The notes under the pieces are model-generated. The model made no database searches, had not been told where the DNA came from, and worked only from the letters and a program-made list of their open reading frames with translations. The translations under genes were made by a program, and so were the position numbers. Below, piece by piece: positions 1-64,000 of a stretch of 64,000 bases of DNA. This DNA is from Massalongia carnosa (Eukaryota). Position 1 is the first letter of the stretch, and each line of letters begins with the position of its first letter. Location: NCBI GenBank assembly GCA_965645245.1, contig OZ287075.1, forward strand, positions 1,178,001 through 1,242,000. The letters run 5' to 3'.

Positions 1-829
1 CATCCTTTCCATCTACGTCGAATACAAGTTTTAGCATACATTTCTTTCGAGGTACGCCACTGAAGTCTTCTTCCACGTCTAGAACCCAATATAATGCTTG
101 TTTCGTCAGTCCATATAACGTTCTTCCAATCATCAATAGTCCAGTGCTGATATCGCAAACAAAATTGCAGACGAGCCTCTTTCATGATCGAATCTAGACC
201 TGGCTTTTTCGTGCTTTTACAGGGGCGAAACCCATTCTGTTTAAGCGTACGAAGTATAGTAGTGGAGGAGAGTTTATGATCAAAGCCAATCATAGCTGAT
301 GATTTTTCTCTGCTATTTCGATCTTGCACTACATTATTCAATATAGCTTGCTCTACCTCCGGTGTAACCTTTTAGGTCGTCCTGAACGAGGTGCATCTTC
401 TATGTATTCTACTTTTAAAACACGAGATACAACTGGATCATATCCACGCTGTCGTGCTTTGATTTTGAGAGCTGAAATCGATCTTGTGGAGACTCCAGTC
501 ACTTCTTGCACGATTTTCGCCGCAATTCCGTGTTCTACAAGCGCTAAAGCCTGTATTCTTTGTGCAATCGTGAGACTATTGCTCTGTGCATTGGGCATGA
601 TAATGATGATGATTAAAACCTTCTACTGAATATCAGATGTAGTAGTACTGTCTTTTTGACGAAGAGAACAGAAGCAATTCGAGATTTTTTAGTACTGTAT
701 TCCCCTTGTAAGCTAATAAACACTAATGCACGTCTCATGTACGCTAGCAAGGACCTTCAGCGTCATCCTTCGTATATTATGTTGAAGCTTTGACAGTTGT
801 GTAGTTTTATACTTTTTTCGCACCGTGTG
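1..829 (-). mobile_element. Tc1/IS630-like DNA transposon, 5' part (runs off window start); transposase frameshifted near 365
   Basis: ORF 598-353 has an N-terminal HTH ending in the Tc1 GRP motif (APRSGRPK). After a one-base shift in an A run the frame continues ...TILRTLKQNGF...KKPGL...EARLQFCLRYQHWTIDDWKNVIWTDET, which is the first catalytic Asp motif. A TIR-like end CACACGGTGCGAAAAAAGTAT lies at ~809-829 (minus strand). Confidence 0.85.
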
Positions 830-984
830 GGTGTTAACCTAGCACGCGGGTGAAAAAAAAAGGGCAAGGTGAGCCGAAATTCCCCCACCAAAACTTACCC
901 TTTTCTTCCCTTTTTTCTTCCCCATCTTCTTCCCCATTCAACATTTCAATTCGTATGACCATTGAAATTCTACATACATTCTAT

Positions 985-2079
985 TCAATGGCCAGTCATC
1001 GCCCCCTCAGCCCTAATTACCTCTTCCAATCGTTTGGGCATTGATCGAACTCTTTCATTGATGAATTCCTGCGTCACCCGTTCCCATCCATCCCTAATCA
1101 GCTGCTTCAAGCTGACATCGTCCCGATGAGGATACTTTCGAACATGCTGCTTCGCTGGCTGCCAGCAATTTTCTATAGGGGACAAATCAGGTGATGAGGC
1201 ACAATTGAAATAATGCTCTAAATGATGATCTTCCTTCCATTTCTTGACGGCATTTCTTGTCTTGCCCGTGCCATGACCAGAGTCTCCATCTTCTTCAAGT
1301 ACGTAGTCATCCCCACGCTCCAGCCAGGGCTTGACGACGGGGTCAAGAACGGATTCAATATACACCTGATGAGTCATTTTACCATTGCTGTTGCCCGGCA
1401 CGTCATGAAAGATAATATCCGACTTGAAATTGTAGCCAATTGCAGCCTAGCAATGTTTTCGTTTTCGATCTTTCTCAGGAGGCGGGTCACGATGCTGTAT
1501 GCAATCCCAACGATATCGTGTTCCGGGCTGACGAATGATTCGTAACTGTCCTTCCGGCCCATATCCAAAATGAATCTCATCACTAAATCGTACGCGATCC
1601 CATTGCTCCGGTTTGGGATATCTGGTCAGCATCATGTGAGCAAATTCGACCCGTCTTTCCATAGGTGGGTTGGCCAGCCATCCCTTGACGCAGGCCAGAC
1701 ATTTCTCATAGTTTAGAGCAGCCGACATAACATTGTGCATTGTACGACCGACAACGTCGGCCCCAATCTCCATAGCCAATTGTTCCCATATGTATCGTTT
1801 TCCTTCCAACTGTAGCCCCTTATCTTGTAGAATGTGATCTGCCTCCTGTATTTGTGCTTCCGTGACTTTTAATTTGCGACCGCGTGGCTCAACGAGCGTT
1901 GAATGATGTCTTCTTCTAGAAGATGCTCCGTTTCGAATGATCTTATAGCCCTGTCTCTCGCTTCGAATGCCAAAATGCTGAAAAACCTCTCGAGGATCGA
2001 TGGAAAAGCCTTTTGCAAGAAGAAATTCATAAGCTCCCTGCACCTTGGCCTTTTGAGGTGTATCGTAGTGGGATGGCAT
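985..2079 (-). pseudogene. Tc1-like DDE transposase (DD38E) with one in-frame nonsense codon
   Basis: Motifs MPSHYDTP...VRFSDE...[11 protein letters not shown]...[12 protein letters not shown]. ORFs 2328-1447 and 1401-985 are in the same frame and separated by a TAG at 1447-1449 in [11 protein letters not shown], probably a former TGG. Confidence 0.9.
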
Positions 2080-2106
2080 TTGAAATGTTGAATGAGGAAG
2101 AAGATA

Positions 2107-2192
2107 GGGAAGAAAAAGGGGAAGAAAAAGGGGAAGAAAAAGGGGAAGAAAAAGGGGAAGAAAAAGGGGAAGAAAAAGGGGAAGAAAAGGGG
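2107..2192. repeat. 12-bp tandem repeat (GGGGAAGAAAAA) x ~7 inside the right TIR
   Basis: Directly visible. The left TIR has only ~3 degenerate complementary units. Confidence 0.9.
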
Positions 2193-2253
2193 TAAGTTTT
2201 GGTGGGGAGTTTCGGCTCACCTTGCCCTTTTTTTTTTCACCCGCGTGCCTAGA

Positions 2254-2304
2254 GAATGAGGGTGTCAAGGTAGTGAAAAGGGGTGTCCCGGTATTAGTTC
2301 CCTT
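2254..2304. repeat. 51-bp dispersed repeat, copy 1 (copy 2 at 62090-62140)
   Basis: GAATGAGGGTGTCAAGGTAGTGAAAAGGGGTGTCCCGGTATTAGTTCCCTT; 50 of 51 bases identical to copy 2, same orientation. Confidence 0.95.
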
Positions 2305-2923
2305 CTGAAAACCCATTTTCAAGATCATTGCATGATTTTATCCCCTGTAAACTTAAGGCTGATTGAGCGCTAACCTAGGTACATAGTAGGTTGTATATCT
2401 TGCTACTTTGATGATAATACGAGTAGGAGTACTCTGTATACAGAGTACAGGGAGATTCTCTGCTCAATGTAGCCGATATTTTTATTATACGATTCAGGTC
2501 CAACTCTACATCCAAATCTTATACAGAGTAGGTATACGTCAGTCCCAAGTGATCACTCCAAGACAGCACTGACGTGATGATGCTCCCGACCGCCCGAAAC
2601 CGTGCATTCCAACTCCCTTTTGATTTCAGTACGTTTTCCAACAGTCCTATACCAAGCAAACACTTCTTTCCGGAACGCCATCCAGCTGCGCAAAGGGCGT
2701 CGTTAATATCAGGCTGCACTGCAAAATTGATATTTTTGGCCGCCTCGTGCCCCACGTTATGCAACCCTAAAGCCAAGAGTGGTTATGAAACCCAAAAACT
2801 CCTCGATCTATTTTTCCCTCCATCCAGCACCCGGAATGTCTAAATCTCACTTGACTCCTAAATTTTGCACCTCCACGGGAGAGCCATTTCGAAAAATGTG
2901 TGCGAGCCGAACATATTAGGTAC

Positions 2924-4421
2924 TTAATCCTTCCTCACTGGCGACAGGTTTGGCCACTCTTCTTTTGTGAACATAGCCTTTTGGGCCTTTTCCGTCATCC
3001 AGGCAAACCAAGGCTCAACTTTGATGGCCCAGAAATGTGTGGCCGCGAAAAAAATCCCAAGGAAGATGGGCATGACGATGATGAACCTCGGGATGCCTGG
3101 TAGAGGGTATCGTAACACAGCCACCCTATCTTCCTCTACAATCATGAGATGTTGCCCGTAAAATAGCATCCAAGCGAGGATGCTGCGCATAAAGGATCCA
3201 TGCAGGAGATACAACGGGAAACTAATCTTTCCCAACCAAAGTAGCCATCTATGGCTCAAGCCACGCCGGAGATGTGGAGAAAGCACGATTGCGAGAGTAA
3301 GCAACTGGGCGCCGATGGTGGGCCAGAAGCGAGCGACCTCGATGTTGTCGGGAGCGATTTTGTAACACGCTTGAAGAAGAAAATTGGACCAATAGGTCCA
3401 GGGTTGAAACTGAGAGGGAAATGACATTAAGAATAGGCCTGTAAGAACGAGAGGCGGAGCAAATAGGTGAGAGTAGGATGATAAAAGGAGAGGAAATCGT
3501 GAATGGTGGAGCTCGACGAGTAGGATTCCGGCAAAGACGTTGACCCCAACCATTGCTGCAGAGTAGTTTAAGTTAGTAAACTATCTCGAAGCTCGTGTTC
3601 AAATTGCTTACGATCTCCAAGCTTGATGCCCCAGTTGAAGGACCAGAAGTAGCAGAACACCAGAGCGGTTACACGAAAACTTGACTTGAGGTTTATCGTC
3701 ACGAGCAAGGCGGTGAAGACGAACATTGAACCTTGAAGAAGGTATAGCAAGGCCCATTGAGGTTGATCGTAGGGGTTGTCGGGGTTATACGTCCATGTCG
3801 TCCGAACAGCATGTAGCAGGTCCTTGACTGCATCTGTCCAGCAGAGGCTCGGTCTCGGGCTTGTCACGTACAGCCAGTATGCATTCGAATTCCTTGCTAT
3901 TTCGTAGGCACCGAGCTGGCAGATGAACCAGCTAAGGGCAGTGGCCGCTGTAGCAGGAAGGAACAATCGAAATGACCGCTTGAAGGAGCTGATTGCAAGA
4001 TTCGATAGAGCAGTCTCGATATTCCCCCCCTTTGCGAGTTTGATCGGTTTCAATGCATTCACGAAGCCGGAGAGAATGAAGAACAACGCCACCCAAGCTG
4101 GCCCTTGCCCCACGAGACGGAAGAAGGGCTTTTGCAGCAGGGAGGAGTGTGCATGTAATCCATCCGAGGGCCTGACAATGTATCGAGCAAAGGCAAGTAC
4201 CATATGGCTGCTCATCACAAACACGGCCGCAATGCCTCGAAGGCCCTTGCACAGGGTGAGCTTGGGGAATCTTATATGGGCAAGTGCACAAATCAACTCA
4301 TAGCACATACATCTGCCCAAGAACTATCTTCCAGTGCTGTTTTAGCAGCATTTTTGTCGATAGCTGGTTTTTGAAACCCCTTTATGGCGTAGATATTAAG
4401 AATGGCTTTTGATAACGACAT
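2924..4421 (-). CDS. Acyltransferase-3 family multi-pass membrane protein (3 exons)
   Basis: Motifs WAD/GLRGIAA, FFILSGFV, RSFRLFLP and LGKISFPLYLLH. GT-AG introns at 4310-4246 and 3611-3556 join the ORFs in frame. Confidence 0.85.
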
Positions 4422-5624
4422 ATTCTTCGACAAGAGGAAAGAACGGAGAGCTTTCCTTAGAGGGTTAGGGAAGGGATTCTATGAAGGGGATGTCTCAAGA
4501 GGCCATTGAATGGGGTCTAATGGCCGAACCAAAGGAAAGAGGCACTCAAAGGCCGCATGGAGGGGGATTAAGGGCCAAGAATAAGGCCGGTGGTATCGGG
4601 ATCTACCGTTTGAAGCGTAGTTTGTATGATTTGCCCGCCTGTTTCATGTATTGCTGTCACAGCAATGCACCAGGTCATTGGTTCAATGCATTATTGGTAG
4701 AGAGCTGGCTAGTAGTGACGTCTGCTGAGATGTGAGGAGGACAAATAAGACATGGCTGATGAGTGGTAAAAGGCGATTGAAAATTAAACAGGGAAACCAT
4801 GATCTTTGGGTTTGGTCCGTTAGTTGCTGCCCCTGGAGGAAGGTTTCATCCAGCAAAGTAAGTTCGTAACCTGGGGTCGGGTAGGGGGTAAGATTAACGG
4901 TTAGCAAAATCGATCCGGTGGCGCATGGCGTATGCACCTCGGTACCAAATAGGGTCCCAGCGGAGCTGAATGGTCTTGTGGATCATTTACAATTTTCCAC
5001 CCTTCACTGTCATATTCCCCGTATTATGCCACTTCATTCATTTAGATCCAGACCACTCGTACACCAAAGCAACAAGGTGTATTAGCTACATCCGCAACCT
5101 GAGAAACAAACCATATGGAATGGTACAGAGTGAGTACAGAGTTCTCTGCGAGAAGACTGAAAAAGGACAGATACATGGACATTCGATGTTGCTCGGAACG
5201 ATGGGGTGATGTGCTGCTACGATTAATGCACCTATCATGTGCTGTCGATCTCCTAGTTTGAAGCACACAAGCAACGACGAAGCGCGTATCCGTGCCAGCG
5301 GTTACCTACGCACTTACAGAATACAGTACCTGTACCGCAAACGAAAATCAAACTGTCCGATGAACCACTGTTGCTATTGTGCTAGGGAGCTGAAGGTGGC
5401 ATTCCCTTCATGCGCTCACTACTTGGCGTGCCTTGCCACTTCTTGCTTCACTCCAAACAACTCAGCCCGACCAAAAGAGACGTAAAGGATTGGTAGCAAT
5501 TGGATTCGTCTATACGAATTGATGATTGGGTGAAAACACTGCATGGTTCTTGGGGACACGTCACGCAAAAAATGGTATGATGGATACATTTGAGACGACC
5601 TATGAAAGGCATCAGGAAGCATAA

Positions 5625-7150
5625 CTATCCGTCGTCACACTCACGCACGATGAAAATATGCTCCTTGGCGTGATGGAGAAGTTTAGTGGAGAGTACTGTT
5701 GAGATATCTCGTGGGAACATCGCCTTGTTCCTTATGATACACAAGGAAAACTTGGACAATCTCTCGCATTCAATACTGCCGCGAATTTCGTGACTGCACA
5801 AGTACTCTGTAAAAATTTCAAAATGCCATCCTGGTCTTCGGCTCGCATCGGGGCTCAAGTCTCCGGATACTGTCTGATGTCCCCCCTCATGGCTTGAGAC
5901 TATGCCCCACACGCAATATGTGCTGGCCTTCTTTTGAAATAAGGTAACTTCTATTCCTGCTGCCATGGGCACGGTTGATGCTTTGTCAAGGATCGTCAGT
6001 ATAACTGATTGAAATCTCACGTTCGACAACCCTGGGTGCACTTTTCTTACCTCGCTTTGCTAGTCTCCCCACCTAAGGGTTGCTAGTGCTTCTTCCGCTA
6101 GAAAGCTGTGCAAAGAGGCCAGTCATGCACTCTTCTAACAGAAAATCAACCAAGCTCTTCAGGATTGTCCAAGCTACATAAAGCACGTGTTGGACTGTGA
6201 TCGCAAAGGCGTAGTTTCCGGCTATCTTGGTGAACGGATCGTCCTTGGGATCCAGTTTCAAACTGTCCATGGGCTTAAACTCCCAGGCAGCGTGTTCACA
6301 GCTGACCACCATTGGTTGGCCTAAGCTTTTATCACAAACAGTGATCATATGGTCCACGTCAAGAGCGGAGGTTTGATCATCGAAAACTCCTTCTGACCAG
6401 CCACGACTTCTGTTACGCCTCATATTACCCATCGCTTTGCCTAAGTTGCCCAGCGCCCTGGCCGCCGGTTGCCGATCTTCATCAGGATGATTCCTGAGCC
6501 ACTTCTGGATTCCTGAGCCTACAGCTACAGGGATACCAATCTCAGCCTCCGGCTTCTTGGTGGTATTATCTTCAGTGACGCTGACAAGGAGGAAAGGGAT
6601 TGGTACCACTATCTGCTACGAACATTCTGCGTTAGCTGAAAGCCATGCATTACCTCTGTTTAAAATTTGCTGCATGGGGAGTAACTCACTAGATAGCGCC
6701 GAGTTTGGTGGCGGCCGCTTCATGTACCCAACGAGTTGCTATATCTCAACTGTTTCAATTCCTCCAACTTTCAACTCCCAAACGCATTGTCTAATGATTG
6801 ATACTGCTGTCTGACGTATAGTTTCTGGCGTAGCTTCTATCCCAGTAATGTGGCCTGGAGGAGCATCGATGGTGCTTTTGCAAAGACCTAGCAATTTAAG
6901 TCAATTTGTCGATCGAGAAACTCCCTGTTAATGAAAGAAAAATAATCGAACTAGCTTACAGTATTTGAAGGAGGAGCCTATGATATCAACTGTCTCACCG
7001 AGAGGATCTTCGTATTCTACCAGCAATCCAATATTAGGCCGATACGTCCCAAGATCATGTTCTTCGTCGTGTATGTTGTAATACAACATTATTGGTCTCG
7101 TTGGAAAATCTTCATTCTGGCATCATATTCCAGGCCTCCATGCGTCTTTG
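5625..7150 (-). pseudogene. Multi-exon hypothetical gene, probably disrupted
   Basis: Consecutive minus-strand ORFs (6609-6073, 6041-5625), intron-like GTAAG/GTGAG...AG segments and in-frame stops. No family recognised; boundaries approximate. Confidence 0.35.
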
Positions 7151-7899
7151 GTTATTAAGATGGTTCCCGCATAGGAAGTTTCAAAAATTTAAGCTGCTAT
7201 CGTGCACTATGAAAACTATGGTGGGAATCTGCGCCATTTTCCACAAGAAAGGCAACTTATGAAGAGGCAAACAACACTCGAGGAGCCTTCCTCCGTCAAT
7301 GGAGAGACGACCATTGGTCGAGTGTTTGACCGAATGGATGATCCCAAAAGTGACTGGAATTACCCATCATCGTATCTCCATATCAACATAAGGTACCAGC
7401 TTTTTTGGCATACTGGCTGATTGCTTTAGCAATCCGTGTGATTTCTCTGGGAAGTCGTTCGATTCCCTAAGGTAGGGTTCGAACTGACTCTACCTTACCA
7501 GGCTATATGAAGTAAAGGTATGTATTTTCGGAACGGAACCTTTGCATAAATTCTTTTGAATTTGAGACCTTCTAAAGTTTTAGTACTCGTTACAAGATGC
7601 AGGGCCGTTGATAATCCATGGAATCAAGTCTTCGCCTATTGGAGTCCTAGGTCTAGAGTACGAACAACATTATTCGCTTGGCAATATCGTTCCAGAAGGA
7701 GAGAGAGTTTGTAATTTTTTGTTTAATTTCTAAAAAAGGGGTACGACTCCCATCACAAAGAGACAGCTGGGATTATACCAGATACGTTAGTATAAGTTTT
7801 TTGTTATGCCGGCAGCAAGGCCATTTCTGATTTTTGTCATTTTTCCATTATTTCTCCTTTTAGTTTATCCTGAAAACTCTCTTCAATACATTTCATACG

Positions 7900-8820
7900 T
7901 CTCACTCAAAGCATTCGTCATCTACATTCGCACCATCTGCTGCAGGCAACGTTAACGGCAACGACAGGAGCCATGATATGCTGACCATTGTTCAGCTGTT
8001 CCATAATCAAGGCTGCTCGTCATACCCGCCTACCCATGCAATTTTGCTCAGGCTTGGTCAGGAACCGGATATACCCATTCTCAATTATGAGGTGACGATT
8101 TGGATCCATTTGGGATGAAAGAATACGTTCCGCCACCAGTCATTTGACATTCAACAATGGGAATATGCAAGACGCCTCACCAGCTGAAACGTGTTTACTC
8201 CACAGAATAGTCTTGAGAGCAAGCGGGAAAAGGTCTAACATGTACTGATGCTCCTGTACTTAGGTATTTGTCAATGGACGAGGTAAGGGCTTGGCAATAC
8301 ATCAGATCAATCACAACACCGGATCGAAACAGGAACTGAAGCAGCAGGTAATCGTTTTCCCTTCAGTAGAGACGACAGGACTGTCATTGTGACTGGTCGA
8401 AAGGGTGACGGAGGATTCATTTCGTTGGTCATGTATGCCCCTCAAGTCTACAATGTACTTATGGAGGAAACAGCGGGCGGAGTTTGCCTCACAAAAACCA
8501 TCGTTTGCGAGGTTCGCATACTTGGAGCCTGGTCTGAGGGAGAGCAACGACCCCAATAAGGTTTGGGAGCGGTCGTCCTGGTCCAGGATGGTCTGTGCGG
8601 GTCCGATTATTGGAGCCTCATAATTTGGCGGATCCATAGCCCGATCTGAAGGATTTGATGGCAGGTTCTGTTGCATGTACGGTCGCGTGATGAAAAGACA
8701 CAGCACCCTGCATCCCATCTGGGCACGGTGCTGAGAGTTTCAATATTGCTGTCGTCACAGCAGGGCGCACCAATGTGAAGTGGCGGTGTGGACGGGAGGG
8801 AGGGGGAGGCGCGGACATGC
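7900..8820 (-). pseudogene. Possible degraded hypothetical gene
   Basis: ORF 8718-8311 and protein-like fragments downstream with stops. No family recognised. Confidence 0.25.
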
Positions 8821-8886
8821 AAGTAATATGACTCCAATTTTGCAGCCGGGACACTGCACACAGTGGGTGTCAAAAGTTTTTACCTA

Positions 8887-11447
8887 ATCGTCGGCTCGCT
8901 TAGTGGGATCCGACTCGGAGGCCGTCGCCTCCTAGTCGGGGAAAGCGATTTGCATCCATTCAAACTGAAATTTTCACCTTTTACCCTCAACCACATTGAT
9001 TTATTGATTCTAAATTTCATACAAAGCTCGAAAGGCATCGTCATCATCAAAGCCGTCATTAAAATCATCCCTCTGACCCCCCTGACCCCCTTGACCACCC
9101 TGACCACCCTGATTATTCTGATCTTCCTGATACCCCGCATACCCCGCATCCCCCTCATAATTCGAAGCATCTCCCGATTCGAAACCTGGATCGAAAGACA
9201 CAAAATCATCTCGTAGCCATGCTTCTTCTTCTGGAATGTCCGGAATGTTCGAAATGTTCGAAATGCCTCCATTTCTAGCTTCAGTCTCATCTACAATAAA
9301 TGTGACGTCTTCTTCAACATTGGCACGAGCAGATGCAGATGGATTCTTTCTGGCTTCTTTTTTCGCTTCCTCAGCTATCCACACCTCATTCGTCGCTTTC
9401 CATAATGCCTCGGGGTCAGGAATCTCCTCATACATCTCAACTGAGATGGCACCGAGCCCTTTCTGCATCTCTTTTAGTCGTTTGACTCGATCCCTTTCTG
9501 CTTTTCGAGCAGTCACCCCTTTGACATGAATTTCGTCTCTTTCCGTTCTCCACAACTTCATGAAGTTATTATTCTCCTTCTTCTTCTCAATTTCCTGATC
9601 TTTTTGTAGCTTCATGGCTATAGCTTGCTTCGCATCTTCAGCGGTTATTCCCAATCTTCCGATTTCAGGTCTCAATCTTTTACGAGATATTCGTCTGCTG
9701 TTTAGCTGATTCGTTCTTTGCTGCTGATACATTTCAAGCTCCGCTTCTCCGAGTATAGACTTCGAAATGATCTCTTTCGTACCAGCTATAAAAGAAGCAA
9801 ATTCCCCTGCTCGGGCGGGATCACTCCATTGCATAGATTCTTGAATTTTTGACCCCCATTGACGCAATCCATGTTCTATGTCGACTATATCCCTAGGTTG
9901 AATTTGACGAGGTAGAGGAAGTGAGGGCTGATCAGTCAGATCAGAATTGTTCAGACTAGAATTGTCGAGAATGAATTGTTTCAGCTGACGAATGCATGCT
10001 TCTGGATTGACCAGCCACATTCCCGAATTTTCAAATGCATGTCGGATTGTAGAAGCTTTGAATGTCTGGTTTCTAATTTTGATCAAATCCTGAAGAAACC
10101 GAGTCAGGGAATACTCGACAAATGACGATGCAACATTCTCCTCAATAGCCTGTTGATGCCAGTGTTTATAGGGCTGAAATACGCCGACATCCAATGGCTG
10201 CATGCAATGAGTCAAATGTGGAATTAGTGGGTAGGGACGAATGTGATTTGCATTGGCCAGAAGTACAAATTCAGGAGTAACGTGACTGCCATGATTATCC
10301 ATCAGGAGCAATTTCCAATCTGCATTAGGTCCTACATCCGAATTTTGAATGAGATGCTTCAAATATTCAATTGCTATCTTATCAGATGTGAAACCACTGT
10401 CGGAAGGCACAATACGCGTGCCCACCGGCAAATCCTCCGAAAACCACGTCGCCATGATTTCCTGACCCTGTATGATGATCATGGGGGGAGGGGATAGTCG
10501 CCAGCAGCATTGATCGTCTCAATGACCGTCGCAGATCTGCGATTCTCCGGGCTGACGGCGTAGAATTGCTTGATTTCCATAGGAACGTAGATTTCCTGAC
10601 CCTTCATGCATCCAATTCGAAAACCAGCTTCATCAAAGTTTAGAATGTTTCGTCTTCTTCTGATTTTCAATTCTCTCAATACCTCTTTGTAGCCATCAAA
10701 CCATTTGATCACATCTGATTCTTCAGCGGCTTCAAAGCGAATCATTGGTAATGGTTTGGTCTTAATCTTGTGTAAATTGCTACGTTTCCACCAAGACCGA
10801 AACCATCGTCTTGATGGAGCTTTTAATTTATGAGCCTTTCTCAGACTTACAATTGCATTAAAAGCCATGTGATGCGTAGGTGGAATTCCATGTATCAATA
10901 AGGATTTAATGAATCCATCTAAAGCCCTAGCTTCATGCTCTTTCAGTATCTGATTTTCTCCCCCCTTTTTTTTCCCTTCTTTTTTCTGTCCTTCTTTCGG
11001 ATGACGACGAACAAAAGACGTCAACGTTTTAACGTTGACATTGTAGATTTTTGACGCAGCAGCCTTGCTTTCTTCGGGATGATCAATCAGAAATTGCTTC
11101 GCTTCTTCCAATCTTTCCATGGGGCTGAGAGTGGAAACCAAGATTGAGGCATTATTTTCCATGGTACGAAGGGAGGTTGAAAACCTCTTTTCGAAAGTTG
11201 CAAATGCGATAATAAAGGATCGGAAATTGAGGGGGGGGGATAATTTGATGACAACGATGACGACGACGATGCTTTCAAGCTTTTTACGATATTAAGTAAT
11301 GATTGATCAATGTGGTTGAGGGTAAAAGGTGAAAAATGGTCAAAATTTCAGTTTGAATGGATGCAAATCGCTTTCCGGATGCAAATCGCTTTCCCCGACT
11401 AGGAGGCGACGGCCTCCGAGTCGGATCCCACTAAGCGAGCCGACGAT
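8887..11447 (-). mobile_element. Fot1/pogo-like DNA transposon with long (~180-200 bp) TIRs and TA TSD
   Basis: TA at 8885-8886 and 11448-11449. Inverted repeats ATCGTCGGCTCGCTTAGTGGGATCCGACTCGGAGGCC... at both ends. Confidence 0.93.
9010..11162 (-). CDS. Fot1/pogo DDE_1 transposase (DD35D), split by a single frameshift at ~10480
   Basis: N-terminal HTH, then LNFDEAGF, LLLMDNHGSH and MQPLDVGVF. The shift lies in a C homopolymer (minus strand) and could be an assembly error. Confidence 0.88.
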
Positions 11448-11523
11448 TAATGAGGGTAGGATTTTTAAGCGAAAATCCCCCATATGGATGAAATTTTTTT
11501 TAGATTTCCTCCCCCAATCAACC

Positions 11524-12758
11524 ATGGCACCATCTACTCCACCACCACAGGCCAAAAAATCCCCTGATGCTGATACTATCAGAAAAACCCGCTTTTTTCA
11601 TGCTATTGATCATCGGCCGGAAAATGTCACCATCAAAGATGTCTGCGAGCAGGAGAGCATCAAGCTCGATCGAGGAAAATATTGGCTGAAGCAACGCCAG
11701 CGTCTTGAAGACGTCGCCTATCGACGACGTTCTCGTAGCGGTCGACCTAAAAAAGTGAGCACTCAGTTGATAAATCAGATGCTGAATCCACATACAAATA
11801 GCGTTCGCGATCAGCCGTACACCGTACAATTAGAGCACTTTCATATAGATGCAACGCGACGTACACTGCAAAGAGCATTCAGTGCTCGCAAACCTCGTGC
11901 CGCTCGATTTAAAAAGCGAAGGTGAAAACGCTCAGTCAGAAAAACGAGCGACTACGAGTTCTATACGGGAAAGAGCATGAAAATCATACTATTGAGAATT
12001 TCTGGCAGTACGTTCATTTCACGGATGAGGCTCATTTTGACCCGGATCAAACGTACCAAGAGCGAGTTCTTCGAGAGGAAGGCACTAGATACGAGTCAGA
12101 AAACATGCAAAAGATGCCGGACATGAAGGGAGTAAAACTGCATGTGGCCGCTTCTATTTCGTGGCATCATAAAGGGCCGCTGACGTTTTACAATGACGAG
12201 CACGACACGCCTGAAATTCAGGTTCACAAGCCCAGAAAACCACGCAAGTCGAAGTATGAAACGGAGCATGATCATCGTCAGCGAATAGCTGAATGGGAGG
12301 CTTCTCTACCTCACGATTTAGAGATTAAATCAAAAGGCAATAGCATGACTCAAGCTTATTATACGGAGCGTCTGCTTCCCGGCTATATGACTGAAATTCA
12401 TGAATGTCGTGTTTTTCATGATCGATTTTGCATCTTTCAAGAAGATAACGATCCTAGTCACGGCACACGATCTACAGACAATATCGTACGTAGATTCAAG
12501 GCAGCTAGCTGGATTGAAACATTGAATCATCCTCCGCAATCCCCTGATCTCAATCCAACGGAAGGGGTATGGAATATTCTGAAACAGCGAGTTAGACGGC
12601 GACGGTGCATCAATGTGAGAGAGTTAAAACGGGTGATTCTAGATGAATGGGACAAAATATCTATAGATGAAATTCGGGCCCGAATTAAGGAGATGCCTGA
12701 TCGATGTAAGAGATTAATAGCGACGGAGGGCAAAGCAATAAAATCCGATCTATGGTAA
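11524..12758 (+). CDS. Tc1-like transposase (DD38E), split by a single frameshift at ~11910-11925
   Basis: Motifs RSGRPKK, HFTDE, FQEDNDPSHG and PPQSPDLNPTEGVW. Overlapping ORFs 11329-11925 and 11922-12758. Confidence 0.88.
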
Positions 12759-12861
12759 ATTCTGATGATTTTGGTGAGGTGCCTTGAAAATTTTGGTGAG
12801 GGGGCCCTGACCCCCATTAGGTAAAAACTTTTGACACCCACTGTGCTGGCTTTTCGCCGTA

Positions 12862-14296
12862 ACGTAATTCACCGCTATTCGGAACACCCGCTTATTCGGA
12901 ACTAATAAATTTGATACCAACCTTCGTAATTTTTTATCACCGCCGCATCCGCAAAAGTTCTAGCACATGTACTTGGGAATTGATGAACAGGTTCTAGTGA
13001 ATATATATAGCTAGCATAAGCTTGTAGAGCTACATTTTACTAGTGTTACAGATGACACGACCGCGCGAGCTAACCCGAACCTCTAAAACTTCCTACTTCT
13101 CCCCCTTTCCTACTATTTCCACATCACCTTATACCAACCTAGTGATATTTTTCTTTCTTGGTATATCTTTTCCTTTATTTCGAGCAGTTTTTTTCTTCTC
13201 CTTCAAACCCTAGGTCACCCTCAACTGTCTCCTTAAAAATATGAGGTGTAATCTGAATAAGGTCGTGAAAAGCGTTTTGAAAGATAGAATCGTCTCGTTT
13301 CTTATTTTTAAGTAAAGATCAAGATGTTACAAGATCAGGCAAGTATATTAGGTCGGGCTCAAATCGCATTAGGTCTTTAGATACCTGAAAAAATAGTCGA
13401 TCGTTCTGTTTTTCTTTCCTTACCTGTGATCTAGCCTCTTTCTCCTTTTTCTTATTTTCAGCTAGTTGTCTTCTTTTCTCCACATCTTCTAAACTCAGTA
13501 CGCGATCCCCTTGAACATCGTATTGAGTGCCCGTACGTTGAGCTCGTTGTTTTTTTCGTGTATTGGCTGCTAAAAGCTCCGTATTAGTACGATTCAAGAC
13601 AATACGATCAGTCATAGCAAGCCTAGCTGCTTTAAGGGTTTTTTGTAGAAGAGTAAGCTTAGAAGAATCAAGAGTCTGATGGCGAATAGTAATATAAACT
13701 CCTCAACCTCTGAGACTTGTTCTATGTTTCCTGATATTGGTGATATTTGGCCTAAAAGATAACGCGTTTGAATAAGAGTACTAGCGCTAGGTAGAGTGTC
13801 ATCGTCCATATAAGGCTTAGCTGATATTTTGTCAAAGGCGGAGTCTAGTAGCTCTAACCCAAGCTCTGAAGAGATCCCTCCTCGGGCGTTAACCTCTACT
13901 TTGAAGTAACGTACGATACCTGGTCCTGGCGACCGTTTATCCTGGGATACAATGTTGTTTTCGGTACCGCATGAAGTCAAGCAACTTGCGTAAAATAGAT
14001 AACGACCCTTCTGCCTTCTCATAGACCTTAACTGCCTATTTTAAACGTTCTCTAACCTCGTATTTCAAGGTAGTACGCAATCCCGATTTTGTAACTCGAA
14101 ACTGCCGGGAAGAAGCCATTTCAGCGGTGTAATTTATCGATAATCGGCTGATATAATAATTATAATACCCTTTGCCTTATTAAATCAGTTTTAGGGTTTT
14201 CTTCAATAGGTTGTAGAAGAGATAATGGTTGAAAGTAAGTTTCGTGGTTTTGTTAGTTCCGAATAAGCGGGTGTTCCGAATACAGGTGAATTACGT
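12862..14296 (-). mobile_element. Internally deleted, degenerate Fot1/pogo-like element (non-autonomous)
   Basis: TIRs ACGTAATTCACC...TATTCGGAACACCCGCTTATTCGGAACTAA at both ends and TA TSD (12860-12861, 14297-14298). Relic HTH (VPKTTLYPRINGR) and transposase C-terminal fragments with stops; no DDD core seen. Confidence 0.88.
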
Positions 14297-15074
14297 TAGG
14301 TGGTAGGCTGTAAACTCCTACAGAGACTCCGGATTGGCTTACTCAGCATGTTTACCAAGAAATTTGCTGGCTTCATGTTAGTCATCCCCCTCGGCATCCC
14401 CTTTCCGCTGCCCCCTGAAAGGAATGATTACTCCGTACCATGCAAATCTCCTAAGAAATGAACGCTCGAAAATCTTCTTCGCGGAAGACTTCAACCTACG
14501 AGTACAAATCGAGTACAAATCAAGTACAAATCATCTCGGTCGGGTTCGACTGTCATCCCCATACACTAACTTAACCCAGCACTAACCTGATGGCATCCGT
14601 TTCCGCCTGTGCAATTCAGAGTGGGATCGCATCCTTGTACCAATGACGCATTTCCCCTTCCGCTCTTTGGGGCACTAATCTCCGAATCAATCTTCCAATT
14701 CAAACCTTCGAAAATGAGAAAGAATCGAACGTTTAACGCGGACCGCGCCGTTGACATTTGGGTACTGTTGCTGGCGTGGGAAACAAATCACTAACAAAAA
14801 GTTTTCCTCTATCTGTACTTGGTATGCTCTGGCCTCTCTGGCCTACCACCCCCTGAAGCATCATGAGTGTGTCGCTGACAAAGGACGCAATGACAAGCAT
14901 CTTGACTTTAGGCTAAACGATTCCACAAACGTCAGCCCACATTGGATGCAGGATGCGTGAAGAGGGGGGAAATAACTTCAAGAGCGTGTGTGACTGTCAT
15001 TGTTTGCTTGGAGTCTGCCCCTTGGCCCTAGACTCCCCCATCAGAGGAGCCGGACAATTGGTGGACCGGCCTCG

Positions 15075-17501
15075 ATGATGAGGATTATCAACGTTGAAGA
15101 TCAAGAGCGAACCGCCAATCAATTTATCAGCGTAAGAATTGCAGGAAAGCCCTTGAAGAAGCAGAAGAGCATCACAAGGCTATTCTCCTCGTCATCCAAG
15201 GCGTTGAGAGTCCCACCCCACCCCAATCTCGTACATCAACCAACGACACCTCCTAAGACTTTCACGCCCTTAACAACCCCATCACAATCCCCAGAAACCT
15301 TTCCTACAAGAACGCAATCTAAACCTGCTATTCAAGCGTTAGATAAAGCCGATCAATCGTCGAGCGGTAGGGGGAAAGGGGGCTTGCCTGTTGTGCAGGA
15401 AATACAGAACCAAAATGTGAATGTAACCACGAACGGGGAAGATTCTCCCCCCCCTACCGATATACGCCCTAGCGAGGAGAGCGATTCCGAGATGCCAGAA
15501 GATGCCAGCACAAATCGCGTCGCAAAAGCTGGAGAACCGGCGCTACATGGGTCCTCCGTCTTGCCACCGCTGCCGGAACGGTCTTCCTCATTGGCCGCCC
15601 CAACCCCATTGACCGGCCGAATGCGTGGAGCACCGGCATCGTCACACATACTCCAACCTACGCCTTTAAGAATCGCGACGCCATTTCGACCGTCCACCGC
15701 TGCCGGTATGTACCGTTTCAATCAGCACTACCCGAAAGGACCGTTACAAGTCGGTGCCCCTATCGTTGAAGGCCAACTCACTCCAATTTCAGCCGAGGAG
15801 AGGTTTCCGTCAGGCGCTTATAGCCCCTGGGAACTCACAAATGACAGCGCAGAAGTTCGGACGAGTCTTCGGTCTGCGTTGACCAGCAACTCGAGCTTCT
15901 ACGATGCAACGAGTACGGAACGGAGCAGTGTTGCCACCAAAAACACCTCGATTGGAGGACTTATCTATGAGTCCCAATCGTCGATGTCTAAGCATGCTTC
16001 AATGACTGTTGATGATGCTATAGATATGTATGCTGCGGGATTTTCGGATGATATCGATAGCCCGAAGAACGCACCGGTCCCGTGGCCGTTGGGCGAAGTA
16101 GAAAGTAGGCAGTCGCTGAAAGTAGCCGAAGCTATATACGAGAATATCGAGGCTGATACAACCCTGCATGCACGTCCATTATCAGCCAAGTCTACTAGCT
16201 CGGCGGCAATCATGTCTGGTAATGCCCCCCGGACCGACTCGCCGGCGCCGGCGCCAGCGCCATCTCTGGTACAAGTACCTACGGCCATGCGTGATCAGTA
16301 TGGTTTTCTCAAAGCCAATCATCAAACCACGAACGAACAGTATGATGCCTGGAATGCTACATACCGCTCGAGTCAAAAAATACGAACTCAGAAGTGGCTG
16401 TTGTACATGAGAGAAAATAGTCTACCGACCCATGCACCATTTCAATTCCCATCACGATCAGCAAAGACGCAACGTTTCATCCGCAAGGGAATTCCTCCCG
16501 ACTGGCGGGGAAACGCTTGGTTTTTCTATGCTGGGGGTGACCGGTTCCTCCAGAAACATCCCGGCCTCTTTTCTACCTTGGTATCTCGCTCCCACTCAGA
16601 ATTAAGTAACAACGACAAAGACATGATCGAGCGCGACTTACATCGTACATTCCCCGACAACATCCATTTCAAACCCGAACCAACCGTTTGCTCATTCGCG
16701 AAATACCCATCCATTGAGACTCCGCTCCTTTCGTCCCTACGCCGCGTCCTCCAAGCATTCGCGCTCTACTGCCCACGAATCGGCTACTGCCAATCCCTTA
16801 ACTTCATCGCCGGCCTTCTCCTCGTTTTTCTGCCCGAAGAAAAAGCATTTTGGATGCTCCACATCATCACGACGGACCACCTACCTGGAACTCATGACGT
16901 TAGTCTCGAAGGCGCCAACGTCGACCTCTGGGTTCTCATGCTAGCCTTTAAGCAAAGCCTTCCAGCCCTCTGGCCGAAAATCGGCAACGTCGACGGCCTC
17001 TCCCAGTCCCACCCATCCCGCAGCGAACCCGCCCGCCTGCCGACGATCAGTCTCTGCACCACAAGCTGGTTCATGTCTCTCTTCATCGGCACGCTACCCA
17101 TCGAGTCCGTGCTACGCGTGTGGGATGTGCTCTTTTACGAGGGTAGCCGTACGCTATTTCGCGTCGCATTGGCAGTTTTCAAGCTTGGCGAGGCGCGCAT
17201 CAAGGCCATCAGCGACCCCATGGAGATCTTTCAGCTCGTGCAGGCGCTGCCGCGCGGGATGCTGGATGTAGGTGTGTTGATGGAGACGGCGTTTCGGCGT
17301 GGTGGGGGTGTCAGCCAGGAGTGGGTCGAGAAGCGAAGGAGGCAGCGCAAGAAATGGTACGCGAGCGCCAGGGCTCAAGCTGCTGCTTCTGCTGCTCTAG
17401 GGCCGGACTGTGGGGCTTCTTCAGCGGCCTCATCGCCAATGTTGAGCAAGGCCAACTCGGTCTGGAGACGGCGAGTTGGGCAGCAACGGCTCGGGGATTG
17501 A
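15075..17501 (+). CDS. GYP3: TBC-domain Rab GTPase-activating protein, Msb3/Gyp3-like
   Basis: Long low-complexity N-terminus, then RDQYGF, IRKGIPPDWRGNAW, IERDLHRTFP, IGYCQSLNFIAG and SVLRVWD. Start codon uncertain. Confidence 0.85.
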   Translation: MMRIINVEDQERTANQFISVRIAGKPLKKQKSITRLFSSSSKALRVPPHPNLVHQPTTPPKTFTPLTTPSQSPETFPTRTQSKPAIQALDKADQSSSGRGKGGLPVVQEIQNQNVNVTTNGEDSPPPTDIRPSEESDSEMPEDASTNRVAKAGEPALHGSSVLPPLPERSSSLAAPTPLTGRMRGAPASSHILQPTPLRIATPFRPSTAAGMYRFNQHYPKGPLQVGAPIVEGQLTPISAEERFPSGAYSPWELTNDSAEVRTSLRSALTSNSSFYDATSTERSSVATKNTSIGGLIYESQSSMSKHASMTVDDAIDMYAAGFSDDIDSPKNAPVPWPLGEVESRQSLKVAEAIYENIEADTTLHARPLSAKSTSSAAIMSGNAPRTDSPAPAPAPSLVQVPTAMRDQYGFLKANHQTTNEQYDAWNATYRSSQKIRTQKWLLYMRENSLPTHAPFQFPSRSAKTQRFIRKGIPPDWRGNAWFFYAGGDRFLQKHPGLFSTLVSRSHSELSNNDKDMIERDLHRTFPDNIHFKPEPTVCSFAKYPSIETPLLSSLRRVLQAFALYCPRIGYCQSLNFIAGLLLVFLPEEKAFWMLHIITTDHLPGTHDVSLEGANVDLWVLMLAFKQSLPALWPKIGNVDGLSQSHPSRSEPARLPTISLCTTSWFMSLFIGTLPIESVLRVWDVLFYEGSRTLFRVALAVFKLGEARIKAISDPMEIFQLVQALPRGMLDVGVLMETAFRRGGGVSQEWVEKRRRQRKKWYASARAQAAASAALGPDCGASSAASSPMLSKANSVWRRRVGQQRLGD

Positions 17502-18703
17502 AAAGATGGGGAGGGAAGGAGGTTTGGCGTTGGGATGGGACCATCCCGGGGGTTTTCCGTGAATCTCGCAAAGCACGGCGCTGGTGACGGTTTGCTTGAC
17601 TAGAGACTTGGTAGGAAAATGGAGCATCGGAGGGGGAGCAAGGGGTATATACCATATTGGTCACCTTTTGCTTTTGAGCGGCTAGGTGCTTGTTCACCAC
17701 CAACCAACCAAATCAACCATGCGAGGGAGTTTTACCTTTTTCCCCTTTTTCTTTTTTCTTTCTTTTTTTTTGCCTACACACTTCAATGTACACCCATACA
17801 TACACAATATGAACGAAGACGTGCGGGTAAGACAGCTTAAATCCCAATGACCGTGGTTTGGAAAAGCAGGCGACCTGGCGGGTTACGACCATTTCATTAG
17901 ATTAAACCCCCCCCTCCCCCCGGGGTAATCAATCGATCAGCTACTATCCATGTATCAATGTCCAACATCCGTCTTCCTCTCCTTCTCCCCCTTTCCTCAT
18001 TTTTCCTCGTCAATCCTTGATGCCCCGATCCTTACAGCTCGCCTACCAACCCATCCACCTGATCGATTCACTGGATAGATAGATAGAACGGCCAATCCCT
18101 TTCCGTGCGCCCAGGGTATAGAGTGTAGGACAGCGGAGCGGAAGAAGAAGACAATCAAAGACAAAGATGAAAGGTGAAGGTCAAAAAGGAAAAAGGAAGA
18201 GGGAAAATTGAATGGGGGAGGGGGAGGAAAGATGCAAGAAGGAAATGAATGACGATCCAAGGGAGTGCCGAAGCAAGAGCCAGAATGACCAACGCAAAAG
18301 AAGACACTCTTTCCGTTGATTCGATTCTTTCGCAAGGAAATCCGGAAGGAGGGGGAAATAAAACAAATACATAAACAGATGCTAAATTACCCACGCCACA
18401 ATCCCATGAAGAACTGCCCCCTTCTTCCATTATAGCGCGGTGCTCCAAATTTTCCGTCTTGACCGGGGGGAAAAAAAACGGAAACGAGGGCATGCAGGCC
18501 AGAGATATCCGCTAGCACAACATCCAACATCCAATCCAGCCAACATCAAAATACCAGCGCCCGCTCTCTTCACTTTAGTCACCCCGGTCCATTCAGTCTG
18601 GATTAATTACCCCCTTTCTCCCTTGCTCTTAATCGACCAGATACATACGCATGCCATCTGCTCCCCCGTATAAATCTGCTCTTCGTTGGCTCCTTCGCAA
18701 CAC

Positions 18704-19827
18704 CTACAGCGCTGCCCTGCCGGCCACAGCAGCGGCTGCGCAAGCCACCATCCAGCTGAGCCTCCCGAAGCTTGTGGTGGCGCCGCCTTTGAAAGGGATT
18801 GGCTGGTTGGTCGCGACGGTGATGTTGCTGGAGGGAGCTTTGAAAGGAGAGAGCTGGATTTGACAGTGGCTGGTTAGCTGGAACTGATGGAAGGTTATTT
18901 GATGGGGAGAAAGCGGCCTTCAACGAGAATCCGAGTAAAGTAGTGTTAGGAGAGTTAGAGAGAAAGAGAAAAATAGAAGAGCATTGATTGCTTACCACGG
19001 AGGTTGAGCTTATGAGGCTAGTCTGAACAGCGGAAGGATAAATCGAATCCAACGACTGGGTGATCGAAACAACGGCTGAGGAGGTAGAGTATACAGCTGT
19101 AGAGGCAGAGCCGGTAGAGGTAGCAGAGTCGGAGATGAAGGACGACGAAGTGGCCCCGTAAACGGAGAAATAAGCTGAATACATGGACGAAGATGCGTCG
19201 GCGAAAGAGGCAATCAAAACTGAATCAGACGATACGTCTGTTGCATGGGAGGTGAGCACGCTACTGGCGGCGACGGCCGTACTAGAAAAAACATCCTCCA
19301 CCGACGAAGGAGCTGCCTCTAGGACACTGGTGGATGTGACATCGCTGCCTGACGCTGTGACGGTAGGTAATGTGGATGGGGGCACTACGCCTACATTTCC
19401 ACAGAACAATTCCGCGAACGCGACCGTTGCTGTGAACGAGCTTGTCAGCAGCTAGGCTATGGTAGCGGAATTATTTTTAAAGGGCGAACACAGTTTCAGA
19501 GAAAGGATGCTGGAGAAAAAGGGTATACCTAGCTGATCAGTCTCACTGCAATTTCCCATGACTGATGCTGAAAGGGAGGTGAGAAATTCGCTGGCGCTGC
19601 AGATGCATTTAATATCTGAAATGCCACAGCCTGTTTGAGTAATGCCGCTTGACGCAGCAGCTTTCTAATTTGGGGGCAGGTGGTTTAGTTTATGTTGCTA
19701 TCACGGTAACTCGATGGGAGACTGATCAGAAGCTACCTACCGCACAATCTGGGATCGAGCTTAGGTCTTGAGAGTTGACGCAGCGTAAAGCGAGGGCAAT
19801 AAACGAGGCGATGATGGTGTAGTACAT
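18704..19827 (-). CDS. CFEM-domain, Ser/Thr-rich, probably GPI-anchored cell-surface protein (multi-exon)
   Basis: Signal peptide MYYTIIASFIALAL; Cys pattern IPDCA...GCGISDIKCICS...GNCS...LFC; S/T-rich stalk; after an intron (~18995-18853) a hydrophobic tail FKGGATTSFGRLSWMVACAAAAVAGRAAL*. Confidence 0.8.
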
Positions 19828-22044
19828 TTTCTCTACTGAAACTTGAAAACGAGCGTTTCTAATTGTAAGAAAATATTAAAATCTAGAGCAAAAACGAATG
19901 GTTGTAGGAGAACAAGGTTTGCTCAACGCTTCTGAAATAGCAGAATAAACAGATTGTTTGAATGTGCATTCCATACCAGATATCAAGGAATGGACGCTTG
20001 CGGTAATCAGGGATGAGAAGTCGACGTGAGTTTACCCTTTCGCGTCGAAATGCCTACCTTGACACCATGGTGAAGCCCCGTCCTGCTGTCTTGGATATCA
20101 GTGATATTGTGATTATAGAAAAAACCTGAAAGAAAAGGCTTAATTTCCATTTTATGTATATTGCAGGCGTATTACGGTGACAGTCACGACGAAAACGGAA
20201 ACAGCACACAGTGAACCAACACGATTGATGCTGAAGTCTTGAGTAAAATGAGCAGCGGAGAAGAAATGCTAAAACGTATTGACAGCTCAGCACTTGCAAA
20301 ATGGCATGCCAAAAATATTGCAAGTCTCGATATTGTAAGGCGTAATAAGCCGCTGTTCCCATATGGAGGCTGTTCTTCTCCCATGGGCTACCTAGTCTAT
20401 CTATATCTGAGTTCGAGTGGGTAGTTAGGTAAGTTTATCAAAAGGTAGAAAGTACGTCTTATTTCACTTTAGAGTGAGTAGAAGGTGCTCCATAAACAGT
20501 TTTTGAGCAGAAATTCTGGTTAACTTGGGTTTTCTTTGGTTTTTGGTCTAAGTTGAGGAAGACGTGAAACAAGCCTCCGCGTCGATAGGCATGGGTTGAA
20601 TCTTTCTGTGGCAACATATTTGTAAGCATGCTTTGAAGGCAAGACGTAGCTAAACATGGCCCATCAGACTAAGTATGCTCCTTGAGTGTAAACCATAAGT
20701 CATCTACAGCATAGCATAGCTAGGACAGGGAGTAGACAAAGGAAGTACAAACACGGCTCTCCTATGCAAGAAAACCTGGGTTGTAGCCTGCTAGCTTGCT
20801 AAACTGATATTGCTAAACTAATATCCAAACCAAAGTATTAGAACGGGGGGCCTGAGTCTGCGAAACGGAAAAGGGATCCAACCTTGAGCATCTGGAGCTG
20901 TACTTGGTGTTTAACTGAGACACGATATTTAGTTGCAAGTGACTTGACCAATCTCAAGAGCCCATGTATCAAATTGCGGACCAAACGCTCAGATGCGAAA
21001 TGCTAAGACTCCCAAGGAACCGTTTAGGATGGCTGAGCTAAGCATAGTCGGTCCCAAGCAGACAGATGTGCATATTTGAGTTAATTAGGGGAATGAACTG
21101 ATTCAATGTCGCACGGCAGACTGCAGATGACTACCGATTAGCACACATTACCAATGCTCCTTACCTGAGGCTGAAGGGAGAACCATTTCATGAGTGTTGG
21201 CAGCGTCATAGAGACTCAGGGCACGAGGAGATGACGAGTAGCTGGTTATGCAAGATTTATAGCCGACAGCCTTACTTCGCCTCTTCACAATTGTTGAAGG
21301 TGCGCGGAGTACCTCGAACGAGAGGATTCAGATGAATGCGTTAGGAGACACGGTGCGTCAAGCATCACAATGACTACTGTGGATGCATCCTCGCTCGGGT
21401 TTCCTCTACCGCATTGGGGAGCTTTTTGTGTGATAGAGAGTAGCCAGTTGGTCAGCCCGTGATTTGATCGGTTTCAAGCTTGATTATGCCCAGGATCCGA
21501 ACAATTGTGAAGGTGCTACATACGGTCCGCGTTTCTTTCAAACGGAGCGATTTGTTCCTAGTAGCTAGAAGCAATTCCCAAAACGGGAATAAGCAAAATT
21601 GGGGGATGACCGATATGTAGTTGAACAGCTGACCAGGTTCGTCTCAGCATTGCCGCCATGCCCAAAGCGCCTTTGGCTCCGTCATCGTCATCGTTCATCA
21701 TCCTGGTTGCGGCAAAGTGCATTCTATGCTTTTCACCAAGTGGAAGGGAAAGAGCACAGGAGCATTGTCCCAAGTTACAAATCGCTTCAGCGGAGCGGGG
21801 AGGCGCGTCTTGATGATGTGATACCAAACGCGACCCAGTTTATAGATACGAAACATTAACAGGAGGTACCTTATATCATACGCTATCCCTAGGTATGTTG
21901 GTACCGTATCCTGATGTTGTTATAAGATATTACCTCAGAATTACCGAGTAATCCTTGATCTGTACAAAGTACTCCATACACAGTTTCGTTATTAGAAACA
22001 CGCTGAAATTAAAGTGTGCACGTGTTAAGATTCTACTCAATTTA

Positions 22045-22083
22045 AGGTGATTAGCAGGTGATTAGCAGGTGATTAGCAGGTGA
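22045..22083. repeat. 11-bp tandem repeat (AGGTGATTAGC) x3.5
   Basis: Directly visible, perfect units. Confidence 0.9.
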
Positions 22084-23988
22084 CGTCATCGCAGCAAAAG
22101 AGAAGCATTTTCTAACAAGGAGCTGCTCAATGACCTCGAGATCCAGGAGGAGTGCATCATGCCACAGTTCATTTATTTTTCAATGGACTAGAACTACGCC
22201 GGTGTGACTTCCCACTGACCGAAGAAAATGACCGAAGAGATCGACACACAGGGGTGCCTGACAGTTGTCTCGCCTACGGAGTAGTTAACTCAGGTCCCAA
22301 GCGGTTGCTCTTTTACTTAGGATCTAAAATCAGGGCCGTTCGCTAAGCAAATCCTAGGCGATAAGGGAATCATCTGAGATCGAAAGCCGTGGATCGGGAT
22401 GTGAAATGGGACACGTGGACAATGCTGTTATGTTGGACAACACCTACTCTATGTGGGAATTGGATGAAGAGCGGTGTCCTGTAGGCAGAAAGGAGGCTCT
22501 GTCTTAGCCTCCGCCTTACGCTTTCTGTTCATCCCACTGGCACACTTTTGCGTCCTGACCCAGACACATTTAATATTTGGAATGTGGACCTGTCAATCCG
22601 CCCAGAAAGGCTGGCGTTGGGCTCGCCTCTACAAGCCGAACGTGCGGCTTTTGAACAATGATGATACTGTAGATGAGGCAAGCCACCCCATCTTCCCTGC
22701 TTTTTCCAAGGCGATTTAGAAGGTAACCGGGAATCTACTACATGTATCCACGGGGCGAGACGTCCACGGATGATTTAAATGGACTAGCGATTCTCATACA
22801 TGATTGGCTTGAACAATCTCACAGAGGATGAGATGGAAGCATATGGGAGTATATCGTACGAATGCTCTGTACAATACACAGGCAGAGGATGCCAATGCTG
22901 GGATCCAACGTAAGCATACGGATATACAGCCATATAGAGTACCTGTTACACAATACAGCGTACCCGGTACATGACCAGAACGGTTTGAGTGCTTGTACTT
23001 TTCCGATCCCCCTGGATCAAGGTACCCGTGCGGCAGTGGTTCCTCTTCCTCCTTTTTCTTCCTCCCTCTCCCTTTCCCTCTCCTTCCTCCTACACCTCCT
23101 CTCCCTCCGACACCTCGTTCTCATCCGATGATCGACTCCCCGATGACTAGAACATGCAATTCTTCGAAGCTTCTAAAGCCTCTGCAAGGGGTGCTGGCCA
23201 ATTAACTTGCACAGGCGCGGCAGGTGACAAGACGTCCCGAGATCCCAACTTTACTCCCAACTGGATGGTCACCAATCATTTTATGGCGTAGCGAATTGAA
23301 TATAACCATGTGGGCAGCTGATCATTCCTATTTTTGCCTTCTATATTTTCCCAACCTCCCCAGATGACATGGTATGACACTCTTATCCTTGCGGTCTAGA
23401 ATGTCCCTTCTTCCTTCTCACTCTCCAACCACCACAAACCAAAAAAACATCGCTATCCCCTTCCCCTTCACCCTTCCCTCCCCCCTTCCCTCTATCTGCA
23501 CCAGAACGACTCCTGCACTGACATTAATTAATCTCCTCGGCGGATGTCTTGGGCCACCCACCCCGATCGATCAACCTCACAAATTTGGGCTCTGCCCTAT
23601 CTGCCATGTGTGAAGCCTATAGCTAGCTCATTATTGCTTTGTCCCCCTTCCGTATGAAACCATGTCCTTGCGTTCTGCTTTTGCTATCACATCTGTAGGC
23701 ACATATAACAACGCCCAGCTTGTTCAACTCGCACTCCCTCATGCCTCCATCCGTCTTAACTAACAGACCATATTCACTATCACTATCACTATCACTACCT
23801 CTACCACCGCAGCTATCACGTCTTTTTGACTTCACGCTTGCCTTAGCGTTCCGCACTTTGGCCACCTTCACTGCAACAGCGCCACCGTGAAACCTCAAGG
23901 GCGGCATGATTGGATGCTGATATCTCGAACCATGTCCATCACATAATCCTTAGTTCGACGCTCATCGGGTGAGCGTATAATCCTTAAG

Positions 23989-25587
23989 ATGGCTGAAGGC
24001 TTGCCTGAAGGGCTGGTTAGGAATAGTCAGAGTATCACTGGCGAAATAGAGAGAGTTGATCAAGTGGCAATCGAAGACATCATACAGTTGTGGAAAGGTT
24101 GTTTGCATTTCAAGTGCTTATGCTAGTAATATTGCTGGCGCCGGCTGATCTCGACCTTTGCTCTAGTCTATTCCACCAACAAAGCTGTCTTGGCCGACGG
24201 TGTGGGCCGCCGGCTAGAAAACTTCTTCTGGAGGATCTGGAGCAATGCAGGAATACGAAATCAAATCAAAGGCAGCCAGGTCGCTATGCTATTCAGCAAG
24301 ATATCCGAGGGAGGATTCCTGAGAACCACACCTACACAATCACCTCGGACCTTAAGAAGTTCCAGAAGCTATAGACAAGTGAAGATTTCTGACGCCGAAG
24401 ATTTGCCAACCTCGTCCACGACGCGCGCATCCTCTGCTCGCACTCAAGCTCGATCGAGGGCAGCCGCAAACGAGAATCGGCAGAATAGTGGCCATTTACA
24501 GGCCACGTCACGCGCTATATCTAAGTCTAGCCCACCTTCTGAGCGATCAACGAGAGATGAAAACCTACCACCATCAATTCTAAAAAAATCCAGAGCCGAG
24601 TCTTCGACTCAGCTTGCAAAGAATACACGACTTCTATCTCCAACTTTTGAGTCGCTTCGACAGACCACATCGAGCGGGAATGATGAAGTCCTTGTAGCGT
24701 TCGGATCACCCTTTGCGGATGTTACAACAAGGGGCAATGGGGGAAAGTCCATACGCCGTGAGCACCCGTCACAAATAAGCAAGGACTCAAGTTCTGGAGA
24801 GAACAGACCAAGACCTCTACCTCACGAAGCGAGCCCTACAGAAGACAAGGGTTCAAGAACTCATGACGATAATAATCAGAAGCTCGCAAGAAAAAAGCCG
24901 GCTTTTCATGCCAAAACTGGAGCGAGTCGGAAAAGACCTACGATTACTCGGCGAAAGTCGTCTCAATCATCCTCTAGCAATGTTTTAAACCTTACAGCAC
25001 CACCTCCATCTAGCAAAAGAACCCTCTCTCAGAAGGAACCTATAGACGTAGGCCCCAGTTCAGACGAAATCTCCCATCGCAAGACGTCTTCCACAACAAT
25101 CTCTAGATCTGGAAGTCCCTACCCCTTGAAGAACAATGCGATTAACATCGAAGACGATTTGTTGAGCAGTGACAACGACGAGGAAGAGCTTTCCGGTGAA
25201 GGAAGCGATAGCTTTCAAGCCAGTCTAGTCGATCGTGATTTCAGGTCGAAGTTTGCACAAAAGATACGCGCCGAGCCTCGACCAGTAGGCTCATTGCACG
25301 CCTTGGAAGGCAAGTCAGGTTCGGCCGTGGGGGCTTCTGGGGCTTCCCCCATCGTTAGCGCAACCCGATTAAAACTACCGAAACAAAACAGCGGAAAAAG
25401 CAAGCGAAGTGTGGAGTTTAAGGACGAAATCATACCGTTGAAGCCGCCGGGAGTCTCGGGTCCCGAGGAAGACGAGGACGGTGCGGCCAACTTACCACGG
25501 ACGAAGAGCCAGCTAACTTTCCTTTTAACGAAAGACCGGCAAACGGAGGAGAGCGATGACAAGCCCAAGTCTAGCGGAGGACGGTGA
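23989..25587 (+). CDS. Fungal protein with N-terminal DUF1752 (AreA-N-like) motif and long disordered Ser/Arg-rich tail
   Basis: QLWKVYS...GRRLENFFWRIW motif formed across intron 24098-24166. Confidence 0.75.
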
Positions 25588-26268
25588 GTTGAGAACCTAT
25601 GTCCTCTGACTATCTTCACGATCACACCACGATTTACATTATACACTTTGTATTACCATCTTTGTCATGATACCAGTGTACCATTACTCTGTCCCTCCGT
25701 CTCCAGGCGTTCTAGCGAGCTATGATTACCTCAGCTGCTGTGCGGGACGATCGAGCCTCATTGTGGGTTTCTCGATGCGAGGGGAAACTCCAAGGCGTAT
25801 TTTGCGATTAGGCCTTTTCCCTTGTACGATGGCATTCTAGGGCGTCTAAAAGTCCAGCGCTTCTGTCAGGCGGCTCTCGATTGAGCTTTATAGCGTTAGC
25901 AAATAGCCAGTATTTTCAACAGTATTCGAGTTTCTCTAGAAGCCCTAATGTAGAGGATCATGCTCAATGAGGCAAACAGGGGCACTGTTGGAGGAGCATG
26001 AAACCTTATATGAAGCAATATTTGCGTGAACGTTGATGATCGAGGCGGCTCGGATTTCCGACCGTAACTTGACTCCAGTTCGGGTTTGGCGTCGTTTCAA
26101 AGAAGACTTACGTAACCCACACAGCCTGGCCCTTTATCTTCCTTCCGTTTGCCCCTCAACATTGTCACCTGTTCGAAGGGGAAAAACAACCACCTAAACC
26201 TCTACTTCAACTTCAACTTCCACAACTCCACCTATCCATCATTCTTGTACTGAATTTGGTTCTCAATC

Positions 26269-27487
26269 ATGTTGCTGCCCACTTTACTTCCAGCGAGTGC
26301 TCTGGTTTTATCCGCCAGCGCCTTCCTCCTACCTCTCGAGTTCGCCGACAAGGCCGATCACAACCCCCAAGGCCATCTTGATGGAGTGCAAAGCCTTAAC
26401 GGCTTCAATGTTCTACTACCTAAATCCCATACGCTTCGTCTCGACTGCTCAAAATGTCCCTTTGCACTCAATAGCCAGCGTCATGGTCATCATGAGTGGA
26501 CCTCGGACGTTGAGAGCGAACTCCAACTCACTTTCTCCATCGAGGATAAAACGCTCAGCCTTAATGGCGTGCCGTTCTATCCCGTCGCCAACCCACCTCT
26601 CCCACCAAGTTTAGTCGCGAAGCAGATCGCAAAAGAGAGTCATGGTTCAGCGCAGAAATGGGATAGATATCACGGAGATTTGACGTTGAGCTATAGCTTG
26701 GAAATCGAGAACGAGAAGTTTCCGGGGGAAAATGCAGACGTTGTTTCGATCGTTCTGACAATTCTGGGCCTTGATGGGCAAATGGTAAATGTCGATAACC
26801 TCGTAATCAAACTCATCGAGTCCAAGGACCAGGTAATCCCACCGTCCCCATCAGCCTTAAATTCTGGCCTTTCAGGCTGACTTGGGCCAGAAAATCATTC
26901 ACTCCATCTCACCTGTCCCCGCCTCTCGTAATGCTCTCGACGCTAAATGCACCACTATCATTTGCCGCGTCCTCAACAAATTGACAGCAACTATGAGGTC
27001 GGCCAAGGCAGCGGCGCAATCAGCCGCGAAGTCCGCCACCACAAAAGTCAAGGTTTGCTGCTGGAAATGTATGCAATTCTTTCGCGGCGCTGCCAAGTAC
27101 CATCACAACCACGTGCATCATAACAGTGTCGCGAGCAAGCTTCCCACCCACATCCACGTCAAGCCTGGTCAAACAAACCGTCGTCCCGCTCACATCCACC
27201 ATCATCACGGCCTGGTGCATAGTTTCGTGGTCGGTATCAAGCGGGCTGTTTCGTTTGTGCTCTTCCCGATTCTGGTTGGCATCGCCGTTGGGGTGACGGC
27301 CAGCGCGGTGGGCATGGCGGTGGGGCAGTTGATGGTGTTTCTGTGGGTGAGGTATCGTCATTGCTCCTCCTCCAGTGACGCGGGGTACGAACGAGTCGAG
27401 AGCGAGGAGAAGGAAGGCCTGCCAGCCTACGAGGAGGCCGAGGCCGTTGACTTCAAGGATGAGAAGGGGGTTAAGGGGAACGTCTAG
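26269..27487 (+). CDS. Conserved fungal single-pass membrane protein with signal peptide (unknown function)
   Basis: Signal peptide; intron ~26833-26890; His-rich segment, then TM FVLFPILVGIAVGVTASAVGMAVG and a C-terminal LPAY motif. Confidence 0.75.
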
Positions 27488-28493
27488 AACGAGAAGTGCG
27501 TGCAAGTTTGCGAGGGAAGAAGGTGCGGTTTACGACAAAGTGTATGAAATCTGTGAGCGGAGGGAGCAGGTGGCGATCAAATTCGGTCTCAAAGCTTTTA
27601 CGAACCAATCCTGGGAGGCGCGCGTTTCAGAGGGTGCATACCAACCCTTTCTTGTGTATCAAGGAGCGAGTGGTTTGATTGTCTTCCCCCTTTCTGAAGC
27701 CTGTGACTGCAATGATTTCTTGAAAACGTCTTTCACACTCTTTTTCACATCTGTCTCTATCTCTCTCAATTCTACCTTTTTTATTTTTAAGCTCCCTTTT
27801 TCTGATTGGATAGTTGGCTTTGTTTTTTAGGTGTTTTTTTTTAAATAGCTTTTTAGGTAGAAGTCAAATTCAAGCGTCTGTTTAAAATTTAACGACCATG
27901 CTGAAAGCAACGAACAAGAGGGACATCTGAAAAATATCTCTTTTACACCGACCTACTTACTTACCCTACATATGTAAATGCTTCCTCAGCGCTCGTCAAC
28001 GAGTTCATCCTTTTCCGACGGGCTAGCTACCCAGATACCTATACATCTCCACCCATACTTAACAGAAGCAAGCAAGCAAGCCAGCAGATTCCATCCATCC
28101 CCGAAGCTACCGACTGTGCCTAACCTAGTAAATAAGCAAGTGAGTGAGCGGACTGGTAGGGTACTTATTTTATATAACGAGTTCCGCTTTTTTTTTCTAG
28201 GGGGGGGGGGGGGGGGGACGGGCACAAGCATAGGGATGGATTGGGGGATGGAGTGCTAGCCAGCAGCCAATTGAAAAGGCTACGGTTTTGGTGCGAGAGT
28301 ATCTGACAGCCTGGATTCTGATCCGCCCCCCGCCCGTCCCAAAAAACCCTTGAAAAGAGGGTCCAAAACTATGGGAATGGGCTCAATATAGTTTATCCTC
28401 ACACTTTATATGTACAGCAGCCAAAAACAATAATAACATAGAATCTACTTTCTAAACCCTCTTCTCGGGGGTTTCCATCAGCCGGCGCTTCCC

Positions 28494-29831
28494 TCATCCA
28501 AGCATGTTTCTTACAATCGCCCATCCGCCCAGCGCCCCCAGCGCAATGGCAAGCAGAATGCCGTTTCCTTCCCACGTAAGGCCCAGATAAGACGTAAAGC
28601 CAACGAGAAGCTCCCTTCGTCTCGCCTGCTCCCTTCTCTCCCGCCATGCAGGATCCATGGGGAACGGCGAACGGATCCTGATTTCCGGCTCCGGGGCTTC
28701 GTCCTCGGCCGCGGGAGGAGCTGTCAGCGGGATGGAGAGAGATAGCGCCACGGGGCGATGGTCGGATGTGGAAATGAGCGGGAGCGCCGTGTAGGCGTGC
28801 ACGGTTACGGAAACTTGCGATCTTTCCGCTTTCGTCCAGGGCGGCGCTTCCAGGTACAGGATGCGATCGCACCAGCTGGGCCAGCGATGCTTCGCCCAGT
28901 CCCATTTCAGCCCATCGTCGATGTCGGCGATTGCTTGTTGCCGGTCAGAAAACTTGTAGGTTGGTGGGAAAGTGATCTCAGCCTCTTGAAGCCCGTGACA
29001 TGTTTTTTGAGCTTCCAGTTCCCGTGCCAGCTGATCCCGTTTCAACAGATGGGAGAAATGTCTGGGATCCCGAACGTCTTCGGTAGGTTGCGGAAACGTT
29101 TGAATATCTAGCGGCGAAGGTTTGAGATGTGAACTGCGGTAGTTGAGATCCCCCGCGAGGATGATGTAGGAGGTCGGCTTATATAGACAAGAATTAGCAG
29201 CAGCAAACGGGCTTGGCGTTTCAGCAAGAAGCGGAGCGCTATCGTCGTTTCCTGCTGGCGAAATGCTCTGTCCCTGTGCATTGCGAGCAGCAATTGGATC
29301 GACGGGGTTAAACACCAAACGCTGAACGATGTTCTTCCAATCCTGGTTCCTGCGTTCAAGGGCATTCTCCATGGGTGCCAAGTGCGCAGCTACTGCCGAA
29401 AGCTCCATGGCTTTGTCTCCAACCGAGTAATCAAACCTCACTCCCACAGCACCTTTGTTCCCCATCTCACGGACCCCAACTCCTACTCCTCCTGCCTCCA
29501 AAAACCTGATGTGTTCCATTTGGCCCTCCAGCACAAATGCCATGATAACCGTCATCCCGACGTTTCGAGTGACAAAGTTAACGTATCTGCCTTCGCCCAG
29601 CGAGGCAGCCGCCAAGCGGACAGCATGGCGGAACCGGTCAAAGTACGATGCGAGGAAAGACCCGCCTAGGAAGGCGTAAGCTATTGGTGCAACCTCTTGA
29701 AGGGAGAGAATGAGAATTTCTGGAGCCCTTGGCTTTGATAATGCGCCAAACAGATGGCGAGCAAAAACCTCAGGTTTCACTTGCTCCCGTCCGCAATTGA
29801 ATGTCACCGCGTAAACATCCACGGATGGCAT
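28494..29831 (-). CDS. INP54: Inositol polyphosphate 5-phosphatase with C-terminal membrane anchor (Inp54-like)
   Basis: Motifs VTFNCG, LSLQE, GNKGAVG, AAHL, GDLNYR, FPPTYKF, PSWCDRILY and SDHRPV; hydrophobic C-terminus. Confidence 0.85.
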   Translation of the reverse strand: MPSVDVYAVTFNCGREQVKPEVFARHLFGALSKPRAPEILILSLQEVAPIAYAFLGGSFLASYFDRFRHAVRLAAASLGEGRYVNFVTRNVGMTVIMAFVLEGQMEHIRFLEAGGVGVGVREMGNKGAVGVRFDYSVGDKAMELSAVAAHLAPMENALERRNQDWKNIVQRLVFNPVDPIAARNAQGQSISPAGNDDSAPLLAETPSPFAAANSCLYKPTSYIILAGDLNYRSSHLKPSPLDIQTFPQPTEDVRDPRHFSHLLKRDQLARELEAQKTCHGLQEAEITFPPTYKFSDRQQAIADIDDGLKWDWAKHRWPSWCDRILYLEAPPWTKAERSQVSVTVHAYTALPLISTSDHRPVALSLSIPLTAPPAAEDEAPEPEIRIRSPFPMDPAWRERREQARRRELLVGFTSYLGLTWEGNGILLAIALGALGGWAIVRNMLG

Positions 29832-30264
29832 GTTTTGTGTTCCTTGAACGTCAAGGTAAATTAAAGGTGAATTTGGGCCATGAATACCTTGAAGGGTAAG
29901 ACATCATTCCTTGCCAAGGCTAGCTAGGAGCCTAGAGTGAATCTTAGGAAATCATGATGGGTTGATTCAGATCTAACGTCTATTACGTTACACGAACTAT
30001 GAGTGACTGTATTGATTATGTCGCCATTGAGGAACGATCGGCAACCGTCAATCAAAGAACCCGCATTCTCTTTACTAACGCCGTGGCGTTGGGGGAACTT
30101 ATAGAGCCATATTTTGTCCAACTTCGCCATCCACTCAGCCACTCCGTCATTCAACTGCCCAAAGCACGACGTCATATCATATTGTGACGAATCATTATAA
30201 GAAAACCACTACCATGAAAACACGAGGGGTAGTCGTGATGGCAACGATATCGATTTCAAAGAAA

Positions 30265-31451
30265 CTATAGCTTCACGCCGGCTTCGGTCACTGCCTGAAC
30301 TCTGAAGTTTGTCCTTGGATGGTGAATGTGAACCTCCTTTCCTCTAACCTTACTTGCAGTGGCTATGACAACCTCTTTCAACGACAGAGCCACCAACCTC
30401 CCTCGGTCATGATGATTAGAGCCAGTATCAATTGGCCAAGACTCCACATCTTGACCTTTCTTCAACCCTATGGGATCATTTGTATCAACATGGCCCTCGT
30501 GCTCGGTAAAGTCGGCTTGCGTGATTTGCCTTATGGCCTCAGCACCACTGAGAGTAATTGGCTTGGGCACCGAAGACTTGGCCAAGGTAACTGCTTTATC
30601 GAAACGCTCAATCCAAGCGAAGACCTTTGGAAATTGCTGGCTTGATATCAGGGATGATGGTAGAGCGCCTGGAAGTTCGACAAGCCAATGGAATATCCAA
30701 ATAGCTAGACGGCATCATTCGATCATTAGCGCGGCAATGTTAGTGGAAAATGAAAGCTGAACAGGCAAACTTTTAATGTCCGCCAATGACGGTTTTTCGG
30801 TTCCCAGGATCCAACTTCTTCCATCGGCCAGCAAGCCCACGTCCAAAGACCCGAAAGCGCCTCTTATATACGCCAAGGCCTCAGGCTGCGCTTTCGAGAA
30901 CTCTGATTTGGAGAAAGCTCTACCGCTGTAGTCTTCCCGATCTCTAATGAATGTTGGGTTCTTCACCAAGGGCAAATTTAAGGGAAGTAGCTGAGACGCG
31001 CGCGCAAAAACCCCTCCGTCGATAATCCAGTCTTCAAGCAGCGTTTCTATGGCTTTCTGATCCGGCTTAGATGCGCCTAGGGCTCCAGAAGGAAATCGTT
31101 CTTCTAGCTTTTGAATAATGAGACGGGAATCGCAATAGATGTCGCGGCCGATAGACAAGACAGGTATACGGCGATACTTGACTCCCAAAGTATTGAGATC
31201 CTCTCGGGGTAGATACGGAGGTTGAACCTAAACATGGAAGTCTTAGACATCATCCAACCCCTTTTACTACACAATTCATAAACTCACGCATTCTGCAAAT
31301 TTTATTCCTCTCAGGGTGAGATACCAGAGGATCTATAAGCCCTTCGATCAGTATCATCGCTTGCAAACTTAAGGCCGAAAGGTGTAGGCACCCGTCTAGC
31401 ATATGGCGAGTACGGGTAGTGAAAAAGGATTATGTCGTTGTAAGCCGCCAT
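30265..31451 (-). CDS. Glutathione S-transferase-like protein (multi-exon)
   Basis: Motifs IILFHYPYSPYARR, YRRIPVLSIGRDIYCDSRLII and KPSLADI; C-terminal HHPRTNF; several short introns. Confidence 0.82.
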
Positions 31452-31943
31452 TGTGGTGTTTTTTCAATGATCAGTAAGATTGATCTACGTCGCCTTGTTA
31501 TCACGAATCAATGAGCCGGCACGTAGCCAGTTTAGATGTAGAGAGTAACGATGAAAGGACAAATTGAAGCTTTACGTTCGCATAAATACCGCCATTGTAA
31601 CATCTTATCTACACAAGAACCGAGGCTCTGGAGAAGTACCTAGATGCGGGAAGGCCGTGTTCCCGCTTTGCCCTAATCTCCTACCCTAACTTACCCTGCT
31701 CTAACTGTACTCCGTACCTAAAACTAGAACACCTTTGTAAAGTATGATGAGAAATACTGGCCCATCTCTGACGCCATATTAAACAGTAAACAGTTAGCGA
31801 TAGAGCTATAGGCAATAACCGCTGCAAGACCAACATAACTATGAAACTATAACTACAGAGAGGTGACGTAAAATATAGTCCGAACGCGCCATATATCTCT
31901 AGGGAAAACAACCGAGCAAATTTTAACCGTGGATGGCAAGCGA

Positions 31944-32798
31944 TCAAGAATGATTTCGAACTCTGTCAAGCGTTTCCAATTTCTCGCAAAGAATAGCAAC
32001 ATACCAGATCCAGTGGCCTCTAACATCTAAGCGATGTTGGTATCGGTTCCGCTGTAGCTCTCTTACAGAACTCCATTCGGTGACATTCTTACCATTGAGC
32101 TTCGCAATGAACTGGCCCCATGAACTCCCGTCCTCCTTCCCTAGCCAAATTTCGTTCACCGTGATCGCCACCAAGCCACCTTCCCGTACAAGGGTGAGAG
32201 CTCCAAGAAGAGCCGGCAGAGGCATGTCGCCCCAACCCGGACCGAGCGCCGCGCACGTAATCATGATGTCGAATCGGTTTCCTCCAAACTGGGCGAGCTG
32301 GCTCTCGTCTGTTAGGTCTGCGGTTAAGTATTGGTCGTAAACGCCAGGTCGGTCTCGTATGGCTGCCATACAGGCGTCGGGCAAAATGTCCGTGCCAACA
32401 AGATGTTTGACACGCCCGCCTAATCGACCTTTCGCCTCCCCAGCAACAATCCCATTGCCGGCGCCCACATGTGTAGAGGATTCCCTGAAGCAAAGCTCGG
32501 ATGGGATTCCAGGTATTCGGCCAGAAAGGAGACGATTTCCCAAGGAGACTGACATTGAAGATGTTTGTGATAGATGAACTTAGAGTGCGTTTGTTCGGAT
32601 AGATAATAGATTTAGGGGGGGCGAGCATGTCTTACTCGTAAAGTCCGGCATGGGCGAGTATTTTGGAATAGTCATGAAAAAAAGACGCTCGATATGAGCA
32701 GACTCTGTTCTCGAAGAAAAGGTAACATCCACACATTCAGCGTCCTGGTTAATAGCGTCCGGCGACCCCCTATGTGGAAATTGAAGTGTGAAGGCCAT
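31944..32798 (-). pseudogene. Class I SAM-dependent methyltransferase, disrupted
   Basis: GAGNG motif I, LVGTDI and DIMITCAALG. The reading frame changes at ~32680, at an intron-like segment ~32580-32635 and just before GAGNG. Confidence 0.65.
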
Positions 32799-33420
32799 CA
32801 TAAATTTTCTTGACGGACAAAATGAGCGATAGGTGGTAGAAATAAAGGATAGTCCGTTAGCTGCATTTATATGCATGCAAGCTAAATAAGGCCACTGGCG
32901 TACATAATTTTGGGCTGTTCACTGAAGATCTAAAAACCATCTTTGCGAGATGCTGGAAGATATTAAGTGTCGGTGCAGGCTATGGCGGAAGCAAAGATTT
33001 CGCAGAACTTTTTCATCTATTAAGATTTGCCCATGTTGTAAACTAAGAGGCGGGGAGGCGAACCCCAGGGCTGTTGATCTGCTTAAACAGGTAGAGCATA
33101 CTGTACACTGAAGGATTTATTATTATATCGAGTTCGAGGGTAAAGAAGCTTCACATCGTGCTCTGCATGGCTGTTTGCTAGAATTTAGCGTAGACTGTGT
33201 AGCTTTACTAAGAAAAAGCAAGCTGTTATGAGCAAAGAAAGCAGAGATGAGATTAAGATATCTAGAATACGATTTCATTTCGCCATAGCTCGGGGTATGC
33301 TTAAGGGGGTATGCAAACCCCGTTGGCAGGCAATTTGACAGGAAATCGCTATGTTGAAAACCCAAAAGAATTTTCTTTGATAAGTGTTCCTTTAAGCTAA
33401 CATCCTGTCATTACATAACA

Positions 33421-33495
33421 GATTCTTAGTCAAGTGGTAATTCCGACGCAAACGTAAACACACAACATGTCGGTTCGATTCCCCGTTAGGGAGTC
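33421..33495 (+). pseudogene. tRNA-like relic (Pol III A/B boxes; 3' end resembles tRNA-Asp)
   Basis: A-box-like TAGTCAAGTGG at 33427-33437; B-box GGTTCGATTCC at 33472-33482 followed by CCGTTAGGGAG. I could not fold a full cloverleaf. Confidence 0.35.
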
Positions 33496-35419
33496 GACAT
33501 TTACTAATTTACTAATGTATAGGAGAGATGTACACTGGAAGAAACAGTTCAATCCCTCCCCTTAAGGAATGACAATAAGGGAAAGAACTGTTCTTCCTAT
33601 GGAACTCTTTGGCCTTTTCAAGTAAAGATAGGTCGAGTTTTTTCATATGAAATGTTAGAAATTCGGTTAGGTAGTTAAATAATCCGTCATGTTTTGTCAA
33701 ATGACTGTTGTAGAAAATATAGAAAAGCTAGGCATCTAACTTACAGTACCAATTCCTCAACGGTTTCAGCTCTTCATGAGCTACTGTCAAATCCAGTCAT
33801 TCTTCTCGCTGACGTGATTGGCACGCTCACACAGATCTTAGCTAGAAGAAGTTTAAATTTAGGGGTAGGGGGTTATTTCATACCAGCAAGGGGCCGGTAT
33901 TTATGGTCACATAACAACTCACCTCGAGGAGTAGTATTCTGTAGGTAAGAGGAAATCAAATGTCGAACCAGAACAAATACAAACGAAGTTAAGTTCCTTC
34001 CAAAGCAACAAAAGCATATTTTGCAAACCCTTGCAACTAGATATTTTGATACAGAGTTTTAACCCCCCTTACAGCAACGATATCTGATGACTTTTAACTT
34101 CGATCGAGGATGCATCAAGTCTTGATTTGCAACAGGATGTTTTGAACTAGCGCTTTTTCCTTTATATAATGTATCTCCTCATTTCGGTGAATCCTAAGTG
34201 CATGAACTTGAGATCTTTTCCTTCATGTTCAAATACTATGCCTCTAATAAAGAGTTTCCGAGGCTATTGTCAACTTGTTAGCCGCTTTCCGATAAGCTCA
34301 CCGAGTTGCTATAGCCAGGATTAATGATGAGGATATCGATTATGTGTATGAGGCCATGGTAGTAGGCCATACGCTTTTGAGCTCTTTTACCGTGAGCCAG
34401 GAAAGCTGAGACTTATCAGCATGGAATCACTTATCCTGGCTATGGATGATGGTGGTGACGAGTCGCTTGCTGCGCCAGAAAAGTTGCTAGTTGTTTGAAT
34501 TTCACAAATTTCGATCAGATAAGCCTGTTCCCAGCGGAAGATATCTTTGGTTGTACTTGTTTTTTTGAGAATCCCGCTATACCAGGGATTACTCTAGCCG
34601 TTCTATGTTTAGACAATTCAAGCCTCATACTTGGTGATGTTTTCTCAATGTTCCCTCGGAGGCTCTAAGTCTCAAGGCTTAAGATGGCCTCTTATTCGAC
34701 GGGAAGAACAAGCGATAACGTTCGTATGAATTGCTTAACTAAAAGATTTTTTGTCAGCTAGTCGCTTGTGAAGTAAGTATTGTATGAAAAGGAATATCGT
34801 TGATAGGATATGGTTCTATCTATAAGATCTTTGGTTTTTTCTCAAAACTCTGAAGTCTTCTCTACTCTGTGCAATAAAGACGATGAGAACCATTTCGACG
34901 TCGAATTGATGCTACCCCTAGAACGAGCTCACGACAGGATGCTTTCACCCTAGGAGTTTATTAACACGACAGGCTTTCTACAAGATTTCATCTATCAACC
35001 CGGACGAGGAGCTAAATCTATCGACGAACCAACATCCTGCTAGGTGGCTGAATCATGGGAGAGTTAGGCGGCCATATGGCAAATAAAAGACCCTAAATAC
35101 AGGTTATACGTATATCGAAAGAAGTTATGGGTAAACACACCAGATATGAAGGAAGGAATTAAACAGCAGTTTCCTGGAAGGATACTGAGTCAGCTGACAG
35201 GAATGGCAAATCCACGGAGGAAATTTGCCCACCGATTTGATGGGCGATGGAGAAGAATAATCAATAGAGGATGTAGCTCATCGGCATCTTGAGAGAATAA
35301 GAAGCGATCCTTTTCGGGGGGCTTGCGCATGCTCGATGCCTCGTGAGATGAGGTTAATTGCGGACCTCGGGTGGATTTGGAGTAATCGAGGGATTTTTAA
35401 GATACATTAAAGGCGCCGC

Positions 35420-36324
35420 AATCAAGGTATCGTCTACGGGCCGCAGGGCAGGCGAAACTGATTTCCAAAGCCTGCAACACAATAGCGAACAAGCTACGGG
35501 GTAAGGCAGGACGCAAAAGAACGCAACACCTCACCCCAGGAGAGTTGAAATACGAATGGGCCAGCAAAATGTTGAATAACGAGGCACCAGTCACAATGCC
35601 CCCATCGCCCCCGCCCTGCTCCACACCCGACCCGGCGCACCTCGAAAAATGCACCACGACACGCCATACCATAGAGAAACACACAAAGGCCACCACAGAA
35701 CGCATCAAGGAACGCTGGGACTCAAAATGGAAGACGTACCAGAACCGCATTCCCCGCCCGACAGAGGCACAGTTGGGATCTCTCAGTAGGACGAGACTGA
35801 AGATTCACAACAACCTGATGAAAGCGGAAAGCGCGCTAACTACGCAAATCCGCACCGAAAAAATAGGCTTGGCAAACTTCCTGTTCAATCGTCGGGTACC
35901 GGGCGTTATGACCCCGGCCTGCTCGTGCGGATGGCAGAAGCAGACAGCCAAACACATTATTCTACATTGCAGACTAATCGACGGCAGATACGAAGTGCTA
36001 AAACAAATTAGGCATCAACGACTATCGAACGATCATGAGCTCGTCGAAAATTTTGAAAAAACTAACCACATGGATAATAAAAGTAAATTTGCTGACCCAA
36101 TTTTCACTAGCATCGCAACTGTTATACGAGTGATAACTCTCATTTTGTCAAGGATTTCACAGAACATCGAGCGAAGAATGCAGTCCAGAAACGGAACACG
36201 TTTGGGATAATGGCGCAGTCTGCATGGTTTTTATCCCTTTAAAAGGTTTTCCCTGTAAGAATAAGTAGATAGCCCGGCCTTCGGCCGGTGTCAGATCGGT
36301 ACAAGAATCAATCATCATCATCAT
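35420..36324 (+). mobile_element. 5'-truncated non-LTR retrotransposon (Tad1-like LINE 3' end)
   Basis: ORF2 C-terminus QIRTEKIGLANFL...CSCG...TAKHIILHC (CCHC); (ATC)n tail at ~36308-36327; 15-bp TSD CATTAAAGGCGCCGC at 35405-35419 and 36325-36339. Confidence 0.92.
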
Positions 36325-38503
36325 CATTAAAGGCGCCGCGGCTTTCTTCTTGGAGCTCTTTTCCAAAAATGTCCTTTAATAGCAACAAATCCTTATTCAC
36401 AGTTCTTGGTGTTTGCTTTTCTTCACAGCTTCTTATTATTACTCTGCCCTCGAACCACAAGGAAATGTATCCGTCAACTACTTTTCTTCACCTTGCGGTC
36501 CTCTCCCCCCTCACACCCCCCTGTATCACTCCCTTTGTCGAAATCTCCACGATTAGCTCACCATTCACCCTTACTGCTCTATTTAACTCTCCATTCGCCT
36601 CATGGCCTGTACATCTCAACCCTGTCTCCGTCACGGAAGATCATTCCCCATTCATCAGCAAAGCAAGCGTTTCCGCGTAGCCGGTGTTCAACCTCACGGA
36701 CGGGAACCTTACCACCGTGGGATATGACGGGCTGACCATTCATGTATGGTCGGGCCCTGGCGGCATCTCTCCACCATCATTGTACGAGATCATCCTTGGC
36801 TCGCTAAATCCGAATAACTAGTTGCAGTTTTTGCCGCCTACAATTGCAATAGGCAGGGGAAGAGCTTTTTAGAGTTGAAAGCTGTTCACTAATCAGCGGG
36901 TCAAGGTTTTTAGTTTGGTTCTTTCTGAATTCCCTGTTTCATTGTCTGGTCTGGTTGCAAAAGGGTCATGCAACAGTAAACCCAGCAGAATGTGAAGTGG
37001 TTGTAAGGCGCTGAAGCTGATGTTATCTAATGGCTCGATCGCAGAATTCGTGGTGCAGAGCATTGAAGAAGGCTAAGCGATTTTTGAGAAGCCGAGTGAC
37101 TTTGATAGTGAGTCGATCTTCTCTTTTACTTCTTCAAGTGGCCTAATTAGGAGACTCGGAAGTTATTCGGATGGTGGTTAACTTACCAACTGTAGATACC
37201 ACTGAGACTCTTCCAATTCACTTGAAGATCATCCAGCAGTAGAAAATCGAACGGATTTGGTAACGCGGGAAGCAGAAGAATGACCTTGGAAGGCTGATAG
37301 GAGACAAGCTTCCAAGACGAAGGAGAAAGTAGACTAGAATTTTTCTGATGCGACGTGTGAGAAGTTCTTGTTCTTTATATTATATTCTATACCGGATTCT
37401 AGATACCTGAATTATATTACAGATAAGTACCTACCTGGAGCTTTAGTGTCGTTCTGGTTTGCTTCTTACTTTAACTATTGAAAGATAAGTTTCTAACAAA
37501 GGGAGCGACCTGGCACAGCCGGCGCACTGTAATGGCTGTGGTTCAAAGTCCCTTATCAGAGGATATCGTCGCACTTGCATATCCTGTGCAGATTTTTGTA
37601 AATCGTGTTTTAAGTTACTCCGCAATGAGGTGGCTTTTGAAGGTTGTTAAAATCCATGAATATGTTAAAGTATCAAAAGATGTTTGATGGAATTCGGAGC
37701 TCAATTGCGTCGATGAGAACGGGAAGACTGTACATATATGACGCGAGGAATTTACAGAAGACGAAAGCAGAGAATCTAAAGAAGAACGTAGATCTACGAG
37801 AAAGAGACGCCTACGAGGAAGAGACAAGAAATGTATAGATGAGTGAAAGAATGCCGAAAAACACATCAAACGAACATGCGATCAGGATAATTTAATCCGA
37901 TTTCGCCTCTGAGTCGGCCGATCATCTATCTGAAAGCCCATACGATAGTTATGACCCACCTCCTATATCTGCACGACTACTATCATCAGTTCAATAAACC
38001 ACTACTAGAAGCACGGTTTTTTTATTTTATTTTTTTACGTATTCGGAGACTTACAATGGAGGCATCCCGCCACGCCCGCGGCCCAGCCATCACCCATTAT
38101 TATCATCTGGAGGGATCCCCCTTACACGAAGAATGGTGATCGACTGCCACGTCTACAGCCTAGCCCACGTCTCATATTTTTACCGGGGGCGTCTCACACC
38201 GAAAACGGTGAGCACCCATGTTCCCACCTGAGGAGGGGTCCCCCCCACATGAAGCTGCTAAGCGCAGACCGACTGCCCTAAGCAAGCCACTCCATCACCT
38301 CATACATAGGCCCTAGGGCCACTACACACTCCCCATGAAAGCATCAGGTGATAATAGGAGACATGCGCGGTAAATTTTTCATATTTATATAGGGATCACT
38401 GAGTGAATAATCATTACAATAAAAAATTTTTGTGTCATAACCTTAGGTTGCTTACACGTATTGAATTAAAAAGGTTTAAAAAATAGAGGGTTAAATAACA
38501 AAG

Positions 38504-38587
38504 ACGAGTTTGAGGTTGCTGGAAGAGAGGCATGCAGACACGCTAATCAGCGTGGCTAACCTTGCATTAACCTACCGGAATCAAGGA
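38504..38587 (+). pseudogene. Isolated TPR-repeat fragment (kinesin-light-chain/NLR-type)
   Basis: Translates TSLRLLEERHADTLISVANLALTYRNQG*, resembling the fungal NLR TPR unit LGxEHPDTLxSMxNLAxTYxNQG. Confidence 0.55.
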
Positions 38588-39799
38588 TAATAGATGAAGA
38601 CGAGGACGGGGCACTGATGAGGTTGACACTTGATCAAAAAGAGCTCGCACTCTGGGACTCCAGTCTCCGACATCTGTAGTAGCGGAAATTTAGGTTCAGA
38701 AGGCTTTCAAATGCAGGGCGTTGGTTTCGGTTTCAATCCGTTGAGTCTTTTAGTTTTTTGAAGCCCGGTAAATTCGACCCTCTTCCTCCGTACAGAAAAT
38801 GAAGAAATATCAGTTTGCTTACAGCAACGTTCCGCCAAGCGAGTTCACCGATAATGGTAGATCAAAAACGGCTATGTGTATTTCGTGTTCGAGTGCTCCC
38901 TTTACAACTCACTCTCTTGGGTATCTTGTTTAGTGTAATTCGCACTAGATCATATAGGGCCGTTCTGGCTGATTTCAATAAAGTGGTCTCACCGATTATT
39001 GTGTATAAGCCGCTAACGGCCCGCTGTCATCAGCTAGCGGAGCATTATTTCAACCCGCCATAGCGTCCGCTAAGTTTGATCGATTTCTCATTGAGGGCAA
39101 GTCAGAGGCCAACTGGATGTAGGCTTCCTCACCTCAGCTAGCAACGGACTGCCGCTGGTTAGCTTTCGTTATCATGACTTTAACCTCCTTCATGCCATGC
39201 ATCTTTATTCATTTCTGTCTCCAGTTCTTTTCCACTTTTCTGCCTGACCCTACTCAGTCACACTGCATATATTTTACTTCTCATGCAGCTGCAACAACTG
39301 ACAAGCTCGGAACTCCCAAATCTGCTCCATTCTTTGGTTGTTTCTGCTCGGCTAGGAAGGCAACGTGTGGATCCTTGATACGATCATCTTGCTCAAGAGC
39401 GATCGACCAATCATGGGATTTGACTAGAACAGCCTTCCAGCTGAGCCACCGCCAGTCAATGTCCATATTGTTCTCCATCACATCATGAACATGTCAAACC
39501 ATTCGCTGCTGTCTAAGAGAACCCTGGCAACAGAAGCATGGGACTTCTAGTGGATGAGTTGGCAGGTTTGAAGGGAAAAGATGTTGCTAGCTAAATGGTT
39601 GATTCGATAATTTTAACATCGGATTAAGATATGTCCACTGTCCAGCGTATCTATAAATTCATGCTACAACGTCCGTTCGTTCTCTTTTATTCCTCTATAT
39701 CAGCACCTTATCATTGTATAAAGCCATACAGAGAAACTCAAAACCACTTTTCCAAATCAAACAGAAATATATCAACTCTTGATCAACCGGACATTCAAA

Positions 39800-40237
39800 A
39801 TGTCTACCATTGTCACCGCAAGTTCGTTCCAGTTTCTGTCTCAATGGATTAAGCTCTTTACTGACAACTGGCAAGCTACCCGGGTGTCATACAAACCCAA
39901 TGAGCTCAACATCCACGCCAACCCTGGAAGTTTCATCAGATTTGAGAATGGCGCCAATTTTGTATTTCAAGAGGACGGCAATTTGGTAGTCTACAACAAC
40001 GGGAAGCCTCTCTGGGCTGCTGGATCTAATGTCCATGGAGGCAATAAGGACAATCTAATCCTTCGATTCCAAGATGATGGAAACTTGGTGCAGTACCTAA
40101 ATAACTCGGCCAAATGGTCTACGAAGACCGCTGGGAAGGGAGTTAAGCTTGTGATCTCGGATAGTACACCCTTTCTGATAATCTTGGACAAGAATGGAAA
40201 CATCGCTTGGCATTCCACACAAGATGTCAAGCCATAA
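39800..40237 (+). CDS. Bulb-type (GNA-like) mannose-binding lectin, no signal peptide
   Basis: Two QxDxNxVxY sites (QEDGNLVVY, QDDGNLVQY), each followed by a Trp. Possible short in-frame intron ~39822-39875. Confidence 0.85.
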   Translation: MSTIVTASSFQFLSQWIKLFTDNWQATRVSYKPNELNIHANPGSFIRFENGANFVFQEDGNLVVYNNGKPLWAAGSNVHGGNKDNLILRFQDDGNLVQYLNNSAKWSTKTAGKGVKLVISDSTPFLIILDKNGNIAWHSTQDVKP

Positions 40238-40798
40238 TGGCTGAAAGAGGCCATTCAAGAAAAGTTCACTCTAAAGGTGATGAGAGAGGACATGCAAAGG
40301 ACAGTGATGGATGGATGGTACACATTTGATGAGTTAACTTGAGTCGTTCCCTTTTGAAAAGCATTGAGTAAGATTGCTTGGTATGCATCTAAAGTAGGAA
40401 AGCAAGTAGTTGAATGAAATAGAGTTCTTTATTTCACCAATAATGAACCAGACGATGCGCAGGTGATTTGTTCATGGGTGAGCGACCGAGACTATAAAAT
40501 TAGAGCTCACATGACGGCACTAGAAACGATCTGTAGAAGAAGAACGAAAATATAATTCTATGACCCTTATCGGTGCCGTTACCTTCGCTTGCGCTGGGGG
40601 GGCTTTTAATTGGATGAATTGATTTGAATGCTTGAATTTGATTGGGCATGGGAACGACACAGGTCAGCCCGGGCAGGCCTAGGCACGTGACTCGGGGTCG
40701 GTGCTGAGGTGAGAACCTCATCTTCTAGGCCCGAGGCGTCTGCTGACGCTCAACGATCCGATAGATGATGCCCGACGGCAGTGCCCGACGGCGATGAT

Positions 40799-42256
40799 CT
40801 AGATGGAGGTGCCCGGCGGCGCTCCGGATCGATGCCCTGGTTGACCTGTACGCCCAATGGAATGCCCAATTGAGTAGGGGTAGGAGTTTGTAGGATTCGT
40901 CTCGGCGACGACAGCACGTGGGACTGCTAGAGGGATGCCTTTTTGAAAACTGAGGTTCAAATTGAATAGTGAGGCCTGGGACGTCTGAAAGTATAGCTGA
41001 AACGCGTTTGATGACCATCTTCCGAGTCTCTGAATACTCTCATCCAGCATCCCGTGGTCGGCGGCGTGTTGTGCTGCTCCTTTTCTGAAGCTGTGTCCCG
41101 AGTATGCCGAGTCGTTGATGCCGACGGCTATCAGTCTCTTTTTCAGGGATGCTATGACGGAGGCTCTGGTGAATGCGGTGCCGAGACGAAAAAGCGGGGA
41201 TGTAGATGGCTGAGGATCATTTCTGAAAAGACGCCGTAGTGCTGTCACGGGGCAAGTGCTCTCATTGGTCGCTGCCAGCACTATCTGAACTCCTGAGTGA
41301 TTTGTGTCTGTTTTGCTTCTTTTGAGACGTAATGTCGCGTATTGATCGTTCTCGGCGAATGAGATGTCACCTCGTGTAGGTTTCAATCTCTGAAAAGATG
41401 TCTTCTTACGATCAGCGACAGTGTAGGTGATTTCCCCGAGTCTGAGGAACCCTGCCCATGCAACTTTGAATGTCGCGTCGATGTTGAGGTCTTCGGCCGA
41501 ATGAGCGGGAATACTGGTGATTTTTGTCAGTAATTCTTTTGAAATGGGTAGGCGTCTTCTTTTTGTCTGAGAAAAGATCCTTTTTCCCCCTTTCAGCATC
41601 AATTGAAGTCTCGGCCCCTCGAATGGGGTGAGGCCGTATCCTCGGTCTACATGGTATGATCTGAGGCCGGCGAGGTAGCTCGCTGCCGTCTCTGGTTTTA
41701 TCTTTCCCTGCTTGGGTGTGCCGCCCCCGTATAGTCGACCGGCTAGCCATTCCTCGAGGGACTCGGTTGTTGCAGGCCACGACGTGCGTCCCGTCGTCGC
41801 GCAGAATGCCTCGTATGAGTCGATCGCCGTCCCGTACCCTTTTCTCGTGTCCGCCGAGTGTCCGTGCCAGACGAGACGTTTTACCAGGGCTGACCCTGGT
41901 GTGGAGGATAGGTAGGTGGAGGGAGGTTCATCGAATTGTATGGGTTCTAGGTCCTCGTCGTCATCGCCGACGACACGACTCGGCTTGCCAGCAGGAATGA
42001 CGGCCGCTATTCGGGCGTCAGATTCTCGGCGCATGCAGTCGATTTCTAGCTGCATTTTTTCCACCTCCTTCTCGGCGACCAATGCCTTGGACTCGGCAAT
42101 TCTGGCCTCAGCCTCGGCCGCCTTCGCTTCTGCCTCGGCTTTCTTCTTTTGTAGGGCGAAGATTTGATTGGACTGGGCCTGCGTCAATCCGACAATCTCC
42201 TGGGAGTCGGGGACTATGTCGTCCATCGGGGTGCTTTGGGAACGGGTGTTCGTCAT
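40799..42256 (-). CDS. 485-aa fusion: coiled-coil Gag-like N-terminus + tyrosine recombinase
   Basis: Catalytic set visible: AGFLRLGE (R), RSKTD (K), GHSFRKGAA (HxxR), LGRW, FQLY (Y). N-terminal helical domain TRKGY...YLAGLRSYH. The ORF is uninterrupted. Confidence 0.9.
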   Translation of the reverse strand: MTNTRSQSTPMDDIVPDSQEIVGLTQAQSNQIFALQKKKAEAEAKAAEAEARIAESKALVAEKEVEKMQLEIDCMRRESDARIAAVIPAGKPSRVVGDDDEDLEPIQFDEPPSTYLSSTPGSALVKRLVWHGHSADTRKGYGTAIDSYEAFCATTGRTSWPATTESLEEWLAGRLYGGGTPKQGKIKPETAASYLAGLRSYHVDRGYGLTPFEGPRLQLMLKGGKRIFSQTKRRRLPISKELLTKITSIPAHSAEDLNIDATFKVAWAGFLRLGEITYTVADRKKTSFQRLKPTRGDISFAENDQYATLRLKRSKTDTNHSGVQIVLAATNESTCPVTALRRLFRNDPQPSTSPLFRLGTAFTRASVIASLKKRLIAVGINDSAYSGHSFRKGAAQHAADHGMLDESIQRLGRWSSNAFQLYFQTSQASLFNLNLSFQKGIPLAVPRAVVAETNPTNSYPYSIGHSIGRTGQPGHRSGAPPGTSI

Positions 42257-42270
42257 TGGGAAAAAGCACC

Positions 42271-42402
42271 GACAGCGAGGTAGGGGCACCGAGGACAACG
42301 TGAGGTCGACGACGAGTCAGTGAGATGGGAAAAGCAGCAAGCACTGACAGCGAGGTAGGGGCACCGAGACAACGTGGGGTCGACGACGAGTCAGTGAGAT
42401 GG
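42271..42402. repeat. ~58-bp direct repeat pair (42271-42328, 42346-42402) in the 5' leader of the YR ORF
   Basis: GACAGCGAGGTAGGGGCACCGAG(G)ACAACGTGRGGTCGACGACGAGTCAGTGAGATGG occurs twice. Confidence 0.92.
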
Positions 42403-43059
42403 ATGAGGCCGAGTGAGAAGAAGTGGATGAGGAAAGAATTTTCAGAGGGTGATTCTTAATTTACTTTGACTCAGGGGCCTCACGTGACATAGAACCATCT
42501 CATAAATGTCACGAAACAAAGTGTCACAATTCCTAAGTGGGAATTAAACCAAATTGGGTTAAAACCGTAAACGATGTCACGGTCGTGATCCTGCTTAAAA
42601 CGAGTCACGAGATAACGGCGGAAATCTCTTGCGCGATCTTACCGCAAGGGATTAGAAAGTGCACTGTTATATTAATAAATGTAGAGTTTTAATCGTAATT
42701 ATCATTAATCTTTTTAAGTAGATTCTAAATTTAAAAAAAAAGTAACGAAAAAAACGCAATAATTAATGTCACGATTCGACTATACATAATGCGGGCGGCA
42801 GGGCCTACAGCGCGATTCCCATTTATAAGCTTAGTCTACGGACTAAGTATTGTGCCTTTTGCCCGATAGGGATAAACTGAATGATGTGCATAGATGAATC
42901 TATGGCGCATCACTGGGCCATTATGTGGAAAGGGGTAAACGATCAGATCAGCGTCGTCATCAAGATAAAGAGATGAAAAGATGAAAAGCAAAAGAGATAG
43001 GCAGGCGGAAACTATCCCTCTCGCTGGCAACCCTCACAGTGAGAGCGATAACTGCTTGC

Positions 43060-43132
43060 TCAGGGGATGGTCATGTGACCGTACGCAAACACTGACTAGT
43101 TAACTATCGGTAGTCACATGACCATCCCCTGA
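43060..43132. repeat. 73-bp hairpin with perfect 20-bp inverted arms (possible mini-MITE)
   Basis: TCAGGGGATGGTCATGTGAC (43060-43079) and GTCACATGACCATCCCCTGA (43113-43132). Confidence 0.9.
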
Positions 43133-43527
43133 TCATCTGATGGAGGTCCACTCCACCCCTTATCTACGGAAATCGCCAATATTGTTATTCAGGATTTTCA
43201 CGTGTCTTGTTCAGTGTTTACATTATAATTTCAATCGTACGAACTCTTATTGCTGAATTATACTAATTCCATATAACAAAGAAATAAGAAGAAAAGAAAA
43301 CGTGGAATTGTAAATGTCCCGCTTTGAGTTTCAAATTATCGTTATGACGAATTGATATTTATCGTTCTTCGTAAGACATATGTGCTTGTCAACTAGCTAA
43401 CCTTGACGCATTTAAGTATCAGTTTTTACAAGGTAATATACTCGTATTCATCTGTACTCGAACAAAGTCCCTAAAATCAGCTCATAGGCATGGCAGACAA
43501 GAATATAGTATATAAGAAAGCTTGGTA

Positions 43528-45694
43528 ATGTCCTCATCACAGCCTTTTCAGGCTTCATCTCCATTCTCATCGATTTCTGGATGTTGCCATAAATCTCGAT
43601 TTACTTTCAAACATCTCGCTCAGCTAGGGGTCTCATCTACATCTTGCCCACTTCGTGTCATAGCCCACATAGATCTAGATGCCTTCTATGCCCAATGCGA
43701 AGGGGTGCGACTTAACATACCGGAAGATCAGCCACTTGCTGTGCAGGTAAGCAGGCTTTTTCAATTCATGGCTCGGGCTCTAATCTCGACTCTAGCAATG
43801 GCAAGGGCTGATCGCTATCAATTATCCTGCAAGAGAGTATGGCCTAAATAGGCATGTCACAATTACGGAAGCGAAGAAGAAATGTCCAGATCTAATCATG
43901 CAACACGTTGCTACATGGAAAGAGGGGGATGAAAAATGGGCCTATCATGAGGATGCTTTTGCTCAAATAGCTTCCCATAAGGTGTCATTGGATCCTTATC
44001 GTCTAGAGTCCAGAAAAATCCTTGACTGTATCAAAGACGTGCTTCCGCCATCCCCATTTCAAAGGGTGGAAAAGGCTAGCGTTGATGAGGTCTTCCTGGA
44101 TTTGTCGTCACAAGTGCATTCAATTCTCATAGAAAGATACCCCGAGATTAGCGGTCCTGCGCCATACGATGACCCTACTGAACTGCTACCACGGCCGCCC
44201 ACAAGCGCTTTGGACTGGAACTCCGATGCACTAGTGGATCTTGATATTACAGAAACAGAGGATGATGACCCTGACTGGGATGATATTGCTATACTAGTTG
44301 GATCTGAGATTGTGCGAACTGTACGTGCGGCTATCCGGGAGCGTCTGAAATACACTTGCTCTGCCGGCATTGCCCGTAACAAAATGATTGCTAAGTTAGG
44401 CTCTGCCCACAAGAAGCCAAACCAGCAAACTATTGTGCGCAATCGAGCCGTGCAGAATTTTCTTGGAGGGTTCAAGTTTACGAAAATCCGAAACCTGGGA
44501 GGTAAGCTGGGAGAGGACGTTGCGGCCAAGTTCGGCACAGATGAGGTGAAAGACCTACTAGTGGTGGGGCTGGAGAAGATGAAATGCAAAATTGGAGATG
44601 ACACAGGATCATGGGTCTACGAAGTAATACGGGGAAATGATTTGAGCGAAGTCAATTCCCGAACGCAGATCAAGTCAATGCTCTCAGCTAAATCCTTTCG
44701 CCCGAGTATTAATACATTTGAACAAGCAACTCGATGGCTTCGAATCTTTGCGGCAGACATATTCTCAAGACTTGTCGAAGAAGGTGTGCTGGAGAATAAA
44801 CGAAGACCCAAAACCATGAATCTTCATCATAGACAAGGGGCTCAAATGCGATCTCGGCAGGGCCCTATTCATATGGGGAGACTCATTGACGAGACACTTA
44901 TTTTCGATATTGCCAAGAATTTGCTCGGACAGATTGTAGCAGATGGACGCGTGTGGCCTTGTAGCAACCTCCAGCTGAGTGTTGGCGGATTTGAAGATGG
45001 GCCCACAGGAAATCGAGGCATTGATGGGTTTTTAGTGAGAGGATATGAGGCTAAGGCAATGAGGGCAACAATCGGGGAGCTCAATATAGATCAAACGTAT
45101 CGGGAGAATAACCAGCCAGAAAAGCGACGCAAATCCGAAAATGGCGTTATCGAGAGATTCTTAGTAAAGAAAGACTCCTCTGACGGAGGCGACAATCTAG
45201 AAGAGCGAGTTATTGGAAACCGATTTGCTGTTGACGACAATTTGTCAGCGCAAACCGTGATCCAAAGGATGTTTCAAGAGACTGCCAAGAACCCTCAGCA
45301 AAACGGGATAGAGAAGATCGATGGCCTTGGGAACGGTACGACCTTGACAATATGCAATACTCAGAATGACAGTTCATCCGCATTCACCAATAAGAATAAC
45401 CCCGCGCTACAAGCAACCAGCTTATATCTTTGTGATCAATGCAACATACCCATATTAGAAGGAGACAAGGAAGAGCATAGAGATTGGCATTTCGCAAAAG
45501 CTTTGCAGTCTCAAGAACGTAGTCATGCTCCACCTGGTAGCCCTCAATCAGCATTGTCACACGAGTCAAAAGCAAAGGGCGGTAAAAATCGTCCTTCTAG
45601 TCTCCCAATAGCGGTTGGTAAGAAACGAACTCATCTAGACCGGGTGCAGGAAAAGCCAGAAAAGGGCCAAAGAAAGTTGAAATTCGAGACTTGA
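43528..45694 (+). CDS. RAD30: Y-family DNA polymerase eta
   Basis: Motifs HIDLDAFYAQCE, AVQQW across intron ~43747-43795, ASVDE, KPNQQT and IRNLGGKLG; C-terminal UBZ CDQC...EHRDWHFA and PIP-like QRKLKF. Confidence 0.92.
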
Positions 45695-45849
45695 GCGGTT
45701 GATTTATTTTACCTACCTATTTGCAGACTAAAGTGTCATCGCCTAATAAGACTTTGGCCCAGGTGCAGCTGCTTTTCTCATCCTCTAGGGAAACTAGTTC
45801 TGTTTATTGATAAACGGTAGTATTAAGACCTACAGGCAAAAAAGGATCA

Positions 45850-47600
45850 TCTACCCGAAAGCCTTAGCATTGGACTGGGAATGTAGAACTGCAATTAACT
45901 TACGGTCTCTTGTCATTCGTTTACCTGCTGGCGGTAACCTGGCTATAGCCCTACCTCCAGCTACTCCTCCGAAAGCTTTGTTTGCACAGAGATTGACAAG
46001 GGTGTCGAGTACGGAGCGAACCGAGATCAAAATGACGTCGACCAGGGAAGCAGCCGAGACAGACAGGCAGCATTGTCCTTCAGCAAATCAGACACTTCTA
46101 TACCGCTAAGAAGGGCTGGCGTACCACTATTGAGGAAGAATGGGTTGGAAGGGCCAACCAGAAGATTGTGACCTTTGATCCGGAATTCAGCATTCAGGCA
46201 ATCTACCAGTTTGGGAACCCCAAGCTTTTGGTTGCAACGATATTCCACATTCGTCGGAGCATGTTTAATGGGGTTTGCCACCAACTTACTGACCCGCCTA
46301 GCCTGATTTATTCCAATATCCACCATTATAGTCAGAAGCTGTTCATGACTTAACGTTCTACGCTCTGATGCTAAAATTTGCCTGCCCCATGCAAGTATTC
46401 ATGCAACTATCAATCTAGCTATCCAGACTGAGTTGTCACCTGGGTGGTAATCGGGTATGTTTAAACCTCTGATTGACACAGCCATGGCGCTCGATCAGTA
46501 TTTCCTTGAGGTACCATCATTTCGAGGGTTTCACATGAGGAATTAGTAATTGCATTCATTACGCTTCTCAACCCGTTTGAGACCCAGCCACCATAGCCTT
46601 TTTCCGCAACACAATCACGGATCAGGAAATCGGCCATTTTCCAAGCAATATTAATTGTGGTCGTCGATTACTAAACTCCATATTCATAAAAGGCGTGGCT
46701 ATATGGAGTAGCAGGCTGAAAAGCTAAATCCACGGCTGATCGTGCAGCTCCCTTGTGAAAATATCAGCATGGCGATTGACAGCATCAAAAGGGTTCAACC
46801 ATGACTGTAGGTTGCTGGGAGGGTTCATGGATCAGGAGGGACCTTCATATAGTTGTAAGTTTTCGGGGTGGTCTAGCTTGGCATTAGATTTGCTGCTTCG
46901 ATGTAATCCGGGAGTATGATGTTGACACCAAAACGTCTAACATTATAGCTAATATCTGGGAAGGCCGGCTGGGCCCCAAGTTGTAAAGGCGCTGCTGTAC
47001 CATGCGTGGCCAGGTTTATACTCACGGGTATCGCCTCGTATGATGGAATTTCCAGCGTGGTGACTGACGAACTAGTTATCAAGGATTTGATAGATGAAGC
47101 TCAGTCTCAAGCCCATAAAGAGCTCCACAGTGTCGACTAAGTATGGCCACGTTCCCCGATCAAGGATTTGATCGAACGTCATAGGATTCCACCGTTTAAA
47201 TGTGGGGACGATGTACGGATGGATGCATTTTCCGTATCCTTTTCTAGCCATTGACAACTTGAGACAACATTTGAAGCTTGCATCACCCAGCGGTGCGCTT
47301 CGGAGACAACTATTTCTTACATCGTGCTGGTCTTGTAATTTACAATGTTGCTGTCGCGGAAATCGGTCCGTGGATATGGAAAACCGCGCATGAGGCGGCA
47401 TTTTCATTTCACTTCTCAAAAGGCATGTAAACATGAAGTAAAGAGAATTGGAGGGAAATTGCAATAGGTTCATCCATACGAAGTCAAACCCCATAGATCT
47501 AGAACACTTTGCTCTCGCACACATTGTAAACCTTCGACCAACACATCACAGTCCTGCTGCAGTTGTTCATTGTTTTGGAGAGTAGAGGATGCGTAAGCAA
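45850..47600 (-). pseudogene. Degraded hypothetical gene
   Basis: Chain of short minus-strand ORFs (47524-47072, 47082-46873, 46326-46027) with stops and shifts. No family recognised. Confidence 0.3.
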
Positions 47601-49293
47601 TGATTCATAAAATGCTTCAACTTAAACTATTTTTTATTTGGCTGCTCTCTGTCGATACAGGCTGGTGTTGGAGGCAGGTCGATATGTCATTTTAATAACT
47701 TTTAAAACAGTCTACCAATTAGGTCTTGTACTAACGTAACTCAGGAGATTTTGCATGTAGGGGTCGGAGTTATTTAACGAATGAAGACCTCTAATCCCTT
47801 TGGTTATAAAACCATGTTTCAAGATGAATTCCTTTGACCACGATCATTCCTGTCTCAACGAAGCCCCGTTTTAAGTGACCTTCTGACGACCAACCGACCC
47901 CATCCTCTGTCACTTACAGGGAATGCGGAAACACGACGTTTTTAGTCTGTTTTACATGTATCCACCAATCAAATATTTGGTGTGTTTCTTTGATTCCACT
48001 ACGCAAAATATTACTAGCACGTTATTATTCGTGTTTGTACTGCGCTAACCAAAAACCCCGGAGGACCATGGTACTCCGTATTCGCGTGGTCTAGAGGTTT
48101 ATCTTTTCATTTTATTTCGCATCTCCCACCTAAACTACATAGCATCATGATGGAAATTTTTGATCTATGTTTTAGCAACATCTCAATGAACTACAAAAGA
48201 CATGTGAAGGGGAAAAGGTTTTATTTAAGGTATATATTTGTGTTTGTGAAGGCTGCGCCCCTCTCGTTGGTGACTTGGCAACCACCCGCTCAAACTGTAT
48301 GCGGAAGATTTTTATTCCTGGTGAGGGTTGCCAAAATCAGAGATAGCACGATCGTGCAGTACCGTATTTACCTATGGAGTACGGAGTAGATATGTCTACA
48401 CTGCATTTCTACACGACGTACTCCGTATAGAGTGCTCCGTACAGATTACCATCCCTCCGCTGGCACGAGTTGCATTCCATTGGGTACGAGAGTGAGATAG
48501 CTTGTCAGAGCTTGTCCGATCGTCATTCAGCTGGACTAATTCAAGTCAATGCTGCCTTAAGCTAGCTCGTACTTGTGCTGCAGGCTTGCAACCATCATTG
48601 CTGCCCAACGCAACATAATCCAAACAAGTGGAGCTTTTTGGAGCCAAATGGATCAATGAAATTGCCGCTGATATGGAGGGTAAGATGTGCTCCATACTCA
48701 TGTAACTATCGGTGCTCATCATTGCCTTCATCATCATAGGAACGCCCCGTTACTTTCCTTATTATCGACTGGTTTCGGGACACAGCAGTTCTGGCGAATC
48801 AGCTGGTCCTCGCGCCATTCTCAAGCAGCGACACTCCTTAGCCCGATCGACTCGCCGCTGCAGAGCCAACCAGTTAAAAAGCTTGCCTCCCCTCCGGTCC
48901 ACCCTCTCACCTCCATCCACGTTCAGCTGAACTCGCCTTTCTGCAAAACCAACCCACAGACCGCCTTCTGGCTAGCCAATCTGCCTTCTCATAGCCTTAT
49001 TGATCTTCAGCACGCCACGTATTAAAAAACATCGAGTCCTTTTTGCTTTCTTAGTGACTTTCTGCAAGACTGATATACGGCACGAGTACTTCTTCAGGCA
49101 CAATCCCCCAACTCGATAACTCATTTTTATCTTCCACAGCAAAATTCCAAAGACTTCCAGTGAAAGTGAAGCTGTTCAGCAAAATCCTTCTGCTTGACTG
49201 CGTCGTTGGCCTCTGCTCTACACGCTTTAACCACGCAAGGACAGCTAGAAATACTCTTTCTAGTTGAGGATTTACAGTAGATATCCATCTATC

Positions 49294-50527
49294 ATGGCTC
49301 ATCGTGTCGAACGTGAGCGAGAGCGTGAACGAGAACAGGGCCGGGACCAAGGCCGGGATCGGGACCGAGATCGTTTACCCAGAGGAGAAAACCGTGACCG
49401 TAGAGAACCCGCCCGTGATCGAAACCGAGAGCCTTCCGGACTAAACGAGTTCTTCGTGGATGGAGAAGGCATCCATCGAGATGTAATGCAAAGAGAAATT
49501 TGCAAATACCTTGGCCCGGAAGCGTATTCGAGGCCTGGTACTTACAATGTTCGACTGTTCATATCCCTCATGTCTTGACCATGTTACTGACTATTAACTT
49601 AGGGTCAGAGTGGGTATATTGTTACCGCTGTGCGCCCCTTCACACCTGTTAGTATACACTTTGCTTGACATCTCTTTCTGTGCTAATATCTCTTCTCGAT
49701 AGAGAATGATCGATGACTTGCAATCCTTGTCGGAAGATTGGGTATCGGAGAATCGCGATCTCTACGAACGAGGCCAAAGAGGTAGTCCCATGCGATCCTC
49801 GCCCGTGGCTGGCCTTCCTAATGAACCATCAGGCATCCCATATCCTCAATCTCAGGCCAGCCGGCGCTCGGATCGCTCGGATCGTTCGGATATTACATTG
49901 CCAAGCTCTCAAGATACTTTTATTGACCCCCGTTATCCTCAGCAACCTTACACATCTGCTCCTGTGCCTGCTGGATTCACTCCCACTTCTAGCTACCCTC
50001 AGGCTTCCAATTACCCCGCATCACAGGTACCTGGGTACCCGACTGCACAGAACTATCCCCAGCAGCCTGCTTATCCGCCTAACACTTCTTTTCCAACTGG
50101 AACGACTTATCAGTCGGGGCCTATTTACCCTACAGCATCAGGCTATCCGTCGCCAGGTTATCCAGCTCCAGTGGGAAGACCGGGAAATCCCAGTGAACAA
50201 AACTATATATATGATACAGGAGAGTACCCCAACCAAGGTTATCCGTATAGACAACAAGGTGCATATCCAAATGGCCAGCAGCCCAGAGACCCACGGGTAG
50301 GATCAGATCCTAGATCAGCACCGGGCTATCCTTTTGTAACATCGCCACAAGATGCTGCAATGCGCGGTGCTACCGTGGAAGAGAGATATGCATATGGACC
50401 TATGGCTCCTGGACAAGCTGGTCGAGGTGGGTTTCCTGCTCCGGCTCGTGGACCGCCAACAGCATATGACCCTCCTCAGCCGAGAGATGGATTCAATGAT
50501 CGCGACTCTGAACGCCGTCGAAGATAA
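49294..50527 (+). CDS. RfeG-like protein (conserved N-terminal domain, Pro/Tyr/Gln-rich tail), multi-exon
   Basis: NEFFVDGEGIHRDVMQREICKYLGPEAYSRPGTY + GYIVTAVRPFT + MIDDL, joined over two short introns. Confidence 0.7.
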
Positions 50528-52403
50528 AAATTTCTTCGGATTTGAGATGCTGTTTCTCTTATTTCGCAGCTTTTGGAATACTATGGACTTTTCTTCAAAC
50601 TAATGGAGCTTTTCAGCGAGCGCCCTGCTCTACATACTTTGCTGTGTCTATCCTGGACTAACTCTTTACGGATTCAATGGAGTTAACAACATTTTGCTTG
50701 GCTGGTTTCTTCATGACTAAAACTATCGTCGGAACTAATGTGAAGACTTCTTGCCATCATGGGATCTTCGTTAGTTTGGTCAAAGTAAAAAGATCCAGTT
50801 GTGTCTCCAAATACCAGTTTACCATGGCCAGGAAATTCTCTTACTTCAGACTCTGGACATTTCGTTTTCTGACGATATTTTTTACGCAACAATTATGCCA
50901 GGATCGTATGCTTTTGCATTAGCCATTTTGGAGGATCTTTGGTACCATTGGCTTATTGAGCTATAGCTCATTCATGTGCGGTCTTTTTCTCAATATTCTC
51001 TTTACATTGCAAAATTTTTTTTCGCGCGCCACCCTACTGGAACATCACAGGGAAACATCTATCAACAAAGGAAGGTTATCTGATTGGAGTGCTGGCTCGG
51101 GGAGGGTTTGTCTTTTCGCGCTGTACACTACATGTTGACGGTTTTTTCTGCTCGTCGGAGAAGCTCGTGGATTTGCGATGCTCTGTGAGTTCTGATACCA
51201 TCCCTGGTGGGTTCTGGTATGACTGGTTGTGAATACCTTATGGCCTGACAGCTTTTTCCTCTGAGGGATAAACTTCTGGTAGTTGGAGCCATACATTTTC
51301 TTGGCTTCATATCTACAAAAGATTGCACTCCATTATGGTCTTGAAGACATTGACACATGTATCCAAATCTGTCTACAGCGTAACCTCGATGATCATAAAA
51401 ATATTGGTGAAATTGATTGGAATTGAAGGATTTTAAGCCATAAATTTACTTCATTTTTGATATTTCTATCCTTCTATCCTCTGCCAGGGTCATTCCGATA
51501 AGCCTACTTGATATTAAATTTACCCATTCTCAATCTCAACCCCAATTTATTGGGTTGTCGAGACTTTCGGATCAGGCGCTGTTCTAGGTTGCTCCACTTG
51601 CAACTGATGGCGATTTTGTTGAGGCTTACGCTGTGGCATTAATAAATTCTTAGCCATAAAACTTCTTTGTACAAGTCATTGAATTACCGCTATTTTTGCT
51701 TGGCTAGAATATCATGTACTGCAAGTTCACAAAAATAAATTTAGCATTCGATGTCTGTTCTCCGACTTGTCCTGATTATAACTATGCAGTACCAGTGCGA
51801 TGCGGATTAAACTGTTGTCATTGAGTGATATATCGTCTCTGCTCGTTTAATCGTCATATTATATCTCACGCATAGCTCTGTAGACAGTAACACTGACTGG
51901 GTACTACACTGGAGAGTTCATCATAAATCTTGAGAGTGAATGCGTCCAAGATTGTCAAGGATTCATTCCATAATCATATGATCGTAGATGCTGTGGATTT
52001 TGGCAATACACATGATAGGGAGTATCGCCTCTTGATAGCGATCTATCACGAGGCACCAAAACATGGATTTAGAGTACCATATTTTAAGCATCGCTCTAGC
52101 CCATCACTCCTGCGTATCTAGCTGATTCATTGATGCATGCCATTTTACGGGTCTACATAGTAGTGCTCCTGAAATCCTCTCTTTCCCCCTGCGTAGTCCC
52201 CGCCTACTACCTGCGTACACGACTAAACTCAGCAAATTTTTCCATACCCTATTGGAGCGAGGCTGTGACCTCTGAAAAACGGCTTAACCCAACTTCATGA
52301 CACCTGGCAAGCATCAAGATTAGTGACATATTACATCACTACAGAAATCTTCCGCACAAAACCGCTCAGCTCATTTCTGTCTACTTCAGATCAGTCAACA
52401 ACG

Positions 52404-54777
52404 ATGTCGCGGCGCGGTTACGAAGAGATCGATATCCGAGAACGTCGACGTACCTCCGATCGCGAACCAGATTTCTTGCGTGAAGACTATGGTCGTAGTT
52501 CTGCAGGCCCGCTGGTGCTGCGGGATGATAGGAGCGAAAGCATCGAATTTCGCTCCAGGGAACGGGCCCGAGATCGACCCAGAGAGAGGGAGACGATTGA
52601 TAGGGAGGAAATAATCGTCTCGAGGGGCCCACGGGAACGGGAAAGACCAAGAGAACGAGATTACAAACGAGAGGAAATAACATACCGATCCCGAGATAAG
52701 CCTGTCAAGCGAGAAGTAGAAAGAGAAGAGATCATCTACAGGCAAAGGGAGAATGACAGGCCACCACCACAGCAGATCGCTCGCGAAAGGGAAGAGTACG
52801 TCTTCCGCGCCCGACCCAGAGAACCCAGCTACGAGAGGGAGGAAATAACCATCAGGGAGAGGGAGAAAGAGAGAGAGAGGCCAAGGGAGCGCGATTACAA
52901 GGAGGAGGAAATTGTTATCGGGAGGGACGAGCGAGAAAGAGAGCGGCCTAGAGAGAGGGGCTACAGGGAGGAAGAAATTATCATACGGCGAGATGAACGG
53001 GAGAGGGAGAGGCCTCGGGAGAAGGACTACAAGGATGAAGAAATCGCTATTCGACGCGACGAACGCGCAAGGGAGCGACCCTGGGAAAAGGATTATACGG
53101 AGGAGGAAATCATAATACGAAGAGACGAAAAAGAGAAGAAGCCACGTCCGAAAGAGCGGGATCGCGGATCTGAAAAGGACGAGATTATCATCCGCAGGGG
53201 CGCGCGGGACCGTGATGGTTTGAGGCCTCGAGCGGCAAGTTATGAAAGGGAATCGATCTCGATCCGAAGCGAGGAGAGAGAGAGACCCCGTGCGAGATCC
53301 AGGGATTATCGGGAAGAGGACATTACCATACGAAGGAGTGAGCGGGAAAAGGGATCGAGAGATTTTCGCGAAGAGGAAATCACTATTCGAAAGGATGAAA
53401 GGGAAAGGGAACGGCCTCGGGAGAGATCATGGGGGCGGAGTCGACGAGGAAGTGAGGAGGATATAGTCATTCGCCATGATGACAACAACGGACGGCATAA
53501 AGACGAGGTCATTATTCGGCGGAATGAGAGAGAACCTTCGCCAGAGTACGTCCCGCCACCCGAACCTGAGCCAATCCGAGCTCCCCCGATCCATCAAGAA
53601 ATCATTACCCATCACCGGCATATCGATCATGGTAAGCCTTGATGGAATTATTTTCCTTCATCATGTAACTAACCAGTAATTAGGCTTTGAACGAGCTCCA
53701 GCTCCAGCCCAAGCTCCAACCCCAGCTCCCGCCCAAGCCCCCCAAAAGCCAAAATCTCCCTCGCCAAAGAGCAGCTTTGAAGAGATTGAAATCCGACGCC
53801 GGTAAGCATGTTCTGATCGTTGTTGTGTGATTCATTCCCATATTAATCTGTCGTTCATCAGTGGTTCACGCAACGGCCGCCACTACGACGAAGACATCCT
53901 TATCGAGCGAGATACGGGAAACAGTGGCCGACGCCGCAACCAAGACGAGCGCGTTTCGCGTCCGCGACGTTCTCCTAGTCCTGCCCCTCGCAGCGCCTAT
54001 AACACGCGTGATGAACTCGACATCGCCGAGGAAGCAGAGTACTACAACCAACGTATGAGCGAACGCAGCTACATTGGCGAAGCCTTCAATGGTGCGACCA
54101 AAGACTGGGCCATTGTAGACGTCCCTCCGGGAACCAAGCGGGTGCAGCTTGAGGGTATTGGGGGCGCAGCACAGGAAGTTACGTGGTCGCGGTATAACGG
54201 GGTGCGGCGAAGCAAATTCATTGCTGATGACGACGTCTACATTGGAGAAGTGGCGCCTCGGCACGAGCATCTTCCCGCTCCTCCGCCCGAGGACACACGG
54301 GACCGCGGTCGACGGTTTGTGGCGCAGAAGCCGCGCGCGGACGTCATGTGGACAGAGATCACAAAGGACTTGGTGGTCAAGGAGGCGATTGAGCAAATGG
54401 GTTACGATTTCGAGGAAACGGAGTTTTTCTACTACGTCATGAGTTATTTACGATATGTAAGTCTCACCCCCTCCTATCCTCCCACCCCCGCCTCCAGCCA
54501 AACTCCCTCTCTTCCTTCCCTCTGTCCCTCCACAACACCAAGCAATCTCTAACGCCTCTATTCCAACATACAGGAAGACGTCCTCCATCTCGTCGAGCTG
54601 ACCGAAGCCTACAAGCGCGACCGACGCGACCGGATCCGCGAGATCGAATACGAGCGCCGTGAGCGCCCGCGCAAATCCCAGCTTACGCTTGGCTGGGACG
54701 AGGAGAAGATTTACGAACGCGAGGTGGTTTACGAGGGCCCCCCCAGGGGCGGAGGGGGAGGAGGTAGATATCGATAG
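52404..54777 (+). CDS. Conserved fungal Arg/Glu-repeat protein (multi-exon)
   Basis: Repeats of EEEIIIRRDERERERPRE, PPIHQEIITHHRHIDHG, KDWAIVDVPPGT and MWTEITKDLVVKEAI...FFYYVMSYLRY/EDV; three introns. Confidence 0.8.
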
Positions 54778-55831
54778 ATGGCGGTTTGACCGGTCGGCAC
54801 AAGGGGAAGTAGGAAAAGAATTACTTGAGCGGGAACGTCAGCGAACTAAGCATGACCATCGATGGCTTTTGGGGGGGGGGTTGGAAGGATCACAACACCT
54901 CTCCTAAAACCCCCCCTCCCTCTCTCTCTCTCGGTTTCTTTCCTTCTTTTTCAGTTCTCTCGGTTTGTTTTTTTTTTAGGTCTCGAGGGGTGGGTGGTAC
55001 ACATGAGTTTCTTTACGACATGAACGATGGATGCTTTGAAAGGGGGGAGGGGGAAGTGAGCTAGGGAGACAGACAGGCTTTCTTTCCTTACGTGCAGCAT
55101 TAACGAATGAACGATCCGAAACCGACCGACCAAACAAATAAACAAATGCATATGCTATCCATCTATCTGGCCCTTTCTCTCCTCCTCTTTCACTGCTTTC
55201 TTCCCTCCCCCTGTCCTTCCCTATCTACAGCCCTCTTGCTCCACTCCCACCTCCACGCACGCCTTTTCTCGTGGGCTGATCTGCTCTGATCTGACCCTGA
55301 CTGAAACCGATCCGCTTTCCGCTTCCGAACTCCCTAGGTTAAATCGGTTGGGCTCGTCTCTAAGCCGGAGCGAGCTCGCTTGCTTGCTTGATATTAACGT
55401 CGTTACAGTCCGAGACTTATTTCTCGGGGGGGGTTTTGATTCGCTCAATATGTAAATCCCCTTCTTCTTTCGAGGAAAGGGGGAAGGGGAGCGGGATGGA
55501 GGGAGGGGGTTGGGGGACGATGGCTGATTTTTTTGGTTTTTTTTTTGGGTTGGTCTTTGCAAAAGTTATAGGTAGAAAGAAGGATAAAGAGAGGATGGGA
55601 TGGTTGCGGCGAAATTTGACAGATAGATCATTTTCACGGCGAATGATGAAAAAAGTTATATTTACTCCTCCTTCACTTCCCCTCCTCCCACAACTCCACT
55701 CACACCAATCGCACCACCCCAAATCCTAAAAACTCCCAGAGTACCGCCCACCCATCCAGAAAACTCACCCTCCCAAAAGCACAGGAATGTCCCATGATGT
55801 GCCAAACCTCGAATCCTCACGTCACTCACAA

Positions 55832-58800
55832 TCATTTCTCAAACCCAGCCACCTTCCTCACTGTTCCCCCCTCTACAGCACTTTGCTGACCTGTTTCTTC
55901 ATCCAGACCAATAACTTGCCTTGCCTTTCCACCCAAACTGCCGTCACTACCACCACCACTACCGCTGCCAACCACCGCCTCCGCCCCCTCCAGCAAATCA
56001 CGATCCGCATCCCTAACGCTCCTCCTCTCCGCATCCCCCCCGTACGCACCCCCTTCTTCATCCTCATCCTCCCCACCGCCAATGCTAGTGCCACTCCTTC
56101 CTATTGTAGCCCCGCGTTCAAGCTCTCGGGACGCCTCGTCTACACGCTTCCTTACCTCGGCTGCGACCCGCATCCCGTCGCTGACGATGTTATCCAGCAC
56201 GCCCCTTAGCCCCTTGGCCGGTGGCACCAAACTTCCTCCCACGCGAGAAGTTACCATAGTAGGCGGTAGTACGGAAGATGTACGAGAGGGAGAATGGAGG
56301 GTGTCGAAGGTGGTGAGCGGGGTGGAAGGGTGAAAAGGGGCGGGGGACAGGTGAAAGGACGACGGAAAGGCAGACTCAAAAAATTGCTGCAAGAGCTCGT
56401 CGGCGAGAATGACCATGCGGAATGTGGGGAGCGTAATATGCAGGGGATTGGCGGGATCGAGGGCTAGGTTGGCGGAGGCGGGGGTCTGGGCCAGCCGAGG
56501 CACTTTCTGCAGCGAGAGGGCCGTGGCTTCAAGAGAGCAGGTCCTGGGGGATGAGGCTTTTAGGTCCAGGAGACTTTCTTCTTCAAAGTCCTTTTCGTCG
56601 TCATCGTCATCGCCGACGCTGAAGCTTTCTAGACCCGGGATTAGCGGGGAGGGCGGGGATGCAGAGGTGTTGCCAGTTTGGTTTTGAGGATGATCGGGAT
56701 CGGCGTACTCGAAGCAACGGCGGATGAAGGCGCTAACGCTGCCCAGGAACCTTTCATCTGCATTGGTGTGGTTTCTGGTGTCCGGTCCGTCTTCCTGGTT
56801 GAGATCGGTTGACGAAACGGCAGGTGTACAGCTACCTCCAAATCCTCTGCGGGTCAAAAACAACAACGCCTCCGAAATTCGCAAGATCCCTTCCCGGTCT
56901 ACCTTCCCGTCCTGATCGTCGTCGTAAAGCTCGAAAAAGTAGCTGATGCTAGTCATGATGTCTCGGGTCCCCTTGACATAGGCTAGACCAGAGACGACGT
57001 TCTGGAGGCTCAATCCGTCCTTGTCGTCGACATTCCATCGGCCGTACAGACGTTGCATGAAGTCATGATCGGCAGGCTCCGCGTTGCCTGCTCCCCAGGG
57101 TGAGAGCGAGAAACTATGAGATCGTGGGCTGCTGCCTGAGAATATGCTATTTTCTTTCTCCAACATTGACTGTCCATACGAAACGGTTGGGGCGTCAGTG
57201 ATTGCCCATTGAGTGATACCAGCTAGAAACTCTCGAAAACCATCGTAATTCATAAGGCTTGGACTGGGTCCCATTCCGACACGACCGACTTCAATGCTGC
57301 CATTACCAGCAGCACCCGAGTTGGCTTCCATTGTCTGCGTTCTGCTTGTTTTGAACCGTTTCATAGATTCTTCCCGCATAAGCTGCATCCGTTGTTCTCG
57401 CTCGTATAAGATGCCAAAGAATCGGTCATATAGAAAGCCCAGATCATCTAAGCTTAAACGCTTGCTATCAGGACCTAGGTTTCTAATCGATGTTCTCTTA
57501 GCAAAGCTCTCGATATTATTCAAGACAGCGTCCTTATGCTTATCTCGCTGTTCCGATATGGTGCTCTGGGTGATCCCAGCAAATTCTTTGAAAGCTACCA
57601 CCATCAACTCTTGAAATTTGGTCACTGAACGGTACTTTTCATTCTCCGAGCTAGGATGGGCGGACTCATCTAGTCGCGAAAAGTAGGTCTTAAGTATTGA
57701 AATAAATGAACCATCATCCACCACATCCAAAAGATCCTCTCCGTTTATCCTTAGAATAGCCAGGCCGACTTGGAAAAGTACTTTAGGCCCTTCGAGAAAA
57801 AATACATCAAGGACTCGAAATGCGAATATCAAAGGCATGGAATTGATAAACAGCGAAAGGAACCAAGGTAGCGACACGACAGATAGTTGGACATCTGACT
57901 TGACGAGATGATCCCAAAGTATAGGCATCGTTTTCTCGACCAAAGACTCGAACACTCGTTGATCCAGCAGTGTGCCATACATGGTGGTAGAGTAATATCC
58001 AGGCAGAAGCCGATCGCATAAGACTGATAAAAGAAAGAAAGCTTGCGATTCAGACATATATCTAAACCCATTAGCTTATAAGCTCCCTGTCTCAGGGAAT
58101 CCATACATTAGCAGCGCGGCGACAACAATATTCATTGCTTGACAGTAGCCCACTTCTTCGTTGACCCAGCTGTAGGCCGTCAAGACGCGTCTCAGCCGAC
58201 CTATTCCCTCTTCATTTTGAAAACCAGGGTACTCTGGTAGGCTTCGATTGAGATCCTTCTCAATCTCATCGATCGCCAAAGACTCACGGCCCGAGAATTT
58301 AGCTAGGGTATCTGTGAAAAGCTTTGGCTTTTGTAGCCGAATATATAGCGAGCCCGACGTAAGTTCCCAGATCTCGCCTCGCAGTCGGTTAGGAAGGCCA
58401 ACTCGTATAAGCTTGTGAAAGTTCGGCTGGCGAATTAGAGTGGCATTACGGCCATTCTCTACAGAGGGTTTCAGCCACGATCATCTATGCCATGGCGATT
58501 GACCGACCTCTAAGGTATTCACCCCATAACCTCATCTTGCTACGGTCCCGTAGTTTTTTAGCGTCTCCAGGATATCTAAAGAGCATACCAAGACCTGCGT
58601 CTGGCGGGCTCCTTGCCTCTTTGATCTCCTTCGTGTCGTCTCTTCCTGCTTTGTCCCTTCCAGATAGCAGATGCTCTGAATAACATCCTGCAACGACCGC
58701 CTTCAGATTCTCGAGCTCCTTGACCCCGTCCCTTAACCCTTTTCTCAATCCATCGCAGAATCTTTCAGAAGCGGCCCTGCTACCAGCGAGCTGAACCGTG

Positions 58801-59330
58801 AATCGCTGTACATCACTTGGATTTCCCGGCTGACCTGACAAAGCGGTGAAGTTGTTCCAAGTTGTAATCGCCAATGAATGTAGACTATTCTGTTTGGTAT
58901 GAAGTCGCTCAACTCGCCTGACAGCACAGAGTGGCAATGTGAACCCATTACCGGCAGGGCCAGCGCCGTGAGCATAACCAAATTGGTTGCTGGAGGGCTG
59001 AATACTGACGCTCGGTTGGAAGCTGGTCGCTTGCGTTGAGAAGCACAAGAAGCTCTCACTCAGATACAGTTTTCCCACGTAAACATTCCCTCCACCAAAG
59101 ACCTTACCAGTATCACTACCGGCCTGAGACAATGAGCGGGAAGAGTGAAACGGAGGGAGCGATAGTTCGGCGGTGATCTCGTCGGAGGGGCTTTGGGAAT
59201 CTGGTAGACGAAATTGGAGGCGAAACTGCGCCGCTCTTGAGGGGTTTTTATCAGATGTTCTCGAGTGCTGGGAAGGGGATGGATCGATCAGGGACTGTGC
59301 TCTTTGTACAAGAGAATTGAAGCTGAACAT
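55832..59330 (-). CDS. GYP2: TBC-domain Rab GAP with GRAM-like and EF-hand regions, Gyp2/Mdr1-like
   Basis: Motifs IEKDLNRSLP, VGYCQAMNIV, DRLLPGYYS and SLPWFLSLF; EF-hand ELYDDDQDGKVDRE; two introns (~58506-58459, ~58106-58062). Confidence 0.88.
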
Positions 59331-59823
59331 GCTGTGCCATGCAGCAACGAAGGTGCAAAGGCTTACCGGTATACCTGCACAAATTGTCAACACGAGAGTA
59401 TGGAGAAGACAGTATTATTTTTTAATAAGCTGCCTTTCATACCTCGAATGCACCGTTTTAATTGAACGGTACAGTGGGAGCAAGAAGGCTCTCACCTTGA
59501 TAGTAAAGAACATGTGTGTCACCTGGGCGAGCGGCTGAACCTCGGGCCACTACTCTTCTACGCTAGCACGCTAGTCGCATAGTGTTAGTAAGCAAGAACA
59601 TCAAAATTTGTTTACTTTCTACCTCAAAACATCACCATTATTATCATTAGAAAATAAATCTCCTTACCATCAATTGCTTCAAACTGTTGAATTGCACTGC
59701 CCTCGTTCTGGAAGTTTCTATGCTTAGTCAGCTGAATGTATATTAGCCGCTCTTCTCCCTCTATAGAACAATCAACCGTCTCAAGTTTCAACACAAACAT
59801 CATATTATATTTTATTCAGTGTC

Positions 59824-61813
59824 ATGGGACTGAATGAAGAAGAAATTCCGAGTGTTTCAGACAAATCCCCTGTTTCAGCAAAGCAACATAAGATAAATAG
59901 CAAACGCACTGTTAAAAGCATCTTGGCTGACATTCCTCCTCCTCTTTCGAGTTACAAACCCATTTCAATTGATGATAGACCTCCAAGATCGCTGGTGAAT
60001 GGTCTTGTTGATACTCCTCTTGGATTTTTTCAGCTCTTTATTACGACTCAGCTCTGTCGGACCATCGCATATCACACGAACATCAAGGCTCACGATCATA
60101 CAAAGAAAGAAAAGAAGAATAATCATCGCCCATGGTATGACACCATTGGACCAGAAATTGAGGTTTTTTTGGGCATTCTTTTGTTTTTGGGTATGAATCA
60201 TGCGCCTGCCACGGAAGATTACTGGAATCAATGCCCAGACAAGCCCATTTTCCTATCTATTCACAAGCCATGTCCCTCGTACGATTTCAACAAATCAAGA
60301 GATTCTTAAAGCTTAATAATGGACGTACAGAACCTCCGCGCATGGGCAAAGGAGTCGATTGGTGGAAGAAGTTGGAACCTCTTGCTACTGGTTTTCGTCA
60401 GGCCTCGTTGAAGTACTATCAACCAGGAAGCATCATATCAACTGATCAGCAGCTTATTAAATTCGAAGGTCGATCACGTCATACTCTACAAATAACCTCA
60501 AAGCAGGCTGGAAAGGGGTTTAAAATATATAGTCTTTGTCAGAATAACTACTTGATCTCTATTTTGTTTGCCTCCAAAGTTAGTGTCTTTCTAAAAAATT
60601 AAATCTCATTTTCCCTTTTTGATCTCTGAATCGTGATCTCTTTCGGACAAAATTCCATGAAACCTTGTGTTTTTGCTGTAAAAACCCTCTGTTTTCTGTC
60701 GCTTTTCCCAACATAAACTGCAATGATTAACACGTATCAGGTCACAAAAATCAGTCAGTTAAAAACCGCTAGACAACTGGGCTTTTTAGCAAAGGATGAC
60801 CTTTCGGATAGTGCTTTGCTGGTAATTCAGCTTTGTAAAACGCTTCCTGAACCACTGAATTACACTCTTTTCTGCGACAACTTCTTTACCAGCACAAAGC
60901 TATTCAAAGCTCTTCGATCACTAGGAATTGCTGCATGTGGAACAGCTAAAAAAGGCTCTGGATTTCCCGCGAAGTTGTTGGCTCTGCGGGATGTGGCCAT
61001 TAAATCCAAACATTGGGGACTTCGGGCCAGTACGACTGTGGATGAGGTGCTCTGTTTGGGATGGGTGGACAATAACACCGTTCAGTTGATGACTACTCGT
61101 CATCATCCTCGGGAGCTTGATGACTCGTACTATTTACATCCGCTTAAAAGGCATGGAATTCCAGAAGACTCCATTCAGCCAATCATACCCATACCATACT
61201 ATCCCTCAATGTACGCTCACATCATTTTGCTGCCTGATCAAACACTTTCATGGCCTTTAGGCCTACCGATTCCCGCACCAGTCAGAGAATATAATCTTCA
61301 CATGGGTGGGTCAGATGGAAATGCTCAGCAGAGAGCGGTTTATTCTTATCAACGCCGAAGCTATCGATATTGGTGGCCACTGTTAATTTTTTTGTTAGAT
61401 GCTGCTGCGCTCAATGCATACAAGCTTTATCTAATTGATGACTTCAGAACAGAAGGAAAAGAACTCACTCGTACGGATTTACTCATCATCTAGCCCTCAG
61501 TCTGATGAAGAATCCCGCTGGACAAACCCGACGACATGAGTCAAAGATAAGGATTCAGACCAACTCTAAGCCTTTGGTTTCTACCCCCGAGCACCATTGT
61601 ATTCATCTGGAGAAGAAGCGGAAATGCGAGCCCTGCAATGTCAATAAAACAAGGCCCTCCAACAGAAAAGGGGAGCCTTTGGCTGAAAGAGACGCTAATG
61701 GCAGGAAAAGAAAGCAGCGAGGTTCTCAAACAAGATGGGCGTGTGGAGGATGTCATCCAATCAGACCTTGTTGTAAAAATCAGGCCTGCTGGGCGGCAAT
61801 ACATTTGAACTGA
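59824..61813 (+). mobile_element. piggyBac-like transposase gene, intron-containing and frameshifted
   Basis: Motifs MSLVRFQQIKRFL, STDQQLIKFEGRS...KGFKIY, LFCDNFFTS, WVDNNTV and YNLHMGGSD; C-terminal Cys-rich domain; GT-AG intron 60579-60740; shifts at ~60258 and ~61485. Paired TIRs not found. Confidence 0.85.
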
Positions 61814-62089
61814 AAGAAGTAGATGGAGTTCAGGTAGATAGTAATTGATTGGGCAATTCTTAAAAAGGGTCAGAAAGGGGTAGCAAGCCGCTTATTTGAT
61901 TGGTAGATATTTAAGGTTTCGGGAGCTCTAAACCATCTATAGCTAGTGCGGGAGGGGGGTGCCAATTCACCAGCGAGAGCGATACCGATCCCCAACGTCC
62001 CATTTATCTACCCCTAGACTCGAAAATTCACTAGAACGTATGAAAGAATATGTAATAAAAGCTAGTCTTGCGAGGTAAAAAGCAACTTG

Positions 62090-62140
62090 GAATGGGGGTG
62101 TCAAGGTAGTGAAAAGGGGTGTCCCGGTATTAGTTCCCTT
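62090..62140. repeat. 51-bp dispersed repeat, copy 2 (copy 1 at 2254-2304)
   Basis: 50 of 51 bases identical to copy 1, same orientation. Confidence 0.95.
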
Positions 62141-62748
62141 TTTATATCAGTCTTTTCTATTACTGTTAGTTTGGATGGTGTCGCAACTGACATCGTGCCC
62201 TTTCTGTCGCGTATGCTTGAGTTCTCGCTTCATTTTCTTTTTCACCCAGTTACTCTCACAGCTATGCAAACCCGATCGCCTTCCTCTTTCACACTGCTCG
62301 TTTCTAAACTCACTGAGTACCACCGGCTCTGTCACCGTTTTCATTGGGTATCCGCCTTACAGGGATTTTAATCCCTCCATTTCGAAGGCATTCTAGAGGC
62401 CCCGGATAGGCGCGCGGGGGAGATCACCATCAAAGCTGGCAAGACGGAGCTCCTCGAAGCTTGGGCTGTGCACATAGTGAGTTAATACCGTGAACACGTG
62501 ACTGGGAATAAAACTAAAATAGTCTCCGGACCACTCACTTCCTCTCATTGTACAACAGCCTTATTAAAAGCTTGGAGCGAGCCTCGCATGTGGATATATG
62601 TGTTATATACACCCCGAACTTAGGATTGGCGATTACCGTTTTCGCTCGGGGAAAGGAGCATGGCCGCTTTAGAGGGAGCAGCAACGAGGGAGCAAAGGGG
62701 ATTATCGAGGGAGCTTTTTCTGACTCCTTATATGTTGGCTATGATTCC

Positions 62749-63900
62749 CTAACTTTGCAGATTGCTATTCAACAATGATAGCTCAATGATGTTCATACTG
62801 TCATCATCGTCGTCGTCATCGCATAGCTCCGGCAAATTAAACCTCTTACCGCCGTAATCGAAGCTCTTGATTGCCTTGGGGTCGCGAAACGTACTTAGGC
62901 TCACGGCCCGCCTTTCTTTGTCTTTGATGGGGGTAGTGCATGGTGATGAAAGAATCGCCGACTGTATGACAAGACGTAAGTATGAGACAATCCTTGAGCC
63001 GTCGCCACCGTTCCAATCTAGCTTGCGGCTACGTGTGAGCTAATAAATCCCTTTAGCAAACTACTACCCGATAGGAAGATGGTTCAAGTACTCACCTCGC
63101 ATGAGTTATCTAGATGCCAAAACTGAAACTCGTTGCCGTCTGTGCTTAGCCCATACACAAGTTTGTTCTGCTTGCCTTGGCTCTCTCTTGTCCAGTGCAC
63201 AATACCTGTACGTGAGTCAATAACAATCCAGTGACATAAGCCGAAGAAAACATGATAAACTACTTGCCCATATATTCTACGAGTCGACCATCCGCCATGG
63301 AAAGCATACCTTCTCTTTTCGCCTCAATAATATTCAAATTTGTCCCCATCGGTTCGTCTTTGTCATACCAGAGCGAATAGTCTGCAATGCCCTGAAGGAC
63401 GCGCTTTTCATTTTTATAAGTCACAAGGCGGTCGAACTTGGTTTCGAGCTTCAGAAAAAGAGGAGCTGGATTTGAAGACCGTATTGTAGGACGGGCAAGT
63501 AATTGCGTTGACGGCGCCGCGTTGGGTCAATTATACATCTGAAGAGCAAGTCGCTTCTCTTCACCAATACAGACTATGAGAATATCACTAATCTGTGACC
63601 TCGCGAGAGCTTCATTTGCCAAAAATCCTTCTGTGACAAACAGATACTCGTTCTTGATAGCGACTTCAGAAAATTAGTATTAACCAGATCAACACAGGAG
63701 ATAATACCTAGCAGGGCAGGCATTTCGCACAGTTCGTTATCCGCCAGCGACCACGCATCAAGGAGCTGGTTATATCTCAAGTCACATATCTTGATGGCAA
63801 CTTTCAAATCAAGGCTACTGCTTGGAAGCTTTGTTTATATCAGCCAACGACATACGGGATGATAATGGTCAAACCCCATAACAAGCTTACTGATGTCGGC
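62749..63900 (-). pseudogene. Disrupted multi-exon gene, possibly PD-(D/E)xK nuclease-like
   Basis: Fragments GIADYSLWY...IIEAKR and VYGLSTDGNEFQF separated by introns and stops; boundaries approximate. Confidence 0.45.
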
Positions 63901-64000
63901 AGCTGCTTCAGTTCATCAAGCGTAGCGTCAAGATCCTACCTTAGTGTGTCACCTAGCTTAGGTAGGATATGCTATTCAAGCCAATCAAATGGGACAGCCT

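What the first reader, a model, noticed from the sequence alone, without database searches (positions are those of the whole stretch)
40556..42494. RT-less tyrosine-recombinase element with an intact Gag-N/YR fusion whose junction looks like a splice junction
Seen: a single 485-aa ORF joins a coiled-coil, acidic-ended N-terminus (...GDDDEDL) to a complete YR with all catalytic residues, and no RT or RNase H is nearby. Just after the join, another frame reads PYNSMNLPPPTYPPHQGQPW*, like the tail of an overlapping upstream ORF. Known: DIRS/Ngaro elements carry gag, RT/RNase H and an overlapping YR ORF. Inference: the join GACCTAG|AACCCATAC (minus strand, between 41947 and 41946) fits an exon ending in AG spliced to an exon starting after CAG. 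This copy could therefore be a reintegrated spliced subgenomic RNA, which would show how the YR is expressed and define a non-autonomous 'recombinase-only' retroelement.
Basis: partly seen in the sequence, partly recalled or inferred. Interest (0 to 1): 0.78.

Follow-up and report, generated by a model that had tools for sequence, protein, structure and literature searches.

The report
Spliced retro-copy of a fungal Ngaro retrotransposon
This 1.9-kb insert is a DNA copy of the spliced messenger RNA of a tyrosine-recombinase (Ngaro-type) retrotransposon, and it indicates that these elements probably make their recombinase by splicing the start of gag onto the recombinase reading frame.

Summary
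Window 40799-42256(-) is one 485-aa ORF. Residues 1-103 are the start of a Gag protein, and residues 104-485 are a complete Cre-like tyrosine recombinase (YR). The window holds no RT or RNase H.

Contigs of other copies in four public runs leave the window copy exactly at 41947/41948. On the gag side they continue with GTGAGA. On the YR side they arrive through CTAAC, then 19 nt, then CAG. The missing segment is therefore a canonical GT...AG intron.

Protein clusters from a public genome confirm both sides. The Gag ORF (327 aa) reads through the donor. The YR ORF opens only 5 codons before the acceptor and has no ATG.

In relatives from metagenomes the same phase-1 donor and the same branch/acceptor are kept in 9 and 23 lineages respectively. 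Synonymous sites within these signals are frozen. The 2.3-2.6 kb between them encodes RT. The family has split direct repeats, so it is Ngaro-type, not Crypton.

I found only this one spliced copy, so a proliferating "recombinase-only" family is not shown. No RNA data could be obtained.

The parts
40556..42503 (-). Whole insert: an intron-less copy of a Ngaro-type YR retrotransposon (5' repeat A, Gag-N/YR fusion ORF, 3' repeat B). The ends are uncertain by 1 nt on each side.
   Evidence: summed depth is 2-4e5 inside against about 470-890 in the flanks in X2. Loose ends with diverse flanks lie at 40556 (X2, X5, X6) and 42502/42503. Contigs of X2 and X5 cross from unique flank into the element.
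42257..42503 (-). 5' non-coding region (repeat 'A' of the family). It contains a tandem duplication of about 75 nt at 42264-42402.
   Evidence: D1, D2. In one search, an X6 contig joins 40557 directly to 42502 and runs on to 42327. Some X2 contigs skip 90-92 nt here.
41947..42256 (-). Exon 1: Gag codons 1-103 plus the first base (G) of codon 104. It gives a long helix at 26-86 and an acidic disordered end.
   Evidence: the P0136 match stops here; structure.
41946..41947 (-). Exon-exon junction. The parental intron (GTGAGA ... CTAAC, 19 nt, CAG) has been removed between these two bases. The join is ambiguous over 41947-41948 (AG).
   Evidence: table 7: loose ends at 41947 'before' (X1, X2, X5) and at 41948 'behind' (X1, X5, X6).
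40799..41946 (-). Exon 2: the tyrosine recombinase ORF (residues 104-485, Cre-like, catalytic residues intact) with its stop at 40799-40801.
41881..41946 (-). Last 21 codons and stop of the parental pol (RT/RNase H) ORF, in another frame. This is what remains of the pol/YR overlap downstream of the acceptor.
   Evidence: Searches show that relatives' RT-bearing ORFs end with ..CPHWQ plus 10-60 residues across the same site.
40556..40856 (-). 3' region (repeat 'B' of the family): the last 19 codons of the YR plus the 3' non-coding end. It occurs only once here; no A2-B2 follows.
   Evidence: X6 contig 23 reads B-end | A | 54 nt | 40856->40827; no second copy in the window.

Best explanation
The insert is a retrotransposed copy of the spliced subgenomic mRNA of a multi-copy Ngaro-type tyrosine-recombinase retrotransposon of this fungus (probably an ascomycete).

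The full-length element reads: repeat A, gag (327 aa), pol (RT/RNase H), YR, repeat B, and in at least some copies a second A and B.

Splicing runs from a phase-1 donor inside gag (codon Gly-104, G|GTGAGA) to an acceptor in the pol/YR overlap (CTAAC, 19 nt, CAG|). It removes the rest of gag and all of pol. It puts the YR frame, which has no ATG of its own, behind the gag start codon. The product is a Gag(1-103)-YR fusion protein.

Shown here:
- the structure of the locus;
- the unspliced sequence on both sides of the join;
- conservation of both splice sites across distant relatives, beyond what the coding frames require;
- RT inside the relatives' intron.

Inferred:
- this splice is the normal way the family makes its recombinase (my odds about 0.7);
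- the spliced RNA kept the terminal sequences needed for reverse transcription, was copied by RT supplied in trans, and was inserted by the YR at the B|A junction;
- the shared Gag helix may tether the YR to Gag assemblies (speculative).
For: 1. Exact intron boundaries.
- YR-side contigs match up to 41948 and then run on with GCCAATGAGGGCAAAAGTTAGCCAATCTTT on the + strand. X1, X5 and X6 each have one such contig, with identical letters. On the element strand this reads ..CTAAC, 19 nt, CAG, followed by the exon.
- Gag-side contigs match 41947-42503 and are preceded by ..GAGAGGGATCTCAC on the + strand (X1 and X5 one contig each, X2 four). On the element strand this is GTGAGA right after the exon.
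- One X6 contig carries 2186 nt beyond the acceptor. One X1 contig carries 1064 nt beyond the donor.

2. Independent protein evidence.
- P0136 (Gag, 39 members) reads ..DDDEDL-GEIPLEVRSI.., which is the translation of the loose-end DNA through the donor.
- P0002 (54 members) starts MPSLA-EPIQ. This corresponds to TTG CCC TCA TTG GCA directly after an in-frame TAA, so the unspliced YR frame has no ATG before residue 220.

3. Donor conserved. All 15 loci (9 lineages) with a gag homologue have G|GT at the homologous Gly codon in phase 1: GTGAG in 6 lineages, and GTACG, GTAGG and GTACT in one each. The Gly codon is always GGT, although GGT is only 0.21 of 453 Gly codons in these elements. Gag identity to the window family is only 21-32%.

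4. Acceptor conserved.
- 23 of 25 lineages (41 loci) have CTRAY 8-35 nt before an AG in the YR-compatible phase. The other two phases give 4 and 8 of 25.
- In the 11 lineages with the pol motif (A/T)N-x-CPHWQ, the base that makes CTAAY is T in 11 of 11 (background GCT 0.24). Gln is CAG in 11 of 11 (background 0.49). Neighbouring synonymous sites vary.
- In the L003 lineage the pol ORF stops 15 nt before the acceptor (L003).

5. Reading frames.
- The YR frame opens at most 9 codons before the site in 37 of 41 loci.
- 33 of 41 loci have no ATG before the site.
- The predicted spliced ORF stays open through the YR (333-369 codons) in 9 of 13 loci. The other 4 are decayed copies.

6. Content of the intron. 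It is 2321-2563 nt in relatives. Its ORF hits RVT_1 above the Pfam cut-off in 4 of 4 tested (33.8-58.1 bits against 29.6). All 10 database proteins that match a relative's pol tail carry PF00078 and end ..CPHWQ...

7. Host splice signals. A host intron 1.2 kb away uses the same kind of signals: GTAAGC...CTAAT...TAG.
Against: - No RNA evidence: no listed run that holds the sequence is on record as RNA.
- No listed contig bridges 41947/41948 in the four runs laid (2357 rows were not shown). The joined form therefore rests on the window's assembly alone.
- Only one spliced copy was found. The exact 485-aa protein is not in the 15-billion-protein collection.
- The parent's RT was not read directly.
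- The copy has A and B once each. An X6 contig and relatives L004 and L026 show the A1...B1-A2-B2 layout, so a further step must be assumed. That step could be B1xB2 recombination, or resolution of the circle at its B|A junctions.
- Donor and acceptor lie in coding sequence in most lineages and the lineages are related, so the probabilities from synonymous sites are overstated.
- 8 of 41 loci have an ATG 5 codons before the acceptor that could start a stand-alone YR.
Confidence: 0.85

Rival explanations
1. Splicing happened, but as an accident. The gag GT and the pol/YR AG are cryptic sites kept only because they encode Gly-Glu and Trp-Gln. The copy is then a dead by-product, like the spliced L1 copies (SpIREs) of human DNA. 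The YR would normally be made another way, such as a -1 frameshift from pol or internal initiation.
For: - Only one spliced copy was seen.
- In most lineages both sites lie in coding sequence.
- The YR frame is -1 relative to pol and overlaps it. I read this from the sequence.
- 8 of 41 loci have an ATG 5 codons upstream.
- SpIREs show that spliced retroelement RNAs can be copied without the splice being useful (PMC5860796, abstract seen).
Against: - Synonymous positions that make up the signals are fixed: GGT in 9 of 9 relatives' lineages against 0.21 background; T of CTAAY and G of CAG in 11 of 11. Adjacent synonymous sites vary.
- The signal sits in the YR-compatible phase in 23 of 25 lineages, against 4 and 8 in the other phases.
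- In the L003 lineage the pol ORF stops 15 nt before the acceptor (L003).
- 33 of 41 loci have no ATG for the YR.
- I saw no classical slippery heptamer in the overlap. This was by eye only, not by a scan.
Confidence: 0.15
2. A plain genomic deletion inside an integrated full-length copy (end joining at the 2-nt AG microhomology) that happens to begin with GT and end with AG.
For: The two breakpoints share AG. Internal deletions are common in retroelements.
Against: The breakpoints coincide to the base with a GTGAG-type donor and a CTAAC-19 nt-CAG acceptor, and both are conserved at homologous places in distant relatives. The deletion also keeps the frame and joins two ORFs that lie in different frames in the parent.
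Confidence: 0.04
3. An assembly artefact: cDNA or RNA-derived reads, or a collapse among the roughly 50 copies, produced a junction that is not in the chromosome.
For: No listed contig of X1, X2, X5 or X6 bridges 41947/41948. The family is highly repeated.
Against: Both element ends are joined to unique flanks in contigs of X2 and X5. A repeat collapse would not produce a precise GT...AG removal. The copy has its own differences from the family majority at 10 sites on both sides of the join (table 3).
Confidence: 0.03
4. A Crypton-type DNA transposon (YR only, never had an RT).
For: The window has a YR ORF and no RT.
Against: - The N-terminus is the first 103 residues of a zinc-knuckle Gag.
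- The tail of a pol ORF lies in a second frame.
- Unspliced copies exist.
- Relatives have the order gag, RT, YR with split direct repeats.
Confidence: 0.01

Closest known systems
Ngaro retrotransposons (order DIRS; fungal Ngaro groups of Muszewska et al. 2013, PMC3783388)
   Same: Relatives have the order gag, pol (RT/RNase H, no methyltransferase hit), YR, with split direct repeats A1-[ORFs]-B1A2B2. The YR ORF is frameshifted against pol and overlaps it, as that paper states for all Ngaro groups (passage seen).
   Different: This copy has no pol and no second A-B. Its gag start is fused in frame to the YR at an intron-shaped deletion. The passages I saw in that paper contain neither 'intron' nor 'splic' (0 occurrences). 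The paper's abstract reports only a single remnant Ngaro in Ascomycota, whereas this host looks ascomycete (leads only).
DIRS-1 of Dictyostelium (PMC7192593)
   Same: It is a YR retrotransposon with overlapping ORFs. Its RT can act in trans on an RNA lacking RT, and intron loss marks passage through RNA (passages seen).
   Different: DIRS-1 has inverted terminal repeats, an internal complementary region and a methyltransferase. The intron in that work is an artificial reporter, not a natural splice used for expression.
Spliced subgenomic mRNAs of Ty1/Copia elements (Arabidopsis, PMC5580714; BARE, PMC3735527) and, from recall, retroviral env mRNAs
   Same: One transcript is alternatively spliced to set the ratio of products of a compact retroelement genome. 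For both papers I saw only the title and the start of the abstract.
   Different: There, splicing favours Gag (or Env in retroviruses). Here it would remove most of gag and all of pol to express the integration enzyme as a Gag-N fusion.
SpIREs, spliced integrated retrotransposed L1 elements (PMC5860796)
   Same: They are genomic copies of spliced retroelement RNA that document splice sites inside the element (abstract seen).
   Different: From recall, SpIREs come from splicing that harms L1. Here the sites are conserved across distant lineages and give an intact, in-frame enzyme ORF.
Crypton DNA transposons (PMC3212892; only the search listing was seen)
   Same: A YR is the only complete enzyme encoded at the locus.
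   Different: See the membership test. Gag and pol remnants and RT-bearing relatives exclude it.

Membership tests
Ngaro (YR retrotransposon, order DIRS) | Encodes a tyrosine recombinase with the R..K..HxxR..(H/W)..Y set | tested here: met
   (R272, K312/315, H388, R391, W414, Y422, all conserved). (Cre-like fold, E about 5e-9). Pfam Phage_integrase is only below its cut-off (16.6 bits against 27.1).
Ngaro (YR retrotransposon, order DIRS) | Encodes RT/RNase H (pol) between gag and the YR | tested here: not met
   In this copy, 0 pol hits in the window at E <= 1 and only the last 21 pol codons remain. In relatives the feature is met: RVT_1 above cut-off in 4 of 4 pol ORFs, and 10 of 10 pol-tail homologues carry PF00078. 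The locus is therefore a derivative of a Ngaro element, not an autonomous member.
Ngaro (YR retrotransposon, order DIRS) | Split direct repeats A1-[ORFs]-B1-A2-B2 | tested here: not met
   The window copy has A and B once each. The family does show the layout: an X6 contig reads B-end|A|B, and relatives L004 and L026 have A1..B1A2B2.
Ngaro (YR retrotransposon, order DIRS) | No methyltransferase domain (this separates Ngaro from DIRS1-like) | tested here: met
   There is no methyltransferase family among the Pfam hits of 4 relatives' pol ORFs at E <= 0.01. The parent's own pol was not seen.
DIRS1-like | Inverted terminal repeats plus an internal complementary region | tested here: not met
   between the two end regions there is only a 15-nt, 87% inverted match (40691-40705 / 42265-42279). 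Relatives have direct split repeats.
Crypton | DNA transposon whose only element-derived coding sequence is the YR (sometimes with host-type domains); no gag or pol ancestry | tested here: not met
   Gag N-terminus; pol tail; unspliced RT-type relatives.
Processed (spliced-RNA-derived) retro-copy | The missing segment is bounded by canonical splice signals in the unspliced parent | tested here: met
   GTGAGA after the exon-1 end; CTAAC, 19 nt, CAG before the exon-2 start.
Processed (spliced-RNA-derived) retro-copy | The spliced RNA is observed | not testable with these tools
   No RNA run holds the sequence.

The most novel reading that the evidence does not exclude
Fungal Ngaro-type retrotransposons carry a conserved intron of about 2.4 kb that spans most of gag and all of pol. 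They express their recombinase only from the spliced RNA, as a fusion to the N-terminal helix of Gag. This would be a subgenomic-mRNA strategy not described for any YR retroelement in the papers I could search. Such spliced RNAs remain competent for reverse transcription and YR integration. They can therefore seed RT-less, recombinase-only derivatives that make the fusion without needing to splice.
Probability: 0.6. Interest if true: 0.78.

Novelty: new variant of a known kind. Interest (0 to 1): 0.68.

Why it matters
How DIRS and Ngaro elements translate a recombinase ORF that overlaps pol in another frame and usually lacks a start codon has been left as 'frameshifted/overlapping' in the papers I could read.

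This locus is a natural record of the answer for one family. Comparison with relatives turns it into a testable rule: a phase-1 G|GTGAG donor in gag, and a CTAAY...CAG acceptor at the pol/YR overlap.

If the rule holds, it affects three things:
- how these elements should be annotated, since the YR protein would start with Gag residues;
- how the Gag/Pol to YR ratio is thought to be set;
- what short YR-only copies in genomes are, since some may be processed Ngaro copies rather than Cryptons.

Tried and rejected
- Own genome: none is held.
- RNA evidence: no RNA holder is listed.
- Bridging contigs: the four runs laid are all contigs, and no listed contig bridges 41947/41948.
I used a relative's pol tail instead. 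That found 10 RT-bearing ORFs with similar tails but not the parent's own pol.
- N-terminal 103 aa against 1.84 billion representatives: only 3 hits, all gag fragments or relatives, and no other fusion.
- Self-association of the Gag N-terminal 103 residues: complex prediction gave no verdict (score 0.02).
- Pfam on Gag P0136: no family.
- tRNA scan around the insert: none found.
- Earlier findings of this scan: nothing.
- Literature: searches, and passages from PMC7192593, PMC3783388, PMC8547959, PMC13465315, PMC4157794 and PMC6681497, gave no report of a natural splice that expresses the YR of a DIRS or Ngaro element. Goodwin & Poulter 2004 and Poulter & Butler 2015, the papers most likely to mention it, are not held. 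So 'not in print' is not established.
- Crypton, DIRS1-like and plain-deletion readings: considered and rejected for the reasons given under the rivals and the membership tests.
Full report
**What is in the window**

On the minus strand, 40799-42256 is one 485-aa ORF. It has two parts of different origin.

- Residues 11-103 match the first 93 residues of a 327-aa protein, P0136, with a single difference. P0136 represents a cluster of 39 sequences from a public genome. It ends in a CX2CX4HX4C zinc knuckle, so it is a Gag.
- Residues 104-485 match P0002, a 387-aa ORF representing 54 sequences, with 3 differences in 382.

This second part is a complete tyrosine recombinase.
- The residues R272, K312/K315, H388, R391, W414 and Y422 are all conserved among 32 homologues.
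- A profile of the family aligns weakly to Cre at the catalytic motifs.
- An AlphaFold model (mean pLDDT 83.9) matches Cre over both domains, with Foldseek E about 5e-9 and target TM 0.62-0.67.
- In the model the Gag part is one long helix (26-86). A disordered acidic linker (89-100) follows and ends just before the join at residues 103/104.

Just after the join, a second frame reads NPYNSMNLPPPTYPPHQGQPW and then a stop. Three pol proteins of relatives find nothing in the 64-kb window at E <= 1.

**Limits of the insert**

I laid the contigs of four public runs on 39600-43400.
- In X2 the flanks have depth of about 470-890, while 40556-42503 has a summed depth of 2-4e5.
- Other copies leave the window sequence at 40556 and at 42502/42503, with diverse flanks.
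- Contigs of X2 and X5 run from unique flank into the element on both sides.

The insert is thus about 1,947 bp. It lies in intergenic DNA next to a DNA polymerase eta-like gene.

**The decisive test**

The same call shows what unspliced copies look like at the join.
- Contigs that match the YR side stop matching after 41948. On the + strand they continue with GCCAATGAGGGCAAAAGTTAGCCAATCTTT. X1, X5 and X6 each have one such contig, with identical letters.
- Read on the element's strand, this places CTAAC, then 19 nt, then CAG directly before the YR exon.
- Contigs that match the gag side (41947-42503) are preceded on the + strand by ...GAGAGGGATCTCAC (X1, X5, and four contigs of X2).
- On the element's strand, the exon ...GACCTAG is therefore followed by GTGAGA.

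The missing segment is a GT...AG intron with a good fungal donor, branch site and acceptor. Its only ambiguity is the 2-nt AG expected for AG|GT...AG|.

One X6 contig carries 2186 nt beyond the acceptor, and one X1 contig carries 1064 nt beyond the donor. The segment is therefore longer than 2.1 kb.

A host intron 1.2 kb away uses GTAAGC...CTAAT...TAG.

**Independent confirmation from proteins**

- P0136 reads ...DDDEDL-GEIPLEVRSI.... The residues after L are the translation of the loose-end DNA through the donor. The donor therefore lies inside gag, after the first base of Gly-104 in the numbering of the fusion, which is phase 1.
- P0002 begins MPSLA-EPIQ. In the loose-end DNA these codons are TTG CCC TCA TTG GCA, directly after an in-frame TAA. 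The 'M' is a TTG start called by an ORF finder.
- The next ATG in the YR frame is at residue 220. That explains the 266-aa members of the cluster (of the 15 members listed, five are 387 aa, three 384, six 266 and one 322).

The unspliced YR frame thus has no usable start codon of its own.

**Relatives**

A scan of metagenome contigs gave 68 loci with YRs 25-50% identical.

Gag and donor.
- Fifteen loci have a gag homologue that could be mapped at the donor position (21-32% identity).
- All 15, in 9 lineages that do not align to each other at the DNA level, have G|GT in phase 1 at the homologous Gly codon. GTGAG occurs in 6 lineages, and GTACG, GTAGG and GTACT in one each.
- That Gly codon is always GGT, although GGT is only 0.21 of 453 Gly codons in these elements.

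Acceptor.
- In the 41 loci where it can be read, the YR frame opens at most 9 codons upstream in 37.
- 33 have no ATG before the conserved N-terminus, and 8 have an ATG 5 codons upstream.
- In 23 of 25 lineages a CTRAY motif lies 8-35 nt before an AG in the phase that continues the YR frame. The other two phases give 4 and 8 of 25.
- In 11 lineages the site lies in the pol motif (A/T)N-x-C-P-H-W-Q. There the third base of the first codon (the T of CTAAY) is T in 11 of 11, and Gln is CAG in 11 of 11. The Asn, Cys, Pro and His codons vary at their third base.
- In the L003 lineage the pol ORF stops 15 nt before the acceptor (L003).

The lineages are related, so exact probabilities cannot be given. 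The pattern is still what selection on splice signals would produce, and not what the coding frames alone require.

The intron and the spliced product.
- Donor and acceptor are 2321-2563 nt apart.
- The ORF between them hits RVT_1 above the Pfam cut-off in 4 of 4 cases. It hits RNase H just below the cut-off in 3 of 4, with no methyltransferase.
- The predicted spliced frame stays open through the YR in 9 of 13 loci. The other four are decayed.
- Ten of ten database proteins that match a relative's pol tail carry PF00078 and end ...CPHWQ plus a short tail. Some tails (QNPWNSM) are close to the window's QNPYNSM.

Terminal repeats.
- L004 and L026 have split direct repeats A1...B1-A2-B2.
- An X6 contig of the window's own family reads B-end|A|B.

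The family is Ngaro-type. It is neither DIRS1-like nor Crypton.

**How it most likely works**

The full-length RNA is alternatively spliced. The spliced RNA keeps the 5' region, the gag start and 103 codons, and then the YR and the 3' region. It encodes a Gag(1-103)-YR fusion.

The window copy shows that such an RNA existed, that it was reverse-transcribed (necessarily by RT supplied in trans), and that it was inserted with the family's normal ends. It has no poly(A) tail. Both ends coincide with those of other copies.

It is young. It has 3 amino-acid differences from the cluster representative, and it differs from the majority of copies at 10 sites.

That the splice is the family's regular route to the recombinase is an inference from conservation. 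I put it at about 0.7. That the shared Gag helix brings the YR into Gag assemblies is a guess, and the one modelling attempt gave no verdict.

**What does not fit, or is missing**

- The copy has A and B once each, whereas relatives and at least one family copy have a second A-B. Recombination between B1 and B2, or resolution of a circle at its two B|A junctions before integration, would explain this. Neither was tested.
- No listed contig bridges the join in independent data.
- No RNA run holds the sequence.
- No second spliced copy or other Gag-N/YR fusion turned up. A self-propagating 'recombinase-only' family is therefore not shown.

**Comparison and novelty**

Alternative splicing to balance products is known for Ty1/Copia elements (PMC5580714 and PMC3735527; titles and abstract starts seen). 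Genomic copies of spliced L1 RNA are known as SpIREs (PMC5860796; abstract seen).

For YR retroelements, six full-text searches and passages of six papers gave no natural splice that expresses the recombinase. The fungal survey (PMC3783388) only says that the YR ORF may be frameshifted and overlapping. Two key papers are not held, so priority is uncertain.

I rate this a new variant of a known kind, of good interest to people who work on retroelements.

Noticed in passing
window 42828-42861: A 34-nt stretch containing a small palindrome (CTTAGTCTACGGACTAAG). In X2, X5 and X1 its depth is as high as that of the retrotransposon. In other copies it is flanked by conserved foreign sequence on both sides (tables 2 and 7). 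It looks like a fragment of another repeat family, or of the parent's internal part.
   Followed up: no
window 42484-42772: The motif TGTCAC/GTGACA occurs five times: once just inside the element's 5' end and four times in the roughly 270 nt of AT-rich unique flank beyond it. It could be a host promoter element or a target preference of the recombinase.
   Followed up: no
window 43057-43135: A 23-nt inverted repeat, 96% complementary with a 33-nt spacer, upstream of the polymerase eta-like gene (I1).
   Followed up: no
window 42264-42402: A tandem duplication of about 75 nt in the element's 5' non-coding region. Some other copies in X2 and X5 skip 90-92 nt or 17 nt here, so the repeat number varies within the family.
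   Followed up: partly
P0101 (named Penicillium roqueforti protein) and locus L021:380-470: The annotated 648-aa protein joins the RNase H end (..ADALSR) directly to the YR start (PLGVEPP..). In the near-identical locus L021 this corresponds to removing a short GTAACA...CTAAC...CAG segment that uses the same acceptor. This hints at a second, short splice that would give a pol-YR fusion. I read it by eye only.
   Followed up: partly
L009:1-5750: The YR (1738-2757) is followed after about 700 nt by a gag (3707-4381). A 300-nt repeat recurs at a spacing of 4515 nt. This is either two elements head to tail or a permuted assembly of a circle.
   Followed up: no
whole window (host): The nearest Atlas clusters of two host proteins (polymerase eta-like, 43898-45691; RabGAP-TBC, 14994-17498) are mostly Ascomycota (leads only). 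The 2013 fungal survey found only one remnant Ngaro in Ascomycota (abstract). A young family of about 50 copies in an ascomycete would extend that picture.
   Followed up: partly
runs X1-X16: Near-identical element sequence is held by runs filed under at least eight different organism labels and in lichen and air metagenomes. In X1 and X6 the flanks are absent and the element depth is only 3-5. That fits this fungus being a minor passenger in those samples rather than transfer between species.
   Followed up: partly
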